Notes under the pieces: generated by a model
Seen by the model: the letters and a program-made list of their open reading frames with translations, nothing else
The model's database searches: none
Told to the model about the DNA's origin: nothing
NCBI GenBank assembly: GCA_030141605.1
Contig: JAQGDQ010002385.1
Span: forward strand, 62,001 to 126,000
Origin: Tubiluchus corallicola
Taxonomy: Eukaryota > Animalia > Priapulida
Direction of reading: 5' to 3'
DNA: 64,000 nucleotides
Program-made: the position numbers and the translations under genes
In this document: piece by piece, positions 1-64,000 of the stretch
Position numbering within the stretch: position 1 is the stretch's first letter
Layout: every line of letters begins with the position of its first letter

Positions 1-126
1 TGCTCCGGTATATCCACCGAATAGTGCCATACGCAGACGGGCTTCCGTCCGTCGCAATCCTGCTTGTGGATTCACATATGAAACAGCCTTATCAATCCAG
101 TTTGATTTTACATTTAGCTTCTTCAT
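1..126 (-). CDS. Phage portal protein, lambda family (N-terminal 42 aa; continues beyond window)
   Basis: ATG at 126 overlaps the gpW stop (ATGA); reads MKKLNVKSNWIDKAVSYVNPQAGLRRTEARLRMALFGGYTGA; follows terminase-gpW as expected. Confidence 0.75.
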   Translation of the reverse strand, partial: MKKLNVKSNWIDKAVSYVNPQAGLRRTEARLRMALFGGYTGA

Positions 127-332
127 ACCGGAGTTCCTCCGCGTACACGAATACCACCGCGTTTTTTACGATTAACTTTTGCAAGTAACCAGCGTTCACG
201 CTCCTGCAGAACAGCAAGATCTGCTTTTTTAACACGTTGCCCGTTGTAATAGGCTTCCTGTGCTCCCGTAATAACATCAGTTATGGCTTGCTGGACTTCT
301 ACAAGCTGTTCTTCGTAAGTTTTTATTGTCAT
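123..332 (-). CDS. Head-tail joining protein, gpW-like
   Basis: 69 aa between terminase and portal; 'ITGAQEAYYNGQRVKKADLAVL' pattern. Confidence 0.75.
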   Translation of the reverse strand: MTIKTYEEQLVEVQQAITDVITGAQEAYYNGQRVKKADLAVLQERERWLLAKVNRKKRGGIRVRGGTPV

Positions 333-2213
333 TTAAAAAATTCCTTTTGATCTAACACCGCGTTTTCTGGCAATATTTGATTGCTGTTGTTCATTTTCAG
401 AATTAACCGCACCGATTTTAAGAGGCATAGCCTTTATCTTTTCCGCAGAGCCGTTTAAGTTAAGCTTCCAGTTTCTCATCAATCCACGCAAAGCTGCAAA
501 TGCATATACACGACAATCCAGCCCTTCCGTTGGAGAGCCTTCCTTACGTGGTTGCCATTCACGAACAGGACGTCCTTTAACATAGCGTGTACGAACGACT
601 TCTGCCGTAATCTGGTTAAACCACTCACCATCACGTTCCATAGGAAAATGCCAGCATCCTGCACCTGCTTCATTGATCCGCAGACGCTTTACCAAAGTTT
701 CTTTGGCATCATTAACTCCAATCACATAAACAGGTTTTTTAAGGCGTTTGTTTTGTGAAGGACGAGGCGGCCATATCGGCACTCCTGATCCTCGAGAACT
801 TCCCTTGATTGCCCATATCCGTTTGGCACGGCGTTCATAACAATAGTTAATCACATGGTCGGTGTAGTGTCCGCCACTATCCACACAAGCAGCAGTAATG
901 CCCATATTAGGAATTGTACGTTCATGTTCATAGGTACGATTAAGCACCTTATCTAAATCATCCCAAAGCTCGGGAGTAGAAGGATCACCAAAGAGTACAT
1001 GATAATCAATGCTCCAGCTTTCTTCATCCGTTCCCCAGCCTACAATTTCCAGTTCCAGTCGATTATCCTGCACATCCACACCGCAAGTTAGCAGTGCAAC
1101 ATCTTTTGGAATCCGTGGACCGTAATTTTCACGGCGTTTCATCAAACCTGTCGGATCAACGGCTTCTCCTGCCATATCCTCCCAAGTTTCTGCAAGCTTG
1201 GTGTTCGTCCATACCTGCAAGCGTGGAGGGTCTTTGTGAACCTCCGTAAATTCTTCGGCAATATCACTCCAGCTTGTCCAACCGTGTGGGCTGTAAAGCG
1301 ATGATAGATGAAAGGATACGGTTTTTCCTCCGTCATTACCTTCTGCCGTTGCTTTCCAATGACCTCTTGCAAGAATATCCGCTTTTTGATAATCCTCCCA
1401 GCGTGAACCGCATTTCTCACAAATATAGTGAGCAAGCGAAGGTTTTCCCTTCGGCCACTGCACCTGCGACCACTTTAATGTTTGATACTCTTCACAATTA
1501 GGACATGGCACAAGATATCTTCTCTGATCTCCTTCTTCAAATGCCGTTTCAATCCGACTGAAATACTTAATCGTCGGCGTGGATATCATAAATATCTTTC
1601 GATTGGCAAAGGTTGCAGTTCTTTGAATTGCAAGATTAACAGGATCACCTTCACTGCCTGCATCTTCAGGATAACCGTCCACTTCATCCATAAACAGATA
1701 ACGGATCGGCATGGAACGTAATCCTACTGCCGAATTTGCTCCCGTTAAGATTAACACCCCACCAGGAAATTCCTTCATCAAAACCGTGTTGCCACTATCC
1801 CTTGCTCGCGGGTCTTTTACCCGTTCACGCAAGACAGGACAATTATCAATCGCAGGATCAATCCGCATTTTTGAGCTTCGCTTGGAAGTCTCAACAGTCG
1901 GGTTAACCATCAACATCGGTCCAGGTGCATGATGAATGACAAAACCCATCCAGTTATTGCCGCATTCCGTTCCTCCGATCTGTGCTCCTTTCATAAACAC
2001 CACACGTTCACAAGGATGTGACGGCGATAGACAATCCATGATTTCCCTTAAATAAGGAGTTCTGTCTGTTTGCCACGGTCCCGGTTCACTAGATGAAATG
2101 CTTGTTAAAATACGGTGTTTATCTGCCCACTGGCTTACCGTTAATCTTGGATCAGGCTTTAGTGCATCAAAAAATCCGGTAAAATAAACATTATTAGGTA
2201 GTTCCGTAACCAT
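333..2213 (-). CDS. Phage terminase large subunit (GpA family)
   Basis: 626 aa; MKGAQIGGTE Walker A variant, LFMDEVD Walker B, STPT, GVDVQ and VDSGG nuclease motifs. Confidence 0.95.
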   Translation of the reverse strand: MVTELPNNVYFTGFFDALKPDPRLTVSQWADKHRILTSISSSEPGPWQTDRTPYLREIMDCLSPSHPCERVVFMKGAQIGGTECGNNWMGFVIHHAPGPMLMVNPTVETSKRSSKMRIDPAIDNCPVLRERVKDPRARDSGNTVLMKEFPGGVLILTGANSAVGLRSMPIRYLFMDEVDGYPEDAGSEGDPVNLAIQRTATFANRKIFMISTPTIKYFSRIETAFEEGDQRRYLVPCPNCEEYQTLKWSQVQWPKGKPSLAHYICEKCGSRWEDYQKADILARGHWKATAEGNDGGKTVSFHLSSLYSPHGWTSWSDIAEEFTEVHKDPPRLQVWTNTKLAETWEDMAGEAVDPTGLMKRRENYGPRIPKDVALLTCGVDVQDNRLELEIVGWGTDEESWSIDYHVLFGDPSTPELWDDLDKVLNRTYEHERTIPNMGITAACVDSGGHYTDHVINYCYERRAKRIWAIKGSSRGSGVPIWPPRPSQNKRLKKPVYVIGVNDAKETLVKRLRINEAGAGCWHFPMERDGEWFNQITAEVVRTRYVKGRPVREWQPRKEGSPTEGLDCRVYAFAALRGLMRNWKLNLNGSAEKIKAMPLKIGAVNSENEQQQSNIARKRGVRSKGIF

Positions 2214-2691
2214 CTGCTAATTCTTCAAGTGCTTTGATCAGTTCGCTTTTTAGAATTTCCTTCATTTCCTTAATGTCCGTTTTTCCAACCAGCATCGGTA
2301 TCACCCGATCAGGTATATTCAGTATGCGATCCCGTGTTACTCTGCCTGCGTTATAAGCATCAATTCTAACCTGATCCGCAGAGATAAGCTTACCCGTTTC
2401 CTTTTCAAACTGAATTTTTGCCATGCGGGCATTATATGCCTCCCGAATGGCTCGACTTTGCTGATAGCTCGGTCCTGCATTAAGTGCAGGTGTTTCCGTG
2501 TTTTCAAAGGATTCCTGTGTAGCTACCTCTATTTGTGCAGGGTCTGAATTTTGCTGCCACTGCTTATCCGCAATAATTGGGTCGATTTTTCCGTTTTCAT
2601 TTTTGGTAATCCTGCCGCTTTTGATAGCTTTTCTGATAGCTCCTTCCGTAATTCCACGGTGTTTTGCATAGGCTCTTATTGATAATTCCAT
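2194..2691 (-). CDS. Terminase small subunit-like protein
   Basis: N-terminal HTH (SIRAYAKHRGITEGAIRKAIKSGRI), C-terminal coiled region, overlaps the large subunit start. Confidence 0.75.
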   Translation of the reverse strand: MELSIRAYAKHRGITEGAIRKAIKSGRITKNENGKIDPIIADKQWQQNSDPAQIEVATQESFENTETPALNAGPSYQQSRAIREAYNARMAKIQFEKETGKLISADQVRIDAYNAGRVTRDRILNIPDRVIPMLVGKTDIKEMKEILKSELIKALEELADGYGTT

Positions 2692-2891
2692 TGTTTTTCA
2701 TCGTCTTTTCTTAAGTTTTTTTGGCTTGTTAATTTTTATTCAGGTAATTGTGCGAAATACTGCGAAAAAGAGCGAAAAAACATTCAAAAACAATCATTTA
2801 TGGCTTGATAATCCTTTTAAAAAGAGCGTAAATGGAATTGTAGGCGGGACGCACGGGGCGAAACGCATAACTCAAAAAAAAGGACTATAAA

Positions 2892-3128
2892 ATGCAAAAA
2901 CAAAACAAAGAACAGGCAATCGATAAATTTATCGAAGCACATGCCGATATAAAAGGAATGATGGATAAGCTCCAGGACTTCCATGACAATCACTTCAATG
3001 TTTCTTCTGATGACGTTAAGTGGCCAAATGTAGGCGATGCACACTATATTGCGAAACAACTGGAACAAATTTTACTCTCATCCAACCTCATAAAAATAGA
3101 GGAGGCAAAATACAATGACGAATTCTAA
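2892..3128 (+). CDS. Small phage hypothetical protein (counter-oriented)
   Basis: 78 aa, RBS AAGGA; 'DNHFNVSSDDVKWPNVG' resembles small proteins recalled from this prophage class. Confidence 0.7.
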   Translation: MQKQNKEQAIDKFIEAHADIKGMMDKLQDFHDNHFNVSSDDVKWPNVGDAHYIAKQLEQILLSSNLIKIEEAKYNDEF

Positions 3129-3354
3129 TCCAAAATATCCTGACGTGAACGTCAAACTGGTTGGTGAAGACGGAAATGCCTTCGCCATACTCGGCAGATG
3201 CCAACGTGCAGCACGCAAAGCCGGAGTTCCTTCCGAGGAAATTACCAACTTTATGAATGAAGCACAATCCGGTTCTTATGATGACCTGCTCATAACCTGT
3301 ATAAAATGGTTTAACTGTGATAACGAGACAGAGGAGGATAGCTATGGGATATAA
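3115..3354 (+). CDS. Small phage hypothetical protein (DGNAFAI motif)
   Basis: 79 aa, RBS GAGGAGG; 'VKLVGEDGNAFAILG...SGSYDDLL'. Confidence 0.75.
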   Translation: MTNSNPKYPDVNVKLVGEDGNAFAILGRCQRAARKAGVPSEEITNFMNEAQSGSYDDLLITCIKWFNCDNETEEDSYGI

Positions 3355-3553
3355 TGCATCAAAAAAAGAACAACAAAGATTTACGGCATTTACCAAAGAA
3401 CTTGCCGAACTTTCAAAAAAATACGGTATCGTTCTCCAGGCAATCGGCGGAGTGATGATTGCAGATCCGAATGACGGAAATTTGCAAAATCTCTCCTATA
3501 CAGACGATGCAACAAGCGGTGATTTAGAACCGCTTAACTGGTTTGAGGATTAG
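3344..3553 (+). CDS. Hypothetical protein
   Basis: ATG at 3344 after GAGGAGG; third gene of the counter-oriented cluster. Confidence 0.65.
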   Translation: MGYNASKKEQQRFTAFTKELAELSKKYGIVLQAIGGVMIADPNDGNLQNLSYTDDATSGDLEPLNWFED

Positions 3554-4859
3554 ATTTATCCTGCTCCAATGCAAGCGTCTTGTATGTTTTGCCGCTCTTT
3601 TCATGAACGGCATCTTTCCCTGAATAGTCCTGCCAACGCTTGACGATCACATCCACATATTTTGGATCAAGCTCGATCATGCGGCATTTTCGGTTAACCT
3701 TTTCGCAGGCAATCAAGGTTGATCCTGAACCGCCAAAGCAGTCCAGAACAATATCCTTGGTTTTGCTTGAGTTAAGAATTGCTCTTTCGCACAGCTCTAC
3801 AGGCTTCATGGTCGGATGCAAATCATTCTTAAGCGGTTTATTAAAAAACCAGACATCTCCCTGATTACGAGCTCCACACCAGAAATGATCATTGCCTTTA
3901 GGCCATCCGTAAAGAATACTCTCATATTGACGTTGGTAGTCTGCACGACCAAGCGTAAATGTATTCTTTGCCCAGATGATAAACGTCGACCAATGTCCTC
4001 CTGCATCAATAAATGCTTTCTGCAGGGTATGAAGTTCACTCGAACTCATGCATATATAGCAGGCTCCTTTGGTTACCCTGATTATATTCTGACAGCAGTC
4101 AAAAAGAAACTTTCCAAAATCTTCTCCGAGATTGTCATTAAGGATAGTTCGTTTTCCCGAAGCGTTTGTATAAACCTTACCGCCTTTGGAATTACCTTTG
4201 CTTATGAGGTTATCCTTCATTGTCTCACCGTAATTGACGTTATACGGCGGATCGGTAAAAGTCATGTCCACAAGTTCTTCACCAAGAAGGCTTTTGAAAC
4301 TTTCTTCTTTGCATGAATCAGCGCAAATTACCTTGTGATCACCGAGTATCCAGATATCACCTGACTTGCTGACAGGATTCTCTTCTGCCTGCGGAACTTC
4401 GTTCTCTTGCTCGTCGCTACCTACTTCATAAAGAGATGAAAACAGCTCCTCAAGCTCCTGATCGTTAAATCCGATTACATCAAGATTGTAATCTGAATCC
4501 CTTAAATCAGCCAGCTCCTGAGCAAGGATATTCTCATCCCAACCTGCAAGCTCTGCCAGTTTATTATCGGCAATGATGTATGCTTTTTTCTGCTCAGGCA
4601 TTAAGTGATCCAAAACCACAACAGGAACTTGTGTCATGCCGAGCTTCTTAGCTGCCATTAAACGACCGTGTCCGGCTATAATCCCTTGTTCACTATCAAC
4701 CAGTATAGGATTGGTAAATCCAAATTCTATAATGCTTGAAGCAATCTGAGAAACCTGAGCTTCCGAGTGCGTGCGAGCATTCTTGGTATACGGGATCAGT
4801 TTCTCAACATTTCTCAGCACAATATTTTTCGCCATCGCAGGCGTGTATTGATTATTCAT
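3534..4859 (-). CDS. ParB-like N-domain / N6-adenine or N4-cytosine DNA methyltransferase fusion
   Basis: ParB/Srx motifs (FGFTNPILVD, IIAGHGRL, ADNKL), then DPPY, HPTMKP and DCFGGSGST (beta-class order); start moved to ATG 4859 after AGGA. Confidence 0.92.
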   Translation of the reverse strand: MNNQYTPAMAKNIVLRNVEKLIPYTKNARTHSEAQVSQIASSIIEFGFTNPILVDSEQGIIAGHGRLMAAKKLGMTQVPVVVLDHLMPEQKKAYIIADNKLAELAGWDENILAQELADLRDSDYNLDVIGFNDQELEELFSSLYEVGSDEQENEVPQAEENPVSKSGDIWILGDHKVICADSCKEESFKSLLGEELVDMTFTDPPYNVNYGETMKDNLISKGNSKGGKVYTNASGKRTILNDNLGEDFGKFLFDCCQNIIRVTKGACYICMSSSELHTLQKAFIDAGGHWSTFIIWAKNTFTLGRADYQRQYESILYGWPKGNDHFWCGARNQGDVWFFNKPLKNDLHPTMKPVELCERAILNSSKTKDIVLDCFGGSGSTLIACEKVNRKCRMIELDPKYVDVIVKRWQDYSGKDAVHEKSGKTYKTLALEQDKSNPQTS

Positions 4860-6267
4860 GATTATTTTCCTGTATCTTTTGTGAGATGCATTCCAGTGCC
4901 AAGAGTTCGCCACGCATATGCTGCAACCAACGGCACAACTCCATTCCCACAGGCTCGAATTCTGTCCACCCGATTGGCCAACCCATCAGCCATTCGGTAA
5001 ACTGCGGGTTTAAGGTGAGCGGGTGTTTGCTCCCATTTTTCATAGTCCGAGGGGCTTGGCGGCCAAGTAGTGAGTTGGTTGGAATTTTCTCGCTCTTTGG
5101 ATTCCCATCCTTCCAATCTCTCGCTGTCGGCGTTGCCCAAGATTTTACCGCATGGACTGAGTGATCCCGAAGTTTTAACTTCGCAGCCGTTCCGTCCCTC
5201 CATTCCATCACACCGCCCTCCGCATCTGAGGCATTTGGCGTTCTCCAGTTTTCCGCTGTGTTCTTCAATCCCTTGCCGTATCCCAGAGAGGTGCTGCCCG
5301 GTTCCTGAGCTCTCGGGGTCGGCCAGTTTGCCACTTCCACCTCGAGCCTCTTCTTCGGATTGCCTTCTTTGATTTCCGTGTCGCTCGGACCGTTTGCCGA
5401 AGAGCTTCTCACTGTCGGCCACATCTTTACTGTTCGGGCAAGTCCCAAACTTCGATTGCTTCCCGTTTTTGTTATTTTGCGTAAGTTTCCCGTCTCCGTT
5501 TCTACATATTGGTCGTTGGGTGATATCACTTCTCCCACACTCGCATCGCTTTGTGTTGCCGTCGGCCAGAACTTCTTGCGGGTTTGATAATTCTCTCCCG
5601 CATTCATCTTTTCCAAATCCTGAATCGTATCCGGAAAATCCGCAGGTTGAAGAACAGTCTCTGCAAGAGACGGCGTTCTCAAAACATTTCTGCCGTCCTT
5701 TCTGATCATTTTCTCGGGAGAGCGTGGTTTCCTCACGCTTGCATCCGTTACTGTTGCGGTAGGCCAGAATGAAGAGTCGTTCTCTCTTATGCGGGCTACC
5801 TGTTTCTTCCGCTGTAAACAAGCCTGCCTTAACTTGGTAACCCATTGCTTGTAGGTCATCATGGACTTGTTCAAACCCCAGTCGAAGATGTCCGCCGACA
5901 TTCTCAAAGAAGCAGACTGGTGGCTCGATTTCGCAGACGATGCGTTTGACGTGCGGCCAGAGGTGTCTTGGATCTTTATCACCGAGTTTCTTGCCGGCAA
6001 CACTAAACGGCTGGCAGGGATAGCCTCCAGTGATGCAATCCACTTTTCCACGCCAAGGTTTGCCGTCGAAGGTTTTAAGATCCGTCCAAATAGGTGCATC
6101 ATCCAAGGCTTGCTCTTGCATGCGCGTTGCCAGGACTTCGCACGCAAAGACTTCGATCTCGACATAAGCGATTGTTCGAGCAGTTGGCTCTGCCAGTTTA
6201 AGTCCGAGTTCAAGTCCTCCGACACCTGAGCAGAGGGATAAAATTCTGAAGGTATGTAAATCCACAC
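4852..6267 (-). CDS. Overlapping alternative-frame ('beta') polypeptide of the C5 MTase with W-x-T repeat modules and a motif IX-like segment
   Basis: 471 codons open in a second same-strand frame; six W-x-T modules; LNPQFTEWLMGWPIGWT; GTG at 6267 overlaps the alpha GTG; true start could be internal. Confidence 0.75.
   Translation of the reverse strand: MWIYIPSEFYPSAQVSEDLNSDLNWQSQLLEQSLMSRSKSLRAKSWQRACKSKPWMMHLFGRILKPSTANLGVEKWIASLEAIPASRLVLPARNSVIKIQDTSGRTSNASSAKSSHQSASLRMSADIFDWGLNKSMMTYKQWVTKLRQACLQRKKQVARIRENDSSFWPTATVTDASVRKPRSPEKMIRKDGRNVLRTPSLAETVLQPADFPDTIQDLEKMNAGENYQTRKKFWPTATQSDASVGEVISPNDQYVETETGNLRKITKTGSNRSLGLARTVKMWPTVRSSSANGPSDTEIKEGNPKKRLEVEVANWPTPRAQEPGSTSLGYGKGLKNTAENWRTPNASDAEGGVMEWRDGTAAKLKLRDHSVHAVKSWATPTARDWKDGNPKSEKIPTNSLLGRQAPRTMKNGSKHPLTLNPQFTEWLMGWPIGWTEFEPVGMELCRWLQHMRGELLALECISQKIQENNHE
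4862..6265 (-). CDS. C5-cytosine DNA methyltransferase, catalytic ('alpha') frame
   Basis: Motif I LSLCSGVGG, IV GYPCQPFS, VI ENV, VIII PHKRERLF, X RACGNGVVP; no recognisable motif IX; GTG start at 6265. Confidence 0.9.
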   Translation of the reverse strand: MDLHTFRILSLCSGVGGLELGLKLAEPTARTIAYVEIEVFACEVLATRMQEQALDDAPIWTDLKTFDGKPWRGKVDCITGGYPCQPFSVAGKKLGDKDPRHLWPHVKRIVCEIEPPVCFFENVGGHLRLGFEQVHDDLQAMGYQVKAGLFTAEETGSPHKRERLFILAYRNSNGCKREETTLSRENDQKGRQKCFENAVSCRDCSSTCGFSGYDSGFGKDECGRELSNPQEVLADGNTKRCECGRSDITQRPICRNGDGKLTQNNKNGKQSKFGTCPNSKDVADSEKLFGKRSERHGNQRRQSEEEARGGSGKLADPESSGTGQHLSGIRQGIEEHSGKLENAKCLRCGGRCDGMEGRNGCEVKTSGSLSPCGKILGNADSERLEGWESKERENSNQLTTWPPSPSDYEKWEQTPAHLKPAVYRMADGLANRVDRIRACGNGVVPLVAAYAWRTLGTGMHLTKDTGK

Positions 6268-6290
6268 GTAATCTCTCTTTAAAAACCAAA

Positions 6291-6453
6291 GCGCGTACCC
6301 TGACAAACAAGGTACGCGCCTCTAAATGGTTTATTTTCTGCGGTTATTGATAAATTCGATGCCGGAGTGCGTACCCTTTTTTGAGGCCTGCCGCTAGAGC
6401 TGCCCCGCGGTGCGCGTTACCCTCGATAAAAAGGTCGCCGACAGTACCTGTTG
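6291..6453. promoter_or_regulatory. Putative cos/pac packaging region with repeated GCGTACC boxes
   Basis: GC-rich non-coding gap upstream of the MTase/terminase block; GCGCGTACC 6291-6299, inverted copy 6311-6319, GCGTACCC 6369-6376. Confidence 0.45.
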
Positions 6454-7041
6454 CTATCCTTTGACCAAGACATCACGAAGGGTCTTGTTGAATAGGATAG
6501 CGAAGTCGTCACCGACCGTTCGCCTTGCAGTCTCGATCATCTCAAGACGCTTGGGAACGTCTGCCTGCTTGCGTAGGAAGTAAAGGATGCGTAGGTCGCG
6601 TCCTTTATAACGCTTGGCGATTGCCTGCTGTCCGGTCTTAAGGCGTATGATAAACGCACCGTCTGCGAGATAGCCTGCAGGGCTGTTCTTTCCTGTTCTG
6701 CGTTTAACTTCCTTGATGTTGCCATAAGCAGGTATGGCAAGCCGTCCGTCACGGGGCTTTTTAACACCTCCCGTCTGCTGGAGAGCGGCAAAGCCTGCCA
6801 TGGAATAAACTTCTGAAGTTAAATTCTTCTTTGTAGCAGGGCTGATACGAACAGAGCTTTTAAAACCCCCTGATTTTTTGCGTATCACGAAGTTATCATC
6901 AATGTGACTTCGAATATCCTTTTGTGCAACTTGCGCCGTTTTGGTAAGCGCTAAAGCCAGAGCAAATGGAACCTGACGTCCTGCAACATTCATCAAATGC
7001 TTTGTTGCCTGATCGTTAAGTTCCAAATGAATGACTGACAT
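6454..7041 (-). CDS. Phage morphogenesis/tail-completion-like basic protein
   Basis: ATG 7041 after GGAG; 'RQVPFALALALTKTA' N-terminus typical of this phage family; first gene after the putative late terminator. Confidence 0.6.
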   Translation of the reverse strand: MSVIHLELNDQATKHLMNVAGRQVPFALALALTKTAQVAQKDIRSHIDDNFVIRKKSGGFKSSVRISPATKKNLTSEVYSMAGFAALQQTGGVKKPRDGRLAIPAYGNIKEVKRRTGKNSPAGYLADGAFIIRLKTGQQAIAKRYKGRDLRILYFLRKQADVPKRLEMIETARRTVGDDFAILFNKTLRDVLVKG

Positions 7042-7052
7042 AATTTCTCCAT

Positions 7053-7085
7053 AAAAAAAGCCGCAAGTACCGGAAGACCTGCGGC
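7053..7085 (-). terminator. Intrinsic terminator ahead of the late genes
   Basis: Minus strand GCCGCAGGT-cttccggt-ACTTGCGGC-TTTTTTT. Confidence 0.75.
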
Positions 7086-7143
7086 GGATACAATTTCCCA
7101 ATTGTCTTTATAAGATTGCCGGATTTTGTTTCAAATGTCACGC

Positions 7144-7557
7144 TCATTTTGGGCTGTTAGGATACATACTGGTTTCATTTAGTTTCTGCATAATTGTGCG
7201 TATGCCGTTTTTCCATCTTCTATTTGCCGTCGCTCTTGAAATTCCCATTTTCCAACAAATCGGCTTCCATGGAACACGTTCTGCACGTAGCCATAACAGC
7301 TTCCTGTCATCGATGTTTTCAAGCAAGAGAAGCCAATCGCATGCTTCTTCCATACGGGTGACCTGTTTAGGCATGGCAGGCCATTTGCGCGGCTTTTTAT
7401 CCATTTGTAGTTTTTCCATTTCTGTGTAGAAAATAGCAGGCCACGCAGAAACATAGCCTTGCACTTTAACAGGCGGAAGACGACGCATTGTGCGTGCTGC
7501 ATCCTCAAGGCGATCTGCCACCATTTCCTCTGTCAATTCTTCGTATCTATCAATCAT
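7144..7557 (-). CDS. DUF6362-like protein with sigma70 region-4-like HTH; putative late regulator
   Basis: 'VQGYVSAWP...LWLRAERVPWKPICWKMGISRATANRRW'; occupies the lambda Q position. Confidence 0.7.
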   Translation of the reverse strand: MIDRYEELTEEMVADRLEDAARTMRRLPPVKVQGYVSAWPAIFYTEMEKLQMDKKPRKWPAMPKQVTRMEEACDWLLLLENIDDRKLLWLRAERVPWKPICWKMGISRATANRRWKNGIRTIMQKLNETSMYPNSPK

Positions 7558-7759
7558 GTTTTACCTTTTTGTTTTTAATTCCGTAAAGTTTATTGCCGAT
7601 CTGACGGACGAATTCCTGTTCAGGCCAGCTCAAGCGATCATCATTGGCTTTGACGACAAGAATTCCGTCCTCCAGCCAACCTGATTTTTTGATTTTGTCC
7701 TTGTCCATCTTCTTGGGCTGCATTCGCCCGAGGGGACATCTGTATGAGTTTTTATGCAT
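7550..7759 (-). CDS. Phage hypothetical protein
   Basis: 69 aa overlapping both neighbours; 'DDRLSWPEQEFVRQIGNKLYG'. Confidence 0.7.
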   Translation of the reverse strand: MHKNSYRCPLGRMQPKKMDKDKIKKSGWLEDGILVVKANDDRLSWPEQEFVRQIGNKLYGIKNKKVKHD

Positions 7760-8690
7760 AGCGACCTCCGTTGCTTTTGGTTAAAATGAAATCAAGCAGA
7801 GCCAGAGCGTCTGCCTCGTTATCATCGGCAGGGGCAAAACCCTTGGCTCGGACTGCACTGATGACAGCCTGCTTTCCTGCGTTGCCTTTGCCGGTGATAT
7901 GCTTTTTGATGGTGCCGACGGGAACGCCGAGATACGGCAAACCTTTGTCTTCACACCATGCTGAGAGATGAGCCAGAAATCCGCCGTAAGCGTGGGCAGC
8001 ATCAACGCCCATATGTCGTCTGACTTCCTCGAAATAGATCTGTTCGATTTTTCCTGTGAGTGTGTGGAGTTCCTCAAGCCACTGACGGAAACGTAAGTAC
8101 CGCATGCCACCACCTTCAAACCTGCCGGGCTTGAAACTTTCCGATCCGCTGGTGATCTGACCGTCAGCTAATCGCACCGCCCATCCGGTTTGTGTTCCGA
8201 GATCAAGGGCAAGGATGACAGGGAGCTTTTTTGAGGGTTTGCTATATACATCCTTAACAGGACACACCTCAGGGGGTGTCCCTGTATATGTATATATACT
8301 GTCTTGTGTGAGCCGACTTTGTTTTGCTCTCAAACCCTTGTAAAAATTGAAAAAACCGTGTGAACTAACCACCTGTTTTAAGGGGGTGATTTGACCTAAC
8401 CCGTAAGAGGCGTTTATCCCTTTATTTTCAAGGAGTTCGAGCGTTTTTTTGATTTTCTTAAACCTAAGTCGGATCACGGTCGGGTCAAATCCATTAAAAT
8501 CACCTTCAAAGCCTTGTGGGCTATGGGTTTTAGTCAGGTCAAATCCGGCTTTTTTGAACCGACTTTGAATTTTTTGACCTAACAAAACGCAAGTTTTTTC
8601 TGAACCCCTTGTAAAATAAGGCTTTTGATTTGACCTAATGGGAACAGAGGGTGAGCTTTCGCAATTCTGTCGTAGTGTATTAATCATCAT
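7752..8690 (-). CDS. RuvC-like Holliday junction resolvase with ~158-aa N-terminal extension
   Basis: ILALDLGTQTGWA (begins at 8216), FEEV, DDNEADALA; strong SD AAGGAGG before ATG 8690. Confidence 0.8.
   Translation of the reverse strand: MMINTLRQNCESSPSVPIRSNQKPYFTRGSEKTCVLLGQKIQSRFKKAGFDLTKTHSPQGFEGDFNGFDPTVIRLRFKKIKKTLELLENKGINASYGLGQITPLKQVVSSHGFFNFYKGLRAKQSRLTQDSIYTYTGTPPEVCPVKDVYSKPSKKLPVILALDLGTQTGWAVRLADGQITSGSESFKPGRFEGGGMRYLRFRQWLEELHTLTGKIEQIYFEEVRRHMGVDAAHAYGGFLAHLSAWCEDKGLPYLGVPVGTIKKHITGKGNAGKQAVISAVRAKGFAPADDNEADALALLDFILTKSNGGRYA
8270..8640. repeat. Iteron-like TTTGACC repeats (three direct, two inverted); putative phage replication origin
   Basis: Direct at 8388-8400, 8573-8583, 8627-8638; inverted at 8483-8491, 8536-8545; AT run TGTATATGTATATATAC near 8283. 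Confidence 0.6.
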
Positions 8691-10869
8691 TTTTTTCCTC
8701 CTTTAATGGTTTGTTTTTTTCAACCCAGACAGTCGGGTCTTCGACCTCGCAAAGGCGACCGTCTTTGTCGTTTTTGAAATGAGTTGGATAGAAAGGCACA
8801 GTGATGCGTTCAAGCTCTCCTGTTTCAGGATTGAACTCACGTTCATTCAAGCCTAAACGCATGCCTTGGACACAAAGATAACCTTGTGAATTGGGTGGCT
8901 TGGGTAAGCCGTATTGCTTGTAATCATCGCAGAATTTAACCCAGCCTTTAACAGCGTAAGTTGTAAGGTGACGCTTGATTGTGCTGGCTGATCCGAGTTT
9001 CAGCTTATCTTCAAACTTCTGTGAGAGGGTTGCGGCGATATAAACACGACCTTGAAGAGCTTCATTTGCAATGGTTTCAAGAATGCCGTTCTTTTTACGT
9101 TTGCGTTCAAGCTCATGCCTGACGGCAATTTTATCTCCGACAAGCCTTTTTGTATGAGGATCAGGGATAAAGCGTATAAACGCACCGTTACGCCATAGAA
9201 TGTTAATGTCATCACCGCCGGCAGAATAGTTTGATTTCTTGCGTGAGAGAATTCGCTCGTTAGGATCTGCACCTTCTTCCGTTGATCTGGTAATATACCA
9301 ACGAGACCTCACCGTATTATTCCAAGCGGTTGATCCGCCTGTTCCTGTGTTTCGCTGAATACCGCTATCAGATGGATGCGCACAGAGTAAAACAGCTCCG
9401 TTGGTTGCTCGGGCTATCTGTCCGCAGGCATTCTGAACGAACTGTCTTACCTGTGTTCGGTTGATTTCATTGCCTCCAAACAAATCGGCAGCCGTATCAA
9501 GAATTACAACATCAGGAGCAAAACGAATAATATCCTGCAAAAGCTCGTTAAAAAACGGGGTGAACTGACCGACATCTTTATTATCGAATGTCATCAAGAG
9601 ATTGTTCTCACCGACACGTGAAAAGAAAGCCATATTCCCGAGTGTCTCCATACGAAGACCAATGGCTCTATTGATGCTTGTCTGACGACGCCAAAGCTCG
9701 TTTTCATCGTCTTCACACATCAACCCGTACACACGAAGAGGGGTTGTTGAAAATCCAAGCCAAGGTTTTCCCGTGGCAATGCAAGTCATGAGCTGTTGAG
9801 AAAGAAGCGACTTACCGACACCGCCGTCACCATAAAGTGCTGTGACATATCCACGAGGAAGCCAGTCTTTAATGATCCACTCACGCTCAGGCGGTTCACC
9901 TTTCCAAAGGGTCGGATCAATTTTTTCCAAGCCTTTACTTGTTGTTTCACTTCCTTGCAGGAATGCATTAACGGCAAAGCCTTCGGCAACAGCATCAGCA
10001 GCATCCCACTTTTCAGGTTTATCTGTCGGGGGTGTTAGAATTTGCGGTGAACATACATTCTTCTCCGATAAATACGCAGAGAGCTTCTCGGCATATTCAC
10101 GACCGGTATTGTCGTTATCAGGCCAGATGATAACCTGCTTTCCTGTTAGGGGAGACCAGTCTGTTTTTTCAGGCGGAGCTTTTGCACCGTTCATCGCTGT
10201 CGTTGCTGCAATACCTTGACTTATGAGACTATCAGCACACTTTTCTCCCTCAACAATCACGACCGTATCTGACGTTAGTATCAAAGGAATTTGATAAAGC
10301 GGACGTGGGGACGGTGCAGACGCTTTTTTCTTAACCACATCCCAAAGTCTGAATTCCTTTCCGCTTGGTGGATCGTAACGATAGACACAGGCAATTAACT
10401 TGCCGTCTTTATCGTGGTAATCCCACTTTGCGGTATAAGCTCCAAGCTCATCGGTTGGCGGAGACTTTGCCTTTGAAGAGGGTGTATTTTTTACACTCCT
10501 AGATAAGGTTTGAGGGGCTGTTCCAAGATACTCAGAAAGGGACTGGAGGACTTTCGGAAAATCATTCTGGCTTTCCGAAAACCCCTTAGCCTGCATCCAA
10601 AGGTTAAAGATATCTCCGCCGGTTCCTTCTGAAAAATCATGCCAGCATCCGGCTTTACTGCCTTGCAGATCGACAATAAGGCTTTTGCCTTGCTTGCCAT
10701 GAATGTTGCCGATGTAAAAGCGACCGTTTGCAATTCTGCCATTGGGGAACAGGTGAAACAGAATATCTTGCAGACGGCTTAAGGCTGTCGCTCTGATCTC
10801 TTCCGTATCAAGTGTTTGGTGCGGTGCTTTCTGTCCGTTTGCGTTGTTAAAGTCTAACCAATCATTCAT
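8680..10869 (-). CDS. Primase-helicase (TOPRIM plus AAA_25/RepA-like SF4 helicase)
   Basis: VEGEKCAD and WPDND TOPRIM motifs; GDGGVGKS Walker A; VILD Walker B; GSTAWNNTVRSR. Confidence 0.9.
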   Translation of the reverse strand: MNDWLDFNNANGQKAPHQTLDTEEIRATALSRLQDILFHLFPNGRIANGRFYIGNIHGKQGKSLIVDLQGSKAGCWHDFSEGTGGDIFNLWMQAKGFSESQNDFPKVLQSLSEYLGTAPQTLSRSVKNTPSSKAKSPPTDELGAYTAKWDYHDKDGKLIACVYRYDPPSGKEFRLWDVVKKKASAPSPRPLYQIPLILTSDTVVIVEGEKCADSLISQGIAATTAMNGAKAPPEKTDWSPLTGKQVIIWPDNDNTGREYAEKLSAYLSEKNVCSPQILTPPTDKPEKWDAADAVAEGFAVNAFLQGSETTSKGLEKIDPTLWKGEPPEREWIIKDWLPRGYVTALYGDGGVGKSLLSQQLMTCIATGKPWLGFSTTPLRVYGLMCEDDENELWRRQTSINRAIGLRMETLGNMAFFSRVGENNLLMTFDNKDVGQFTPFFNELLQDIIRFAPDVVILDTAADLFGGNEINRTQVRQFVQNACGQIARATNGAVLLCAHPSDSGIQRNTGTGGSTAWNNTVRSRWYITRSTEEGADPNERILSRKKSNYSAGGDDINILWRNGAFIRFIPDPHTKRLVGDKIAVRHELERKRKKNGILETIANEALQGRVYIAATLSQKFEDKLKLGSASTIKRHLTTYAVKGWVKFCDDYKQYGLPKPPNSQGYLCVQGMRLGLNEREFNPETGELERITVPFYPTHFKNDKDGRLCEVEDPTVWVEKNKPLKEEKNDD

Positions 10870-11626
10870 TCTTTAACCTCCCGCATCTATCTGCCCATGC
10901 ACAAAAACGGCACTCAAAATAAGTCGGGTCTTTTGAAATAGGAGGGAGAAGCTCACCTGCTTCTGTCGCACGCAAAATCAGAACGGCCTTGTCACTCATC
11001 TTTTGTGCAAGCACGGGATCAAACGGAACAAGCTCATGATGAAGTTCTGCCGTATCTTTATTGATCGCTGTAAACAGTGCCGGATTTTGACTGATGCCTT
11101 TGATTGAGCCTTCCATATAGGCTTGGTAAATAGCCATCTGTGCGGCATAAACCGGCTTTGATCTGACAACACCTTTTTTAACCGTATCCGTCCATGATTT
11201 ATTGTTGAGCGATTTACACTCCCAAAGCATCGGGAAGTTCTTTAAGGAAAGGCTCTCCGGGGCTTTCGTAATAATACCGTCGACATGCCCTTTGATCTTG
11301 CCGTTTGCAGCAGAAAATCCGAATTGAGAACCGTCAGCTTTTTCCGTGTGCAATTCAAATCCGGCAAGGCGAAGCCACTTGATTGCCAAGTCCTCAAAGA
11401 CATGTCCTGCTTCAAAGATACGAAGAGTTTTGCCGTTAAAGTCCTTATCATGATCCTTGGGCGTATTGGTAAATTCAAATTGCAATGCACGCGAACATGA
11501 CACACCAAGACGAGATGCTCCCAGATAATCTCTTGGAACCTGTCTGCTTTGATGTGTTGTTAATGCCTGATCTATCAGCTCATTAACTTGTTCTGCGAAT
11601 TTTGGTCTGTGATTAAAGTCTAGCAT
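10862..11626 (-). CDS. PD-(D/E)XK (Cas4-like) nuclease
   Basis: GHVDG, WECKS, QMAIY, C-terminal CRFC...C cluster. Confidence 0.85.
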   Translation of the reverse strand: MLDFNHRPKFAEQVNELIDQALTTHQSRQVPRDYLGASRLGVSCSRALQFEFTNTPKDHDKDFNGKTLRIFEAGHVFEDLAIKWLRLAGFELHTEKADGSQFGFSAANGKIKGHVDGIITKAPESLSLKNFPMLWECKSLNNKSWTDTVKKGVVRSKPVYAAQMAIYQAYMEGSIKGISQNPALFTAINKDTAELHHELVPFDPVLAQKMSDKAVLILRATEAGELLPPISKDPTYFECRFCAWADRCGRLKNE

Positions 11627-11997
11627 TAGAACGGCACCTCCTGATCCTTGGTGTGTTCTTCTTCACACTGCATAAATTCCTGATAGGCGGTGACAACCAC
11701 TTCCACGAGCGTTTCAATTTGTGATCTGCTATACATTGCAAGCGGTTTATTCATGCCGACTTCAGCGACATATTCACCAAGCGGTCTAAGGGCTGACTGC
11801 ATGGCACGTTTTTCTGTATTTGTTGGGTCAATCATGTATCCTCCGGTTGTTTTTAAGTGTTTGGTAAAAATGTTCATGCACCGCATGGAGCAGAAGGCTT
11901 TTGCAGTTTTGTTGCGTCTTGGATCACTGAAACGATAGATCGGATCAGACCACCCAAAACCACGGGCTTCTCGAGAACAAACGGCACATTTTTTCAT
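11626..11997 (-). CDS. DUF6511-like Zn-finger phage protein
   Basis: CAVC...FCSMRC, then IDPT-type domain; ends EVPF. Confidence 0.7.
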   Translation of the reverse strand: MKKCAVCSREARGFGWSDPIYRFSDPRRNKTAKAFCSMRCMNIFTKHLKTTGGYMIDPTNTEKRAMQSALRPLGEYVAEVGMNKPLAMYSRSQIETLVEVVVTAYQEFMQCEEEHTKDQEVPF

Positions 11998-13685
11998 TAG
12001 ACAGCCTCCCTTTGACGCATGCGTTTATCCGCTTCAAACAGCAGGTTTCGGATTGCGTTCTTGTTAAATTGGAATTTCAAAAGAGAGCTGGCGTGGTACT
12101 TGTTCAGCCCTAAATCCATTCGGTATTCACCGGGCAAGAGAGCAAGCTGCTTTTCTGTTGGTGCTTCATCCAGCCAACGCTTGGATTTATGAGCACTTTC
12201 ATCAGTTTCGTAGTTATTGAGAAAGTCATCCGCAGCAGCCAAACAGTTGGCGCGTTCTCCTTGAGCAAGCAAGCGTAAACGGTTGTTGTGATCTGTGTAT
12301 CCGACTGAATACCAATGGCCGTTTAGGAAGAAGAGACCTGCAAAGGCATTAAACCCACATGCCAGAAGGGATGAATCATCACCATACAAGTCACACCAAC
12401 GAAAATTAGAACGCTGAAGTAGATCAATCTCTGACATAATGAAGTTAGAAAGCTCTTCTTTTTCCTCTTCTTCTGTCTCAAACTTATATTCACAGAACGG
12501 ACACTCCATGACCGCAATCGGCACTTCTGCCATACATTCAGGACATTCTTTCGTTGGAGCCTCCGCATCTCGCATGGCGTGTTTGCCGTCCAGATCAACA
12601 TCAACTTCAAGGCAGCCATGTGTTAGGCTGGATGTTCCAAAGTCCAGAACAATGCAGTCTTCCTTAATCACATCAGGATGCACCTCAGGATCAACAACAC
12701 GAAGTCCGCGACCGATCATTTGCACCATGGTGGATTTGTAAGAACTCGGACGCAGTAGAATGACGCAAGAGGTCGGTTGAAAGTCCCAGCCTTCTGTTAG
12801 CACTGCGACATTGACGACAACCTGTGCATCACCTTGTTCATATGATGCGAGAGCCTCTTTACGTTCAGTCTCTGTCATATTGCCGTGAACCATCACAGCG
12901 TTAATGCCGTGAGCTATAAAGCTATCGGTCACGGATTGTGCGTGGGCAACCGTTGAACAGAATACAACGGTCTTACGATCCTTTGCTTTTTCCTGCCAAT
13001 GACTGATCACCGCATCGTTAATCGGAGACTTGTCCATAATCTCTGCAACAGCACCCATATCAAAGTCACTGGCAATACGGCGAACCTTTTTAAGATCATC
13101 CTGAACACCTACATCAATAATAAAGGTACGAGGTTTTACAAGGTGACCTGAGGCAATCAGCTCACTGATTTGTATTTGATCTGCAAGATTATTAAAGACA
13201 GGTCGCAAGCCTTTCTTATCACCTCGGTTCGGCGTTGCCGTAACCCCGTAAATCATCGTTTTAGGATTATTACGGCGTGCCTGACCGATAATGCGAAGAT
13301 AGCTGTTTGCAACAGCATGATGGGCTTCATCAATAACCAGAAGATCAACAGTAGGCATGGCCTCTATGTTTCCCTCACGACAAAGGGTCTGCACCATGGC
13401 AAAGGTTGCCTGACCGCTCCAGTCCTTAATACGACTGTCAAAAACAGAAGTGCTGATCTCGGGATTAACACGGGAAAACTTCTCCTGATTTTGCACCGTT
13501 AACTCATCACGGTGAGCAAGGATAAGAGCTTTTCCTTTTGTATCGTTAATCATCTGCCCGGCAACGCTTGAAAACATCACAGTCTTGCCGGCACCCGTCG
13601 GGGCGACGGCAAGTGTGTTGCGATGCTTTTTGAGTGCCTTGCAACTGAGATCAACAAATGTTTTTTGTCTCGGTCTTAATCGCAT
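11997..13685 (-). CDS. SF2 DEAH-box helicase
   Basis: PTGAGKT, DEAHH, TAT, QMIGRGLR; CPEC/CPFC Zn finger. Confidence 0.93.
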   Translation of the reverse strand: MRLRPRQKTFVDLSCKALKKHRNTLAVAPTGAGKTVMFSSVAGQMINDTKGKALILAHRDELTVQNQEKFSRVNPEISTSVFDSRIKDWSGQATFAMVQTLCREGNIEAMPTVDLLVIDEAHHAVANSYLRIIGQARRNNPKTMIYGVTATPNRGDKKGLRPVFNNLADQIQISELIASGHLVKPRTFIIDVGVQDDLKKVRRIASDFDMGAVAEIMDKSPINDAVISHWQEKAKDRKTVVFCSTVAHAQSVTDSFIAHGINAVMVHGNMTETERKEALASYEQGDAQVVVNVAVLTEGWDFQPTSCVILLRPSSYKSTMVQMIGRGLRVVDPEVHPDVIKEDCIVLDFGTSSLTHGCLEVDVDLDGKHAMRDAEAPTKECPECMAEVPIAVMECPFCEYKFETEEEEKEELSNFIMSEIDLLQRSNFRWCDLYGDDSSLLACGFNAFAGLFFLNGHWYSVGYTDHNNRLRLLAQGERANCLAAADDFLNNYETDESAHKSKRWLDEAPTEKQLALLPGEYRMDLGLNKYHASSLLKFQFNKNAIRNLLFEADKRMRQREAV

Positions 13686-13697
13686 TCTGCCACTCCA

Positions 13698-14276
13698 TTA
13701 TTGCGCCCAATGTGGACGATTGGTTGAAGGTGCAGCATTGCCTTGCGTTGCAGGCTGAGACGCAGTTGCAGGAGCGGATAAAGAACCTGCATGCTTGTAC
13801 TCAGGATTTTCCAAGGTCACAGCATAACGAATTTCATTACGCATCTGTCCGTTTTGATCTTTCTTCTGATCAATCTTTGCGACAAAGCTAATGCCGTCCA
13901 GATCGGAAATGGCCTTAATGCGACGTGCATTCTGTGCTTGCGGTGAGTTGTCTTTATCCGAGAGTTTATTGGCAGAGTTAAGGATGCCACGAATAAACGA
14001 ACGTCCCATGTTTTGCCAATCAGGGCCTTTGTTACTGTGAAGGCCAATGAGGCTCCATACCTTACGTTTGGCAAATTCACCCTCCAGGATCACAAACTCG
14101 CAATTTAGATAAACAGCTCCTGTTTCATCGTTGCGAGTAGCATATCCTCCCGTCCATCCTTGGTTGGGATCGTCATAGCCACCGGGTTTAATAGTCATTC
14201 GGACAGGTGCAATTGTTCCTGCAGGAATAAGGTCAAATGAGTTTTGCTCTTCAGCTGAATTAAAATCGTTCCACAT
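13698..14276 (-). CDS. Putative phage ssDNA-binding protein
   Basis: Follows the AAA ATPase; flexible tail ending RPHWAQ. Confidence 0.6.
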   Translation of the reverse strand: MWNDFNSAEEQNSFDLIPAGTIAPVRMTIKPGGYDDPNQGWTGGYATRNDETGAVYLNCEFVILEGEFAKRKVWSLIGLHSNKGPDWQNMGRSFIRGILNSANKLSDKDNSPQAQNARRIKAISDLDGISFVAKIDQKKDQNGQMRNEIRYAVTLENPEYKHAGSLSAPATASQPATQGNAAPSTNRPHWAQ

Positions 14277-14278
14277 AG

Positions 14279-15139
14279 TTATTCTCCTTGTGTTTGGTTA
14301 GATTGAGGTTTTGTAAAAGTGAGGTGCTCGTTGATATTCGGTGCAGGACTGTGGATCTTCTCCATCAGGCGACCGAGATGCGGCTCTTCCAGTACTTCAA
14401 GACGGCGTGAACGGTCTTTAGCCGGATAGCCATATTCATTGAGCGTGTGACAGATAAAGGCACGGTAGGACTTGCTGTCTTCAGGCGTGATCTCAGCCAT
14501 GGTAATGACCTGATCAACAATGCCCGGAAGCTCCAAGCCTGTTTTGCTACCTTCGATTTGCGGTTGGAAAAAGCGACGATTGAAGTCATCGATCTTTTCA
14601 TCCAAGATGCCGACAAACCAAATATTCTTGGCTCTGGTATGCTGTAGATGGGTTAGCCAGCCAATCATCTCTTGACCGTGCAAACCATAAGCACCGCGTG
14701 TGTCAGGCTTGCCCGTCTTTTCACTGAATGCTTGAGGTTGTCCTTTGCACCAGTTGAAGCACAGACGACCTGCAACAGTTATTGAGTCAATGAAGATAGT
14801 TTGATATTTATCAATCATCGAGGGATCGCCGTATTTCTGACAAACCGCATCAAAATGAGCCTGACTGTAAGGTTGTTCAGGACGAAGTGCCGGGTTCGGC
14901 CCACCGATAAAGCAGGCAAAGTCACGACATTCTTCCCATGTTTTGGGACGAATGGTATCTCCGGCCCAGCCTTCAACAGCGAGGTCTCCGGCTTCTAAGT
15001 CAAAGAACAAGGTTGTTTTCGCATCCAGCGTCCAGAGCAAGGAAGTCTTTCCGATGCCTGAGCGACCGAAGATACAGCCCTTAATGCCGCGCATTTCATT
15101 CAAACGCTGATCAGCCGTTATAATTGGAAGTGTACTCAT
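14279..15139 (-). CDS. AAA_24 (Sak4-like) ATPase
   Basis: GRSGIGKT, DLEAG, IFIDS, AKDRS. Confidence 0.85.
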   Translation of the reverse strand: MSTLPIITADQRLNEMRGIKGCIFGRSGIGKTSLLWTLDAKTTLFFDLEAGDLAVEGWAGDTIRPKTWEECRDFACFIGGPNPALRPEQPYSQAHFDAVCQKYGDPSMIDKYQTIFIDSITVAGRLCFNWCKGQPQAFSEKTGKPDTRGAYGLHGQEMIGWLTHLQHTRAKNIWFVGILDEKIDDFNRRFFQPQIEGSKTGLELPGIVDQVITMAEITPEDSKSYRAFICHTLNEYGYPAKDRSRRLEVLEEPHLGRLMEKIHSPAPNINEHLTFTKPQSNQTQGE

Positions 15140-15615
15140 GACTGCACCTCCTGACTTGACTGAATTTTGAATGTTTGCTTGCCGACAGAAACTGTACGAG
15201 CTTCTTCAAAGAATTTGCGGATATGATCAGGCCAAGCCTTGTATTTGCTTTCCGCAATCTTGTATGAAGTCTCAACATACTCTTCAGGGTTATCGCCATT
15301 TTCTTGAATGGTTTTAACAGCCTGTTTAAGTTTGACTTGGTTCCATGAAACCTTTTTCGGCAGCGTTGCACTTATCTTGAAACCATCATCTTCAAAGTTA
15401 ACGGTTCCGGTTTCATTGCCTTTGATTTGACGGGCTTCCTGTGCTTTATTCTCATATTTGAGAAGAACAGCACCATCGAGCCAGTCTTTCATCAGTTTTG
15501 CTTGTCTTAGGGCTTCTTCAGCTTCTGTTACAAGCGTTACAAGTTCCTTCGGAGGTAATGCTGAAAGCTGTCCGATAGGCACAGATGAAATGTTTTGAAG
15601 TGTAATCTCAGTCAT
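15136..15615 (-). CDS. Phage hypothetical protein
   Basis: 159 aa overlapping both neighbours. Confidence 0.7.
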   Translation of the reverse strand: MTEITLQNISSVPIGQLSALPPKELVTLVTEAEEALRQAKLMKDWLDGAVLLKYENKAQEARQIKGNETGTVNFEDDGFKISATLPKKVSWNQVKLKQAVKTIQENGDNPEEYVETSYKIAESKYKAWPDHIRKFFEEARTVSVGKQTFKIQSSQEVQS

Positions 15616-15860
15616 TATCTCACCTCCGTTTGGTTAGGAAGCGAGGAAGAGTGATCAAGAGTCATTTTTTCCTGTTGCTCAGGAGAATAGCTGCGATCGT
15701 CTTCGAATGCTTGGATTGCGTCTTGAGTGTAACGGACACGCCCACCGATTTTGAGGTAAGCAGGTCCTTGATTAAGCCAGCGCCATCTTTGAAGTGTCCT
15801 GTGAGAGATACCCCATTTTCTGGCAAGGGCTTTTTCAGATAAATAAATTGGTTGTTCCAT
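15615..15860 (-). CDS. AlpA/excisionase-type HTH protein
   Basis: LSEKALARKWGISHRTLQRWR...GPAYLKIGGRVRY. Confidence 0.88.
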   Translation of the reverse strand: MEQPIYLSEKALARKWGISHRTLQRWRWLNQGPAYLKIGGRVRYTQDAIQAFEDDRSYSPEQQEKMTLDHSSSLPNQTEVR

Positions 15861-15899
15861 ATTTAAGCTCCTTTAGTTGTTGAACGAAAAACCAAGGAA

Positions 15900-15956
15900 A
15901 TCTTAGAATTTGGAGGGTGTGATTATCGGTGTGTCAGCGGTGTGAAAATCGGTGTG
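15900..15956 (-). promoter_or_regulatory. Putative early promoter with four phased GGTGTG boxes
   Basis: GGTGTG at 15916, 15928, 15939, 15951; TAAGAT -10-like element on the minus strand at 15900-15905. Confidence 0.6.
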
Positions 15957-15975
15957 ATTTGCAGATTTTAGAAAG

Positions 15976-16006
15976 AAAAAAAGCCCCATCTAAAAAGACA
16001 GGGCTT
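15976..16006 (-). terminator. Intrinsic terminator
   Basis: Minus strand AAGCCCTGTCT-tttt-AGATGGGGCTT-TTTTT. Confidence 0.75.
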
Positions 16007-16029
16007 ATTGCGTGTGAGTATGTGAAAGA

Positions 16030-16950
16030 TTAGTAATCAAGCCAGTAATAACCGCTGTTATCGTATTGTATCAGCGTTCCCCAAGCGGGATGGTATTTGC
16101 CTGACTTTCTGAAAACACCCTTTGGGTCATCCTGTGCTGAGTTTGCAGCAGGCATAAGAGAGTGTTTGTGTACTTTGCCTTCTGTGTGAAGATGCTCCAC
16201 AATAGCTGCTTGCTTCTTTGAAAATGAGTATTCAACACCGTTAAAAGATGCTTTCCTAAAGTCCTCTGAAAAACCATCTTGAGTAACAGTGCCGCCCATT
16301 GCTTCTTTTAGAATGTTGCGATCTATGCGGAAGTTGTTGTTTGCGTGTTCAAGGCAATCTTCAAGCTGGATGACCTGATGATGTCCGGGAAGAGAACAGC
16401 CTAGAGGGAGGTTGTTTGAAGTGGTAAGGATAATGCCTTTCTTGATACCCTTGATGTTGCTTAGGGCTTGATATACCTGTTCAAACGTCTTGCTGTGGTT
16501 TAAGCGTCTGGCAAAGAAGATTTCTGCTTTCATTTTGGTGCTTAGCGTGGCTTCACCCAAACGCCAGAAACATTCTGAAACAAGTTCTTGAGTGGGATGC
16601 ACTTGAGACATTTCAAGGTCACGGCGTATCACATAGGGAAGCCAGTCAAGGTTTAACCTGTATTTTGCTGTCATTTCAGCATTCACATTAACCCAACCGA
16701 CATCTTGGTCAAAGTAGCCCCATTTACCTCCACGGCGAGACAATGGAATATCATCTCCATTTTCATTTGGAATGGTGGGGCTTTTCTCTTTTACGCCAGA
16801 TGAAAGACCTTCCAGTTCCTGAAGCTTCTCAGCTCGTTTTCCCATGTTGCGCAACATGTCATGTGAAATAACGGTAGAAGAGCCTTCACAAATGCTACAG
16901 GCAAGTAAAGCAGAGGATTTGGGGATATGTTTTCCTGCTGCTATCTTCAT
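16030..16950 (-). CDS. Hypothetical protein with putative C-terminal winged helix
   Basis: 306 aa; N-terminal CSIC; C-terminal 'YSFSKKQAAIVEHL...GYYWL'; ATGA overlap with the upstream gene. Confidence 0.7.
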   Translation of the reverse strand: MKIAAGKHIPKSSALLACSICEGSSTVISHDMLRNMGKRAEKLQELEGLSSGVKEKSPTIPNENGDDIPLSRRGGKWGYFDQDVGWVNVNAEMTAKYRLNLDWLPYVIRRDLEMSQVHPTQELVSECFWRLGEATLSTKMKAEIFFARRLNHSKTFEQVYQALSNIKGIKKGIILTTSNNLPLGCSLPGHHQVIQLEDCLEHANNNFRIDRNILKEAMGGTVTQDGFSEDFRKASFNGVEYSFSKKQAAIVEHLHTEGKVHKHSLMPAANSAQDDPKGVFRKSGKYHPAWGTLIQYDNSGYYWLDY

Positions 16951-18122
16951 GCTTCCACCTCATCAATTAACCCCCATCTTTTGAGATATTTATCAGCGAT
17001 AAGCTGTTCTTTTTCGGTACGGCTTTTAAGGTTACAACCATTCGGACAACTGATAGTGAAAGGAATAACACGACCGCGTCGCTCACCTTCTTCTGCCTCA
17101 AAACGAATAGAAATCTTGGCTTTTTGAACATAAAATCCATTTCTGAAAGGCGTGTTTTTATCAAACCATTCCTCGGCAACTTCATGGATTACTTTGTCAT
17201 CATCCAAAGGAATTGTAAGCTCTACAGCACGCTTTGAATCATATGGCTTCAGTTTAATCAAAGTAACAATCACTTCTTCTATACCGTCCTCAGGATCAGT
17301 ATCAAAAGCAAAAGGCTTCAACAGTTTTTCAAGATTATAAGAACGCAAAGGGATTTTATCTGCCGTTACTTTCTGTCCCATAAAGGTGGATGTAAAAATA
17401 GCAGCCAATTCCTCACGGTCATTCTTGCCACGAGCAACAACATCAACAGCACCTGTTTCAGGTTCATAGGTAATCGCAGACTCATAAACAGGACACCATG
17501 TTTTACGATCCAGTCGATGCTTTTCATTAAAGACAAGCTCGCTTTTAGGGAGGTCTTCACGGTAAAGCATGATTTGATAAACATCTTTTTCATTGCCATC
17601 CATATCAGGTCTGGTGCGTTTGAAAACCTCAGCAAGAACGTGCTTGCCTGTATCAAAATGTTCTTTGACTTCCGTTTCAAAATTGCCCTTAACCTCATCA
17701 CCTGTTTGTATCAGGCTTTTTTCAGGAACAGAAAAACCGCTCCACATACGTCCCTGGCGATAGTGATCGGAATAGCGAATACCTTCAGCACGGCGGAAGT
17801 TTTCCGGTTCGTTGATAAACGTCCAGATAGAACGCTCATAGTTATTTTCTCTTGATTTGAAAGTATCAAGATCAGAAACGCTGTCGAGCAAAGCGCGTTG
17901 TCCAAGTTCGTCCGTCATCTCATGGATACGTTCGATGTCTGAATGTATAAGGTTACGCTCTTCGGGTTTAAGGTTTTCAACGATGGTTAAAACAGGTCCA
18001 GCAATATCATTTGCGATATCACCTTTCCAATTTATTCCGTCAACGTTGATGTTTTGGCTCATTAGATATGCCTGAAGACTATCAGGCGATGTGTTTCTTA
18101 CGAAATGGGAAATTGCTAGCAT
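16947..18122 (-). CDS. Hypothetical protein
   Basis: Long ORF, ATG 18122 after AAGGAG; no catalytic motif recognised. Confidence 0.75.
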   Translation of the reverse strand: MLAISHFVRNTSPDSLQAYLMSQNINVDGINWKGDIANDIAGPVLTIVENLKPEERNLIHSDIERIHEMTDELGQRALLDSVSDLDTFKSRENNYERSIWTFINEPENFRRAEGIRYSDHYRQGRMWSGFSVPEKSLIQTGDEVKGNFETEVKEHFDTGKHVLAEVFKRTRPDMDGNEKDVYQIMLYREDLPKSELVFNEKHRLDRKTWCPVYESAITYEPETGAVDVVARGKNDREELAAIFTSTFMGQKVTADKIPLRSYNLEKLLKPFAFDTDPEDGIEEVIVTLIKLKPYDSKRAVELTIPLDDDKVIHEVAEEWFDKNTPFRNGFYVQKAKISIRFEAEEGERRGRVIPFTISCPNGCNLKSRTEKEQLIADKYLKRWGLIDEVEA

Positions 18123-18132
18123 ATTATACTCC

Positions 18133-18366
18133 TTATCCTTTAATGTTACGTGGGTCATTACCATGCGAATCAGAATTGGAAATTCGACCGTTTCGATTAT
18201 GAATTTTCATTTCTGTTCCTTGATTTCGGCTGATTTCACGGCCGGCATCAATGGCTTGTTGTTTTGTGTCGAAGTGACCGCTTGATCTTTGCGAACCGCC
18301 TCGACGAATGTCCCATCCTCCTGCGTCAGAGTTTGGAACGATATGGTGGGTTTTATTATTTGACAT
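18133..18366 (-). CDS. DUF2188 family protein
   Basis: HHIVPN..GGWDI..S..FDTKQQAI..GR...KIHNRNGRI...SHGNDP. Confidence 0.85.
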   Translation of the reverse strand: MSNNKTHHIVPNSDAGGWDIRRGGSQRSSGHFDTKQQAIDAGREISRNQGTEMKIHNRNGRISNSDSHGNDPRNIKG

Positions 18367-18390
18367 TTAAGCCTCCTATAGTTACTTTAT

Positions 18391-18468
18391 TGTTCGATAT
18401 ATACCGAACATTTTATAACAATTACTTATTTCCTTGCCAAGAACAAAAAAGTTCGCCATAATCGAACA
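18391..18468. promoter_or_regulatory. Two palindromic operators (GTTCG-N7/8-CGAAC) in the divergent switch region
   Basis: TGTTCGatatatacCGAACA 18391-18410; GTTCGccataatCGAAC 18451-18467. Confidence 0.65.
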
Positions 18469-18499
18469 TGAGTTTAACCAATAAAAAATGGAGAATGAA

Positions 18500-18820
18500 A
18501 TGCCTAGCATACTGGGTGAGAAGATAAAAAAGCATCGTCTGGAGAAAAAATATTCTTTAGATAAGCTTGCAGAATTAACCGACTCTAGCAAAAGCTATAT
18601 GTGGGAGTTAGAGAATAGAGAAGATAGAAAACCTTCAGCAGAGAAATTAACAAAGATAGCTTCTGTTTTGGGAGTCACCTCTGATTATCTATTAGAGGAT
18701 TCCGAAAACCCTGATGATGATGTTTTTAAAGAAGCTTTGTATAGAAATTTCAAAAAACTTACTCCGGAAGATCAAGACGCTATTAAAGAAACTATCGAGC
18801 GATGGGGCAAGAAATCGTGA
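18500..18820 (+). CDS. XRE-family repressor (ImmR/CapH-like)
   Basis: HTH_3: LGEKIKKHR...SLDKLAE...SKSYMWELEN..KPS; RBS GGAG before ATG 18500. Confidence 0.9.
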   Translation: MPSILGEKIKKHRLEKKYSLDKLAELTDSSKSYMWELENREDRKPSAEKLTKIASVLGVTSDYLLEDSENPDDDVFKEALYRNFKKLTPEDQDAIKETIERWGKKS

Positions 18821-19719
18821 AGCATCCTAAAACACCGGAAGGCTGGGCAATCAATTTGTCAGCACTATTGAATACATTTCATGCAGCCCATGGAACAAAC
18901 CGTTTTCCTATAAACGTTGAAGAAATTGCTATTGAATACTCACGGCAAGTATTTCCAGATGCACCTATTACGCTTGTGCAAGGAATGAATCTTTCTAAAA
19001 ATTTTGAAGGAGCACTTATTCCAAATCCTAATTCCCAAAACGAATGGGGGATTTTTTACAACGAAAATATATCATACCCAGGGAGGAAGAATTTTACTTT
19101 AGCTCACGAATTAGGACATTACCTATTGCACAGGCATTTAAACCCGGAGGGACTAAGATGTACGCACAAAAACATGTTGGATTGGAAATCTGAATATGCT
19201 CAAACTGAGGCTCAGGCAAATACATTCGCTTCATACCTTCTAATGCCTTTAGATGATTTTAGAGAACAAATAAAAGGTGAAAAGCCATCAATAGATTTGA
19301 TGGCTCATTTGGCAGATAGGTATGATGTTTCTTTAACAGCTGTGATCTTAAAATGGCTGGGTATATGTAATAAGCGTGCAATGATTGTTGTTGGAATTGA
19401 TGGTTATATAGATTGGGCTTGGTCAAGTCAGCAACTACTTTATTCTAAAATATACTACAAGGCAAAACAAGAAACTATAGCTTTGCCAGAACAATCTTTG
19501 GCTGCAAAAGCAGATCCGTTGATAGATAACAGAGTTGGCATTCTTCATCCCCCAGGGATTTGGAAAGGCGATGAGGAAGTCCATGAAATGACTATCCTTG
19601 GGAAAAATGGAGATATGACGATTTCTCTTTTGCTTTATCCTGATGATGCTCCCAACAGATGGGAAAAAGACGAAGAAGAAGTCGAAGATACTTATGATCG
19701 TTTTATGGCGATGTCATAG
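18802..19719 (+). CDS. ImmA/IrrE (CapP-like) metallopeptidase
   Basis: RKNFTLAHELGH, EAQANTFASYLLMP; start may be GTG 18817. Confidence 0.9.
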   Translation: MGQEIVKHPKTPEGWAINLSALLNTFHAAHGTNRFPINVEEIAIEYSRQVFPDAPITLVQGMNLSKNFEGALIPNPNSQNEWGIFYNENISYPGRKNFTLAHELGHYLLHRHLNPEGLRCTHKNMLDWKSEYAQTEAQANTFASYLLMPLDDFREQIKGEKPSIDLMAHLADRYDVSLTAVILKWLGICNKRAMIVVGIDGYIDWAWSSQQLLYSKIYYKAKQETIALPEQSLAAKADPLIDNRVGILHPPGIWKGDEEVHEMTILGKNGDMTISLLLYPDDAPNRWEKDEEEVEDTYDRFMAMS

Positions 19720-19740
19720 ATCAAAAACATATAACTACAC

Positions 19741-19763
19741 GGGGGCTGTTCAGCCCCTTTTTT
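19741..19763 (+). terminator. Intrinsic terminator
   Basis: GGGGCTG-tt-CAGCCCC-TTTTTTT. Confidence 0.75.
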
Positions 19764-19876
19764 TATAGATTAGTCGTTAAAGGAGTTTCTTAGAAACCAC
19801 GTGTTATTGAGGTTTTTCAAGGTTTTATTATCCTTATAGGTAGAATTTTAGTTAAGACCTATGGAGGCAGCCCGCC

Positions 19877-20071
19877 ATGCAAACCGAACAAGAAAAACAG
19901 ATCCAAACACCACAAGAACGCCTATATGAAGTCGGCGTTCTGCTCGCAAATGCGATATGTCGCTTAAAAGCCGTCGATACAAGCAAAAACAGAGACTTTT
20001 TACTGGATATCTCTGCTACTCCAAGCATTCATAGAGACACGTTAACAACAACGGAGAAAAGCTATGAATAA
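19877..20071 (+). CDS. Hypothetical protein preceding DUF2924
   Basis: RBS GGAGG; 'TPQERLYEVGVLLANAICRL'. Confidence 0.55.
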   Translation: MQTEQEKQIQTPQERLYEVGVLLANAICRLKAVDTSKNRDFLLDISATPSIHRDTLTTTEKSYE

Positions 20072-20489
20072 GAGTATTATCAGGCAGGTAATTGACCTGC
20101 GAAACAAATCATCGGCTGAGCTTAGGGAAATGTACGAAGTGCTGTTTTCCGAGGCTCCGCCTTACAATTCAACAAAAGAACATCTAAGACCAAAACTCGC
20201 ATATCGCATGCAGGAATTGGCTCTGGGAGGAATAAGTGCGGACACGACGGATAAGCTGGAAAGGATGGCAAACGGAGCCACGCCTGCAAGCGTGAGATCA
20301 CACACAGATTTATTGCCCGGCACAAAGGTCTGCAGAGAATGGAACGGCGTGATGCATGAAGTGGAGGTAAAGAAAAACTGCTTTGAGTATCAGGGCAAGA
20401 GTTACCGAAGCCTGTCGGCTGTAGCTCGTCAAATTACAGGAACAAGATGGAACGGACCGAAGTTCTTCAAATTAAGAAGGAGCATCTAA
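20064..20489 (+). CDS. DUF2924 family protein
   Basis: LAYRMQELALGG...PGTKVCREWNG..HEV...YRSLSAVARQITGTRWNGPKFF. Confidence 0.9.
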   Translation: MNKSIIRQVIDLRNKSSAELREMYEVLFSEAPPYNSTKEHLRPKLAYRMQELALGGISADTTDKLERMANGATPASVRSHTDLLPGTKVCREWNGVMHEVEVKKNCFEYQGKSYRSLSAVARQITGTRWNGPKFFKLRRSI

Positions 20490-21811
20490 TGATAGACACA
20501 TTAAAAAACAAACAAAAAATACGCTGTGCCATTTACACACGAAAATCCTCTGAGGAAGGACTGGAGCAGGAATTCAACTCACTGGATGCACAACGTTTGG
20601 CAGCAGAAAGCTACATCGCCAGCCAACAGCATGAAGGCTGGGTATTGGCTCCCGGCAATTATGATGACGGAGGCTTCTCAGGTGGGAATATGGAACGCCC
20701 GGGATTAAAGCGTCTCTTTGCAGACATCAAGGAAGGCAAGATTGATTGTATCGTCGTTTATAAGATTGACCGATTAACACGATCCTTGGTGGACTTTTCG
20801 AAGATTATAGAATTGTTTGATGAGCATAATGTTAGCTTTGTCAGTGTCACTCAATCATTCAACACATCCAATTCAATGGGGAGACTTATGCTGAATGTGC
20901 TTTTATCCTTTGCACAATATGAACGCGAGCTTACAGGGGAGCGTATTCGGGATAAGGTTGAAGCCTCAAAGAAACAAGGTATGTGGATGGGAGGAACACC
21001 TCCGCTTGGGTATAGCTGTGAAGATAAAAAACTAAGAATAATGGAGGAGGAAGCAAAACTTGTTCGCATTATCTATCAAAGATTTATAGAAACCGGTTCT
21101 GTGACAACGGTTGCAAGGGAAATGAACAAGCAAGGTTTTCATACGAAAAGCTGGATATCAAAAACCGGCAAGCTTCACGGAGGCGGTAAGTTTGATAAGA
21201 AAAACATCCAACGTATTCTTGAAAACCCGATCTATGCCGGAAAGATTAAGCATAAAGAGAAAGTCTACGAGGGGCAGCACAAAGAAATCATCAGCGAAAA
21301 GATATGGCAGAAAGCTCAGGACACTTTTAAACGCTATGACCGACCTGTAGGGGTTGGTGTGCGTGTCAGTAGCATTCCTTTACTTAAAGGCGTGATGACT
21401 TGTGGGGAATGCGGTGGACGGATGATACCGACATACACAAACAAAAAGGGCAAGCGATACCGCTATTACATCTGTGAACGTAAGCATAAAGGCAGGAACG
21501 ATAACTGCTCGGTTGGAAGACTATCAGCCGGCGAGATTGAGAACCTTGTTGTGCAACACATTACCCAAATTCTAAAGAAGCCTGAAATCATCGTGCAGAC
21601 AATAACAGCAGCGGCAGGCAAGGTTCCTGAAATGGAAGTCGTAGAAGCTCTCAAATCAATAGAGGTGGTCTGGGAGGAGTTATTCCCGATCGAGCAAGAA
21701 AGGATTGTTAAGCTACTCATCAAAGAAGTTGTGGTGACAAAAGACGGTCTGGACATCAGGATTTTTAAAGACGGATTAAACACACTCAGTCAAGAATTGG
21801 AGGCAGTATAA
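20489..21811 (+). CDS. Large serine recombinase (integrase)
   Basis: CAIYTRKS catalytic Ser, DRLTRS, recombinase domain, CGECG Zn ribbon; TAATG overlap at 20489. Confidence 0.93.
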   Translation: MIDTLKNKQKIRCAIYTRKSSEEGLEQEFNSLDAQRLAAESYIASQQHEGWVLAPGNYDDGGFSGGNMERPGLKRLFADIKEGKIDCIVVYKIDRLTRSLVDFSKIIELFDEHNVSFVSVTQSFNTSNSMGRLMLNVLLSFAQYERELTGERIRDKVEASKKQGMWMGGTPPLGYSCEDKKLRIMEEEAKLVRIIYQRFIETGSVTTVAREMNKQGFHTKSWISKTGKLHGGGKFDKKNIQRILENPIYAGKIKHKEKVYEGQHKEIISEKIWQKAQDTFKRYDRPVGVGVRVSSIPLLKGVMTCGECGGRMIPTYTNKKGKRYRYYICERKHKGRNDNCSVGRLSAGEIENLVVQHITQILKKPEIIVQTITAAAGKVPEMEVVEALKSIEVVWEELFPIEQERIVKLLIKEVVVTKDGLDIRIFKDGLNTLSQELEAV

Positions 21812-22224
21812 TGGAAAACTTGAAAATTAGGGATGATCAAACGCTAAGCGTATTTGTACCGATGGAGATTAAAAAGAAAGGCGGAGCAGCTCAGATTATC
21901 CTGCCGAAAAATATTGAGGGCGGTTCGGAAGTCGGCGGTCGTGTCTACGATCCTAAAATGATGACAGCCTTTGCCAAGGCTTATAAATGGAAGAGAATGC
22001 TTAAAACAGGCAGGGTGAGAAGCCTTGCAGATATTTGTAAAAAGGAGAATATCAGCACATCATATTCCAGCCGAATTTACCGCCTTAACTTTGTGGCACC
22101 TCAAATCGTAGAAGCCATTATTAACGGCACACAGCCACGCACACTGCGTCTTCAAGACTTCATGGGAAAACTCATCCCAGACCTATGGGAAGAACAGCTG
22201 GAAGCCTTTGGGTTTAAATCATAA
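21811..22224 (+). CDS. Recombinase-associated HTH protein
   Basis: Overlaps the recombinase stop; 'SYSSRIYRLNFVAPQIVEAIING.QP...P.LWEEQ'. Confidence 0.7.
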   Translation: MENLKIRDDQTLSVFVPMEIKKKGGAAQIILPKNIEGGSEVGGRVYDPKMMTAFAKAYKWKRMLKTGRVRSLADICKKENISTSYSSRIYRLNFVAPQIVEAIINGTQPRTLRLQDFMGKLIPDLWEEQLEAFGFKS

Positions 22225-22260
22225 GACTTCCCAATCTTCTACATCACCTTTAATAATCTT

Positions 22261-23000
22261 GGGTCAAGACAAGTTGGTTGAAAATTAGAGGCAATTAACC
22301 TATTGTTCTGGCTATGAAAAATAAATATATTCACCGTTCAAGAATCACAGAGGCTAAATTCAGAGAAATTATCAGGCTATTTTCTCTTGATCTTTCTGCA
22401 CAACAAACCGCTCTCATTTCTCAAATCTCTCGCAACACCATCAATGTAATCTTCCTTTCTCTTCGAAAAAGAATTGCTCAAATCTGCGAGAAAGAATCAA
22501 TTTTCTCTTCAGGGGAAATTGAAGTCGATGAATCCTATTTTGGCCCAAGGCGCGTAAGAGGCGTTCCAGGTCGAGGAGCAGGAGAAAAGACAGTTGTTTT
22601 TGGGCTCAAGAAGAGAAATGGAAAAGTTTATACTCAGATTGTTAAAAAGGCTTCAAAGAAAGAGATACTGCCGATTATAGAAAAGAATGTGAAGAAGGAA
22701 TCTACGATTTATAGCGATGGTTGGCGGATTTATGATGGGCTTGTGAATATGGGGTATAAGAAACATTATCGTGTGTATCATGGTGTTGGAGAATTTGTTC
22801 GTGGGAAGGCTCATATAAATGGGATTGAGAGCTTTTGGGGGACGGCGAAAACCCGCTTAACAAAAGTGAGAGGGATAAAGAAGAAAATGTTTTACTTGCA
22901 TCTGAAGGAATGTGAGTTTAGATTTAATTATAGAGATAAAAATCTCTATCAAGTTCTGCTCAGAGAACTACGAAATAAACCCCTCAGCTTGTCTTGACCC
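22261..23000 (+). mobile_element. IS1595-family insertion sequence, 740 bp
   Basis: TIRs GGGTCAAGACAAG(T/C)TG at both ends; 8-bp target duplication ATAATCTT at 22253-22260 and 23001-23008. Confidence 0.95.
22314..22997 (+). CDS. IS1595-family (IS1016-like) transposase
   Basis: EVDESYFG, GRGA, YSDGW, HINGIESFW, LKECEFRFN. Confidence 0.93.
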   Translation: MKNKYIHRSRITEAKFREIIRLFSLDLSAQQTALISQISRNTINVIFLSLRKRIAQICEKESIFSSGEIEVDESYFGPRRVRGVPGRGAGEKTVVFGLKKRNGKVYTQIVKKASKKEILPIIEKNVKKESTIYSDGWRIYDGLVNMGYKKHYRVYHGVGEFVRGKAHINGIESFWGTAKTRLTKVRGIKKKMFYLHLKECEFRFNYRDKNLYQVLLRELRNKPLSLS

Positions 23001-23733
23001 ATAATCTTAAACAAGGGATGTGGCTCTACATCCTTTAGATTTTGAAGTTTAAGAAAAAGCGCATGATCTCTTTTCTCTGCTTTTTTCAAAAAATGCTGCC
23101 ATTCATAATCAATTTGCCCTGAGTTTACTTTGATAGGATCAAGGACAATCTTATCATGCGATATTTTCTCTCGATTAAAGTTATAGCCTCGTTTGTATGC
23201 CTCATCACAAACATCGTGCAGATAGTTAGAAATTGCATTAACAGGGCTTGGGTGAGCCTTAAATCTGGTTAATTGGGGGTGATTTTTATAACCTTTGGTA
23301 TTGCCATGAAGAACGTTTTGGGCAAGTAAAGTTTCTCGCCATAAAGCGACCAATCCTTTTGCATCTAAATACTGTGGGTGAATACTCCAAATACGCATAA
23401 TAATTAAATGATACGCTTAACTTCCTGAAAACTCAAACAATTTCATTTCCCCCGTGAAGTTTACAAGAACCAGTCTCTTGCCACTAAAACCGTTTCGAAC
23501 TCTCCGCCTGAAAGCCCCAGTTTATAAGGGGTTTTATTTTTACACAAAGGGGACATGCCCAGAGAAACAGAGACCATTTGCCGGAGATTTAAGCATAAAA
23601 TACCTAAATATCATGAGGTAAAAGGTGCCTTGAATGGGATTGCCTATCTCTAAAAACCCCACAAACACTGGGCTTTTGGTGGCTAGCTTAACGGCAGATA
23701 ATGAAGTCAGAGAAAAGTTAGAAAATGGTAAAC

Positions 23734-23824
23734 TGGCGGAGAGAGAGGGATTCGAACCCTCGGTGGAGGCTAGCCCCACAACGGTTTTCGAGACCGCCCC
23801 GTTCAACCACTCCGGCATCCCTCC
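23734..23824 (-). tRNA. tRNA-Ser(CGA)
   Basis: GGAGGGA/TCTCTCC acceptor stem, anticodon loop CTCGAAA, long variable arm, GGTTCGAATCC, encoded CCA. Confidence 0.96.
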
Positions 23825-24109
23825 AAAACTCAACACAGTATACAAAAATATCACAAAAAATACAATCCATAATCACCCCCAATCAATAGCAATATAAAAA
23901 TATCCCACCATCTCCTACCTGTATCCATAAAATTCATCACAAAAAAAACCAAAAATACCAGAACAATAAATCCTGAATAAATACCCATGAAAAATTACAA
24001 AATACTACCCCTTTTAAGCTCGCACATAATAACAAAAAATGATATCATACACTGTGAAATATAATCAGGCTTCTAAAAAATAAATTTAAATCGATCAAGG
24101 AGAATATCA

Positions 24110-25459
24110 ATGTTACTATTTTTTATCCATCTGGCTATTCTGCTTGCTGTTATATACTTTGGTATGAAACACGGCGGTATATCACTCGGATTGCTCGGAG
24201 GATTCGGAGTCGCCATATACGCATTCCTTTTCAATATGGTACCAACCTCCCCACCCATTACTGTTATGCTGATCATCCTCGCTGTCGTAACAGCTTCCGC
24301 TACACTCCAGTCAGCCGGCGGTCTGGACCTCATGGTGCAATGGTCAGAACGACTCTTTAGACGCTTCCCTAAAATGATCACTATCCTCGCACCCATATCA
24401 ACATTCATCCTAACAATATGCGTCGGAACAGGGCACGCCGTCTACTCACTCCAACCCGTCATCGCAGATGTCGCATACAAAATAGGAATACGACCAGAAC
24501 GACCCATGGCCGTCTCCGCAGTCGCATCCCAAATGGGAATAACCGCCAGCCCAATCGCTGCCGCTGTAACAGGATTCCTCGCCATGAGCCTGACATTCGG
24601 ACATGAACAGGTCCTCCTTACACACATCCTCATCATCACTATCCCCGCAACATTCCTCGGCATGATGCTCGCCGCAATATGGAGCCTTAATCGCGGAAAA
24701 AACCTTCAAGATGATAAAGCATTCCAAGAACGCATGGAAAACCCAGAGTTCCGAGCATATGTCGGCGAAACAGTCACAACACTCGACCAAGAACTCCCAA
24801 AAACCGCACTCCCCTCTGTAATCTTCTTCTTCAGCGGAGTCCTCTTGATTATCTTCCTCGCTATCATACGACCACACCTCGCTGATATCTGGCCAAATAC
24901 CATATGGGTAAATCCAAAAGAACTCCCCATGACAAAAATGGTCCAAATCGTCATGCTCTCAGCAGGAATGATCATCTATTTCTTCGCAAAACTCAACCCA
25001 ACAGAAATCGTCAACAGTAACGTCTTTAAAGCCGGAATGACCGCCGTTATCTCCATCATGGGAATCGCATGGATGAGCGATACATTCATTAAAGAACACA
25101 GACTCCTGCTCGAATCAAGCGTTGGACAACTCCTGCAAATCGCCCCATGGGCATTCGCATTTGCCGTCTTCGGTGTTTCCGCATTCGTAAAAAGTCAGGC
25201 AGCAACTCTCGCTATCATGATACCACTCGGATATAACCTCGGCTTGGAACCAACAGTTCTCATCGGTATTCTTCCCTCATGCTACGCATATTTCTTCTTC
25301 TGCTTCTATCCCAGCGACCTCGCTGCCATTAACTTCGATAGAACAGGAACAACACACGTCGGAAAATATCTCTTCAATCACAGCTTCATGGTTCCCGGAC
25401 TCATCGGCGTGGGAAGCGCAACATTTATCGGGTATATCCTAGCATCCATTATTTTATAA
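24110..25459 (+). CDS. Anaerobic C4-dicarboxylate transporter, DcuA/DcuB family
   Basis: GTGH, IRPERPM, ASQMGITASP, DRTGTT, NHSFM.PG. Confidence 0.92.
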   Translation: MLLFFIHLAILLAVIYFGMKHGGISLGLLGGFGVAIYAFLFNMVPTSPPITVMLIILAVVTASATLQSAGGLDLMVQWSERLFRRFPKMITILAPISTFILTICVGTGHAVYSLQPVIADVAYKIGIRPERPMAVSAVASQMGITASPIAAAVTGFLAMSLTFGHEQVLLTHILIITIPATFLGMMLAAIWSLNRGKNLQDDKAFQERMENPEFRAYVGETVTTLDQELPKTALPSVIFFFSGVLLIIFLAIIRPHLADIWPNTIWVNPKELPMTKMVQIVMLSAGMIIYFFAKLNPTEIVNSNVFKAGMTAVISIMGIAWMSDTFIKEHRLLLESSVGQLLQIAPWAFAFAVFGVSAFVKSQAATLAIMIPLGYNLGLEPTVLIGILPSCYAYFFFCFYPSDLAAINFDRTGTTHVGKYLFNHSFMVPGLIGVGSATFIGYILASIIL

Positions 25460-25734
25460 CCCCTCCATGCGGATAACGATATAAAGAAAAAACAACCAAA
25501 ATTAAAGTATTCTTTATATCGTTTCCCCGCAATAAAATTACCCACTCAAAAAACTAAAAAATCCATAGATCACCATCAAAAATAGCCTATAAATAAAAAT
25601 AAGCTCAACCCATCTTATTTTAAAAGCCTTTGCTTAAGCTCTACAAAAACTTACCCGCAAACAAAAACATATATCTTCCCCATAGAAAATGCTAAATTTT
25701 AGGGAAGTTTGATATAATTTTTATTAAATCTAAA

Positions 25735-25763
25735 TTGACAAAAGATCATTTATTGGATATTCT
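25735..25763 (+). promoter_or_regulatory. Sigma70-type promoter of rplU
   Basis: TTGACA-N17-TATTCT. Confidence 0.65.
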
Positions 25764-25825
25764 TTCCTCACTCTAAGAGAAACTTTATTTGTAAACAATC
25801 AATACTATTAAAAAGGCGCTTGAAT

Positions 25826-26140
25826 ATGTTCGCAGTTATTAAAACTGGAGGAAAACAATATCGTGTTGCAAAAGACGATGTTATTCTCGTTGAAAAACTC
25901 CCCGGAGAAATCGGCGATAAAGTCGAATTTCCAACTGTCCTTATGACAGGAGACGAAAATGGCGATATCAACGTAGGATCTCCTGAGTTGAAAGGAAAGT
26001 CCGTCATAGGAACACTCATTAACCAACAACGAAACGATAAAATTATTGTCTTCAAAAAAAGACCTCGTGAAAATTATCGGCGGAAAAAAGGACATCGGCA
26101 ACACGTAAGCTGCGTCCGCATTACAGACATCAATGCCTAA
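25826..26140 (+). CDS. rplU: 50S ribosomal protein L21
   Basis: MFAVIKTGGKQYRV...KKGHRQ. Confidence 0.97.
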   Translation: MFAVIKTGGKQYRVAKDDVILVEKLPGEIGDKVEFPTVLMTGDENGDINVGSPELKGKSVIGTLINQQRNDKIIVFKKRPRENYRRKKGHRQHVSCVRITDINA

Positions 26141-26161
26141 AATAATCAATGGAGATCAATA

Positions 26162-26428
26162 ATGGCACATAAAAAAGCAGGCGGTAGTTCCAGAAACGGA
26201 CGTGACTCAGCGGGCCGCAGATTAGGTGTTAAAAAATTTGGCGGGGAATATGTCATCCCTGGGAATATTATCGTGCGGCAAAGAGGAACAAAATTTCATC
26301 CTGGAGATAATGTTGGAATCGGAAAAGATCACACATTGTTCGCCCTTACAGAAGGCCACGTGAAATTCCTCCATAAAGCAAAAGGAAGAACCTTCATCAC
26401 TGTCGATTCTCCCTCCAGCCCACAATAA
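26162..26428 (+). CDS. rpmA: 50S ribosomal protein L27
   Basis: [16 protein letters not shown]. Confidence 0.98.
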
Positions 26429-26685
26429 AGCAAAAAGCGTTCGGATAAAGAGCCCGCCGGTCAACATCTCTCCTCTTTCCAACAGTATCAGACACGCGCA
26501 GCACTCTTCTCTCCCCGTTTGCATATTCTTCCGTTTCAATACATTTAGCGAGTCTGGCGTTCCAAAATCAGAGTTCCATAAAGATGTTCCTGCAATTTAA
26601 GCAATCTCTTGCTATAAAACATCTCTCAAATATTTTGACCTAAGTACCTCCCATGGAAGATTAACTCCCTAATAAATAACGCGTT

Positions 26686-27723
26686 ATGAAATTTCTTGAT
26701 CAAGCAAAAATCTACCTTAAAAGTGGCGACGGCGGAAACGGATGCGTTTCCTTCCGGCGTGAAAAATATATCGAATTTGGCGGCCCAAACGGCGGAAATG
26801 GCGGACGAGGATCCGATATATGGTTCGAAAGCATCCCTGGGCTCAATACCTTGATCGATTTCCGATATAAACAGCATTTCAAAGGAAAAAAAGGCACAAA
26901 TGGTATGGGAAAAGATCGCCACGGCGCAAAAGCACCCCCCATCATTATACAAGTGCCCGTTGGAACATGCATCCTGCAAGAAGATAAAAAAACACTCATC
27001 GCCGATATGAATCAGCCAGGAAAACAAACCCTGATCCTCAAAGGAGGAAAAGGAGGAAAAGGAAACGCCTTCTTTAAAACATCCACAAATCAAGCCCCCA
27101 GACGAGCCGATCCAGGAGAAAAGGGCGAAGAGCTATGGGTATGGTTGCGCCTTAAGCTTATCGGTGATGTCGGACTCATCGGGCTTCCAAACGCTGGAAA
27201 GTCAACCTTCCTCTCAGCTGTAACACACGCCCATCCAAAAATCGCCTCCTACCCCTTTACAACTCTTCATCCTAATCTCGGAGTCCTGCACTATCACCAT
27301 AAAGAACTTATTCTCGCCGATATCCCAGGTCTTATAGAAGGCGCCAGCCAAGGCGCAGGGCTTGGAACACGATTTCTAGGGCATATCGAGCGATGCTCAA
27401 CCCTGCTACATCTTATCGACGGATCGCAAGACAATATTGAAAAGGCTTGGAAAATTGTCCGCCATGAACTTCTCTCCTATGGTGAAAATCTACACGAAAA
27501 AGAAGAGATTATCGCTATCAATAAATGCGACCTGCTTAATAATGAGGAAATAAAACATAAACAAAAAACCCTCCAAGATCTCACAGGGAAACCTGTCTAC
27601 CTTCTCTCCGGAGCTACCAGAAGCGGCATCGAAACCATTACACAAGCCTTGTTTCATATGCACGACCAAAAACAACAGGAAATACACCAAAACTCAAAGA
27701 CACAATGGTCTCCCATGCTTTAA
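26686..27723 (+). CDS. obgE: GTPase ObgE/CgtA
   Basis: Gly-rich Obg fold, [16 protein letters not shown]. Confidence 0.97.
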
Positions 27724-27739
27724 AAAACAGGAAAATGCC

Positions 27740-28861
27740 ATGACCTTTATCAAGTCCGCAAACCGTATCGTGATAAAAATCGGCTCGGCATTACTCGTCG
27801 ATGACAATAAAAATATCAACCTCCCATGGTTAACTACCTTGGCGGAAGATATTTATACACTCCGTCAACAAAAAAAAGAAGTTATCATCGTCTCTTCCGG
27901 TGCCATAGCCTTGGGGAAAAAAACACTCCAGCTCAGCAAAAATACCGTGCGACTAGAACAGAAACAAGCCGCTGCAGCTATCGGCATGGGAATATTAACA
28001 CACGAATTTCAAAAAATATTTTCTCCCTACAATATCCCCGTCGGGCAACTTCTGCTTACATTGGATGACAGCGAAAACAGACGCCGCTATATCAACGCGC
28101 GAAATACATTCAATACCCTCCTTTCCATGGGAGCCCTCCCTCTCGTTAACGAGAATGACACCGTAACAACAGATGAAATACGATTCGGCGATAACGATCG
28201 GCTAGCCGCCAGAGTCGCCTCCATGGTCAGCGCAGATCTGCTTATTCTCTGTTCGGATATCGACGGACTATACGAAACAGACCCCACTATCAACCCAAAC
28301 GCTCTCCACATCCCCAGCGTAACAAAAATCACGCCGGAAATAGAATCTATGGCGACAGAATCCCCCTCCGACGTAGGAACAGGCGGAATGATCACAAAAC
28401 TCGCCGCCGCAAAAATATGCCTCAATTCAGGAGTTCATATGATCCTCATGTCTGGCCACAAACATCATCCCATAAAAAGACTCCATAGTACGAACGAGAA
28501 AAAAACATGCTTTATCGCAAAATCAACACCACGATCAGCACGAAAAATATGGATCGCAACAACCCTTAAGCCTAACGGCACCATCACTATCGATCAAGGA
28601 GCTTGCAATGCTCTCCAGCAGGGAAAAAGTCTCCTGCCCATCGGTGTCACTGCTATTTCAGGAAATTTCAAACGAGGCGATATGGTCATTATCGTCGATC
28701 AACAAAAAAAAGAAGTCGCTCGTGGACTCATCGCCTATAGCGCACAAGACGCGCAAAAAATCATCGGAAAACACAGTACAGAAGTCTTCACAGTTACAGG
28801 ATATCTCGGGCGAGAAGAAATCATCCATCGCGACGACCTTGTCCATAATACCGCTGAATAA
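27740..28861 (+). CDS. proB: Glutamate 5-kinase
   Basis: KIGSA, NENDTV, GDND, GTGGM.TK; PUA domain. Confidence 0.97.
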   Translation: MTFIKSANRIVIKIGSALLVDDNKNINLPWLTTLAEDIYTLRQQKKEVIIVSSGAIALGKKTLQLSKNTVRLEQKQAAAAIGMGILTHEFQKIFSPYNIPVGQLLLTLDDSENRRRYINARNTFNTLLSMGALPLVNENDTVTTDEIRFGDNDRLAARVASMVSADLLILCSDIDGLYETDPTINPNALHIPSVTKITPEIESMATESPSDVGTGGMITKLAAAKICLNSGVHMILMSGHKHHPIKRLHSTNEKKTCFIAKSTPRSARKIWIATTLKPNGTITIDQGACNALQQGKSLLPIGVTAISGNFKRGDMVIIVDQQKKEVARGLIAYSAQDAQKIIGKHSTEVFTVTGYLGREEIIHRDDLVHNTAE

Positions 28862-28940
28862 CCCTCTTTCACTATAGAAAGAAAATATATATTGGCTTTC
28901 TCCCTGTAATTAACACACGCAAATACCCTAAATAGATCGT

Positions 28941-31112
28941 TTAGGGCCAGAAAGAAATCACCTTGCTATCCTCAATTGCTCTAGCAAAACGTCTATGGCT
29001 ATTTTCTAAAACAGCACCGGGCCAAGAATAATCTCCCGGCTCCTCTGTTCGAATCATATAAACAAAACGATGCTGCGAATCCTCACCATACGGTGCCTTA
29101 AAAGCAGCAAGATAACGCCTATCTGAAAAATCCTCATACGATACAGGAGATATCTTCCCTAACCATCTCTGAGTCTTCAAAGGTAAACTATGCCATAACA
29201 CCTGCTGAATAGCGACACCCGCCGGTAAAGGATGCATAACGATAAATTCAGGCCAGCTGGCCGTTTTTCCGCGCTTCTCTATCTCAACACTCAGCACAAC
29301 AAAATAGGTCTCTCCCAAATTAAGTTGAGCCAGATCCCTAACCTCTCGACCATCCATATTGTAAAGCTGGCTTTTAACAGAAGCCAATTGGCTATCCAGT
29401 GCCCGATCCATAGAAACGCCCGAAATCATATTCTCGAGAGAAAAAGGAGCCTCACCAGTGTTTTGAATCACAATCTCACGCTCCTGCTGAAGATTAAAAT
29501 ACAGCCGATCACCCTCCTGCAAAAGGCGCGACAAAGAATAGCCATTAATAGAAAGTTTGCTATCCGAAATACGTCCCCTTTCCCTTAAAATATTCGGCAA
29601 AGTAACATAAGACAAAAGACGCCAAGACATATGCTGTAATGAATAACGACTCCTGAAAAAATAAATAGGCAATTGATAATCCAAATTAAGCCTTAATGTA
29701 TCAATAAAAGGCTCATATTCCTTCTCTACATAAAAATCATATTCGCCCGGAAAATCCTCGTATAAAACCGACAATACAAATAAACTCATGGATGATCGGA
29801 GAATCTCATCTCCTAAAATAGGATTCTTCGAGGTATGAGGAAGAGCATAAAAAACATCCTGAATCATCGATATCGCTATCCCATGTTCCCCATAATACGC
29901 ATAAGAAGCCGCTAAATATAAATAGCCCACCGAAGAAAAACCCTTAAAGCCAAAATCATACAACTGCTTCATATAATTCAAAAGAGCAATTGAGCCAAAT
30001 CCATAACGCGCCTCGACATATAGCGCGTAGGCTACTGTATCAAGCTCCTCCTGTCGATAATACTCGCTGGAGACAAAAGTCGATAAAAATTCTCTTCCTT
30101 TTTCCAAAACAATAAGAGGAATTTCATAGCCCTCTTTCCTTGCATGCCATAGAAAATCCATCGCATAAACAGAAAACCACGGCTGAAAAGAAAAATAATC
30201 CTCAAAATACCCTTCCCCTTTCTGATGAGCCTCTAGATAATCGATCGTTTGTACAATAATATCGTCCACTTGTTCCTGAGAAGTGGAAAAAAGCCGCCCC
30301 TTCGGCAGCTGAACCCGAGCATCCTTATAAAACAATAAAGGAAACGCACGTCCTACCAAGTGAAAGAGCGACTCCGGACATATCTCACACGACACAAGCT
30401 CCTCATAATGCTTCCGCGCATCAACAAAGGGGCGCATTGAGGTAAGTTGCGCCCGAACTAAAAGATCGTTATTCACAGATAAATTAGGCGCCAGATTTTT
30501 AAAAGTCTCCCCGTCTATCGATAAACGAAAATCACTACTGGAAAAAGAAGGCCGCTCTACTCCTTCAGGATATAATCTAGAGGATGATATATAATTCATC
30601 AACATTCGAGAGAAAAGCACATCAATCGATCGCCGCGTCTCATACAAAATATCTTCTTGGCGACGCAATGTTATATGCAGCTCCCCAGGCTCTCTCGCGG
30701 AAGCCATCAGCAAAACCAAAAACTTCTGTCTCTCTTCCTCCACATTCTCCGAGAAAGCTCCTTCTCCACGCCGAGAGCTTATCTCAACTCCTCCCGATGC
30801 TTCAATATGAAGAGTGACATTCTCTAAAGAAAAATCCTCCCACTGTGAAACATCCGTCTCAATTGTAGCAATCGTATTATCACCCTCTCGCAAAAATAGC
30901 GGCATAGAAACCTTCACCGTAGCAGAATCACGAGACATTCCTAGCTTATCCGCTCCAAGCGCTACTAAATGATTCTGCTTCCAGAATTCTCCTAGAGCGG
31001 AAATTCGCATTTTTCTTTCCGAATCGAATAAAAGAGCATCTGAAAAAATAAACATCAGCATAATAAACAAAAGAAAAAATAGCCTCTGTAAATAACGCAT
31101 ACTTTGAAACAC
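28941..31112 (-). CDS. Divergent, N-terminally truncated bacterial alpha-2-macroglobulin-like protein
   Basis: 'MPLFLREGD', 'WFSVYAMDFLWHARKEGY', 'AYALYV.AR', 'PLPAG', 'DRRYLAAF...YMIR..PG.Y..P.A..E' resemble the A2M C-terminal half. Confidence 0.65.
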   Translation of the reverse strand: MFQSMRYLQRLFFLLFIMLMFIFSDALLFDSERKMRISALGEFWKQNHLVALGADKLGMSRDSATVKVSMPLFLREGDNTIATIETDVSQWEDFSLENVTLHIEASGGVEISSRRGEGAFSENVEEERQKFLVLLMASAREPGELHITLRRQEDILYETRRSIDVLFSRMLMNYISSSRLYPEGVERPSFSSSDFRLSIDGETFKNLAPNLSVNNDLLVRAQLTSMRPFVDARKHYEELVSCEICPESLFHLVGRAFPLLFYKDARVQLPKGRLFSTSQEQVDDIIVQTIDYLEAHQKGEGYFEDYFSFQPWFSVYAMDFLWHARKEGYEIPLIVLEKGREFLSTFVSSEYYRQEELDTVAYALYVEARYGFGSIALLNYMKQLYDFGFKGFSSVGYLYLAASYAYYGEHGIAISMIQDVFYALPHTSKNPILGDEILRSSMSLFVLSVLYEDFPGEYDFYVEKEYEPFIDTLRLNLDYQLPIYFFRSRYSLQHMSWRLLSYVTLPNILRERGRISDSKLSINGYSLSRLLQEGDRLYFNLQQEREIVIQNTGEAPFSLENMISGVSMDRALDSQLASVKSQLYNMDGREVRDLAQLNLGETYFVVLSVEIEKRGKTASWPEFIVMHPLPAGVAIQQVLWHSLPLKTQRWLGKISPVSYEDFSDRRYLAAFKAPYGEDSQHRFVYMIRTEEPGDYSWPGAVLENSHRRFARAIEDSKVISFWP

Positions 31113-31310
31113 CCTCTTTAAAATAAGCTTGATGGAAAATACTCTATTTAATGCTCTTTATTCTCTTGACAAAAGAATCAACACATAATACTTCTTTATA
31201 AATATATATTTCTTACGTTTTTTCGTAAAGTATAATTTTATATTCTATAAAATACCCATCCAAAATCAACCTCCCATAATTCAATAATCTCCTAAAGGAA
31301 ACGTCCATAA

Positions 31311-32489
31311 ATGGCTCATTACGCTCCCTATTTTTATAAAGAAGCGCGCAATGCACGCCTAGCAACATTGGGTGTATTCTTTGTCAATGGAGCATTATGG
31401 GGTAGCTGGGCGCCCTATATCCCCCTCATAAAAGAAAATCTAGCGCTTACAGAAAGTCAATTGGGCCTGTGCCTCCTAGCCATCGGGTTGGGCGCTGTCA
31501 TAGCTATGCCCTTCTGCGGATTCATTATCTCCCGAATCGGGAGCGGATTAACATGCCTTCTCTCCGGAACACCCTGCTTCATCCTATTCCCCTTTCTGAT
31601 CATGGCGCCCAATCCTATCCTCTTTATTATTATCGGCTTTATGCTTGGGGTCTCAAATGGCATTATCGACATCGCCATGAACGCGCAAGCTATCAGCGTC
31701 GAGCGACGCATAAATAAAACGTTCATGTCCTCTTTTCACGGATTCTTTAGCGCAGGACAACTCGCAGGCGCCGGTGTTGGAATCGCTATCTTCCACTTTA
31801 ATATCTCAAAAATAATCCATACCAACATCATCGCTCTAATCTTGATCCTTATCCTGATTATAAGCTTTCCCTTCCTACTAAAGGATGATCGATATCAAGA
31901 AAAAAAAGAAGATGTACCCGCTTTCTCCTTTCCGAAAGGAATCGCACTCCCCCTTGGAATCATCGCTTTTCTCGCCATGATGACAGAAGGCGGCGTGATT
32001 GACTGGAGCGGAGTCTTCATGAAAGAATATCTCAACGCTAATAACGTCACCGTCGCCACCGCCATAGCGGCCTTCTATGGAATGATGACTATCGGAAGAT
32101 TAACCGGTGATTGGATTATAGAAAAAATAAGCGCGCCAAAAACCTTCTTCATCAGCGGAATATGCATCTCAATCAGCCTCGCTCTTGTCTTCTTAACAAA
32201 TCACCAAGCTCTCGCAATATTCGGGTTTGCCTGGGGCGGATTCGGACTCGCTAACATGATTCCCATCATATACAGTACTGCCGGAAAATTACCAGGAATC
32301 AGTCCCGGTCTGGCTCTCTCCATGATCGCAACAACAGGATATTCAGGATTCCTTATCGGCCCTCCCCTACTGGGCTTCATAGCAGAATGGACCAATTTAC
32401 GATTCAGTTTCCTGTTTATGGTACTGGCAATGTTCCTATGCACAACACAAAAAAAACTTATCAAAACTCATTGGATTATAGGGAAATAA
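31311..32489 (+). CDS. MFS transporter
   Basis: Multiple TM segments; DIAMNAQA, MSSFHGFFS, EGGVIDWS, GRLTGD. Confidence 0.9.
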   Translation: MAHYAPYFYKEARNARLATLGVFFVNGALWGSWAPYIPLIKENLALTESQLGLCLLAIGLGAVIAMPFCGFIISRIGSGLTCLLSGTPCFILFPFLIMAPNPILFIIIGFMLGVSNGIIDIAMNAQAISVERRINKTFMSSFHGFFSAGQLAGAGVGIAIFHFNISKIIHTNIIALILILILIISFPFLLKDDRYQEKKEDVPAFSFPKGIALPLGIIAFLAMMTEGGVIDWSGVFMKEYLNANNVTVATAIAAFYGMMTIGRLTGDWIIEKISAPKTFFISGICISISLALVFLTNHQALAIFGFAWGGFGLANMIPIIYSTAGKLPGISPGLALSMIATTGYSGFLIGPPLLGFIAEWTNLRFSFLFMVLAMFLCTTQKKLIKTHWIIGK

Positions 32490-32702
32490 CACAAAAGCCA
32501 CTTCAAAATAAAAAAACATTTTCAACCTATTAATAGGTTCACTATTGAAATTTTTAAATTTATGGCTTAAATTAAAAGGATAACATTAACTCTATATTCA
32601 TAATAATATATATAAATATGCTCAAGTGAACATTATATAATAAAATAAGCAAGCATTTTAACAAATTGTACAATAAACACTCAAATTAAAGGCTGTAAAA
32701 GC

Positions 32703-34295
32703 GTGGATATAATTAGAAATAGGCAAGCACTTCCTGAAGTATATGAAGTTGATAGAGCTCTTCTTAGTGAGTTTCCTCCGATTTTTGAAGAACTTTTTGT
32801 TATTATCGAAGGTGAAGATGATAAATGGCTTTGTATCTCTGAAAAAATTCATCAATCAATCGTTGAGTATGAGATCTTGCGTCTATGCGCTGAAAAAGAT
32901 ATGGAAATCACATCTATCAAAATTATGGACACTGATCTCATCAGCATCGTCTATAAAAATGCTGATAATGAACTTTCCGCCGTATCATACGATACAACCT
33001 ATGTGGAATCACAGGCCGACGAGATTCTTCAAGCGGGCATTGAGCAAGATGCCTCTGATATTCATATTGTCCGTAAAGACAATCTCGCCGAGATCATCTT
33101 CCGATGCCGTGGAGAGCTCACACCCTATAAGGAATATCCTGCCAGCGAAATTGACCGTATTGTCAGCGTGCTCTATAATGTGCTAGCCGACAGCCGCGAA
33201 AGTACATGGAACCGAAATTTCGCCCAAGACGCAAATATTATGCGTATTTTTAAAGGGCAAGTCTATCGCTTCCGTTACGCTCATATGCCTATCTATTCCT
33301 CCTCGGGACTCGCCTACCATATGGTTGTCCGTATTCTCTACACAGGCGGAGGAGGAGGTAGCAAAGGGCAAATTAAAAACCATACAAAAATCCTCCTTAG
33401 CCTTGGGTTTACAGCTCCACAAGTCGAACTTCTGAAAATTATTTCCTCCAACCCAAGTGGGCTTTTTATTGTCGCGGGAACAACAGGTTCCGGTAAAACA
33501 ACTTCCATTAAATGCATCCTAGAATGGCTCTATACAGAACAGCATGAAGGAGGCGTTACTATCCTTACTGTGGAAGATCCTGTCGAGCTCGGAATTGAAG
33601 GGGCGATTCAAAGCTCCGTAGTCCGACAAAAATCTTCCTCGCCAGGCTTTAATCCCTTCGCCGCAGCCATTAACTCCGCTATGCGACGCGATCCCGATAT
33701 CCTGATGGTCGGTGAGGTGCGAGATCCACTCTCCGCAAACCAGCTCGTCGCCGCAACAGAAAGTGGACACTTCGCCGTTACAACACTCCACGCCGCAAGC
33801 GTTCTCGGCATTGTACAGCGTCTTGAATCACTTGGTGTCCCCAGAGACAGACTCAGCTCCCCAGACTTCTTTGCTGGAATGATGTACCAGAAATTGATCA
33901 AAACTGTCTGTAGAGAGTGCGCTTACAACCTTAAAGAAGCCGCCCTAAAAAATTACATCAATAAAGAACAGCTTGAACGTATTTGTGAAATCTATGGAGA
34001 TGATATAGAGAATATTCTCGTACGAAATCCAGAAGGATGTCCAAAATGTGATCATTCTGGCTCCTCAGGTCGACAAGTCTGCGCTGAAATTCTGCGGCCT
34101 GATAATAAAATGCTCAGCTTTTTCCAAGCTGGAAACTTCGTCGGCGCCGCTGAATATCTCCATGATTTGCAAAAAACATGCCCATGGGGCGTGCAAGGTT
34201 ACACCGCAAAAGATCACGTCCTAAAACTTGTAAAAGAAGGTGTCGTCTGTCCAAAACAGGCAGAATCAACCTTTGGGCGTTTAAACATAGAATAA
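32703..34295 (+). CDS. Type IV pilus/T2SS assembly ATPase (PilQ/GspE-like)
   Basis: ASDIH, GTTGSGKT, EDPVE, RRDPD..GEVRD, CREC/CPKC. Confidence 0.88.
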   Translation: MDIIRNRQALPEVYEVDRALLSEFPPIFEELFVIIEGEDDKWLCISEKIHQSIVEYEILRLCAEKDMEITSIKIMDTDLISIVYKNADNELSAVSYDTTYVESQADEILQAGIEQDASDIHIVRKDNLAEIIFRCRGELTPYKEYPASEIDRIVSVLYNVLADSRESTWNRNFAQDANIMRIFKGQVYRFRYAHMPIYSSSGLAYHMVVRILYTGGGGGSKGQIKNHTKILLSLGFTAPQVELLKIISSNPSGLFIVAGTTGSGKTTSIKCILEWLYTEQHEGGVTILTVEDPVELGIEGAIQSSVVRQKSSSPGFNPFAAAINSAMRRDPDILMVGEVRDPLSANQLVAATESGHFAVTTLHAASVLGIVQRLESLGVPRDRLSSPDFFAGMMYQKLIKTVCRECAYNLKEAALKNYINKEQLERICEIYGDDIENILVRNPEGCPKCDHSGSSGRQVCAEILRPDNKMLSFFQAGNFVGAAEYLHDLQKTCPWGVQGYTAKDHVLKLVKEGVVCPKQAESTFGRLNIE

Positions 34296-34376
34296 CACTA
34301 TATTAACTTTTGAGACCTTATACTGTTTTAAAAATTAAGATTTTCCTCGATAAACACGCTTAAAGGACATCGTACT

Positions 34377-35399
34377 ATGCCATATTTTCCCCTTAATGAC
34401 CGCCTTGAGTTTTATGAACGTATGGAAGCCCTTTGTAGAGATAACATTCCTGTTTACGATGCCTTTTCAAAGCTTCAAATTGCCGCCATCAAGGCAAAAA
34501 AACCTGGACATGCTAAGCGCTATAAGACATGGGCAAACAAAATGCGCGAAGTCTCTAGTATTGAGGCTGCTTTAAAAGGATGGATTCCCGACATTGATCT
34601 CGCAATGCTAGGCGCCGCGGAAAAAACAGGCCAGCTAGAAGTCGGTTTCGAAAAGCTCGTCATTACAAATAACGCTATTCGACAGGTTAGAGCAAAACTC
34701 ATGGGGGCACTTGTCGGTCCCAGTGTTCTCCTCGTAGCCTGCCTTGGTGTGATGGCTCTCTATACCTTCAAGGTGTTTCCAGAATTTGAAAAAGTGCTCG
34801 ATTCAAGCAGATGGCCCACGCTTTCTTCCTCATTCTATACATCCGGTCAATTTATTTTCAGCCAAGACGGTGCTATGACGTTGGGTGGAATCGCAGGGAC
34901 TTTCTTCGTCGCCTATTTAACAACCGGTATAATTACAGGACCGATTCGGGATTATTTGCTTGATTATATCCCACCCTATAATCTCTATAAAATGTTTGCA
35001 GCTCCTACATTCCTCATTACATTTTCATCCCTGCTAAGCTCAGGAATTCCCTTTGTGGAAGCACTGAGATTCCTCCAAACCGTCTCAGGAAAATGGATGT
35101 CAAACCATATGACGCGAATGATCGATAAACAGAGGGCAGGACTCAGTTACGCGGAAACAATGGAAACAGGACTGCTGGATAATGAAGTACTCGGAACCAT
35201 TATTGTTTATGGTGATCTCTCCTCCTTTGAGGAAGCTCTCGAAAAAATGGCCATGCAAGCCCTTGTAAGCGTGAACAAAAAAATTGATGGCGTCAGTAAA
35301 ATGCTCAATATTATCGCTCTCCTAGCAATTGCAGGGCAGATCGTATGGGCTTATCTTGGAATTTTTGGCTTGGTCGAAACCATAACAGGTGGAATGTAA
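34377..35399 (+). CDS. Type IV pilus inner-membrane platform (GspF/PilR-like)
   Basis: AAEKTGQL, LLSSGIP..EAL; TM segments; follows the ATPase. Confidence 0.8.
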   Translation: MPYFPLNDRLEFYERMEALCRDNIPVYDAFSKLQIAAIKAKKPGHAKRYKTWANKMREVSSIEAALKGWIPDIDLAMLGAAEKTGQLEVGFEKLVITNNAIRQVRAKLMGALVGPSVLLVACLGVMALYTFKVFPEFEKVLDSSRWPTLSSSFYTSGQFIFSQDGAMTLGGIAGTFFVAYLTTGIITGPIRDYLLDYIPPYNLYKMFAAPTFLITFSSLLSSGIPFVEALRFLQTVSGKWMSNHMTRMIDKQRAGLSYAETMETGLLDNEVLGTIIVYGDLSSFEEALEKMAMQALVSVNKKIDGVSKMLNIIALLAIAGQIVWAYLGIFGLVETITGGM

Positions 35400-35438
35400 A
35401 ACTAAAGAAGGTAAAATTAAGAAAAAAGATAAAAAACT

Positions 35439-36314
35439 ATGGCCATTTTTCAAACAGTAATCACTTTTTTTGAGGCATCTCCTTTTTCTTTTTATCTTTT
35501 TTCTTTTCTTTTCGGCTCTCTCGTCGGCAGCTTCCTAAATGTCATTATCTACAGACTCCCTATCATGCTGGAAAAACAATGGCAAAAAGACGCCCATGAA
35601 ATCCTTGATATCAAACCTCCTTATAAAATGAGAAAAGAAAAACCCTTTAACCTTATAACAACGCGATCTCATTGCCCCCAGTGTAAACATCCCCTCGGAT
35701 TTTTCGAGCTTATTCCCATCTTCGGATGGCTCCTTGTTAAGGGGCATTGCAAGCATTGCAATGTGAAAATATCCCCAAGATACCCCCTCATTGAGCTCTT
35801 TACCGCTCTTTTTACAGCCATAATCACCATAAAATTCGGCTTCTCCATGACAAGCTTCTTTGTCTGTCTCTTCATATGGGGAAGTATCGCCCTCTTATGG
35901 ATCGATCTAGATACATTCCTCCTCCCTGATCATATTACACTCCCGCTTATCTGGCTAGGGCTGCTTGTCAGCCTGACACCCTATGGTCTCATCACACCCC
36001 AACATGCCATCATCGGCGCCGTACTGGGATATATCATGTTGTGGACCTTGTTCCATATCATGAAAATAATCACCAAACGAGAAGGTATGGGGTATGGCGA
36101 TTTTAAACTCATGGCCGCATTCGGCGCATGGTTTGGGTTTTTTCCCCTTGGATGGATCATGATCCTCTCTTCTCTAATCGCGCTTCCCTTCTCCCTGCGA
36201 GCACAACAGAAAAATGACAAAAGCAACGCAACCCCTATCGCATTTGGACCTGCGCTCATTGTCGCCGCCTGGGGAATTCTCCTTTTTCAAAACATGTTGC
36301 CAGCTCTCTATTAA
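35439..36314 (+). CDS. pilD: Prepilin peptidase/N-methyltransferase
   Basis: GSFLNV.IYRLP, two CxxC, ID...LLPD, GMGYGDFKL, FGP. Confidence 0.93.
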   Translation: MAIFQTVITFFEASPFSFYLFSFLFGSLVGSFLNVIIYRLPIMLEKQWQKDAHEILDIKPPYKMRKEKPFNLITTRSHCPQCKHPLGFFELIPIFGWLLVKGHCKHCNVKISPRYPLIELFTALFTAIITIKFGFSMTSFFVCLFIWGSIALLWIDLDTFLLPDHITLPLIWLGLLVSLTPYGLITPQHAIIGAVLGYIMLWTLFHIMKIITKREGMGYGDFKLMAAFGAWFGFFPLGWIMILSSLIALPFSLRAQQKNDKSNATPIAFGPALIVAAWGILLFQNMLPALY

Positions 36315-36416
36315 CTCCTCCCTCTCTATTATCTTCCTTCTTGTATTTAAACGCGAATATAAGTATTATTTTAAACAGCAGTTTACTTACCCATTACTAA
36401 ATAGAAGGCTCTTTTT

Positions 36417-37127
36417 ATGGACAATAAAACAAATGTCGCTATTCCATTTTCCCCCGTATTACTCGCAAGCCTCATAACACAACCCCTTCCCTTAAGCTTG
36501 CTTCAACCCCTCTTAAATCGCGCGATCTCCCGTGTCCATAAAAAACACCCCAATCTTTTTGAGCGACTGAAATGCCTGCGTAATCCATGTTTTCTTATTG
36601 ATCCTGTCGATCTTCATTTTTTCTTTCTTCTCACGCCAACCCCTCAACACCCAACCCTAAAAGCTCTCCCTAGGAAAACATTGGAAACAACTCTCCAAAA
36701 CGAAACAATAACCGCAACCCTCCAAGGATCATTGATAACCTTCATAAAACTCCTTGAGGGAAAAGAAGATGGCGATGCCCTCTTCTTCTCGCGAAACTTG
36801 TCCGTAACAGGCGATACAGAAGCTGTCGTCGCTCTCAGAAACGCCATCGACGGGGAAGATATCACCCTTTTAAACGACTGCTTTCCTCCTTCTACAACCC
36901 TCACAAAATTAATCAGACGATTCCAATGGCTCCCTCTTTCCCTCTTTCAAAAAATAAACCATGATATGCAACAGGTGCAAAGTGCTCTCCTTTCTCCCAT
37001 AGAGTCACGCCTACATCAGCAAGAACAAGCACTCAATACTATACAAAAAAAACAACATACAGAAAAAAAACACGCTCCCTCTTCTACCCGCCAACGTAAA
37101 ATGATAAGAGCCAAACATCATCCATAA
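36417..37127 (+). CDS. ubiT: SCP2-domain ubiquinone accessory factor
   Basis: DGDALFFSR.L.VTGDTEAVVALRNA; adjacent to ubiUV. Confidence 0.88.
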   Translation: MDNKTNVAIPFSPVLLASLITQPLPLSLLQPLLNRAISRVHKKHPNLFERLKCLRNPCFLIDPVDLHFFFLLTPTPQHPTLKALPRKTLETTLQNETITATLQGSLITFIKLLEGKEDGDALFFSRNLSVTGDTEAVVALRNAIDGEDITLLNDCFPPSTTLTKLIRRFQWLPLSLFQKINHDMQQVQSALLSPIESRLHQQEQALNTIQKKQHTEKKHAPSSTRQRKMIRAKHHP

Positions 37128-37159
37128 TCAATCAAAGCACCAAGAAAGAACACCATCCC

Positions 37160-38176
37160 ATGCCTCAAAACACATCAGAAAAAAAACAAAAAAAACTTGA
37201 ACTTGTCTGTCCCGCCGGAACACCCGCCGCCTTTCGAGCCGCCGTCAACGCCGGTGCCGACACCGTCTATTGCGGTTTTCGCGATAAAAGTAACGCGCGG
37301 AATTTCCCAGGCCTTAATTTCAGCCCTCTTGAAATCAAGGAAGCGCAACATTACGCGAAAGATCATGATGTGAAAATTCTGCTGGCCATTAACACATACC
37401 CTCAAGCCGGCAACATGGACCCATGGAAACACGCAGTGCAACACGCAGCAAACCTTGACGTACACGCCGTCATTATCGCCGATATCGGCCTTTTATCATG
37501 GATCAAAGAAGAATTCCCATCCCTGCGATGCCACCTCTCTGTGCAAGCTTCCGCCTCAACGCCGCAAGCTATCAACTATTATCAAAAATTCTTTAATATT
37601 AAACGCGTTGTGCTCCCCAGAGTCCTCACAATTCCACAAATCAAAACCTTAACACACGCCATTAAACCCGTAGAAACAGAAGTCTTCGCCTTCGGGGGAA
37701 TGTGTGTCATGGCAGACGGGCGATGCTCCCTCTCCTCGTACATCACCGGTATATCACCCAATAAAGAAGGCGTATGCTCTCCCGCAAGCCATGTCACATG
37801 GCAAGAAGACGGGCAATCCCTAACAGCGCGCCTAAGCGGAGAAGTCATCAATAAATTTAAACTCGGCGAATCCGCAGGATACCCAACTCTCTGTAAAGGG
37901 AGATTCATCGCGCAAGGAAATCCCTCGTGGCTCTTTGAAGAACCCACTTCCCTCAACACCATCACTATCCTACCGGAACTTGTTGACGCGGGCGTCACCG
38001 CGCTGAAAATTGAAGGAAGGCAACGCGGAAAAGCCTATGTGACAAATGTTGTCTCCACCTTCCGTAAAGCTATCAACGCTATGGAAAACGGCGAACGCAT
38101 CGATACTCAGGATCTTCTTGCTCTCTCAGAAGGAGGGCAAAATACAACCGGAGCATACCAACGAAAATGGCAATAA
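37160..38176 (+). CDS. ubiU: O2-independent ubiquinone hydroxylase subunit (U32 family)
   Basis: ELVCPAG, NARNFPGLNF, CVMADGRCSLSS, GYPTLCKGRF, KIEGRQR. Confidence 0.93.
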   Translation: MPQNTSEKKQKKLELVCPAGTPAAFRAAVNAGADTVYCGFRDKSNARNFPGLNFSPLEIKEAQHYAKDHDVKILLAINTYPQAGNMDPWKHAVQHAANLDVHAVIIADIGLLSWIKEEFPSLRCHLSVQASASTPQAINYYQKFFNIKRVVLPRVLTIPQIKTLTHAIKPVETEVFAFGGMCVMADGRCSLSSYITGISPNKEGVCSPASHVTWQEDGQSLTARLSGEVINKFKLGESAGYPTLCKGRFIAQGNPSWLFEEPTSLNTITILPELVDAGVTALKIEGRQRGKAYVTNVVSTFRKAINAMENGERIDTQDLLALSEGGQNTTGAYQRKWQ

Positions 38177-38283
38177 CAGCAAAAATAAACCCCTCACTTG
38201 AAAATAAAAAATAAAAAGAGCAATATAGACTATATATTCAAGATTACAAAATAAACACAATAATAAAAAGGATAACGCACGTT

Positions 38284-39210
38284 ATGAATCCAGCACGCCT
38301 TACCCTTGGTCCCTGCTTCTTTAACTGGCCCGTAGAAAAATGGCAAGATTTCTACTTCAAAATCGCCGATGAAAGCTGCGTCGATGATGTCTATATAGGC
38401 GAAATCGTCTGCTCTAAAAGAACAGCCTTTTTTACAGCCGCCATGGACTCCGTCATCGATCGACTGAAATCCGCCGGGAAACAGGTCTTCCTCTCTACAC
38501 AAGCTCTTGTTATGAGCGAACGCGAAAATAATACCGTACAAAAAATATGCACCCAAAATCAACCATTCCTCATTGAAGCGAACGAAACTACCGCTCTTTC
38601 CTATCTCACAGGAAAGCCTCACATTATCGGGCCGTGGATCAACAGCTATAACGAGCAAACCATACAATGGTTTTTAAAACAAGGTGCAAAACGATTCGTA
38701 CTCCCTTTTGAGCTCCCGGAACATTCTATCATCGAGCTCACAAAAGCAACAAACAAAAAAGCCGACGTGGAAGTCCATGTCTTTGGGCGGCAACCCTTGG
38801 CGATCTCCTCTCGATGCTACCACGCCCGAGCACATAACAAAAAAAAAGCGGATTGTAACTTCGTATGCGCAAACGATCCCAACGGTATGGATGTCCATAC
38901 GCTCGAAGATACACCCTTCCTCGCAATCAACGGAACACAAACCCTCTCATGGAAATTCTGCTGCCTCAGCGCGGAAATACAAACTATGCAAAATAACGGT
39001 ATCAACGCTTTCCGAATCTCTCCACACGATATGGACATGAATACCATCATTACAATCTTCCGTAACCTCCTAGAAAAAAAAATCTCCATCGAAGAAGCCG
39101 ATCAACAGATCCTTCTTTGCGTCAATGATGATACAATCGAGTTTTCAAACGGCTTCTACCATGGTACAGAAGGACGCCTCTTCGTCGAAAAAGAAGACAT
39201 AACCCAGTAA
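38284..39210 (+). CDS. ubiV: O2-independent ubiquinone hydroxylase subunit (U32 family)
   Basis: LTLGP..FNW, GEIVCSKR, PLAISSRCYHAR, C..VC. Confidence 0.93.
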   Translation: MNPARLTLGPCFFNWPVEKWQDFYFKIADESCVDDVYIGEIVCSKRTAFFTAAMDSVIDRLKSAGKQVFLSTQALVMSERENNTVQKICTQNQPFLIEANETTALSYLTGKPHIIGPWINSYNEQTIQWFLKQGAKRFVLPFELPEHSIIELTKATNKKADVEVHVFGRQPLAISSRCYHARAHNKKKADCNFVCANDPNGMDVHTLEDTPFLAINGTQTLSWKFCCLSAEIQTMQNNGINAFRISPHDMDMNTIITIFRNLLEKKISIEEADQQILLCVNDDTIEFSNGFYHGTEGRLFVEKEDITQ

Positions 39211-39259
39211 ACAATCGTAAAAACTAAGAAATTATAGAAATAATAAAGAGAGATATTTC

Positions 39260-40351
39260 ATGACAAGCTCAAACAAAATAAAACGTATCGGTGTTCTGAC
39301 AAGCGGCGGTGATTGCGCTGGGCTTAACGCTGCTATTCGCGCCGTCATACATCGCGCTATCTCGCACTATGAATGGGAGGTCTATGGAATTCTAGACGGA
39401 ACCTCCGGACTCATGGAACGCCCCATGCGCTACCTGAAACTCGGATATGACACCTTCGAAGGCGACCTGCTAAGACGAGGCGGGACAATCCTTGGCACCA
39501 TCAATAAAGGAAATCCATTTGAATTCCCCATGCCAGATGGATCAAAAGTTGACCGAACAAAAGAAATCGTCGAAGGGTATCAACAATTACAACTCGACGC
39601 TCTCATCGCTATCGGTGGCGACGGCAGTATGAAAATCATCAGCCAGTTAACAGAGCTTGGCGGAATACAATTTATCGGAATTCCTAAAACAATCGATAAC
39701 GATGTCGCATTTACAGAATTCTCCATCGGATTTACAACAGCTGTCGATACCGCCGTTGAAGCTCTTGATAGGCTACGGCCAACCGCCGCAAGCCATAAAC
39801 GCGTGATCATCCTTGAAGTCATGGGGCGAGACGCCGGCCATATCGCCCTAACAGCCGGAATCGCAGGAGGCGCAAACGTTATCCTCCTGCCGGAAATCCC
39901 ATACGATATAGAAAAAATAGCCGAAAAAATCGAAGAGCTGCAACATGGCGGAAGAAATCACGCCCTGATCGTATGTTCCGAAGCGGCAAGCCCCAAAGAA
40001 GGGCAAAAAGCCTTCATGCAATATGGCGAAGAAAAGCGATACGGCGGAATTGGCCATCTTCTCTGCGAGCAAATTGCAGAAATAACAGGCGCAGAAGTCC
40101 GCGCTACTATCCTTGGGCACGTTCAGCGCGGCGGAATACCCTCAGGATGGGACCGACTGATGGCAACAACGTTCGGCGTCCACGCTGTCGACCTTCTTGC
40201 AGAAGGAAGGTCCGACCTCATGGTATGCTGGAATAATAAACAGGTTGGAACAGTCCCCATCAACGACGTTGTCAGCCATTACAGCTCCGTCAACCTGCAA
40301 GGCTCCCTCATCCATACAGCAAGAGGAATGGGTATCTGTCTGGGCGATTAG
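39260..40351 (+). CDS. pfkA: 6-phosphofructokinase
   Basis: TSGGDCAGLN, GGDGS, PKTIDND, EVMGR, LGHVQRGG. Confidence 0.95.
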   Translation: MTSSNKIKRIGVLTSGGDCAGLNAAIRAVIHRAISHYEWEVYGILDGTSGLMERPMRYLKLGYDTFEGDLLRRGGTILGTINKGNPFEFPMPDGSKVDRTKEIVEGYQQLQLDALIAIGGDGSMKIISQLTELGGIQFIGIPKTIDNDVAFTEFSIGFTTAVDTAVEALDRLRPTAASHKRVIILEVMGRDAGHIALTAGIAGGANVILLPEIPYDIEKIAEKIEELQHGGRNHALIVCSEAASPKEGQKAFMQYGEEKRYGGIGHLLCEQIAEITGAEVRATILGHVQRGGIPSGWDRLMATTFGVHAVDLLAEGRSDLMVCWNNKQVGTVPINDVVSHYSSVNLQGSLIHTARGMGICLGD

Positions 40352-40557
40352 AGACCTTGATACGATCACTTTGCGGCCATCGCAAAACGGAAAAAAGATA
40401 GAATGATAACAACCGAAAAAGAGATAGCTATCCTTGTATGCTACGTTGCTTACCGACCATAGAAATCACTTTTGAAATTCGCGAAACCAAAATCAGGCCT
40501 GCCAAATCCGTAAACGAGATAACAAACAAGCAAGCCTTCTGCCCAGGCTAGCAGACT

Positions 40558-41352
40558 TTAATGCTTTTGGCGCTTTCTGTTAATATCGCGGTAAGCCACT
40601 ATAAATGTTGCCGCTATGACACTTCCAGGAAGCGCAATAGCCCCGATTCCACCAATAACCGTAACAAACGTTAAAACACGACCAAGCGCCGTCACCGCAT
40701 AAACATCGCCATAGCCCACCGTGGTAATCGTGATAAAACTCCACCAAAGCGCCTTTGGAATACTCGCGAAAGCATCAGGTTGAATATCTTTTTCCACAAA
40801 CCACATAATCACAGCACAAAAATACGCCCATGAAATCAAAAATATAAAGCTTAAAAAAAGCTCACTTCGACATTGACGTACAACCTGCAAAAAAATCTTT
40901 ACCCCTGTAGCGCGCTTCAAAATAGCAAAAAAACGAATAATCCGGAAAATACGCAAAATACGTAAAAAAACAAGAATAAACTCAACATGAGAATTATCCT
41001 TCCCTACGAAAAAAAGCAAGCAGGACAATAACACAACAAAAAAATCCGCCATATTAAGAGGCGAAAAGAAAAATATAACCCTACCACGCAACCCCCGATG
41101 CAGCTCATTAATATCACAACACCAAAAACGAGCTCCATATTCCAACGTAAAAATAAGCGTGATAACAATCTCAGAAAGAAAAAAAACAGTCTCCATAAAA
41201 ATGGGCAAACTCTGCTCTGTCCGCAACGTCGCCACAGCAAGCATCAGAAAAATCGCAGAGCAAATCACCTTGTTGAAAAAAGAAAGATGAGCTTCAGAAG
41301 TATCCTGATTTAACTGATAATAAATCCTTTTCTTTACAGAAAGCTCAACCAT
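40558..41352 (-). CDS. Voltage-gated-type K+ channel
   Basis: TTVGYGD filter; S4-like RILRIFRIIR. Confidence 0.92.
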   Translation of the reverse strand: MVELSVKKRIYYQLNQDTSEAHLSFFNKVICSAIFLMLAVATLRTEQSLPIFMETVFFLSEIVITLIFTLEYGARFWCCDINELHRGLRGRVIFFFSPLNMADFFVVLLSCLLFFVGKDNSHVEFILVFLRILRIFRIIRFFAILKRATGVKIFLQVVRQCRSELFLSFIFLISWAYFCAVIMWFVEKDIQPDAFASIPKALWWSFITITTVGYGDVYAVTALGRVLTFVTVIGGIGAIALPGSVIAATFIVAYRDINRKRQKH

Positions 41353-41371
41353 CTATCACCTGCCAAAAATC

Positions 41372-43606
41372 CTACATGTTAAACTGATTTCCACGTGGAA
41401 AACCAACAGGAGGAAGCTTGCCCTTCTGGCCTCGCTTTCCTAACCAGAAACTAATATCTTCCTCACGGCGAATACGCTCCCCAAGCTTCCAGCTCAAACC
41501 ATTTTCCCTCTTAAACGTGCATAAATCAGATAAATGTCCCCCTTGTTTATAACGCTGCAAAATAACCCCTCTCCCTCGCCCCATCACAGGAATTTCATCC
41601 AGCGAAAAAATCAGCAGCTGCCGATTCGTTCCCACAAGCGCAACCATATCATCTCCCTCGGAAAGCGGGTAGCATAAAAAAGCGCGACTTCCCTCCGAAA
41701 CATTCAAAATCTGCTTTCCTGTCCGAGTCTGGGCTAATAACTTCGATCCTTCCGTAATAAAACCACGACCATCATCAGACGCAAGCATATAACGAACATC
41801 CGCATTATAGGATCGCATGGAAACTATATTATCACCATCCGCCAAATCAACCAGAAGGCGTAACGCCTGCCCAAAGCCGCGCCCTCCAGGGAGAAGATCA
41901 CACCCCAACGTATAAATTCGACCAAAAGACGATAATAATAAAAGCCTGTCCGTCGTCCAAAGACGTAAGAAAAAAAGAACAGAATCTCCCTCCTTGAATT
42001 TTACATCATCAATGGAAACCTGATGCCCCTTAATCGCCCGTATCCATCCCTTCGTCGAACATACAACCGTAACCGCTTCCTTTTCCACCATCAATTCTGA
42101 AGAAAGTTCCATAACTTCCACAGGTTTCCCAACCTTTGTACGACGAGCACCCAATACAGAATCAGAGGAAAAAATATCCCGAATTTCACGAATATCCTTC
42201 GAGATCTCCTCCCACTGACACAACTCACTCGAAAGAAGACGACGTAAATCATCCCGCTTTAACGAAAGAGACTCATACTCCTTTTGAATCTGAACTTCCT
42301 CAAGCTTACGTAAATGACGCAACCGCATATTCAATATCGAATCCGCCTGCAGCTCCGAAAGAGAATAACGCATAACAAAAATAGCCTTCGGATTATCCTC
42401 ATTGCGAATAATCGCTATAATATCATCAAGATTTAAATATGCTGTCAAAAGGCCCGACAAAATCTCCAATCGATTCTCAATCCGTGCCAAATGATACCGA
42501 CTACTCCGCTGCAATACATCCCGCCGATGATCCAAAAATAACCTCAGAACAGCAGTCAAACCCAAAACACCAGGAACCTTCTCCTTGGTTAAAACATTCA
42601 TATTTAAATAAATACGAGCCTCAAAATCTGTCTGGCGATAAAGATGCTCCATAAGTTCCGTCGGGTTAATCATACGATTCTTCGGCTCCAGAACAATTCT
42701 TAAGCTTTCATCAGACTCATCTCGAATATCCGCAAGCGCGGGCAATTTCTTTGCCTCCATCAAAGTGGCGACTTTCTCTATTAAACGCGATTTCGATACC
42801 TGCCAGGGAATCTCCGTCACAACAATATTATACTGCCCACGATTAAATTTCTCCAAATGCCAACTTGCACGAACACGAAAACTTCCCCGCCCCGTCTCAT
42901 ACGCCTTTAAAATATCCTCTCGGCTCTCAACGATCTCTCCTCCCGTCGGGAAATCCGGCGCAGGAAGGATATTTAAAAGAGCCGCCATATCAACCAGCGG
43001 ATCCTTAATCACCATCAATAACGCGTCACATAATTCCGGAATATTATGAGGTGGAATGCTCGTCGCCATACCAACCGCTATTCCCGTAGAGCCATTCGCT
43101 AAAAGATTAGGGAAACGCGCCGGTAAAACAGATGGCTCTCTATCCTCACCGTCATACGTCTCCACAAAATCAACCGTCCCCTCATCCAACCCTTCCAAAA
43201 GAAGACGAGCCGCGACCGTTAAACGCGCTTCCGTATAACGCATCGCCGCAGGGCTGTCGCCATCAATACTCCCAAAATTCCCCTGGCCATCAACAAGCGG
43301 CCAACGAACCGAGAAACTCTGCGCCATCCTTACCATAGCGTCATAAATCGCAACATCACCATGAGGGTGATACTTTCCTATCACATCCCCAACAACACGC
43401 GCGCACTTCTTAAAACCAGAGCGTGGATCTAAACGAAGCTGGTACATCGCATACAATAATCGACGATGAACCGGCTTTAAACCATCACGAACATCCGGTA
43501 ACGAACGAGAAACAATCGTCGATAAGGCATAGGATAAATATTGCTCACTTAACACATCCGAAAAATTAACATCAACAATTCCCGCTTTATTCCTACTTTC
43601 AAGCAT
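41372..43606 (-). CDS. parC: DNA topoisomerase IV subunit A
   Basis: [24 protein letters not shown]; 744 aa. Confidence 0.95.
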
Positions 43607-43630
43607 CTCTATACCCTTTTAAATATACCA

Positions 43631-46600
43631 TTACAACACTCGTCGCTTTATAAATAAAAATCCCCTCTTTAACACCCCTTCTATATCATCCAAAATAACA
43701 TACAAAGAAGGAATTAAAAATAATAATAATAACGTCGCAGAAGAAAGACCAAACGCTAAGCTCGTAATCAATGGCTTGAGAATTTGCGCCTGCCTGTCCG
43801 TCTCGCTCAACATTGGAACAAGACCTATAACCGTCGTCATCGATGTAAGAAGAATAGGACGTAAACGACGGCCGCTCGCCTGACAAACCGCATTAATACG
43901 GCTAAGTCCTCCCTTTTCCATAATACGAACAAAATAAACCAACAAAATAGAATCATTCACAACAACACCGACAAGAGCCGCCAAACCTAAAACAGACGGA
44001 GTCGTAAACGATATACCTAGTAAATAATGACCCCATAGTGCGCCAATAAATACTGTTGGAATCGGCGCTAACGCTAAAATAGGCTTTACCCAACTCTTAA
44101 ATTGAAACGCCAAAACCGCATAAATCGCAAAAACACCCAGTATCAAACCCTTCGCCATCGACGAAATGGTCTTCTCACTCTCACGCATCTCCCCTTCAAT
44201 AGAAAAACGAACAGTCGGGTAATCCTCTAACAATTTTGGAAAAAATTTCTCCTCCATATCTATATTGACTTCCCTAGCATTCGCAAGACGATGATCAATC
44301 TCCGCCGTAACCGTTACACTTCGAAAACCCTTCACACGACCAATGCGCGCAAAACCTCGATGAAAACGAATATCCGCAACTTCAGAAAGAGGAACAGACC
44401 CTCCTCCTGGAAGATGAATAAAAAAGTCCTTTAAATCCTCAGCACTGTCACGACTGCTCTTATCCAAACGAACGTTAATATTAATCGTCTCCTTGCCAAC
44501 TTGTATCTCTTTCACCTTCTGCCCCATCCAGGCCGAACGAACCTGGCTGGCTATATCATCAGAAGAAAGACCCAACGCCAAAGCGCCACTCTTGATCTCT
44601 ATAATCAGCTCCGGTTTCCCAGGGCGCAAATCATCTGCAACATCCGAAACACCCTTATAGCCAGAAAGCCACCGCTGCAAATCTACAGAAGCGTCCTTTA
44701 ACTCCTCTAAATCATCCCCATAGAGGCGAACTTCCAGCGCGCGACCTGCCGCTCCCCTCTCTCCCGCGACATATACAATATTAATCGCATCTGGAATCTC
44801 CCCTACACGCTCCCGCCAGCGCGCAAGAACCTGATTGGCCGTCGACGTCCGAGACAAAACATCCAAAAGCCTCAAAAAAACCGTCGCGACATGAGGACCA
44901 TTCTCTGACGTCTCCGCATTATACCCATAGCGAACAGACGCCGAAACAAGCAAAGATTCCCCATCGGGCTGTAAAGGAGAAAGCTCCTCACTCACCGCCT
45001 CGGCGGCAGAAATAATATGCTCGACAGTCTGGCGAGTCACCGCTAAAGATGTTCCTTGCGGAAATAAGATTCTCGCCTCAATATCATTCCCCTCCAAAGC
45101 AGGGAAAGGCCTGTATTTCAAATAGCCGCCTGTAAATAAAGATAAGGAAACCAATACAAAAAAAATCACGATAGAAATCGTCTGCCAACGCCACTGAACC
45201 GTCCTGTAAACAATTTTCTCAACAAAAAATTTTGTAACCTTCTCAACCTTACTGTTCACATAAAGACGAAAACGATCACTCTTTCTTTTGCCATGACGCA
45301 AACTTTTATACAAATGGTGCGGCAAAATCAAAAACGCCTCAATAAGGCTAATCGAAAGAACAATTAATAAAACCGCGATAAGAGGGGCTAAAATATCCCC
45401 CATAACCCCATCCATAAATAATAAAGGGACAAAAATACAAACCGTGGTCAAAAAAGACGATAAAACACCCGGAACAGCCTGCATAGTTCCCGTAGTAACA
45501 GCCTCCATCGCCGTGCTACCACGCTGATGATAAGACATGATATTCTCTGAAATCACAATCGCGTCATCAACCACAATACCAATCGCAATCAAAAGACCTA
45601 CCAGCGTCATCATATTCAAAGAATAGCCAAGCAAAACCATCACCCCAATCGTCCCGAGAAAAGACACAGGAAATCCCACCGTGACCCAAAAGGAAACAGA
45701 GCGGCCAAAGAAAAGCCACATTAAACAAAAAACCAAAAATAAACCCAGCAAACTATTTTTCGATATCATATTTAAACGATCCCGAACAATCGATGTTCGA
45801 TCCGTCGCGATATCAAGCGAAGCACCCTGTGGCAAAAGGCGCCTCTCTTCCTCTATAACGCCATATAAAGCATCAACCGTCTCAAGAGAATCCTGATAAT
45901 CCGTTCGCTCAACCAGCAGATAGGCCGAACGCTTCCTATTGAAATAACTCGCCTCGTGATCCTTCTCAAAACGATCCGTAATTGTCGCAATATCACCAAG
46001 GCGAACCTCCGCGCCGCTCTCTCCTCCAACAACAATCAAAGAGCCAAGATCCTCCGCCGCGCGACGGCGCTCGTCAAAGCGTAAAAGCGTATCCCCCCAG
46101 TCCGTCTCAATATCACCTGCCGATGCGCTGATATTCTGCTGCCGGATCGTATTGGCAATATCCTGTAAACTTAAACCAAACTCACGTAAAACAGGGTACG
46201 GAACCTCTATCAAAAACTCACGGGCTCCAAATCCATAAAGAGTCACCTGGGAAATCTTATCATGACGTATAAAACGACGGCGAATTTCCTCCCCAAGATC
46301 CTTTAAAACAACAGGAGAATCCGGCCCTGTCAACACAACATTCGCAATAAAACGAAACATTCCTGTACGACGAACAACAGGGCGCTCAGAATCCGCCGGA
46401 AAACGATCCGTCCCATCAACATAATCCCGAACATCCTGTAGAAATAAATTATAATCCCCTCCATCAACAATCTTCGCATTCGCTCGAGCAGAACCTTCCC
46501 GAGACTCACAAACCAACTCCTCCAGATCAGAAATGCCCTCTAAAACAGACTCCAGCGGTAGACAAATTCCCTCTTCAACCTCATACGCCGTCGCGCCAGG

Positions 46601-46747
46601 CCAAGAAACACTAACTCGAACAATCGTTGGATCACGCTGTGGAAAAGTATCGCGCTTTATCCCTACACCAATAATAAGACCTGACAAAACAATCAGTAAC
46701 ATCAATAAATTAGCTGCTGTAGGATGGCGAATAAAAAAAGATATCAT
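43631..46747 (-). CDS. RND efflux permease (AcrB family)
   Basis: 1038 aa; GIVVDDAIV, RLRPILLTS. Confidence 0.93.
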   Translation of the reverse strand: MISFFIRHPTAANLLMLLIVLSGLIIGVGIKRDTFPQRDPTIVRVSVSWPGATAYEVEEGICLPLESVLEGISDLEELVCESREGSARANAKIVDGGDYNLFLQDVRDYVDGTDRFPADSERPVVRRTGMFRFIANVVLTGPDSPVVLKDLGEEIRRRFIRHDKISQVTLYGFGAREFLIEVPYPVLREFGLSLQDIANTIRQQNISASAGDIETDWGDTLLRFDERRRAAEDLGSLIVVGGESGAEVRLGDIATITDRFEKDHEASYFNRKRSAYLLVERTDYQDSLETVDALYGVIEEERRLLPQGASLDIATDRTSIVRDRLNMISKNSLLGLFLVFCLMWLFFGRSVSFWVTVGFPVSFLGTIGVMVLLGYSLNMMTLVGLLIAIGIVVDDAIVISENIMSYHQRGSTAMEAVTTGTMQAVPGVLSSFLTTVCIFVPLLFMDGVMGDILAPLIAVLLIVLSISLIEAFLILPHHLYKSLRHGKRKSDRFRLYVNSKVEKVTKFFVEKIVYRTVQWRWQTISIVIFFVLVSLSLFTGGYLKYRPFPALEGNDIEARILFPQGTSLAVTRQTVEHIISAAEAVSEELSPLQPDGESLLVSASVRYGYNAETSENGPHVATVFLRLLDVLSRTSTANQVLARWRERVGEIPDAINIVYVAGERGAAGRALEVRLYGDDLEELKDASVDLQRWLSGYKGVSDVADDLRPGKPELIIEIKSGALALGLSSDDIASQVRSAWMGQKVKEIQVGKETININVRLDKSSRDSAEDLKDFFIHLPGGGSVPLSEVADIRFHRGFARIGRVKGFRSVTVTAEIDHRLANAREVNIDMEEKFFPKLLEDYPTVRFSIEGEMRESEKTISSMAKGLILGVFAIYAVLAFQFKSWVKPILALAPIPTVFIGALWGHYLLGISFTTPSVLGLAALVGVVVNDSILLVYFVRIMEKGGLSRINAVCQASGRRLRPILLTSMTTVIGLVPMLSETDRQAQILKPLITSLAFGLSSATLLLLFLIPSLYVILDDIEGVLKRGFLFIKRRVL

Positions 46748-46750
46748 CTC

Positions 46751-48160
46751 CTAAAACTCTTCACTATTATTATATAAAGCAAGACCACTGCGAATTCTCT
46801 CAAGAGTCTCCTCATCGTCAAAAGACTGCACCAACATTCCCTCTATCGCAGGAACAGGATCACTCACAACAACAGTCTCCCCTTCCAATACACCTCCCTT
46901 GATAACGGCAAAATCCTTGTAGTAAAACAAAACATCAACCAAACGAAACTCAAGGCGCCCCTCTTCATCAACAACCAAAATCTGATCATTCCGAATAATA
47001 AAATTCGGCAGAACAATAAAATCCTGAAAAACCTTCCCCCGAATAGCAACCTCAACATACAAATTCCGTAAAAGAGGAAGCCAAGGCGATTTCTCTCCTT
47101 CAATATCATACGTTACTAAAGAATCGATCCCAACAACCAGCCCAATCGTCCGTGTTTTCTCATCTACAGAACCGTTCAAATAATCAACATCCCCCCGCCA
47201 ATGAATCGGCAGAATATTGCGACTCCCCAAAAGAGAAATCTCCGCTGTAAATTCCCCTCTTTTAAGCAAATTCGGAATAACAAAATGTTCAGAGCTCTGC
47301 TGCTGCATAACAAAATACGGCTGGTAAAATCTCAAAAGATCATAAATATGGCGAATCGGCACCTGCACAGAAACCTCAAAGCGATCCAGCGATTCCGCCT
47401 CAAACAATAATTGACCCGCATTGACATATTGGCCCTCATTCACAGGAAGAGACACAATACGAATATCATACGGCGCATAAATATAAGACTGTTCTCTATC
47501 ATAAAGCGCTGAGTCATAACGTGCCCGCTCCATACTCAGCTGCGCATTCAGCACCTTTTCTTCATTCTCCAAAGAATGAAGCTTATTCATATATTCCTGA
47601 ATCGTCCGATCATATTTCAAAAGCTGCTGCTTTTCCGTATCGACAATGCTCTGCGAAACACTTCCGCGTTTGAAAAGATTCTCCTGCCGCTCCAAACTTA
47701 AACTCGCCAGCAAACGATCCTCCTCCTCAATCTCCAAGAGCGCCTCTATATTCTCACGCTGAATGAGTAAATCATCCAAACGCGCCAGCGCAAGGCGAAC
47801 AGACGCCTCAAGCTCCGTTATGCGAAAATTCAACGCCGCCGTATCAACAGACAAAAGATTCTCACCAAGCGCAATCACGCCTCCTTCCCTTAATTCATCG
47901 TGAAAATCAATAAGAGTTCCGCTAACCTGAGAAACAGAACTCCACGTCACAGCAGGCTTAATATATCCATATCCCTTTAAATAAGGTGTTACAGGAAATT
48001 TCTCTGCAACTATCGTGCGAACAGACGTTACTTGCTCCTGAGAATCAAGCCTGAAAGCAACCTCACGCTCCTCCGTCTTCTCAATAAAGAAAAATACCCC
48101 CACACCAATCGGAATCAGAAACAATAAAATTTTAATAATCACTCTTCCCATGTCGATCAT
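46751..48160 (-). CDS. RND membrane-fusion (adaptor) protein
   Basis: N-terminal TM, coiled hairpin, APYD, VDEKTRT; upstream of the RND gene. Confidence 0.88.
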   Translation of the reverse strand: MIDMGRVIIKILLFLIPIGVGVFFFIEKTEEREVAFRLDSQEQVTSVRTIVAEKFPVTPYLKGYGYIKPAVTWSSVSQVSGTLIDFHDELREGGVIALGENLLSVDTAALNFRITELEASVRLALARLDDLLIQRENIEALLEIEEEDRLLASLSLERQENLFKRGSVSQSIVDTEKQQLLKYDRTIQEYMNKLHSLENEEKVLNAQLSMERARYDSALYDREQSYIYAPYDIRIVSLPVNEGQYVNAGQLLFEAESLDRFEVSVQVPIRHIYDLLRFYQPYFVMQQQSSEHFVIPNLLKRGEFTAEISLLGSRNILPIHWRGDVDYLNGSVDEKTRTIGLVVGIDSLVTYDIEGEKSPWLPLLRNLYVEVAIRGKVFQDFIVLPNFIIRNDQILVVDEEGRLEFRLVDVLFYYKDFAVIKGGVLEGETVVVSDPVPAIEGMLVQSFDDEETLERIRSGLALYNNSEEF

Positions 48161-48468
48161 ATACTTCCAAATTGCTTTTTTATCCAGAAATCCTCTTTAA
48201 TTATTATGAAGATCATTCTCTTTTAGCAAGCCTTTATATTGTGAAAAATATACTCTTATAAAGCTATACGTTAGAAATGAGAAAATTAATCGCTCTTTTG
48301 TATCGCTAAAGTATAGTCTTAATAAAACTAATTACAGTTGCTATATTCTAAAAATCTGCTATAATTATACCTTATCAGGGGAAAAAAAGCTTTCAAATGT
48401 TAGCTTTCTAGCCTAATAAGTAAAAGTAATTGTTTAAAAAATCTTTCTCTAAATGGTTTAGCTTTAAG

Positions 48469-48510
48469 TATAAAAAAAGAGAGACAAAATTTTGTCTCTC
48501 TTTTTTTATA
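48469..48510. terminator. Bidirectional terminator after groEL (perfect 42-bp palindrome)
   Basis: TATAAAAAAAGAGAGACAAAA/TTTTGTCTCTCTTTTTTTATA. Confidence 0.85.
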
Positions 48511-48541
48511 GCGATAATAGAAAAAATTAGGGGAGTGGTAA

Positions 48542-50215
<1,674 letters not shown>

Positions 50216-50269
50216 CTAACTCCTTAAATTTTTTTCTAAATTTATAAAATTGATATTGTTAATCCTTCT

Positions 50270-50557
50270 TTAGGAAAGAATGCCTAAAATATCGGATTCT
50301 TTCATAATCAGCAGCTCTTCGCCGTCAATCTTGACTTCACTGCCAGACCATTTACCAAATAAAATACGATCGCCCGCCTTTACATCCAAAGGCACAATCT
50401 TTCCATCCTCAGACTTTACGCCAGAGCCAGTCGCTATAACTTCCCCTTCCTGAGGCTTTTCCTTTACAGTATCAGGAAGCAAAATGCCACCGGCTGTTTT
50501 TTCTTCTTGTTCAACCCGTCGTACTAAAACACGGTCATGTAGAGGCTTAAATGCCAT
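50270..50557 (-). CDS. groS: Co-chaperonin GroES
   Basis: [10 protein letters not shown]...KESDILG. Confidence 0.98.
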
Positions 50558-50993
50558 CTTTCCTCGCTCCATTTATCTCTGTTGTTTCATACAATTTTTA
50601 AAGTCAATAATAACACCCCTTGATACAATAAACCGCTTAAATCAAAGGGTGAACCTGATTTATGCAGGCTGCTTTCATATGTCAAGTCCCCCTAGAAAAA
50701 AAATTATCACACCATACTCTATTCCCCAGAAAAACAGCTCAAAATCACAGCAAAATACTCTTCAAGAGAAAAAAACTCTCGAAATATACCCTTTACAGAA
50801 AAACTGAAGAATTCTTCTTCACAAAAAAAGAAAACTATGCTATACACTAAAAATCTGCTTGATTTGTGTGTTTTTTACACTATCTTAGTTATATATGGAT
50901 TTATTTCTTTCCTATAAAAAACAAAGCATTATTGAAAAGCACTCATAAAATTATTTAACTCTAAAATTAAAGATAGAAAGGACGTGTTGTACA

Positions 50994-51197
50994 GTGTACG
51001 TTGTTGTTCGTGATAATAACCTTGACCAAGCCCTAAAAGTTCTTAAGAAAAAAATGCAACGTGAAGGCGTGTTTCGCGAAATGAAGCTACGCCGCTGTTA
51101 TGAAAAACGCTCCGAAAAGAAAACACGAGAAAAAGCCGAGGCTGTACGGCGCGCGCGGAAACTCGAAAGAAAACGCCTCGAACGTGAGGGATTCTAA
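50994..51197 (+). CDS. rpsU: 30S ribosomal protein S21
   Basis: [22 protein letters not shown]; GTG start. Confidence 0.97.
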
Positions 51198-51367
51198 ACA
51201 AAATACTCTTCCTTTCGGCTTGGAATAACTTAAGTTCGCTCTCCTTTAGCATCTTGTTCCCATAGACTAAGCCAATCCCCTTATCTTTTGCAAGCCCCTA
51301 TACATTACTTTAACAAGCTTTCGGCTCTATGCAGAAAATATACGCATAAAAAATTAGGAAGAAAATA

Positions 51368-51847
51368 ATGGCTAAAGCCCTCCTCCTATATGGTTCAACA
51401 ACAGGAAATACAGCCGCGGCGGCTAATTTCATCAAAAACTATCTCGAAAAAGAAAATATCAAAACAACCGTTAGTGATGTCGCAAGCAGTAACGCCTTAA
51501 CACTCCTGCTTGAACAAGCATACGATCTTCTGCTTATCGGCTGCTCCTCCTGGGGAATGGAAAAAGAAGAAATACAGGAGGATATGGAAAATTTTCTACA
51601 CACCATCCAAGAAATTCCTCACAAAGATTTTCTAAAAAATAAACCTGTCGCTATTTTCGGATGCGGCGATCAACAGTATAAATTTTTCTGTTCCGCTGTC
51701 GATCTCATGGAATCTATCTTAAAAAATGATGGCTGCTTTATTCTCACCGAAGCCATGAAAATTGCCGATCCATGGGAAGAGCGAAAACAACAAATCATCG
51801 CTTGGATACAAAAATTAACCACGCAATTCCAAAATATACACTTGTAA
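51368..51847 (+). CDS. Short-chain flavodoxin
   Basis: YGSTTGNT, GCSSWG, FGCGD..Y..FC.AVD. Confidence 0.9.
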   Translation: MAKALLLYGSTTGNTAAAANFIKNYLEKENIKTTVSDVASSNALTLLLEQAYDLLLIGCSSWGMEKEEIQEDMENFLHTIQEIPHKDFLKNKPVAIFGCGDQQYKFFCSAVDLMESILKNDGCFILTEAMKIADPWEERKQQIIAWIQKLTTQFQNIHL

Positions 51848-52017
51848 ATACTCTCTTTTCACTATACTAAAATCAGATATCTTTTAGCTTTCAACACTTA
51901 AAAACCACCATAGCCGTATAAAAAGAAAATTAAAATTCTCAAAAAAATTACTCTTGACGAAAGACCAGTTTTAAGAAACATTAGAGCAGAAAAAATAAAA
52001 CCATTGGAATCATGATT

Positions 52018-52593
52018 ATGAACACTCAACAACCACAATGGCACGCCACAACAATTATCGCTGTCCGACGCTACGGCATCGTCGCCATCGCTGGAGACGG
52101 GCAAGTTACTTTAGGCGCCTCCATCCTAAAAAATACAGCTCGTAAAATCAGACGAATGAGTAACGGAAGCGTCATCGCCGGATTTGCCGGCGCGACCGCT
52201 GATGCCTTTACTTTATTTGAGCGCCTTGAAACAAAACTTGACCTCTATCCCAGGCAACTCAATCGCGCCTGTGTAGAGCTGGCAAGAGACTGGCGAACAG
52301 ATAAATATCTAAGACGGCTGGAAGCCATGATGATCACCGCTGACAGTGAGAATACATTCCTGCTAAGCGGACAAGGCGATGTTCTGGAACCAGACGATAA
52401 TATTGTCACAATCGGTTCGGGAGGCAATATGGCTCTCTCTGCCGCGCGCGCGCTTTATCAAAATACAGAATTAACCGCGCAGGAAATCGTGCAGAAATCG
52501 CTCCAAATTGCCGCATCAATCTGCGTCTATACCAACACCAATATCACCCTTGAATATCTTGAAAACAACGAAACTGGAAATATTACAGAATGA
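52018..52593 (+). CDS. hslV: ATP-dependent protease subunit HslV
   Basis: [23 protein letters not shown]. Confidence 0.97.
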
Positions 52594-53903
52594 CAGACTT
52601 TACACCTCGGGAAATTGTTTCTGAATTGGATCGCTATATCATCGGGCAAAAAGACGCCAAAAGAGCCGTTGCAATCGCTCTGCGAAACCGCTGGCGTCGC
52701 CGCCAGCTAAGCTCCGAGATCCGAGATGAGGTGCTGCCACGAAATATCCTCATGATTGGGCCAACAGGTGTTGGAAAAACAGAAATCGCACGGCGACTCG
52801 CTAAACTCGCTAACGCTCCTTTTATTAAAGTGGAGGCGACAAAATTCACAGAAGTCGGCTATGTTGGACGAGACGTTGAGCAAATCGTTCGCGATCTCAT
52901 CGAAACATCCATCCATATAACACGAAAAGCCATGCATAAAAAAGTGCATCAAAAAGCACAGGCCGCCGCGGAGGAACGTGTGCTTAACGCACTTGTCGGT
53001 GATAATACATCCGACGAAACACGACAGCATTTCAGAAAGCTCCTGCGAGAAGGCGCCTTGGATAAACGAGAAATCGAGTTCGAAGTTCGGCAGCGAAGCA
53101 ACACAAATATGCCAACAATCGATATACCCGGAATGCCTGGCGCTCAAATGGGAATGCTTAATATCAACGACCTTATTGGCGATGCTTTCGGCTCACGAAA
53201 AAAGAAAATAAAAACAACCGTGGCAGACTCACACAGTATCCTGCTTGAAGAAGAATCCGACCTGCTTTTAGACGAGGATAAAGTCATTAAAGAAGCCATA
53301 AAAGTAACAGAAAATAACGGAATCGTCTTCCTTGATGAAATCGATAAAATTACAGGCCGAGCCAGAAGCTCCAGTAGCGGAGAAGTCAGCCGTGAAGGTG
53401 TTCAGCGCGATTTGCTCCCTCTGCTTGAAGGAACAACCGTCTCCACAAAATACGGCCCTGTGCAAACAGACCATATTCTCTTTATCGCCTCTGGTGCCTT
53501 CCATACCTCAAGGCCTGCGGATATGCTCCCAGAGCTCCAGGGACGCCTGCCAATCCGCGTTGAGTTACGTGCTCTTGATAAAAATGACTTCAAACGAATC
53601 CTCACAGAAACAGAAGCCAACCTCATTAGACAGTATCACGCCCTAATGGCCGTAGAAGGACTCGAGCTTACCTTTACCGGCAACGCTATTGATGAAATCG
53701 CCTCCATCGCTGTGCAAATCAATACATCCGTCGAAAATATCGGCGCGAGACGTCTCCAAACCGTTATGGAAAAGTTGCTCGAAGATATCAGCTTTGAAGC
53801 ATCAGAAAAAGACGACGAGAAAATCGAGATTAACCAAGAAGATGTACAGGAGAAACTTTCAGAATTGCTGAAAACAACCGACTTGTCAAATTTCATCCTC
53901 TAA
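52590..53903 (+). CDS. hslU: ATP-dependent protease ATPase HslU
   Basis: [22 protein letters not shown]. Confidence 0.98.
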
Positions 53904-53926
53904 GCATATCCTTAATCGCAAATCTC

Positions 53927-53955
53927 TTGACAATCTGTTCGTTTCATTCTATCCT
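53927..53955 (+). promoter_or_regulatory. Sigma70-type promoter of the ffh operon
   Basis: TTGACA-N17-TATCCT. Confidence 0.65.
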
Positions 53956-54081
53956 ACGTGCTTTGTTTATCTTCTGTTTTTCTTTCTAAAAGGAAATTAA
54001 GTCCCGCAAGGGATAACGCTGATCTGTGAGTTTCACACATTGGTGCATTTGTACATGTAATAACAAACTATAGAGAAAGGC

Positions 54082-55440
54082 ATGTTTGAATCCTTATCAG
54101 CCCGTTTGGGAACAATTTTTGGGCAACTGACCAAAAGCGGCATCTTAACAGAACAAAATGTTACAGAAGCTCTGCGAGAAGTCCGGTTGGCGCTTTTGGA
54201 AGCTGATGTCTCCCTTATCGCCGTTAACGCCCTCATTGAAAATGTTAGAGAGCAAGCCGTCGGTGAAAAAGTCTTAAAAAGCGTCACGCCGGCACAGATG
54301 GTCATCAAGATCGTTCATGATGAAATCATCTCACTTCTGGGAGAAGAAGAGCCACTCAACCTCGCCGCCTCCCCGCCCGCCGCAATCCTAATGGTCGGGT
54401 TACAAGGATCCGGTAAAACAACAACCAGCGCGAAACTCGCACACTTCATCCGAAAAAACCATAATAAAAAAATCCTCTTGGCATCCTTGGATATCTACCG
54501 TCCAGCCGCGCAAGAACAGCTCAAAATCCTAGGGCAACAAATCAATACACCGACCCTTCCCTCCATCATCGGGGAGCAGCCTGCAGGAATCGCTAAACGC
54601 GCCATGGATACAGGAAGAATAGAAGGATACGATATCGTTATTCTCGACACCGCAGGACGTCTCCATATCGATAACAAGCTCATGGATGAAGTCGCCACTG
54701 TCTCACAAATCACAAACCCCATAGAGACTCTCTTGGTCGTAGACGCTATGACGGGGCAAGACGCCGTTAATATCGCAAAAGAGTTCCATAGCAAAATCAC
54801 TCTCTCGGGAATTATACTCTCCCGCCTAGACGGTGATTCACGCGGAGGCGCCGCTCTTTCCATGCGCTCTGTCACAGGATGCCCCATAAAACTTTCTGGA
54901 ATCGGTGAAAAAATAGACCAGATAGAACCTTTCCGGGCACGGCAAATGGCCGACCGAATTCTTGGAAAAGGCGATATTGTCAGCCTCGTTGAAAAAGCCA
55001 GTGAGACAATCGGCAAGGAAGACGCTCAAAAGGTAACACGAAAACTCCTGAAAGGAGCGTTTACTCTCGACGATATGAATCAACAACTCGACCAGGTCAA
55101 GCAAATGGGCGGTCTGTCAAATATCGCCAGCATGCTGCCGGGATACCAAAAAATAAAACATAAGGTCGATACCGCTCACTTTGATGATAAAATGATCGCA
55201 AGACAACAAGCGCTTATTTTATCAATGACGCTGCAAGAACGTCAGAATCCAAAAATACTCAACGCCTCAAGACGGCGACGTATCGCAAAAGGAGCCGGTC
55301 AAACAATTCAGGATCTAAATCGCCTGTTAAAGCAATATAAGCAAATGGCCACAATGATGAAAAAATTCGGAGGGCTTGGGAAAAAAGGACTCCTAACAGG
55401 AAAAATGCCCTTCCTAAAAGGAAATAATTTTCCATTCTAA
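54082..55440 (+). CDS. ffh: Signal recognition particle protein
   Basis: GLQGSGKT, DTAGR, M domain. Confidence 0.98.
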   Translation: MFESLSARLGTIFGQLTKSGILTEQNVTEALREVRLALLEADVSLIAVNALIENVREQAVGEKVLKSVTPAQMVIKIVHDEIISLLGEEEPLNLAASPPAAILMVGLQGSGKTTTSAKLAHFIRKNHNKKILLASLDIYRPAAQEQLKILGQQINTPTLPSIIGEQPAGIAKRAMDTGRIEGYDIVILDTAGRLHIDNKLMDEVATVSQITNPIETLLVVDAMTGQDAVNIAKEFHSKITLSGIILSRLDGDSRGGAALSMRSVTGCPIKLSGIGEKIDQIEPFRARQMADRILGKGDIVSLVEKASETIGKEDAQKVTRKLLKGAFTLDDMNQQLDQVKQMGGLSNIASMLPGYQKIKHKVDTAHFDDKMIARQQALILSMTLQERQNPKILNASRRRRIAKGAGQTIQDLNRLLKQYKQMATMMKKFGGLGKKGLLTGKMPFLKGNNFPF

Positions 55441-55493
55441 CAGTTTTGAAAATATCGTAAAAACCAACATCAACATATAAGGATACCTATTGA

Positions 55494-55880
55494 ATGTCAG
55501 TTAAAATACGTCTTGCCAGAGGGGGAGCCAAAAAACGCCCCTATTACCATATCGTTGCAGCAGATGCCCGCAGCCCACGCGACGGGCGATTCATTGAACG
55601 TCTAGGAAGCTATAATCCCATGATTCCCAAAGACGCCGAAAACCGAGTCATTCTGAAAACAGACCGTATTCAACATTGGCTCTCTGTCGGCGCGCAGCCA
55701 ACCGATCGCGTAGCAAGGATGCTCGCAAAAGCCGGGCTCATAAAAGCTCTCGCTATACCACAGCAAACGAAAAAAAATAAACCCAAAGCAAAGGCACAAG
55801 AGCGCTTAAACGAACTCAAAGAAAAAGAAGCGCAAGCCGCAGAAGCAGCAACGCAACAAGATGCTGACAATAGCGCATAA
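55494..55880 (+). CDS. rpsP: 30S ribosomal protein S16
   Basis: [16 protein letters not shown]. Confidence 0.98.
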
Positions 55881-55937
55881 TCTCTCAAAGAATATCCTGA
55901 GTATCTTGTAGCAAACAGTAAGGTGCATATTTCCAAA

Positions 55938-56498
55938 ATGATGATAACAACACAGCATAGTAAGAAAACTCCCTCTTCTCATTCCGAGGCATCACAAAAC
56001 GGAACATGGCTGAAAGTCGCACTCATTACAGGGGTAAAAGGTCTTAAAGGAGAGGTTCGTATCAAAAGCTTTACAGACGATCCTCACTCTATTGAAACCT
56101 TTCTCTTACATGACGAAAAAGGGCAGGAGTTCGCTCTGCAAATCAAAGAAGTACGTAAAGATATCCTTATCGCAAAAATTAACGGGATTAATAACCGTGA
56201 TGATGCAGAAGCCCTGAAAGGGACATGGCTGTACGCAGAACGAAACGCTTTTGCCGCTCCGGATCATGAAGAATATTTCCACGCCGATCTTATCGGGCTT
56301 AATGTTTTCACATCGGATAAAACCCACATGGGAACAGTCCGAGCCGTTCATAATTTCGGCAGTAGCGATATCCTAGAAATCGAAAACAGCCGATCTATTA
56401 TGATCCCATTTAATAAAAATTTCGTCCCCGTTGTCGATATTAACCAAAAAACAATCATCATTAACCCACCTGAAGATCTATTGGATAACACAAAATAG
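55938..56498 (+). CDS. rimM: Ribosome maturation factor RimM
   Basis: GLKGEVRI, EEYFHADLIG, NFGSSDILE; start uncertain. Confidence 0.95.
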   Translation: MMITTQHSKKTPSSHSEASQNGTWLKVALITGVKGLKGEVRIKSFTDDPHSIETFLLHDEKGQEFALQIKEVRKDILIAKINGINNRDDAEALKGTWLYAERNAFAAPDHEEYFHADLIGLNVFTSDKTHMGTVRAVHNFGSSDILEIENSRSIMIPFNKNFVPVVDINQKTIIINPPEDLLDNTK

Positions 56499-56507
56499 CA
56501 TCAGCCC

Positions 56508-57248
56508 ATGAATCAGAGCCATAAAACAGCAACAAAAACTTTTCAGGTTACTATCCTGACGTTGTTTCCCGAGCTTTTTCCGGGACCTCTGGCAGCTTCC
56601 CTTTCTGGGCAAGCGCTCCAGAAAAAACAATGGTCTCTGAAAACGCTCCACTTTCGAGACTATGCGACAAATAATCAACATCGTTCCGTTGACGATACTC
56701 CATTTGGTGGCGGTAGCGGCATGATTATGCGCCCCGACGTCATCGGAAAGACAATCGACGCTGCTATTGAGCAAAAAGCGACTCTTCCTTTGATTTATCT
56801 CTCTCCTCGAGGAGACCCCCTTAAGCAACAAACCGTTAAAACACTCGCAAAAGGGCAAGGAATGACCTTGATCTGCGGACGATTCGAGGGAATTGATCAA
56901 CGCGTTTTAGAAGCCTATGATATTATGGAAATCAGCATGGGTGACTATCTTCTTTCAGGAGGTGAGCTTGCGGCTATGGCTCTTGTTGACGCTTGCGTCC
57001 GGCTACAGCCTGGTGTTATTGGATCTAAAAAATCCTTAGAAGAAGAAAGCTTCGAGCATGGACTGCTAGAATATTCACACTATACACGGCCAGCTTGCTG
57101 GAAGGAGAGGCAAGTTCCAGAAATTCTCCTTTCTGGGCATCACGCCCGTATCCAATCATGGCGCCTTGAAAACGCTCGGGAAATCACAAAAAAACGACGA
57201 CCCGACTTATGGGAATCTTATTGCCAAAATTTGAAACATACACACTAA
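56508..57248 (+). CDS. trmD: tRNA (m1G37) methyltransferase
   Basis: VDDTPFGGG.GM, CGRFEGID, SGGE, SGHH. Confidence 0.97.
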   Translation: MNQSHKTATKTFQVTILTLFPELFPGPLAASLSGQALQKKQWSLKTLHFRDYATNNQHRSVDDTPFGGGSGMIMRPDVIGKTIDAAIEQKATLPLIYLSPRGDPLKQQTVKTLAKGQGMTLICGRFEGIDQRVLEAYDIMEISMGDYLLSGGELAAMALVDACVRLQPGVIGSKKSLEEESFEHGLLEYSHYTRPACWKERQVPEILLSGHHARIQSWRLENAREITKKRRPDLWESYCQNLKHTH

Positions 57249-57285
57249 AATGCATGCATTCTAAAAAATTAAAGAGGTAACAATT

Positions 57286-57687
57286 ATGAATATTATTGAG
57301 AAAATCGAACAAGAACAGGTGGATCAACTTCTTAAAGAACGCCCTGTTCCAGAATTTTCATCCGGCGATACCCTTAAAGTTCACGTAAAGGTCATCGAAG
57401 GAACACGCGAACGAATCCAGATTTATGAAGGCGTCTGTATCGGACGGAAAAGTAGAGGGATCAACTCCTCCTTCACTGTTAGGAAAATCTCCTACGGAGA
57501 AGGTGTGGAAAGAATCTTCCCACTTTATTCTCCCAATATCAAAGAAATTGAAGTCGTACGGCGTGGCTCTGTGCGAAGAGCTAAACTCTATTACCTACGC
57601 GAACTCAGAGGAAAAGCCGCCCGTATCGCCGAAAAAACAACCGGCTACGCAGCAAAACTCAATAAAAAAACTAAAGGTAAAAAATAA
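57286..57687 (+). CDS. rplS: 50S ribosomal protein L19
   Basis: [18 protein letters not shown]. Confidence 0.98.
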
Positions 57688-57734
57688 TAAAAACATCTCA
57701 TTAAATTCTTCAATTTTATCTAGGAGATCCTTAA

Positions 57735-59141
57735 ATGACAGCACTGCGAACAGTTTTCGATAAAATTTGGGATAGCCACTCTGTACATGTACAACAGGAT
57801 GGAACAACGATCTTGTATATTGATCGGCATCTCATTCACGAAGTCACAAGCGCACAAGCCTTCGAAGGGCTGAAAAATGCTCACAGAAAAGTCCTCCATC
57901 CCAAAGCCACACTCGCTGTCGCAGACCATAATGTCCCAACAATCAACCGCGCGCAGGGAATCAAGGATCCACAAGCAAAACTCCAAATCGAAACATTGGA
58001 AAAAAATTGCAAGAACAATGATATTACCTTTCTATCCATGGAAGACGAACGCCAAGGAGTCGTCCATATCATAGGACCAGAACAAGGGTTTACACTTCCG
58101 GGAACAACCATCGTCTGCGGCGATTCCCATACCGCAACACACGGTGCCTTCGGCGCCCTGGCTTTTGGTATAGGAACCTCTGAAGTGGAGCATGTCCTCG
58201 CAACCAGCACACTTCTACAAAAACGGCCTCTCAATATGAGAGTTACCGTCCGTGGAAAGCTCGGCGCAGGAATAACCGCTAAAGATATTATCCTCGCCAT
58301 TATCGGAAAAATCGGTACCGCAGGCGGTACAGGACATGTTATCGAATTTACAGGCGATGCTATAACATCCCTTTCTATGGAAAGCAGAATGACTCTCTGC
58401 AATATGGCTATTGAGGCCGGTGCTCGTGCCGGAATGGTTGCCCCAGATCAGAAAACATTTGATTATCTCGAAAATCTGCCCATGGCTCCTAAAGGAGAAC
58501 TTTTCCTACAAGCCGTCAGCTACTGGAAAACGCTCTCTTCCGATCCGGGCGCTACCTACGATAGTGAAGTCGTATTAGACGCACAAGAGCTTATCCCACA
58601 AGTCACATGGGGAACCTCACCGGAAGACGTCCTCCCCATAACAGGAGAAATTCCCAATCCAGAAAATGCAGCAGACGAAACAACTCAACAATCCCTCCAG
58701 CGAAAACTCGACTATATGGGACTAACACCAGGGCAAAAAATCGATACCGTAGCCATCGATCGAGTCTTTATCGGCTCATGCACAAATGGGCGCATCGAAG
58801 ACCTACGCGCCGCCGCTGAAATTCTCAAAAATAAAACTATTCACCCTAACGTTTCCGTTCTTGTGGTCCCTGGGTCCGGACTCGTAAAAAAACAAGCTGA
58901 ATCTGAAGGGCTCGATAAGATTTTCCAGGAAGCGGGATGTGAATGGCGCGAGCCAGGATGCTCCATGTGCCTGGCAATGAACGATGATAAACTCAAACCA
59001 TTAGAGCGATGCGCTTCGACTTCCAACCGAAATTTCGAAGGACGGCAAGGGCGAGATAGCCGAACACACCTGCTCAGCCCAATCATGGCCGCAGCAGCAG
59101 CCATAGAAGGGCATTTAACAGACGTACGTAAATATTTATAG
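57735..59141 (+). CDS. leuC: 3-isopropylmalate dehydratase large subunit
   Basis: [30 protein letters not shown]. Confidence 0.98.
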
Positions 59142-59164
59142 CGATATACAGAAAGAAGCATCCT

Positions 59165-59779
59165 ATGAAACCTTTTACAGAATTAACAGCAATCGCAGCT
59201 CCTTTACCACTTAAAAATATCGATACGGACATGATTATCCCTAAACAGTTCCTCAAAACAATCAAACGATCCGGGCTAGGGGAAAATCTCTTTTTTGAAA
59301 TGCGCTATCATAGTGACGGAGCAGAAATTAACGATTTTATCTTAAACCAATCCCCGTGGCGAAACGCGGAAATACTTATCTGTGGCGATAATTTTGGATG
59401 TGGATCAAGTCGTGAGCACGCCCCTTGGGCTCTGTTGGATTTCGGAATCCGCTGCGTTATAGCTCCCTCATTTGCCGATATATTCTTCAATAATTCCATT
59501 AAAAACGGAATCCTTCTGATTCAACTCGATATCAATATTATCAATACCTTAACTCAATTGGTCTCCGATCCTAAGCACGCCTCCCTGTCCGTTAATCTTC
59601 AAGAACAAAAAATCTATATGGACGATCATTCTTCTTTTTCTTTTGAAATTGACTCTTTCCGAAAAAATTGCCTCCTTAACGGATTGGATCATATTGATAT
59701 GACCCTTCAATATCATAAAAAAATACAAGCCTTTGAGGACAATTATCAAAAAGCCTATCCATGGCTTTCGCTAAAATAA
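59165..59779 (+). CDS. leuD: 3-isopropylmalate dehydratase small subunit
   Basis: [19 protein letters not shown]. Confidence 0.98.
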
Positions 59780-59789
59780 AGGAAAAAAA

Positions 59790-60905
59790 ATGCCCAAAAC
59801 TCTATTGCTCTTACCTGGTGACGGAATCGGCCAAGAAGTTATGGACGAAGTCGTTAAAATTATCGAATGGCTAAATATATATCGCTCGGCAGACTTTGTT
59901 ACGCAAACAGATGCAATAGGCGGCGCCGCTTACGACGCCTATCAAACCCCTCTGCTTGATAAAACCCTGGAAAATGCCATAGCCGCAGATGCCGTAATAC
60001 TCGGCGCTGTCGGCGGTCCCAAATGGGATGACCTCCCTTATGAGCTTAAACCTGAACGCGGTCTTCTGCGATTGCGAAAAGAAATGAAACTCTTCGCAAA
60101 TCTACGGCCCGCTCTTGTCTTTGACTCTCTGGTAGACGCCTCAACTCTGAAGTCAGAAGTTATTAAAAATCTCGATATTATGATCGTGCGGGAGCTCACA
60201 GGCGGAGTCTATTTTGGTGAGCCACGTGGTATAGAAACTCTAAAAGACGGCCAACGCCGCGGCGTCAACACGCAAGTATACACAACAGAGGAAATCGAAA
60301 GAATCGCCCATGTCGCCTTCGATCTCGCACGCAAACGAAACAATAACGTATGTTCTGTTGAAAAATCAAACGTCATGGAAAGCGGCCTTCTCTGGCGAGA
60401 AGACGTAACGGCTCTCCATAAAAAACACTATGACGATGTCACTCTATCCCACATGTACGCCGATAACTGCGCTATGCAGCTTGTACGAAATCCAACACAA
60501 TTTGATGTGATTTTAACAGATAATCTCTTTGGCGATCTGCTCTCTGATTGCGCCGCCATGCTGACAGGCTCCCTAGGAATGCTTCCCTCCGCCAGTATGG
60601 GCGCTGAAGATTCAGCAGGAAAAAGACCCGCTCTTTATGAGCCCGTTCACGGAAGCGCCCCTGATATTGCCGGAGAAAATAAAGCTAACCCTCTTGCGAC
60701 AATTCTCAGCTTTTCCATGATGCTACGCTATTCATTCAATATGAACGATGAAGCGGACCTTATTGAAAATTCAATTCAAAACTTGCTTAAAAGTGGCTTG
60801 AGAACATCTGATATCATGCAAAAAGGGATGGCTGTCGTCTCAACAAAGACTATGGGCGATGCACTGCTGGATGAAATGCATAAACAAGCCAATCATACAA
60901 ACTAA
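59790..60905 (+). CDS. leuB: 3-isopropylmalate dehydrogenase
   Basis: [26 protein letters not shown]. Confidence 0.98.
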
Positions 60906-61133
60906 TCTATCGCTGAATTGAAAAAAGCTTGGTCTTAAAACCTTATTTAAGGCTAAGCTTTCATGTCGCTCTTTTTACTAATGGCAATTTCTTCCCAAGA
61001 AGAGACATAATAACGGTAGAGCAGGAACTTAAGGACTTCACAACTGGTCGCGCTCTTGCTTTATTAATGACTGCCCTTACAGATCAGATCGCCAGCCCAT
61101 CGTTAGCTGCTATTCTCTGCGGAAATATCGTGC

Positions 61134-63338
61134 TTACTCTTCTCTGTTGACAAAACTCGCTACAATCTTCTTTTCATCTCCATTCTCAAAACAAATATGA
61201 AGACGATCGCCCTCTATCGCCAAAATTGTCCCATAACCAAATTTACGATGAAAAACACGATCGCCAATCTGAAGACGACTCTCTTCCTTATTTATAAATC
61301 CCTCGGAACTTTGCTCCCGTTGAGTTTGAAAATCCGAAAAAGAAACGTGTTCGCCTTTCCTTTTACGAAAAGACGTGCGCCTCTTTCTATTAGCAGAAAC
61401 AGAAAAGTCACTCTGACGCGAAACATCCTCCTCCGAAAGCTCACTGAGAAAACGAGACGGCAAAGCCGCCTGCCAACGGCCAAAAAGACAACGATTGGCC
61501 GTAAATAAAATCACCGCGCGCTTACGCGCGCGCGTTATACCAACATACGCTAAACGACGCTCTTCCTCCAGTGCATTTCTCTCTCCTTCATCAAGAGAAC
61601 GCTGGTTGGGGAAAATTCCTTCTTCCCATCCCGGGAGAAAAACCGTATCAAATTCAAGGCCCTTTGCACTATGCAAGGTCATTAAATAAATCTTGCTCTC
61701 TTCATCACTTTCCTCGTTTTCCATCACTAAACTAACATGTTCAAGAAAATCTTGAAACGTCTGAAATCCCCCTAAAGCAGACAGCATTTCTTTAAGATTA
61801 TCAATACGGCCCGCTGCCTCTACACTGGATTCACGACGCCACATTTCCATATATCCCGACTCCTCCAAAATATCATGTGCCGCCGCCCTATGATCCTCTT
61901 CCGCCAACTGCTTAAGACCAATAGCAGCACGCCCCTTGATAACCCCTTCCGAAAGTAAATGAGACACCGCAGAAACCATCGATATTTCACGCGCCTGCCC
62001 ACACTCCCTAATCATCCTTAAAGTCGAGCTCCCAACACCACGACGAGGAAGATTCACTATCCGCTCAAACGCTAAATCATCCGCAGGCTGATACGCAATT
62101 CTAAGCCACGCAATCGCATCCCTTATCTCCTGGCGCTCATAAAAACGCGCGCCTCCTATAATACGATACGGTATCCCACACGCTATAAACTGCTCCTCAA
62201 ATTCCCGCATCTGAAAAGACGCGCGAACCAAAACCGCAATCTCAGAAGCACGCGTTCCATAATTTTCTAAACAATTCTCTATCGCCCTCGCAACCTGAAA
62301 CGCCTCTGCTTCCCCATCTCGAACACTCCTCACCAAAACTTTCTCGCCACCAGAATATACCGTCCACAACCTCTTCTTCCAACGGCTGCCATTATGATGA
62401 ATTAAGCTTGCCGCAGCTCCCAAAATATGCTGTGTTGAACGATAATTCTGCTCTAGGCGAATAACCGTTGCAGAAGGAAAATCTTTCTCAAACCTCAGAA
62501 TATTGCCGACCTCGGCGCCCCGCCAAGAATAAATCGACTGATCATCATCGCCAACACAACATAAATTACCATGTTGTTGCGCTAAAAGTCGAATCCATAA
62601 ATATTGAGCCATATTCGTATCTTGATACTCATCAACTAGAATATAGCGAAACCGACTCTGCCAATGTGCTAAAATATCCGGCCTGCTCTGAAACAGATGA
62701 ATGCACAGCATAACCAAATCGCCAAAATCAACCGCATTTAAAGATAAAAGGCGTTCCTGATAACGTGTGTAAACCTCCAAAGCCAGCTCTTGTTCTCGAC
62801 CGCCCTTACGCTCGGAGTGCGTAATTTGCTCAGGAAGCAAAACCTTATCCTTCCAACGCTGAATTAACGACAAAATTAAACGAGGCGGATAACGCTTCAC
62901 ATCCACAGAAAGAGACTGAAGCTCCTGCTTGACAAGGCGCAACGAATCATCCATATCAATAATCGTGAAATCACGCCCCAAACCAAGAACATGCGCGTTA
63001 TATCGCAAAATACGCGCCCCTAAAGAATGAAAAGTACCCATCCATAAAGCGTGAGCAGAGCGATCTGTCAGCTGAAGAACACGCTCCTTCATTTCATTCG
63101 CCGCCTTGTTCGTAAATGTCACAGCCATAATCTCACTCGGGCGTGCCAACCCCTGAAAAACCAACCATGAAAATCGCGAAGTTAAAACTTTTGTCTTTCC
63201 TGTTCCCGCGTCCGCGAGAACTAAAACAGGGCCTTCCGTTACCTCAACGGCCTGGCGCTGCGGTTCATTAAGAGAAGAAAGCATACGCTCCTCTTGAGCT
63301 TTCAAACCAGATTCTTCCTTAAAATCAAATAAATTCAT
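61134..63338 (-). CDS. uvrD: UvrD/PcrA SF1 DNA helicase
   Basis: TFTNKAA, VDEYQD, VGDDDQSIY, NYRS, TLHSAKGLEF, YVGITRA. Confidence 0.94.
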   Translation of the reverse strand: MNLFDFKEESGLKAQEERMLSSLNEPQRQAVEVTEGPVLVLADAGTGKTKVLTSRFSWLVFQGLARPSEIMAVTFTNKAANEMKERVLQLTDRSAHALWMGTFHSLGARILRYNAHVLGLGRDFTIIDMDDSLRLVKQELQSLSVDVKRYPPRLILSLIQRWKDKVLLPEQITHSERKGGREQELALEVYTRYQERLLSLNAVDFGDLVMLCIHLFQSRPDILAHWQSRFRYILVDEYQDTNMAQYLWIRLLAQQHGNLCCVGDDDQSIYSWRGAEVGNILRFEKDFPSATVIRLEQNYRSTQHILGAAASLIHHNGSRWKKRLWTVYSGGEKVLVRSVRDGEAEAFQVARAIENCLENYGTRASEIAVLVRASFQMREFEEQFIACGIPYRIIGGARFYERQEIRDAIAWLRIAYQPADDLAFERIVNLPRRGVGSSTLRMIRECGQAREISMVSAVSHLLSEGVIKGRAAIGLKQLAEEDHRAAAHDILEESGYMEMWRRESSVEAAGRIDNLKEMLSALGGFQTFQDFLEHVSLVMENEESDEESKIYLMTLHSAKGLEFDTVFLPGWEEGIFPNQRSLDEGERNALEEERRLAYVGITRARKRAVILFTANRCLFGRWQAALPSRFLSELSEEDVSRQSDFSVSANRKRRTSFRKRKGEHVSFSDFQTQREQSSEGFINKEESRLQIGDRVFHRKFGYGTILAIEGDRLHICFENGDEKKIVASFVNREE

Positions 63339-63379
63339 GATAGCTTTCCCACTCTTTAAAAAATAAACTGTCTCAGCAC

Positions 63380-63862
63380 TTATTGAACAAGCTCATCAAT
63401 ATGCTCATACGTTAAATTCCCTGGGACAATCATCATCGGAACGGTTAAATATCGGCTCATCTTCGATACTAACGTAGAAACAATCGGACCAGGGCTATCC
63501 TGATCAACAGCAGCCCCTAAAACTAAAACAGAAATAGAATTCTCGGCATCGTTAATAACTTTTAAAAGCTCCGTGACAACATCACCCTCTCGCATAAAAA
63601 TCTCCGGACGACAATTTAGCGAACGCTCCACCGCATCCGCAACATTCTGAAGAAAATACGCCGCCTCTTCATGACGCTCCTCCTTCATAATTTCTGAAAC
63701 CGCAACCCAATGCTCAAAAGCGGACGAGGACTCAATTGGATAAAATAGAGAAACACGTCCCCCTGTCGATACAGCACGGCGGCAAGCAAAATATAATGCC
63801 TTGTGAAACTCATCAGAACTGTCAACGACACATAAGTAAGTGTGATAAGATGATTCTCCCAT
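63380..63862 (-). CDS. Universal stress protein
   Basis: YLCVVDSS, LVLGA...PGP, VPMMIVPG. Confidence 0.88.
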   Translation of the reverse strand: MGESSYHTYLCVVDSSDEFHKALYFACRRAVSTGGRVSLFYPIESSSAFEHWVAVSEIMKEERHEEAAYFLQNVADAVERSLNCRPEIFMREGDVVTELLKVINDAENSISVLVLGAAVDQDSPGPIVSTLVSKMSRYLTVPMMIVPGNLTYEHIDELVQ

Positions 63863-64000
63863 ATATTCCCCCTTATTCAATAATTATAAACATATAATCT
63901 CAAAAACAACGGTCACAATTAAACTATATTACATAACTCAATATAAATAGATATATTGTATAATTAGCATCATTATGCTAATATTAATAGCCGTAAAAAA

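Follow-up and report, generated by a model that had tools for sequence, protein, structure and literature searches.

The minus strand of the window (the whole stretch of DNA that was analysed, 64,000 nucleotides) very probably encodes two protein chains, alpha and beta, in two frames that overlap end to end, and it is nearly as probable that these chains form a heterodimeric C5 methylase. Overall, we favour with moderate confidence an orphan prophage enzyme of the M.EcoHK31I kind in which beta would carry a multispecific array of recognition cassettes. Far from being rare, the locus belongs to a very large and very common phage/prophage family (35,571 clusters). To our knowledge, same-strand overlaps of 1.4 kb with both frames under selection are very unusual in bacteria and phages.

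Two open frames in the window

Alpha and beta run without stops over the whole 1.4 kb (467 and 471 aa; Table 1), as had been claimed, and their overlapping GTG starts lie 2 nt apart. Relative to alpha, beta lies in the +1 frame and overhangs it at both ends, reaching 10 nt past it at the 3' side, and the third frame of the same span contains 31 stops. When alpha was re-coded synonymously, the +1 frame was open in 0 of 5,000 trials (mean 19.7 stops), and when the beta array was re-coded synonymously, alpha was open in 0 of 3,000 trials. These data confirm that the openness of both frames exceeds chance, which the original prediction had argued. Positions 4700-6400 were found in a single contig of one sequencing run with 0 differences, a run that is possibly the source of the DNA and not independent. 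No RNA run was among the listed sequencing runs carrying the locus (run X5 is probably DNA), and the exact alpha and exact beta proteins were both absent from a collection of 15 billion proteins.

Table 1 Features of the two-frame locus and its surroundings in the window
Feature	Position	Strand	Remarks
Alpha chain, 467 aa	4862..6265	-	Motifs I-VIII, residues ~9-168; passenger linker, ~170-395; conserved WPP/W/P segment, 400-420; motif X, 432-445
Beta chain, 471 aa, +1 frame	4852..6267	-	Leader, 1-167; six-cassette array, 168-418; motif IX, 419-435; predicted C-terminal helix, 441-469
Alpha motif I, LSLCSGVGG	6241-6215	-	
Alpha motif II, VEIE	6163-6152	-	
Alpha motif IV, GGYPCQPFS	6028-6002	-	
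Alpha motif VI, ENV	5905-5897	-	
Alpha motif VIII, HKRERLF	5791-5771	-	
Alpha motif X, RVDRIRACGNGVVP	4972-4931	-	
Cassette 1, type 12	5569..5766	-	66 aa, starts WPTAT
Cassette 2, type 18	5422..5568	-	49 aa, starts WPTAT
Cassette 3, type 8	5326..5421	-	32 aa, starts WPTVR
Cassette 4, type 4	5248..5325	-	26 aa, starts WPTPR
Cassette 5, type 16	5140..5247	-	36 aa, starts WRTPN
Cassette 6, type 0 (commonest type)	5014..5139	-	Starts WATPT, runs into motif IX
Beta motif IX, LNPQFTEWLMGWPIGWT	4963..5013	-	Final codons overlap alpha pre-motif-X stretch (4972-4931)
Shared start region	6250..6280	-	Purine-rich AAAGAGAG, then GTGTG = beta GTG (6267) + alpha GTG (6265)
Strong terminator-like hairpin	6288..6322	-	Immediately upstream of shared start; z = -4.4 for 6230-6345
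ParB-N6/N4 methyltransferase	3534..4859	-	Downstream, third frame; ATG 2 nt past alpha stop, overlapping last beta codons

Alpha matched PF00145 within residues 6-185 only and also matched phrog_363, and its C5 motifs I, IV (PC), VI (ENV) and VIII (RxR) are intact. Together with motif X these are the motifs that had been predicted for alpha, as was the lack of IX, which lies on beta. Beta matched phrog_1008 (E 2.6e-32) but no family in Pfam or NCBIfam, and a phmmer search of solved structures gave 0 matches. Modelled alone, beta reached a mean pLDDT of 57 and a pTM of 0.28, and a fold search with this low-confidence model against 48,161 chains returned nothing above Z 4.1, all of it on the C-terminal helix. 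In Atlas, three viral clusters were returned at 0.96, with a recognition score of 1538, which is weak. Both phrogs are already known phage families labelled 'DNA methyltransferase', and the scan output named them separately, with no link as two frames of one locus. The expectation that annotation drops one frame was borne out in phage C75C1 and Yong-M2-251 (alpha only), but not in P. larvae phage Bloom, where both are annotated. Records with one frame annotated show a 'hypothetical protein' or a methylase without motif IX and recognition domain, which leads to a misreading of the enzyme's completeness and specificity.

Openness and selection in homologous loci

Homologues comprised 386 loci, of which 381 had the alpha N-domain, 307 were complete (IX and X hits, away from a contig edge) and 213 remained after thinning at 95% identity. 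Among 182 unfiltered loci selected on alpha at at least 200 bits, the +1 frame was open over motifs I-VIII in 181 and the third frame in 14; in the one remaining locus, L024, both frames are disrupted. After thinning to below 95% identity, the +1 frame was open in 123/123 loci versus 0.4 expected. Beta is thus not routinely interrupted in homologues, an outcome on which the original prediction depended. No motif IX hit was obtained in ten high-scoring loci despite ample downstream DNA. In a FastTree of alpha I-VIII, the sequence meant as outgroup was placed among the others with a long branch, and because the root is untrustworthy, no order of events is claimed.

Selection was estimated from 42 disjoint pairs of relatives as pN/pS by simple Nei-Gojobori counts, which are non-independent between overlapping frames and come from loci related by descent. 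Over motifs I-VIII, pN/pS was 0.18 for alpha (CI 0.16-0.20), 1.55 for beta and 2.57 for the third frame, and over the array it was 2.25 for alpha and 0.14 for beta (0.11-0.16). Both frames were below 1 over the last 25 codons ahead of IX (alpha 0.75, beta 0.63), followed by 0.18 for beta over IX and 0.06 for alpha over X. By these counts, purifying selection acts on alpha over I-VIII, on beta in the middle and again on alpha over X, and the frame-specific selection anticipated for homologues is present. Correspondingly, the middle of alpha evolves, on the same counts, as a passenger. The beta leader is under weak residue-level selection (pN/pS 1.55), with 3/76 testable columns strongly fixed. 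Some beta leaders contain a clamp-binding-like motif.

The cassette array of beta

The original prediction described ordered repeats in beta. The array stood, but its units are not repeats: the window contains six different cassette types, and types are shuffled between loci. Altogether, 604 cassettes (median 35 aa) were found across loci, yielding 36 clusters with at least three members. Their consensus is W-P-T-P-x-A-x-D, and G, S, R and K are abundant in the loops. Loci carry 0-7 cassettes, a count correlated with alpha length (rho 0.85), and 61 distinct arrays occur among 99 fully typed loci. The same type appears twice within an array in 2/173 cases, and 19 of 156 type pairs occur in both orders. 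In three other runs, the contigs are net 198 nt shorter at cassette 1, and a 36-nt repeat (78% identical) recurs at 198-nt spacing where these two cassettes, 1 and 2, begin. Identity ahead of the cassette W is 0.14 when the predecessor differs, and the exchange unit appears to start at W-x-T. As shown by comparison among relatives, gain, loss and reordering of cassettes all preserve the frame. Minimal loci have a single cassette and a short alpha linker. Five loci have both IX and X on alpha and keep the cassettes as a nested +1 ORF, and a single-chain reading of L265, L269, L273, L279 and L378 was rejected because this ORF is kept. Cassettes, not motif IX, are what beta retains in every layout seen. 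In addition, the predicted model of one such IX- and X-bearing alpha matched M.HhaI (TMq 0.64), and since its residues 170-216 have pLDDT below 50, it offers no confidently folded recognition domain on alpha.

As in multispecific enzymes, the stretch from motif VIII to motif IX is occupied by modules, here the cassettes, that are tandem, distinct and exchangeable, and we consider it somewhat probable that each is a separate specificity module. According to the available text of PMC2413257, the TL motif of such enzymes lies 10-50 aa from IX, with recognition residues on both of its sides and the consensus (YFW)X(RK)X5P(STCA)PT(ILV)(TASV). However, the 10-50 aa distance holds for the last cassette in just 51% of 201 loci, the window (42 aa) being one that conforms, and the cassettes agree with this consensus at PT only, PT being followed by P in 82% of cassettes and not by I/L/V, and their exchange unit appears to start at W-x-T, unlike a TL motif flanked on both sides by recognition residues. 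Neither SPbeta MtbP nor a plasmid C5 methylase was matched significantly by a profile built from 361 cassette junctions, the best stretch being MtbP PTLTT at -3.8 bits.

This weak agreement with the TL consensus as a whole, and the lack of a significant match to either known variable region tried, would suit a heterodimer with one or no particular specificity, whose cassettes do not set a target each but jointly serve as a general arm for DNA binding or processivity, or as a surface on which other proteins dock. The clamp-binding-like motif of some leaders hints at protein docking, and the TRD of M.EcoHK31I is predicted on alpha in the available descriptions. We nevertheless regard such a role as rather unlikely, because types are repeated in just 2/173 arrays and each is conserved under purifying selection, which distinct functions fit better than bulk affinity does. 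Moreover, one-cassette loci with a short alpha linker leave the cassette as the obvious recognition element.

Motifs IX and X in separate frames

The beta segment that had been proposed as motif IX lies at exactly 5013-4963. In 8 relatives, the same motif continues directly into motif X, and a profile of these relatives aligned to plant DRM2 methyltransferase structures (E 9e-5); we read the aligned stretch as motifs IX-X. Pfam gave a weak match in one of the 8 (profile positions 277-322, E 0.16). The DRM2 alignment supports the proposed assignment, so that both C5 motifs would be present, X on alpha and, via the relatives, IX on beta.

The order on the DNA of I-VIII, variable region, IX and X is canonical, and selection switches at those borders, as would be expected if one polypeptide were made through two programmed frameshifts, from alpha I-VIII into the beta array and IX and back into alpha X. 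This is very improbable. Near IX, conserved beta and alpha residues share nucleotides: beta W434/T435 (88%) and alpha R432 (93%) use overlapping codons, which speaks against a single frameshifted chain. The beta G-x-P and the alpha GN are 9 codons apart in 111/154 loci, which would be the IX-to-X spacing of such a chain, whereas 18-22 residues were counted by eye in three examples that have both on the same chain. X-XXY-YYZ heptamers occur near the two junctions in just 8/165 and 14/165 loci, and neither the openness of the unused halves nor beta's own conserved start motif would be explained.

We give equally little credence to three chains, in which full-length alpha would be optional and a short motif-X peptide would start within the alpha frame at a start codon that overlaps a cassette W codon. 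The alpha linker is broken in 5/170 loci, so full-length alpha is not universally kept; L012, L020, L068, L096 and L314 end alpha just past VIII with the motif-X ORF intact, preceded in L096 by a GAGGAGG site as read from the sequence, and cassettes 3 and 6 of the window overlap an alpha-frame GTG and TTG. However, the linker is open through the array in 165/170 loci versus 10 expected, which indicates selection for full-length alpha in most, including the window, and the five loci may be decaying copies. Finally, an untranslated second frame arising from the alpha codon pattern, or an assembly artefact, is refuted as far as sequence allows by the null of 0/5000, by purifying selection on beta over array and IX, by related loci below 150 bits, which keep the +1 frame open in just 11/67, and by independent contigs that keep both frames across 45-72% GC.

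Comparison with known methyltransferases

M.EcoHK31I (YGGCCR) is a heterodimeric C5 methyltransferase whose beta, with motif IX, lies inside alpha in another frame (PMC2836561, PMC3404938). The distribution found here is the same, with I-VIII and X on alpha and IX on beta in separate frames of one DNA. In contrast, by its published description as far as available, the M.EcoHK31I beta is a smaller chain wholly within alpha, its first 42 residues are dispensable and the TRD is predicted on alpha, the opposite of our proposal; here beta is alpha-sized, shares its start, carries a variable cassette array and belongs to a prophage locus. The plasmid locus L386 was rejected as M.EcoHK31I-like, since it encodes an ordinary methylase of one chain, with a restriction enzyme next to it. 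In M.AquI (CYCGRG), also two-chain, the smaller chain combines IX and X with a portion of the variable region (PMC3404938). Relatives L066, L101, L130, L276 and L360 similarly carry IX and X on beta, whereas the window has motif X on alpha and an end-to-end overlap of the two genes. The multispecific C5 methyltransferases of Bacillus temperate phages, with arrayed TRDs, are alike in being orphan, in having short exchangeable modules with a conserved PT between VIII and IX, and likely in their anti-restriction role, but are single polypeptides in the available account (PMC12707154); here the motifs are split between two frames and the array is on the second chain.

We prefer, among these readings, a two-chain enzyme with a multispecific beta. 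Both chains would be translated from one initiation region and assemble like those of M.EcoHK31I, alpha contributing motifs I-VIII and X around a passenger linker, and beta motif IX and six cassettes, which take the place of the C5 methyltransferase variable region (VIII to IX). Each W-x-T-P cassette may be a TL-like DNA-recognition module, used singly as in the Bacillus phage enzymes, so that one enzyme could methylate several sequences through its array and, on induction, protect the DNA of the phage against restriction by the host. The full overlap may persist because the long beta leader permits a shared alpha start and the alpha linker must stay open to reach X.

More broadly, we find the case evenly balanced that dozens of undescribed W-P-T-P cassettes of ~35 residues, in tens of thousands of phage/prophage genes, form an in-frame-shuffled specificity chain laid over a catalytic chain under a double no-stop constraint, with IX and X mobile among two or three chains. 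If true, phages would carry a large hidden code for anti-restriction specificities, and annotation of a single frame erases it. A full-text search of largely open-access literature returned no paper treating this phage family as dual-coded, and the available parts of PMC6070908, PMC3025963 and PMC3706429 do not mention it. With its thousands of natural replicates, the family lends itself to studies of the upkeep of dual-coded genes. If the cassettes are specificity modules, methylomes could be mapped cassette by cassette, yielding a toolkit of small DNA-recognition units, and the restriction systems evaded by a phage could be predicted.

Start region and neighbouring genes

An N-terminal beta motif, W-[LI]-[YF]-[LI]-P, is present in 133/163 fully overlapped loci, and in 130 of the 133 a start codon lies 1-3 codons ahead of it. 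The alpha start is offset by +2, -4 or +5 nt from the beta start in 127/130 loci, and upstream SD-like words occur in 61/130 versus 18/130 at a control position. Beta W2 and P6 are conserved at 97% (147 rows), although loci differ in how far these residues are from alpha motif I (-23 to +1 codons). No restriction enzyme gene was seen beside the locus in the prophage. The downstream ParB-N6/N4 methyltransferase gene is likely translationally coupled to the methylase locus, and such a gene adjoins 26/29 of the closest loci and 61/172 overall.

Two overlapping frames at the prophage locus

Two same-strand frames are stop-free over the methyltransferase locus (4852-6267, minus strand), and the alpha and beta chains begin at overlapping GTG codons. 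The original observation of two full-length frames (467 and 471 codons) was borne out, with the frame of beta (+1 relative to alpha) open in 0 of 5000 synonymous re-codings of alpha. C5 methyltransferase motifs I, IV, VI, VIII and X were located in alpha as claimed, together with motif II, and the predicted motif IX-like segment was found in the beta frame. The PF00145 match of alpha is confined to residues 6-185, while beta matched no Pfam or NCBIfam model and has phrog_1008 as its PHROGs match. The alpha stop, the beta stop and the ATG of the adjacent ParB-methyltransferase gene lie inside 13 nt (4852-4864), where three frames are used.

The locus sits in a prophage, as already proposed, in the left part of the window, together with gpA terminase, replication and serine recombinase genes. 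The serine recombinase, an IS1595-family transposase and tRNA-Ser(CGA) (20447-23824) likely mark the prophage boundary. No Pfam family of restriction enzymes was present among the scanned neighbours of the methylase locus; a PF04851 match at 11997-13685 was rejected as such an enzyme because it belongs to a helicase. Three small opposite-strand ORFs (78, 79 and 78 aa) between the ParB-methyltransferase and terminase genes matched no Pfam family at 1e-4. The stretch from gpZ to the methylase start holds a strong hairpin and repeated GCGTACC-like words, and four related loci (L009, L013, L022 and L032) carry GGTGCG(T/C/G)ACC-like repeats, two or three per locus, upstream of the methylase start; this region might serve as a terminator or be a site related to packaging.

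Features of the methyltransferase locus and its surroundings in the window
Feature	Position	Strand	Remark
gpA terminase	333-2213		
Three small ORFs	2892-3553	plus	
ParB-N6/N4 methyltransferase			directly downstream of methylase locus
Beta chain	6267-4852	minus	471 aa, stop-free frame
Alpha chain	6265-4862	minus	467 aa, stop-free frame
Motif IX, LNPQFTEWLMGWPIGWT	5013-4963	minus	beta frame
Hairpin and repeated words	6288-6380	minus	
Replication genes			upstream of methylase locus
Serine recombinase	20447-21811		
tRNA-Ser(CGA)	23734-23824		host housekeeping genes beyond

Conservation and selection in each frame

The comparison set comprised 386 loci, window included. Of these, 270 were found with alpha, and 182 of the 270 scored at least 200 bits on an alpha I-VIII profile built from family members, so that this bin denotes the close family and beta had no role in the count. 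Over motifs I-VIII, the +1 frame was open in 181 of the 182 loci and the third same-strand frame in 14. Among complete loci thinned to <95% identity, the +1 frame was open in 123/123 (0.4 expected). Alpha was open through the array of beta in 165/170 loci (10 expected). The pN/pS ratios, simple counts on frames that are not independent, were obtained with bootstrap intervals from 42 disjoint pairs of equal-length relatives. For alpha they were 0.18 over motifs I-VIII, 2.25 over the cassette array, 0.75 in the 25 codons just before IX, 0.72 over IX and 0.06 over X; the corresponding beta values were 1.55, 0.14, 0.63, 0.18 and 1.15, and the third frame ranged from 1.2 to 14.9 across segments. 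Because pN/pS switches between frames by segment, either chain is a passenger over the segments in which the other works, both still being kept open. Both homologue-based checks suggested beforehand came out in favour of dual coding: beta is not routinely interrupted in homologues, and purifying selection is frame-specific. The dual-frame feature is real, under selection and widespread. A beta profile search returned 35,571 clusters (50% identity, E up to 1e-10), many of which will be partial matches, and motif IX patterns are present in about 3,200 viral stretches; hosts, by record title, include Pseudomonadota, Bacillota, Actinomycetota, Bacteroidota and others.

Probable encoding of two separate chains

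Of 163 fully overlapped loci, 133 have a conserved W-[LI]-[YF]-[LI]-P motif at the beta N-terminus, at a distance from alpha motif I that differs between loci. In 130 of the 163, a start codon lies 1-3 codons before it, and in 127 of those 130 an alpha start lies +2, -4 or +5 nt from the beta start. Near motif IX, codons carry conserved residues of both frames at once. IX and X are 9 codons apart in 111/154 loci, too short for the 18-22 residues that separate these motifs in examples with both on one chain, which disfavours IX and X on a single chain. Slippery heptamers are rare at both frame junctions. Among the sequencing runs listed as containing the locus, none was an RNA run. The sequence features favour two separate chains over one polypeptide; both would be translated and would associate, and a heterodimeric C5 methyltransferase is likely.

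Cassette array, layouts and proposed role in recognition

The part of beta that lies between leader and motif IX is a row of units (cassettes) beginning W-x-T-P. The 604 cassettes of 201 arrays have a median length of 35 aa and fall into 36 clusters with at least three members each; a locus has 0 to 7 of them, and the number correlates with alpha length (rho 0.85). The row of units read earlier as ordered repeats does exist, but its units are not alike, the six cassettes of the window each being of a different type. The same type occurs twice in only 2 of 173 arrays, and 99 fully typed loci have 61 different arrays; that of the window is absent from all ten nearest relatives (74-84% alpha identity). 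At cassette 1, contigs of three other sequencing runs lack a net 198 nt, which is exactly the length of that cassette, and a 36-nt repeat present there with 198-nt spacing could mediate loss or gain of this cassette. In one relative (L360), WP(T/S)P cassettes also occur in beta between IX and X, so the array can continue downstream of IX.

Related loci show four layouts, all with cassettes in the +1 frame; at locus L271 the frame changes inside the array. In layout A, that of the window, alpha carries I-VIII and X, and beta, which starts at the alpha start or some 13-63 codons in (mostly near 50), carries cassettes and IX. Layout B, with cassettes, IX and X on beta, resembles M.AquI. In layout C (L265, L269, L273, L279 and L378), alpha carries I-VIII, IX and X, and the cassettes form a nested +1 ORF of 148-339 codons; since this alpha resembles a complete single-chain methylase, annotation would take such genes for ordinary ones and miss their putative recognition chain. 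In layout D (L012, L020, L068, L096 and L314), alpha ends directly after VIII, at least one more stop lies in its linker, and motif X persists as an ORF of its own, preceded by GAGGAGG in L096; this arrangement is possibly a three-chain methylase.

The cassettes are read as a recognition domain mainly because the predicted structure of a layout C alpha has an M.HhaI-like fold with an unstructured gap at the recognition-domain position. Against this, they fit the published target-recognition consensus (TL) only in part and have no significant sequence match to MtbP of SPbeta, and M.EcoHK31I has its predicted target-recognition domain (TRD) on alpha. On balance, we somewhat favour multispecific recognition modules.

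Comparison with known systems

M.EcoHK31I encodes its motif IX-bearing beta chain in an alternate frame (PMC2836561, PMC3404938), M.AquI is a two-chain methyltransferase (PMC3404938), and Bacillus temperate phages array TRDs in one polypeptide (PMC12707154). The window locus resembles M.EcoHK31I in layout and likely works like the Bacillus-phage enzymes. It is a variant rather than a member of either type, because it lacks a defining feature of each. A literature search of incomplete coverage found no description of this phage methylase family as dual-coded.

A motif absent from the beta of the window, QL[SDTE][LI]F, which we take to be sliding-clamp-binding-like, occurs in the beta leaders of 13/173 full, 10/32 partial and 1/5 layout C loci (about 0 expected). 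It lies at alpha-codon ~101-106 in the full and ~59-67 in the partial layout, and might anchor a subset of the methylases at the replication fork.
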